From Zygophlyctis sp. KS116 (taxonomy: Eukaryota > Fungi > Chytridiomycota), in the NCBI GenBank assembly GCA_054661495.1, contig BAAFSQ010000460.1, positions 1 through 5,979 of the forward strand: DNA of 5,979 bases. Reading direction: 5' to 3'. The notes under the pieces were generated by a model that was given only the letters and a program-made list of their open reading frames with translations, was not told the origin of the DNA and searched no databases. This document shows positions 1 through 5,979 of this stretch, piece after piece. Positions within the stretch are counted from its first letter, which is position 1. Each line of letters opens with the position of its first letter. The position numbers and the translations under genes are program-made.

Positions 1-309
1 TATGCCTGTCAACTCGATGCCAGAAGTAAATAATCAGGCTCCACCAAATGCAGGAGGATCTGATACCTCAACTGTACCACCAGCATCTCAACAAAATCAG
101 AATGAACGTTCAGAGGTAGCTCCTATGCCTGTCAACTCGATGCCAGAAGTAAATAATCAGGCTCCACCAAATGCAGGAGGATCTGATACCTCAACTGTAC
201 CACCAGCATCTCAACAAAATCAGAATGAACGTTCAGAGGTAGCTCCTATGCCTGTCAACTCGATGCCAGAAGTAAATAATCAGGCTCCACCAAATGCAGG
301 AGGATCTGA
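1..309 (+). repeat. Coding tandem repeat, 123-bp (41-aa) unit, about 2.5 identical copies visible
   Basis: Units start at ATG 2, 125 and 248 (MPVNSMPEVNNQAPPNAGGSDTSTVPPASQQNQNERSEVAP). Identity breaks at 310, and a degenerate sub-copy (PPNAGSD...QQNQNE) follows. Confidence 0.97.
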
Positions 310-940
310 GGGGTCAGTTTTACCACCAAATGCAGGATCTGATCCACTAGCGCTTCAACAAAACCAGAATGAAGGATCGAATGATTCAGATCCATCATTA
401 TTAAATCCAAGCAGAGATTCTCAAGTTCCATCAAATAGTGCTGCTGAAAATACAAGTGGATCCCTTACATCTCAAGAAAATCAGAATGAAGATCAAATTT
501 TTGATGCGACCGATCTGCTAAATTTGGATGGAAAGTCAGAATTCGAATCCCCGACTTCAATCACTGGCGATGTCCAGATTCAAGACACGACAACGCAGCA
601 GGTGGTGCCATCCTCACCTCCGAAAGATACAACACAGACAACCCCGACTGATTATCAAAATGAATCCAATTCGGAATCAGGAAACTCTTCTATTTCTGCA
701 ATTGCGGGTGGCGTTGCAGCTGCACTTGTACTTTTAATTTTTGCAGTTGGAATGATCATGTATCGACAAGATAAGTATCAAAAGAGACGGTCATCTTTAA
801 CTTCTGAAGTAGAATCTGTCACTACCTGCAGTACTTTGGACGACCGATCTATTAAATCTAGCGGCAGTAGTATTCCAGTGATCTCAACCAGCAATCCATT
901 TCACAGCAGGAATTCTCCACGGAATGCCATAAACTTTTAA
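2..940 (+). CDS. 5'-partial S/T/P/N/Q-rich mucin-like type I membrane protein with tandem repeats (Mid2/Wsc/Skg6-like architecture)
   Basis: The frame is open from the window start and begins inside a repeat, so the true start is upstream. A low-complexity ectodomain is followed by one hydrophobic segment, IAGGVAAALVLLIFAVGMIMY (~701-763), then basic residues RQDKYQKRR and a Ser-rich tail ending at TAA 938-940. Confidence 0.8.
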   Translation: MPVNSMPEVNNQAPPNAGGSDTSTVPPASQQNQNERSEVAPMPVNSMPEVNNQAPPNAGGSDTSTVPPASQQNQNERSEVAPMPVNSMPEVNNQAPPNAGGSEGSVLPPNAGSDPLALQQNQNEGSNDSDPSLLNPSRDSQVPSNSAAENTSGSLTSQENQNEDQIFDATDLLNLDGKSEFESPTSITGDVQIQDTTTQQVVPSSPPKDTTQTTPTDYQNESNSESGNSSISAIAGGVAAALVLLIFAVGMIMYRQDKYQKRRSSLTSEVESVTTCSTLDDRSIKSSGSSIPVISTSNPFHSRNSPRNAINF

Positions 941-1053
941 ATATAAATATATTGTAAATTGATTATAAATTCATAATTTATTGTTCTTAAAATAGGAACG
1001 CTCCGTACTTGGCGTCCAAAATTAAGGCGCTGTTCCAAATTTAGAATAACGAC

Positions 1054-2067
1054 ATGAATCTAACTTGTCTTTCACTTTATCTTTTGATTAATCTTGTGCT
1101 AGGACTGCCTTTCGATGCAGTTGAACCTCCGCAGAGAGGCCGGGGCATGGCTAGAGCCTGGGGCCGAGCTGCCCGAAAAGGTAGAGCATGGATTGACACT
1201 GATCAAACGCTTGCTGATGCCCCATCTTCAATTGATTTTCCAACTGAAATTGACACTTCACTTCCAGAGGATACTATCCATGTGCAATATAGCCATGAGA
1301 TTCTACCCGAGCCAATAGACGATCAAATCAATCAAAGCCCTGAAATCGGTCCATTGAAAACAGATCAAGACCATGCTAAATCTCAAACCGACAAATATGA
1401 TAAAACTGCGCAGTATGATAGTTTAAAATCAACCCCCGCAACTCCAGTTCAGGAAATTTCAAATCCAGTCATTATTCCTGAGACAAAAGATGATAATGAT
1501 GCTACAGTTCAACATAGTTCTGCAAAAGAGTTTATGAAAGACTTTGATCAACATGATTTACAGCAAGATAAGGGAAATAAGACAAATGTTTCCAGCGCTG
1601 ATTCCCAGAAAGAATCTCAAGAATCTTCTCCATCTCAACCTGAAAATATTAATAAGAGTGTAAAAGAGAACAGTAATTCAACTCCTGCCCAGCCTCAGAC
1701 TCCTGGTAAAAACGACAAGTCTAAAGACTCTCCAAATTCATCTCTTCCTAGTTCTAACGTAGAATCAACAAATTCTACTCAAAGTGACACTATTTGGGTT
1801 ATAGTTGGAAGTCTTTTTGGAGTTTTAGCCTTTATAATCGGAGCTGCTACATATAATCATTTCCGTAAAGAAAGACAGGGAAATCAGAGACCAGAATCTT
1901 CTTCATCTTATAATTCTGATGATGCTGATAGCCTCGTATTTCCACCAGTGCCCGTAGATAAATCGCAAATCTATTATAATCGTCCTCTCACACATTTACC
2001 TGAAATAACAATCTCTGGTCCTGATTCAGAATCACACGATTACGATGTGGTCATTTCCAACAACTGA
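1054..2067 (+). CDS. Secretory-pathway single-pass membrane protein with disordered S/T/D/E/Q-rich ectodomain
   Basis: Signal-peptide-like N-terminus MNLTCLSLYLLINLVLG|LP, a long low-complexity region, TM IWVIVGSLFGVLAFIIGAATY (~1792-1854) followed by HFRKER, and a short cytoplasmic tail. 337 aa, no introns needed. Confidence 0.85.
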   Translation: MNLTCLSLYLLINLVLGLPFDAVEPPQRGRGMARAWGRAARKGRAWIDTDQTLADAPSSIDFPTEIDTSLPEDTIHVQYSHEILPEPIDDQINQSPEIGPLKTDQDHAKSQTDKYDKTAQYDSLKSTPATPVQEISNPVIIPETKDDNDATVQHSSAKEFMKDFDQHDLQQDKGNKTNVSSADSQKESQESSPSQPENINKSVKENSNSTPAQPQTPGKNDKSKDSPNSSLPSSNVESTNSTQSDTIWVIVGSLFGVLAFIIGAATYNHFRKERQGNQRPESSSSYNSDDADSLVFPPVPVDKSQIYYNRPLTHLPEITISGPDSESHDYDVVISNN

Positions 2068-2177
2068 TAATATTAAAAGCATTTTATTGCACTTATAGAA
2101 TTAAAAAGAGTTTAAAAAGTTTTTATTACTTTGAATTAAAGGATATAATCCCCTTTAATCCGATTTAAAATTTGGGA

Positions 2178-3518
2178 ATGCCCAGTCATCGCTTCAACAT
2201 TCCTCTATTGCCCAGAGACGGTGAGAATATTATAAACGTTGCAAAACTATTACAAAAGCCTGAATTTATAATTGATCAAGAAGATGATGACGATGAGGAA
2301 ATAGAAATAATTCCTGCTCTTGGAAGTTCAATTTCTGCAAAGAGAAAAAAGAAATTTGATCCTGAAGAAGAGTATGATTTACATGATGATTTTATTGATG
2401 ATTCTGATCTCATGTATCAGCAAATAATGGTTAATGAGGGTGAACAGGAAAAAGTATTGGAATGGAAATATGGATATTTTGCTTGGAGAGGAGATGTACA
2501 ATCATTTATTGACGAAATTCAAGAGAAAAAATCTAAAAAGATTAGACAAAGAACTTCAATGACTTCTACAATTGGGATGGGGACTCAAGCGATGGCTAGT
2601 CAGAGTCCAGTCAAGAAGAAATCGCCAGTCAAGAAAATTAAAAAGGAACTAGGAAAACCAATTTCAGGAATTTCAGGAGTCACGGAAAAAGTTGAAATTA
2701 AATCTGATGGTCTTGTTCCTCTACATCCATGGGTACAAGAGAAAATGGATTTGTTGGATCAGGAAGCTAAAAAGATTTCATGGGAAGATAAACCAAAACA
2801 ATTTCCTCAAAATTTAAAAGAAATTGCATACCAAGCAGGTATTTATTCTAATATTTTTATATATTAGCAAAAATCTCTCTAGAAACTAAAACTTACAACT
2901 CTGAACATTTTGTTAAATATCTAACAAGTATTGTACCTTATAATACATTTACAATGAAAAAATTTATAGGAAAAATGGTTATTCCTGAACAGCTGGAATT
3001 ATTGACTAAAGAGGTTTCTAAAAAATTCTAAAAAATAGGTTGATTTTACATATTCAATACTACGAGAACATTTAGAAAAAAATATTCCAGCTCCTTTTAA
3101 TAGGGAACCAGAGTATAAATTTAAATGGGATGAAGATTCAAGAGCTTTAATTTGGAATATATTATGTTTAGAGTGGGAAGTAGCAAAATTAGACAATGAA
3201 TTAAATTCTTATCAGAAATTAGCACCAAATTTCAAAGAAACCAGTGTTAGAAAGTCTGTTTATGAAAAATTAAGTACATTTTGGCCTTCAGGATTAATGG
3301 ACTCTTCAACAATTTCAAAAGAATACTCAATGATTAGAAGTCGAGTTATCAAATTAGAAAAAAGGGGAGATTTGATAGTAGATAAAACAGTCTCTGGAAT
3401 TATTTTTAGACGTGATCCATTTTCAAAGTTTACAAAGAGTAAATCTATTGAAAGTGAAACGTCTATACAGATTCCTCAAAAGAGTCTAGTCAAGTCTGAA
3501 CCAATTTGTATAGACTAA
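2178..3518 (+). CDS. HPC2: HPC2/ubinuclein-family HIRA complex subunit; join(2178..2838,2868..3013,3039..3518), 428 aa
   Basis: HUN/HRD motif YDLHDDFIDDSD...YGYFAWRG (~2373-2492). Removing two GT-AG introns gives a continuous 1287-nt frame with ubinuclein middle-domain motifs VPYNTFTMKK, KFKWDEDSRALI and RKSVYEKLSTFWPSGLMDSSTISKEYS. The first ATG is 2178; the track start at 2172 is TTG. Confidence 0.88.
2839..2867 (+). other. 29-nt spliceosomal intron 1 of HPC2/UBN (phase 1)
   Basis: CAG|gtatttattctaatatttttatatattag|CA, with a branch-point-like CTAAT. Removing it joins the HUN exon to the PYNTFTMKK exon in frame. Confidence 0.85.
3014..3038 (+). other. 25-nt spliceosomal intron 2 of HPC2/UBN (phase 0)
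   Basis: GAG|gtttctaaaaaattctaaaaaatag|GTT. It contains an in-frame TAA, and removing it restores the frame through KFKW and FWPSGLM to stop 3518. Confidence 0.82.
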
Positions 3519-3581
3519 TTTCGTGTTTTAAATGAGATTTTTGTATGTAGAATGTGGTGAAACATTTCTAGTATCTGCTTC
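3295..3581 (+). repeat. Left copy of a 287-bp perfect direct repeat (HPC2 3' end, 13-bp spacer, first 50 nt of WHI2)
   Basis: Compared base by base, it is identical to 4690-4976 (offset 1395). The flanks mismatch at 3294/4689 and 3582/4977. Confidence 0.97.
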
Positions 3582-3612
3582 AGGCAATGCGCTATCAAAA
3601 ATCCATATTTAA
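3532..3612 (+). pseudogene. Truncated duplicate of the WHI2 5' end fused to insert sequence (26 aa)
   Basis: MRFLYVECGETFLVSAS is identical to the 4927 ORF, then GNALSKIHI* is read from the insert, with the stop at 3610-3612. Confidence 0.8.
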
Positions 3613-4008
3613 ATCCATTATCCAGTGTTCTTTTTGTGAATGCTTTATAATTTTTGCTTCCACCTTGGCGAGTTGCCTTTAGATAGACATCTAGTGTCTG
3701 CCTTAAAGATTAGATCCAGGCTCCAGGTCAGACACTGGACAGGAATTCATGATAGTTTTCCAAGTTAATACACTCATCTGTGTCACAGTTCCATTAATGC
3801 TTAACAAATGCCTGCCCTTACTCATCATTCTCCATCGATCTCCTCTTGCTGCACATTCTAGAGTAAGGTGTTCAATCTACAGAGTGCACGGGTTATACAA
3901 GTAAAATCTATCAAAATTATAACGCTCCCGTATCACCGCCCTTGGAGAAAGTTTTATCGGAAGTTTCATCGGCTAAATATTATTATCTAGTGAAAAGAAT
4001 AATATAAA

Positions 4009-4293
4009 ATGCAGAGAGCCATGAAAGTATATGTATGTTTAAGTGGAGTGATGGGCCTCTATGGATTAAGTAGAGGTTACAGAGCACACTATGAAAATGA
4101 AAAAGAAAGATTAACTGGGGATAAACTTACCTATGCTGCATTTACGGGTTTCCTTTATGCTTCACCTATTTGGAATATATCTCATATGATTAAATTATTT
4201 AATCGTTTAGAAATCGAATATAAAGGATTAAATAGAGATGATTATCAGAATAATTATGAAGAATTAAATGGTTATTGTTACGACACAATTTAG
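4009..4293 (+). CDS. 94-aa hypothetical protein with two moderately hydrophobic segments, resembling small giant-virus (Nucleocytoviricota) ORFs
   Basis: Complete intronless ORF with an A-rich start context (aataatataaaATG) and protein-like composition. The pattern GLYGLSRGYR...LFNRLEIEYKGL..DDY...YEE recalls NCLDV hypothetical proteins. The viral assignment is pattern recognition only. Confidence 0.65.
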   Translation: MQRAMKVYVCLSGVMGLYGLSRGYRAHYENEKERLTGDKLTYAAFTGFLYASPIWNISHMIKLFNRLEIEYKGLNRDDYQNNYEELNGYCYDTI

Positions 4294-4309
4294 AAACAAT
4301 TTCAAATTT

Positions 4310-4338
4310 AATAAAATTCATTTTATTTTAAAATAAAA
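4310..4338 (+). terminator. Overlapping AT-rich inverted repeats just 3' of the 94-aa ORF, a possible 3'-end signal
   Basis: AATAAAAT-tc-ATTTTATT (4310-4327) and the perfect 18-bp palindrome TTTTATTTTAAAATAAAA (4321-4338); also contains AATAAA. Confidence 0.35.
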
Positions 4339-4392
4339 ATTATGTACAATCAATTCATTGAAGAGATTATTGATATGATGTTTAAGTAGTGA

Positions 4393-4692
4393 CGTTCTTC
4401 AGGTCAATACTCTCCTCATGGGTCGAGTAGTTTTATTAGTTGCTGCACTGTCACTTCTACTTCCCCTCAATGCTGTTGGGCTGTTGCACCATGGACCATA
4501 ATAGGCATAGCTATTCCGACTGGGATCTTATCTTCAGATTACAGTTGTTGTACTCAGCCTTTGTCTGGCATAACTAATATTACTGAGATTTATTGGCCTA
4601 GTAAAGTGCTTTCAGGCTCAATTCCCGTAGAGATGGGCACATCTGTAATTATTTTTTTACAATTTAAATTTAAAGATGGATTTAGAACATAA
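4393..4692 (+). pseudogene. Start-less fragment of a Cys-rich plus plant-type LRR gene (LRR N-cap and start of first repeat)
   Basis: A stop-free frame absent from the ORF track: RSSGQYSPHGSSSFISCC...QCCWAVAPWTIIG...YSCCTQPLSGITNITEIYWPSKVLSGSIPVEMG. LSGSIPxExG is the plant-specific/RLK-type LRR signature. A putative 31-nt intron (4645-4675, gtaatt...tttaaag) is followed by MDLEHN, matching LxLxxN. Confidence 0.65.
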
Positions 4693-4976
4693 TGGACTCT
4701 TCAACAATTTCAAAAGAATACTCAATGATTAGAAGTCGAGTTATCAAATTAGAAAAAAGGGGAGATTTGATAGTAGATAAAACAGTCTCTGGAATTATTT
4801 TTAGACGTGATCCATTTTCAAAGTTTACAAAGAGTAAATCTATTGAAAGTGAAACGTCTATACAGATTCCTCAAAAGAGTCTAGTCAAGTCTGAACCAAT
4901 TTGTATAGACTAATTTCGTGTTTTAAATGAGATTTTTGTATGTAGAATGTGGTGAAACATTTCTAGTATCTGCTTC
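4690..4976 (+). repeat. Right copy of the 287-bp perfect direct repeat
   Basis: Identical to 3295-3581; it continues into the full WHI2 reading frame. Confidence 0.97.
4692..4913 (+). pseudogene. Duplicated C-terminal 73 codons of HPC2/UBN, not an independent gene
   Basis: Identical to 3297-3518, the end of HPC2 exon 3. It begins at an internal Met of the WPSGLM motif. Confidence 0.8.
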
Positions 4977-5784
4977 TCTGTTATCTATTTTCCCTTGTAA
5001 TTGGGGCAGAGAAGCCATTTCAGGACCAGTGTCTTTTATACAAGATGATTCTGTAGAATTATTTAAAAAGATTATCTGTAACAAGCAGAGTCCAGTCAAG
5101 ATTAATTATAATCCTAAATTATTTCTACATCTACTGACTACATTATCTAAAATTCTAAAAAATAACAATCAAATCTATTCTTGCTTGTCAAAACAGGACT
5201 CTGGCTATGATTCTTTATCTACAATTTCACTATTAAATACAACTTGTCCCTCAAATTCAATTTTATTTCTCTCAGAAACTCTTGAATACTACTCAATGTC
5301 TAGTAAAAAGAAATATAAATTGGAAATTGGAAAATATTTAGTTGAAGAAACTAGTCTAAAATCATCATTTTACCATTGTTCAAATGAAAAAGGCCAGGAA
5401 TTACTTGAATTATTAACTGTAAAAACTAATCTAAATTCTAATCATGACTGGGGAATTCGTATTTTAGAAGAAAATACTTGCAGGATTAGATCAATGTATA
5501 TATGTAGTGTAAATGATCCTATAAACAAGTCTATACCTAGAAAATCTAATTATCAAATCAAGAATCAAAATTCTGTTATTACGCAAATTAATGAATCAAT
5601 TCAAGATTTACAATCCCATGGAGATTTTAAGGATTTTATAGATTCTAGAAAATCAATAATGAAAACAGTCTGGGAAAAATATGAATTTGAAGACACAAAT
5701 CACGGCCTTCAACTGTGTAATGGAGCAAATTTAAAAGTATGGTGTAGAAAAACTTGGAGTATAGATTTTCCAAACATATTTTAA
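4927..5784 (+). CDS. WHI2: Divergent Whi2-like protein (KCTD-type BTB/POZ fold; Psr phosphatase partner family)
   Basis: Ordered motif matches to fungal Whi2 as I recall it: FLVSASLLSIFP, VKINYNPKLF (VxFDPxxF/L), ILFLSETLEYY (IIVLREDLDFY), KLEIGKYL, QELLELL (EQHLIEML), DWGIRILEENTCRIRSM (DxWGxRxxEPNKxxIxSL) and LKVWCRKTWSID (KVWIRRVWTLE). Confidence 0.8.
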   Translation: MRFLYVECGETFLVSASLLSIFPCNWGREAISGPVSFIQDDSVELFKKIICNKQSPVKINYNPKLFLHLLTTLSKILKNNNQIYSCLSKQDSGYDSLSTISLLNTTCPSNSILFLSETLEYYSMSSKKKYKLEIGKYLVEETSLKSSFYHCSNEKGQELLELLTVKTNLNSNHDWGIRILEENTCRIRSMYICSVNDPINKSIPRKSNYQIKNQNSVITQINESIQDLQSHGDFKDFIDSRKSIMKTVWEKYEFEDTNHGLQLCNGANLKVWCRKTWSIDFPNIF

Positions 5785-5810
5785 CCTGTTAAACTGTTAA
5801 CCTGTAAACT
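5781..5810 (+). repeat. Short imperfect 8-bp tandem repeat at the WHI2 stop
   Basis: ttaacctg ttaaactg ttaacctg taaact. Confidence 0.6.
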
Positions 5811-5979
5811 CTAAAATTTGAATCTCAAACTAAATGTCTAGATCTAGGAACTCTTTAAAAAAAATTGTACAATTTTCATCATTATTGTATGGATATTTTC
5901 TTTAAAATATTCTTCTACAGGTGAAAAAATATAAAGTTTTTTGAAGCTGGAGATTTATAAGCATTAATTTATCCAATTT

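What the first reader, a model, noticed from the sequence alone, without database searches (positions are those of the whole stretch)
3295..4976. Mosaic 1.1-kb cassette flanked by 287-bp perfect direct repeats of host genic DNA, a circle-integration-like footprint
Seen: 3295-3581 equals 4690-4976 with no mismatch, around 1108 bp of unrelated sequence. The repeat is ordinary host sequence (HPC2 end and WHI2 start), not an LTR. Known: transposon TSDs are usually 2-20 bp. A long exact duplication is the product expected from single-crossover integration of a circle carrying a piece of the target locus, or from template-switching repair (MMBIR/FoSTeS). Inference: a 1395-bp chimeric extrachromosomal circle, or a multi-template repair patch, integrated very recently. 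It could be a transposase-free route for capturing foreign and host fragments, and could loop out again. A chimeric read, MDA product or misassembly is a serious alternative.
Basis: partly seen in the sequence, partly recalled or inferred. Interest (0 to 1): 0.8.

Follow-up and report, generated by a model that had tools for sequence, protein, structure and literature searches.

The report
Giant-virus scrap in old repair patch
In a freshwater microbial eukaryote (likely a chytrid-like fungus), a 1.1-kb patchwork of host repeats, a two-gene scrap of giant-virus-like DNA and a broken host gene sits between two copies of 287 host bases; diverged strains in other studies carry it too, and it likely arose as an old DNA-repair patch rather than a freshly integrated circle.

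Summary
The 287-bp exact repeat (3295-3581 = 4690-4976) and the 1108-bp insert are real. Contigs from two other studies bridge each junction, so a chimeric read or misassembly is very unlikely. It is not recent: strain X4 carries the insert at 4.0% divergence against 1.15% in the flanks, and in run X5 the two copies differ at two sites, each in the dead half of its copy. The insert joins multi-copy host pieces (3582 to about 3950), a virus piece (about 3990-4399) and an LRR pseudogene piece (4400-4689). The virus piece holds a whole 94-codon gene, its spacer and the first 14 codons of the next gene; the same gene pair lies in 4 of 6 viral loci, on contigs up to 473 kb, so the donor was likely giant-virus genomic DNA. 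The layout matches a 'cycle of templated insertions' with re-replication of the target. Circle integration gives the same product and is not excluded. Contig depth hints that X1 and X2 carry both filled and empty alleles. Identical copies in the window likely reflect recombination or assembly collapse, not youth.

The parts
2178..3518 (+). HPC2/ubinuclein-like host gene; predicted exons 2178-2838, 2868-3013, 3039-3518 with 29-nt and 25-nt GT-AG introns; its end lies in repeat copy 1
   Evidence: Pfam HUN and UBN_AB; intron candidates read from the sequence; exon phases fit by arithmetic; splicing not tested
3295..3581 (+). Repeat copy 1: working HPC2-like 3' end, 13-nt spacer, dead start of the next ORF (ATG 3532)
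   Evidence: in X5 and X6 it carries 3545 A>G, which would be Y>C in the next ORF
3582..3950 (.). String of short pieces of multi-copy host sequence (about 3582-3645, 3647-3739, 3740-3789, 3800-3925); family unidentified; right boundary approximate
   Evidence: Other contigs of the same runs match each piece and run on into different sequence (loose ends); three X3 contigs of 8.8-29.6 kb end in the first piece; no Pfam, Rfam or protein hit
4009..4293 (+). Whole 94-codon ORF of a family found on large viral contigs; frame open but likely decaying
   Evidence: 162 clusters at E<=0.001; 45-48% identical members in IMG/VR contigs; start ATAAAATG shared with L011; 7 of 7 listed strain differences change the residue
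4294..4399 (+). Viral intergenic spacer (48 nt) and first 14 codons of the next viral gene (ATG 4342), cut off; DNA likeness to the virus runs to about 4392-4399
   Evidence: 13 of 14 residues identical to the gene that follows the family member in L011; DNA alignment; pair kept in 4 of 6 loci
4400..4689 (+). Broken piece of a multi-copy host leucine-rich-repeat gene, with indels against its paralogs and a possible 31-nt intron at 4645-4675
   Evidence: phmmer: all 22 PDB hits are plant LRR receptor-type proteins, best E 7.8e-4; paralog loose ends at 4400, 4444, 4554, 4575; intron is weak, since X4-X6 read T at 4674
4690..4976 (+). Repeat copy 2: dead HPC2-like 3' end serving as 237 nt of upstream DNA, and the working start of the next ORF
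   Evidence: in X4, X5 and X6 it carries 4691 A>T, which would be L>F in the HPC2-like frame
4927..5784 (+).
   Evidence: one 99%-identical protein of the same length; no Pfam or PDB hit

Best explanation
The insert is a real, old patchwork of host repeat pieces, giant-virus-like DNA and an LRR gene piece between two copies of 287 host bases, and it likely formed in one DNA-repair event of the 'cycle of templated insertions' type. In that model a broken or stalled end at 3581 copied or captured several DNA templates, then rejoined the chromosome 285-287 nt behind its starting point, so that stretch was copied twice (inferred). One template would have been genomic DNA of a giant virus present in the cell (gene pair and spacer shown; infection of this host inferred). 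The long duplication likely let the insert survive: only 13 nt separate the two host genes, and the duplication leaves the first gene 63 nt of 3' flank and the second 237 nt of upstream DNA (lengths shown; benefit inferred). Since then the insert has decayed neutrally, and recombination between the copies or with an empty allele, or collapse by the assembler, has likely made the window's copies identical.
For: Real: left junction bridged by X5 (67/64 letters) and X6 (122/31), right by X4 (240/287), X5 (568/32) and X6 (211/140), two studies; X2 holds 3552-4719 as one contig with 0 differences. Old: X4 differs at 36 of 892 insert sites and 30 of 2602 flank sites, Fisher p 4e-7 (the 36 includes an upper-bound 7 for 4450-4689); eight X5-X7 contigs differ by 1.9-9.9%. 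Copies diverge in other strains: the X5 graph branches at 3326/4721 and 3515/4910, matching 4691 A>T and 3545 A>G, both residue-changing in the dead half of their copy. DNA donor: gene, spacer and cut-off next gene match a viral gene pair. Several donors: loose ends at each piece. No transposon hallmarks: no terminal inverted repeat between the insert ends, no Pfam transposase or RT hit in any insert frame of 40 aa or more that was scanned (8 of them). Same layout as 'cycles' in PMC7025897 (passages); multi-fragment templated insertions occur in yeast (PMC11724301, passages).
Against: The final sequence cannot tell a one-step patch from integration of a ready-made circle. No microhomology is visible at either outer junction from the target side, and the donors were not in hand. 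The pieces may have been joined earlier at another locus and moved as one block: one X5 contig over 3616-3928 has depth 8.3 against about 5 for flanks. The insert starts exactly where other copies of the first piece also begin, which suits a mobile-element end. With 3-4% neutral divergence the two copies should differ at about 4.5-6 sites (P of none 0.011-0.0025), so the model needs an added homogenising step that was not observed. X4-X7 are metagenome contigs at depth 2-10, where strain mixtures can mimic copy differences. The join between the repeat pieces and the virus piece is only approximately placed.
Confidence: 0.6

Rival explanations
1. A 1395-nt circle that already held the mosaic and 287 nt of the target integrated by single crossover, and may loop out and re-enter, which would also keep the copies alike.
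For: Gives exactly this layout (geometry). Contig depth hints at filled and empty alleles together in X1 and X2: insert/flank 0.40 and 0.48, repeat/flank 1.66 in X2. X2's repeat is one 287-nt contig with 0 differences, which needs recent recombination or bubble removal.
Against: Needs a prior event to join the target piece to the mosaic, i.e. the same repair step plus one more. No circle seen; contigs cannot show one, because its junction words equal those of the integrated form. The known yeast case (region B) integrated without target duplication (PMC3053389, passages). Depth is only a hint; the tool warns it is no copy number.
Confidence: 0.17
2. A mobile element end drove the insertion: 3582 is the terminus of an interspersed repeat (non-LTR 3' end or one-ended DNA element) that carried or jumped onto other templates and made an unusually long target duplication.
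For: Other copies of the first piece begin at the same few letters behind different flanks, and three long X3 contigs end there. Long target duplications exist for the R9 retrotransposon (title cited in PMC3636483, passages; its 126-bp length is recalled).
Against: No RT, endonuclease or transposase hit; no poly-A or terminal inverted repeat at the insert ends. The virus piece has an intergenic spacer and a cut-off second gene, which points to DNA rather than mRNA. The shared start could equally be an exon boundary of a gene family (the flanks end in AAAAG).
Confidence: 0.13
3. The mosaic was assembled stepwise at another, repeat-rich locus (old viral insert inside an LRR gene region) and then copied here as a single template, with the same re-replication of the target.
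For: The pieces are decayed against their paralogs (indels at 4444 and 4575); X5 depth 8.3 over 3616-3928 may mean a second copy.
Against: In X2 the insert is one unbranched contig, so no exact second copy exists there; decay could have happened in place.
Confidence: 0.08
4. Chimeric read, amplification product or misassembly.
For: No raw reads were available, only contigs; X1 may be the source of the window. The perfect identity of the copies may be assembler-made.
Against: Both outer junctions and the virus/LRR join recur in runs of other studies with their own substitutions (virus/LRR join in X5, X6, X7, three studies).
Confidence: 0.02

Closest known systems
Cycles of templated insertions (Li et al. 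2020, PMC7025897; passages read)
   Same: A string of segments from different sources inserted at one locus, returning to the host chromosome so that a host segment is re-replicated.
   Different: Described as somatic events in human cancers with self templates; here an inherited allele of a wild microbial eukaryote, 1.1 kb in all, with one template from a virus.
Complex templated insertions at yeast double-strand breaks (PMC11724301; passages read)
   Same: Multi-fragment, copy-paste inserts from distant, often repetitive loci, with 0-4 nt microhomology to the break ends.
   Different: Made at an induced break in repair mutants; the passages read report no long target duplication.
Patch-repair tandem duplications in rice (PMC7971508; passages read)
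   Same: Duplication of target DNA ascribed to repair of adjacent nicks, on a scale of tens to hundreds of bases.
   Different: Those are plain tandem copies, mostly under 200 bp; here 1108 nt of other DNA lies between the copies.
Giant-virus fossils in zoosporic fungi, Mycodnaviridae (PMC13533422; passages read)
   Same: Giant-virus DNA inside a host contig of otherwise host genes.
   Different: Those are capsid genes or 350-kb proviruses with inverted terminal repeats; here a 0.4-kb scrap with no core gene, inside a mosaic with direct host repeats. Membership of the donor in Mycodnaviridae was not tested.
Circle-mediated transfer of region B in wine yeast (PMC3053389; passages read)
   Same: Foreign DNA in a fungal genome without a transposase.
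   Different: 17 kb, has a replication origin, several circularly permuted insertions, junctions generally unchanged; here one locus and a 287-nt duplication.

Membership tests
Cycle of templated insertions | Two or more segments from separate sources strung together at one locus | tested here: met
   At least three source types; loose ends at piece boundaries, viral gene pair, LRR piece
Cycle of templated insertions | String returns to the host chromosome and re-replicates a host segment | tested here: met
   287-nt direct duplication with both host genes whole; junctions bridged
Cycle of templated insertions | All junctions arose in one event, donors copied and left in place | not testable with these tools
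   No host genome held; paralogs seen only as loose ends
Single-crossover circle integration | Direct repeat of target DNA around the insert | tested here: met
Single-crossover circle integration | Free circle, or the same circle integrated at other sites or permutations | not testable with these tools
   Only contigs were served; no joints listed
LTR retrotransposon | Repeats are element LTRs and the inside encodes gag-pol | tested here: not met
   Repeats are host gene sequence; no retroelement domain in the 8 insert frames scanned
TIR DNA transposon / Pack-type element | Terminal inverted repeats and a 2-11 nt target duplication | tested here: not met
   Ends not complementary; duplication 287 nt
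Helitron | 5'-TC and CTRR-3' ends, no target duplication (features recalled) | tested here: not met
   Ends read AGGC...AACA, or TGTT...GCCT on the other strand; long duplication present
Non-LTR retrotransposon with long target duplication (R9-like) | RT/endonuclease sequence or A-rich 3' tail, RNA-derived body | tested here: inconclusive
   No hit for the minus-strand frames and no tail, but the family at 3582-3950 is unidentified
Endogenous Nucleocytoviricota element | Sequence homologous and syntenic to giant-virus genomes | tested here: met
   Gene pair in 4 of 6 viral loci on contigs of 62-473 kb; one locus of the second gene is labelled GVMAG; neighbours on carrier contigs include D5-type primase, Erv1/Alr, PolX, thymidine kinase, Bro-N; no prokaryote genome hit
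Endogenous Nucleocytoviricota element | Hallmark capsid or VLTF3 gene on a carrier contig | tested here: inconclusive
   0 of 1 in the 53-kb fragment G001; the larger contigs are not held for whole-record search

The most novel reading that the evidence does not exclude
The unit is a transposase-free in/out switch: the 287-nt host duplication lets a 1395-nt circle carrying giant-virus DNA pop out and re-enter its own site, so filled and empty alleles interconvert within a lineage and the copies stay identical; such long-duplication patches would be a general route by which compact, gene-dense genomes of virus-infected zoosporic eukaryotes take up viral DNA without breaking genes.
Probability: 0.12. 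Interest if true: 0.75.

Novelty: new variant of a known kind. Interest (0 to 1): 0.5.

Why it matters
It is a small, fully readable case of how giant-virus DNA can enter a eukaryote chromosome without an integrase: as one of several templates in a repair patch. It also ties a group of uncultured 200-470 kb freshwater viruses to a candidate host lineage, because the scrap keeps their gene order. It warns that identical flanking repeats are no clock: here identical copies flank an insert that is about 4% diverged between strains. The insert itself looks neutral, so its weight is mechanistic and ecological, not functional.

Tried and rejected
No whole genome is held, so the scan for other long-repeat inserts could not be run. 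Run X3 (share of words 0.79) shows no cover over 4001-4400; this may mean it lacks the insert, but a filter drops records and a hole proves nothing. No run listed a joint that skips the insert, so the empty allele was never seen directly; X1-X3 have no cover right of about 4720-4976. No RNA holder was listed. A 25-nt pattern from the first repeat piece found nothing in metagenome or viral contigs. The 57-aa minus-strand frame 3706-3876, which has a zinc-knuckle-like look (recalled), had no homolog at E 10; a LINE reading is therefore unsupported. The viral ORF found no relative in metagenome contigs or prokaryote genomes by pattern scan, and none in viral contigs with the single sequence. Rfam: no hit in 3200-5100. 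The protein atlas gave no answer. I first read the near-absence of flank differences in X2 as proof that the empty allele is a recent pop-out, then dropped it as proof: depth bookkeeping fits equally a 59:41 pair of haplotypes with removed bubbles. A retained LRR intron as proof of a DNA donor was weakened because X4-X6 lack the AG. The rice PNAS paper on patch repair was not held. Locus L008 (17-residue match) was not used.

Full report
Observation. The window holds two identical 287-nt stretches, 3295-3581 and 4690-4976, 1395 nt apart. The repeat spans the end of an HPC2/ubinuclein-like gene (Pfam HUN and UBN_AB), a 13-nt spacer and the first 50 nt of a 285-codon ORF. Copy 1 completes the first gene; copy 2 supplies the start of the second. 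Both genes are whole. The WHI2 label is recalled motif likeness only: Pfam, PDB and the protein search did not confirm it. The host is a eukaryote with predicted introns of 25-29 nt; 'chytrid-like' is my recalled impression from the LRR piece and was not tested.

Is it real? No genome is held, so I used public runs. Twenty were listed and 7 were laid, all as contigs. X2, a third study, holds 3552-4719 as one contig with no difference and 30 repeat letters on each side; X1, which may be the source, holds 3612-4719. The virus/LRR join is bridged in X5, X6 and X7 as well. An artefact is very unlikely.

Is it recent? No. X4 differs from the window at 36 of 892 insert sites (4.0%; 7 of them an upper bound) and at 30 of 2602 flank sites (1.15%), Fisher p 4e-7; eight insert contigs of X5-X7 differ by 1.9-9.9%. 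In X5 the contig graph branches 30 letters from positions 3296/4691 and 3545/4940, and the table lists 4691 A>T on the copy-2 contig and 3545 A>G on the copy-1 contig. Each would change a residue, and each lies in the half of its copy that no longer codes. X6 shows both changes and X4 the first. Two further repeat differences (4799 or 3404, and 4880) are silent in the HPC2-like frame. These are low-depth metagenome contigs, so strain mixtures could add to the picture. At this age the window's copies should differ at about 4.5-6 of 300 free sites (P of none 0.011-0.0025). Their identity therefore needs gene conversion, loop-out and re-entry, or collapse by the assembler; none was observed.

Allele state. 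Per-contig depth of the insert is 0.40 (X1) and 0.48 (X2) of the flank, and X2's repeat is 1.66 of the flank; in X5 insert and flanks are about equal (1.06). This hints at filled plus empty alleles in X1 and X2 and a fixed insert in X5. It is a hint only: the tool warns that depth is no copy number, and the empty allele was not seen directly.

What the insert is made of. (a) 3582 to about 3950: short pieces, each matched by other contigs that run on into different sequence at about 3590, 3645, 3740, 3789, 3805 and 3923. The family is unidentified. (b) About 3990-4399: an ORF at 4009-4293 whose family has 162 clusters at E up to 0.001. Members lie on IMG/VR contigs of 20, 53, 412 and 473 kb. 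In the 473-kb contig the next gene begins with 13 of the 14 residues that follow the ORF in the window, behind a spacer of similar length; DNA identity is 73% over 208 nt. The pair is kept in 4 of 6 loci found with the second gene, two of them on contigs with an identical 4.3-kb stretch; one of the other two is labelled GVMAG. Carrier contigs encode D5-type primase, Erv1/Alr, PolX, thymidine kinase, Bro-N and collar proteins, as Nucleocytoviricota do (recalled); capsid and VLTF3 were not found in the one fragment that could be searched. All 7 listed strain differences in the ORF change the residue (40 rows shown, 68 not shown); random change would give this with P 0.23, so it fits neutral decay. 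(c) 4400-4689: a broken LRR gene piece (best PDB E 7.8e-4, all 22 hits plant LRR receptor-type proteins) with many paralogs in the runs.

Mechanism. Shown: several sources, a viral donor with gene, spacer and cut-off next gene, a long direct duplication, no element hallmarks. Inferred: an end at 3581 copied or captured these templates and rejoined 285-287 nt back. That is the definition of a 'cycle' of templated insertions in PMC7025897 (passages). Multi-fragment copy-paste inserts are known at yeast breaks (PMC11724301, passages) and nick-repair duplications in rice (PMC7971508, passages). Because only 13 nt separate the two host genes, an insert without duplication would likely cut one gene off from its 3' flank or the other from its promoter; the duplication leaves 63 nt and 237 nt. 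That may be why this event survived (inference). Circle integration yields the same sequence but needs an extra step, and the yeast region B circle left junctions generally unchanged (PMC3053389, passages). A mobile-element end at 3582 remains open, because other copies of the first piece begin at the same letters.

Novelty. Giant-virus fossils in zoosporic fungi are published (PMC13533422, passages). Four literature searches (listings only, open-access library) showed no paper on a multi-template patch with giant-virus DNA and a long host duplication; that is weak evidence of absence. No supplements were read. Earlier notes of this scan had nothing on this genome or sequence; a word search gave two prokaryote cases. 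Verdict: real, old, likely neutral; a new variant of a known rearrangement class, of interest as a small record of viral DNA uptake and as a host clue for uncultured giant viruses.

Noticed in passing
window 2093-2206: X1 shows two alleles at depth 52 and 39; the 39 allele shares 2123 T>A and an extra A behind 2146 with strain X4, and its depth is close to that of the insert (36.7). The window carries the 52 allele, so it may be a mosaic of two haplotypes.
   Followed up: partly
window 1-369: 123-nt tandem unit, 2.5 exact copies, inside a 312-codon frame that ends in a predicted membrane helix; depth in X1-X3 is far above the flank, so the real array is likely longer.
   Followed up: no
window 2-940 and 1045-2067: Two neighbouring low-complexity Ser/Pro/Gln-rich ORFs, each with a hydrophobic stretch near the C-terminus; likely surface proteins; no Pfam family under E 0.1.
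   Followed up: no
window 2839-2867 and 3014-3038: Predicted introns of only 29 and 25 nt, unusually short for a fungus (comparison recalled).
   Followed up: partly
window 4321-4338: 18-nt perfect AT palindrome in the viral spacer; mimivirus transcripts end at hairpins (recalled), but AT-only palindromes arise easily by chance.
   Followed up: no
window 3590-3645: First insert piece has summed depth above 3000 in X1 but about 260 in X2 and 250-530 in X3, so the family may differ strongly in copy number between samples.
   Followed up: no
window 4337-4340: X4 has contigs that match up to here and run on for over 200 letters into other sequence; may be other organisms' AT-rich DNA or a related virus.
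   Followed up: no
P0001: An 81%-identical whole version of the viral ORF on a 570-nt contig; may be another strain's insert or a closer virus; its K at residue 76 agrees with X4 and X6.
   Followed up: partly
L004 13011-15176, L002 18572-19951, L001 11661-12152, L016 11373-12578: The viral contigs carry a hybrid histidine kinase, a chitin-synthase-like glycosyltransferase, a weak ATG8-like hit and an HMG-CoA reductase.
   Followed up: no

Follow-up and report, generated by a model that had tools for sequence, protein, structure and literature searches.

Positions 4009–4398 of the window (the whole stretch of DNA analysed, 5,979 nucleotides) are best read as a fragment of a giant virus (Nucleocytoviricota), likely of the Mycodnavirales IM_18 type, which was likely captured as filler together with host repeats at a repaired chromosome break, in a host that is likely a chytrid. 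We put the probability of this reading as a whole at about 0.7. That the fragment is of viral origin is extremely likely, and the strongest evidence for this is its gene order: a whole gene (ORF A), a spacer and the head of a second gene (ORF B), an arrangement that recurs in viral contigs. The features of the window are as follows.

2178–3518, plus strand: HPC2/ubinuclein gene, a histone chaperone subunit of ~428 aa, with two short introns
3295–3581, plus strand: left copy of a 287-nt direct repeat, consisting of the HPC2 3′ end and the initial 50 nt of the downstream ORF
3582–3869, no strand: patchwork of multi-copy host repeat bits (~3590–3645, 3650–3740, 3740–3789 and 3805–3870)
3862–4008, no strand: segment with two start-less frames, ending in an A-rich start context
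4009–4293, plus strand: ORF A, a whole giant-virus gene of 94 aa, intronless, with an ATG start and a four-helix model
4294–4341, plus strand: viral intergenic spacer, 48 nt, 6% GC, aligning through with viral spacers
4342–4398, plus strand: head of ORF B, 14 matching codons, after which the frame is broken by a small gap; cut at about codon 19
4399–4689, plus strand: piece of a host gene that is present in many copies and encodes a secreted LRR protein of plant type; frames broken, other flanks elsewhere
4690–4976, plus strand: right copy of the 287-nt repeat, which gives the 4927 ORF its start and runs on into the right flank in runs X2 and X3

Host locus and layout of the cassette

The window is eukaryotic, as indicated by the two short introns of the HPC2/ubinuclein gene and by the HUN and UBN_AB domains of its product (Pfam, E = 3e-6 and 9e-11, respectively). 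The spliced model is open, with introns at 2839–2867 and 3014–3038 and one alternative acceptor. Words of the window were shared by 24 sequencing runs, 23 of which are freshwater, riverine, estuary, lake or aquatic metagenomes and one an organism run; half or more of the words were present in only two of the 24, and none of the 24 is an RNA run. That the host is likely a chytrid is suggested by the freshwater character of these runs and by the gene type of the LRR fragment, which encodes Cys-rich secreted proteins of a chytrid kind.

The two copies of the 287-nt repeat (3295–3581 and 4690–4976) are 100% identical and bracket a cassette of 1108 nt. Since HPC2 ends and the 4927 ORF begins within the repeat, both of these genes are intact. 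Within the cassette, the pieces of the patchwork, as well as 4400–4575, are matched by high-depth contigs that leave with other flanks. The depth of the LRR fragment is far above single copy, and it weakly matched LRR receptor kinases of plants (best E = 0.008). No match was found between the patchwork at 3582–3869 and the viral loci, or to Rfam across 3500–4750.

The first-pass annotation had read the start-less frames in front of ORF A as the tail of a further viral gene. These stop-free frames (3862–3990 and 3867–4007) do exist as sequence: two such open frames occurred in 7 of 2000 shuffles and one in 247 of 2000, the region having been picked after viewing. Their interpretation as a viral gene tail is not supported: neither frame had a protein or DNA match (the large protein search covering only the 3867 frame), and they are unlike the genes located 5′ of A in viruses (superoxide dismutase in L001, L007 and L029). 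Run X4 has relatives of 3800 to ~3955, yet no cover of ORF A at 90%, and X3 differs from the window within 3862–4008 by a 29-nt insertion and a 4-nt deletion. On balance, we lean towards a non-viral origin for this segment.

Several other elements of the window were observed in passing. An intronless ORF of 285 aa (4927–5784) begins 13 nt past the HPC2 stop and has only weak Pfam matches (Spc25, E = 0.12). At 1–369, 123-nt tandem repeats lie inside an ORF with a C-terminal hydrophobic segment, and their very high depth in X1, X2 and X4 indicates that the unit is multi-copy. Two adjacent ORFs (2–940 and 1054–2067) have a similar layout, with a long S/T/P/Q-rich part, one hydrophobic segment and a short tail, and are possibly a surface-protein family. 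A short inverted pair near 3582 and 3671 (within 3582–3681), inside a multi-copy repeat, could represent the ends of a small TIR element; other copies run beyond its right arm.

ORF A, ORF B and their viral relatives

ORF A was described at first pass as an intact, intronless ORF of 94 aa, and this was borne out: it has an ATG start and 91 relatives among 50% cluster representatives, 27–50% identical to it and mostly 88–111 aa long. Further relatives are P0001 and P0002, with 81 and 56% identity. When the cassette was shuffled 1000 times, an ATG ORF as long as A appeared in 26 cases; homology shows that A is a real gene. The giant-virus affiliation proposed for the protein was likewise confirmed, its best relatives being giant-virus proteins. 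Pattern scans of 185,579 prokaryote genomes turned up no relative, with none among 73 candidate stretches for A and none among 92 for B. At the level of leads, the atlas neighbour cluster of an A homologue consisted to 100% of viruses, mostly Nucleocytoviricota (score 0.81), and the atlas look-alikes for B were archaeal (0.86–0.87).

Searches of ORF A and B against Pfam, NCBIfam, PHROGs and PDB sequences were all without a match, and across 73 aligned members of the A family, Pfam returned a single weak match in one member and no recurring family. The predicted structure of ORF A has four helices (pLDDT 93.8). Fold searches gave no match (E > 0.6 in viral and PDB libraries, best Z 4.7), which does not in itself establish a new fold. 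The case for a membrane protein is weak, as a hydropathy of 1.6 over 19 residues is reached by only 8 of the 73 members. All 15 highly conserved columns of the family are preserved in ORF A, and its fit to the family profile places it 11th of 73, a rank that is partly circular because A was the query from which the family was built.

For the genomic context of A, scans yielded 33 loci. A is present in 31 of them, which belong to 23 distinct contigs (IMG/VR, 11; metagenomes, 12); IMG/VR searched with the window ORF A alone gave nothing, and the same was true of P0100 and P0010. The 21 contigs for which ORFs were listed (all but L026 and L030) are intronless and closely packed, with 24–34% GC, and the neighbours of A include PolX, thymidine kinase, papain, Bro-N, Erv1/Alr, SET, HMG-CoA reductase and minor capsid P11. 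Every A relative whose DNA was read sits on a gene-dense, virus-type contig, most of the 91 protein matches being without context. A capsid search of two short records gave no match, and neither did its controls. Among these viral genes, we observed an Atg8-like gene (L021, 14198–14689, E = 7e-5) and an HMG-CoA reductase (L008, 4373–5578). The A copy of the 199-kb contig L008 (2627–2911) has an in-frame TGA near codon 58, indicating a pseudogene or an assembly error.

In 5 of the 23 contigs, A is directly followed by B, which in viruses is 86 aa long; two of the five are identical here, leaving four viruses. The spacer between A and B is 41–44 nt in these viruses (89 in L008) and 48 nt in the window. 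The ORF that begins at 4342 in the window has 15 codons before a stop (4389), and its first 14 residues are shared with B at 13 positions in L001 and L029 and at 12 in L007 and L008. This agrees with the earlier suggestion that the second A-rich start is the head of the next gene. At the DNA level, the B head is identical to that of L001 and L029 at 36–38 of 42 nt. Two more distant copies of B that lack A match at 8 and 6 of the 14 residues. Alignment of the window with the fetched viral loci continued from within A, across the spacer, to 4398 (74% over 215 nt for L029, E = 7e-29). The viral block was first estimated at ~0.5 kb; it is indeed a viral fragment, of ~0.4 kb, with homology that extends to ~4398, past the stop at 4389. 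ORF A and the syntenic viral copies have 40–43 of 94 residues in common (~43%), whereas those copies share 60–86% with each other. On the remaining 18 of the 23 contigs, some of which lack a family assignment, A is flanked by other genes.

The exact AAAATTGA motif, a mimivirus early promoter, is located 38–45 nt before B in 5 of 6 viral loci. It is absent from the corresponding place in the window, where we found only a one-mismatch word, at chance level. The AT palindromes that had been pointed out behind ORF A turned out not to exceed chance, as the spacer folds no better than shuffled sequence (in 186 of 200 shuffles the fold was equal or better). We thus ruled out a termination hairpin.

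Which virus donated the fragment can be judged from the contigs that share its gene order. The contig of L001 (472,843 bp) matches, by IMG id and exact length, a one-contig bin that the tables of PMC13524828 file under Mycodnavirales IM_18, genus n_434, and L018 comes from GVMAG-S-1091796-13, filed as IM_18 in the supplement of PMC8575486. GVMAG-S-1035082-44 and GVMAG-M-3300017788-25 had no entry in the tables searched. L007 and L029 share the gene order of L001, and L008 is plausibly in another n_434 bin of the same sample. The tree of A, built on 59 rows and 100 columns, is mostly open (32 of its 56 inner branches). The viruses with A and B sit in a branch with 83/89 support and the window falls outside it, grouping only with P0001 (97/99), which comes from a 570-bp contig. 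The identity of only ~43%, this tree and the 18 contigs with other neighbours speak against a firm assignment; the donor was probably IM_18 or a close sister. P0001 itself has several changes disfavoured by the A family and may be another decaying endogenous copy.

The group called IM_18 appears as MY_03 in the text and as MY_18 in the tables of PMC13524828. A 2025 preprint (PMC12247965) describes IM_02 and IM_18 as families without a known host, fungi being the likely ones, and in the 2026 catalogue (PMC13524828) the fungal hosts of Mycodnavirales are predictions. In the parts of the literature that we covered, no IM_18 element in a host genome is reported, and the endogenous-element tables of PMC13524828 may already link IM_18 to a fungus. 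It is also conceivable that the fragment derives from a virus infecting some alga or protist which the organism parasitises or eats, so that the organism would not be the host of the virus. The small size of the fragment (0.4 kb), its lack of a hallmark gene and the lack of a second copy at ≥85% in X2 contigs are compatible with this, as are the indirect virus-fungus-alga links raised as a caveat in PMC13691094 and the algal hosts that a predictor assigns to some Mycodnavirales (10.64898/2026.09.08.750034). However, zoosporic fungi have been shown to be infected by the sister family of the best-matching group (PMC12247965; PMC13533422), and chromosomal capture should be easier for a virus that multiplies in that very cell. 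We regard a donor from another host as unlikely.

Junctions, copy state and origin of the insertion

Junctions and depth were mapped in runs X1–X6, of which X1 is possibly the source of the window. Near 4398, contigs of X1, X2, X3 and X6, from four studies, cross the virus-host junction with at least 31 letters on each side, and the start of A is bridged in X1, X2, X5 and X6. The transition from the cassette to the right repeat is bridged in X3, X5 and X6, and that from the left repeat to the cassette in X3; the left junction was not seen in X2. Strains diverge by 2.6–5.3% in pieces of the viral block and by 0.7–4.1% in the flanks. What had been proposed as a giant-virus piece in a host locus thus stands for 4009–4398, on its relatives, the order of A and B and the host junctions, and is unsupported for the upstream gene tail.

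The depth of the cassette was below that of the left flank in both X1 (73.6 vs 153.7, ratio 0.48) and X2 (36.7 vs 85, ratio 0.43). In X2, it equals the depth of the minor allele of a nearby two-allele bubble (52 and 39). This suggests one filled and one empty allele in X1 and X2, with the proviso that depth is a weak measure of copy number: the right-flank contig in X2 reached 436.8, which makes depth a poor guide. No second copy of the viral block was found at ≥85% in the X2 contigs, a set that is incomplete and filtered. In X3, the repeat is ~2× as deep as the cassette and flanks, which is what a single integrated copy should give.

Could the block be an amplification or assembly chimera? 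Such an origin might be suspected from the uneven depth in X1 and X2 and from the fact that no single contig in X1–X6 spans the whole window, yet X2, X3, X5 and X6 have these junctions too, with differences at the level of strains. As the virus-host junction is bridged in runs of four studies and the strains are 3–5% apart, we consider a chimera extremely improbable.

One contig from X6 joins 4976 to 3588 and thus runs from the end of the cassette through the repeat into the start of the cassette, the flanks being uncovered in the stretch mapped; it represents an array, a circle or an assembly path. If it were real, a 1395-nt unit of repeat plus cassette could exist as a circle or tandem array that moves in and out by a single crossover at the 287-nt repeat, the patchwork having been built elsewhere and having arrived whole. 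The perfect identity of the repeats and a depth below that of the flank in X1 and X2 would fit this as well. On the other hand, an assembler crossing a two-copy repeat at 3–5× depth yields the same contig, and the ~2× depth of the repeat in X3 fits one integrated copy. We doubt that the insertion arose in this way; a circle or array is compatible with capture at a break as a later event.

The arrangement of the cassette leads us to infer a repair route. Viral DNA would have been present inside the nucleus, either from an infection or from a larger endogenous element, and several pieces of 50–400 nt would have been joined or copied serially at a chromosome break. The repair would have duplicated 287 nt, so that HPC2 retained its end and the gene that follows at a distance of 13 nt retained its start. 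We propose that the insertion was tolerated because this duplication leaves both host genes whole. The allele, presumably neutral, would since have drifted and is likely on one homologue in X1 and X2, and recombination between the repeats could lose or multiply the insertion.

A different route to serial capture would be a non-autonomous transposon of the Helitron or Pack type that collected fragments, the viral one among them; the serial capture of short host fragments in the cassette resembles such elements. This is very unlikely: no terminal inverted repeat links the ends, the junction letters are not Helitron termini, the duplication is 287 nt of a host gene, and the viral block is single copy in X2.

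We judge from the sequence that ORF A is probably inert in the host, because the head of B is broken, all five changed codons among the seven listed differences between X3 and the window in ORF A are non-synonymous, and the exact AAAATTGA motif is missing. The selection test is small, as 81% of random changes in A would be non-synonymous, and ORF A itself shows no decay so far. It is also the sole unbroken coding piece in a cassette of broken pieces, retains all 15 conserved columns and is found in strains 3–5% apart, as might be expected if it were expressed from a promoter in the upstream patchwork and under selection as a new host gene. Against such a role, besides the five codon changes in X3, the divergence of the viral block is not below that of the flanks, depth suggests an empty allele, and the 81%-identical sister P0001 has several family-disfavoured changes. 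We consider it quite unlikely.

Comparison with known systems

It is well established that early-diverging fungi carry giant-virus relics; the interest here lies in a possible host link for IM_18. An IM_18-type gene order inside a eukaryote chromosome points to a candidate host lineage, which can be tested by a targeted search. To judge from the screens described in PMC13524828, approaches based on marker genes would likely miss such marker-less scraps. More broadly, and at somewhat less than even odds, the locus may be a direct trace that an IM_18 (MY_03) virus left in the genome of a freshwater chytrid, as an insertion segregating across lake populations; the family would then infect zoosporic fungi, and sub-kilobase, marker-less scraps could be mined for hosts.

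The closest published cases that we compared are the lone capsid genes of Mycodnaviridae (IM_02/MY_02) described in host context in three chytrid isolates (PMC13533422). As in those relics, Nucleocytoviricota DNA lies within a host contig with ordinary host genes. In contrast to them, the window has no hallmark gene and only 0.4 kb of viral DNA, its presence looks polymorphic, and its best matches are to the sister family IM_18/MY_03 instead of IM_02, of which no genome was identified among the fetched loci. With genus n_434 of IM_18, the window shares the order of A and then B, the size of the spacer and the head of B (12–13 of 14 aa), whereas its A is only ~43% identical and is not grouped with that genus by the tree, and the exact motif before B is missing.

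Endogenous giant-virus elements (GEVEs) comprise many kilobases and contain marker genes. Like them, the window has integrated giant-virus DNA that is inherited with the host chromosome. It differs from a GEVE or provirus in that viral homology is confined to 4009–4398, with host pieces on both sides and no capsid, polymerase, ATPase or integrase. When a double-strand break is repaired with templated or filler DNA, the insertion consists of short pieces of unrelated loci in series, together with a local duplication. The window resembles such insertions in both its serial pieces and its local duplication, and is set apart by the fact that one of the pieces is foreign viral DNA.
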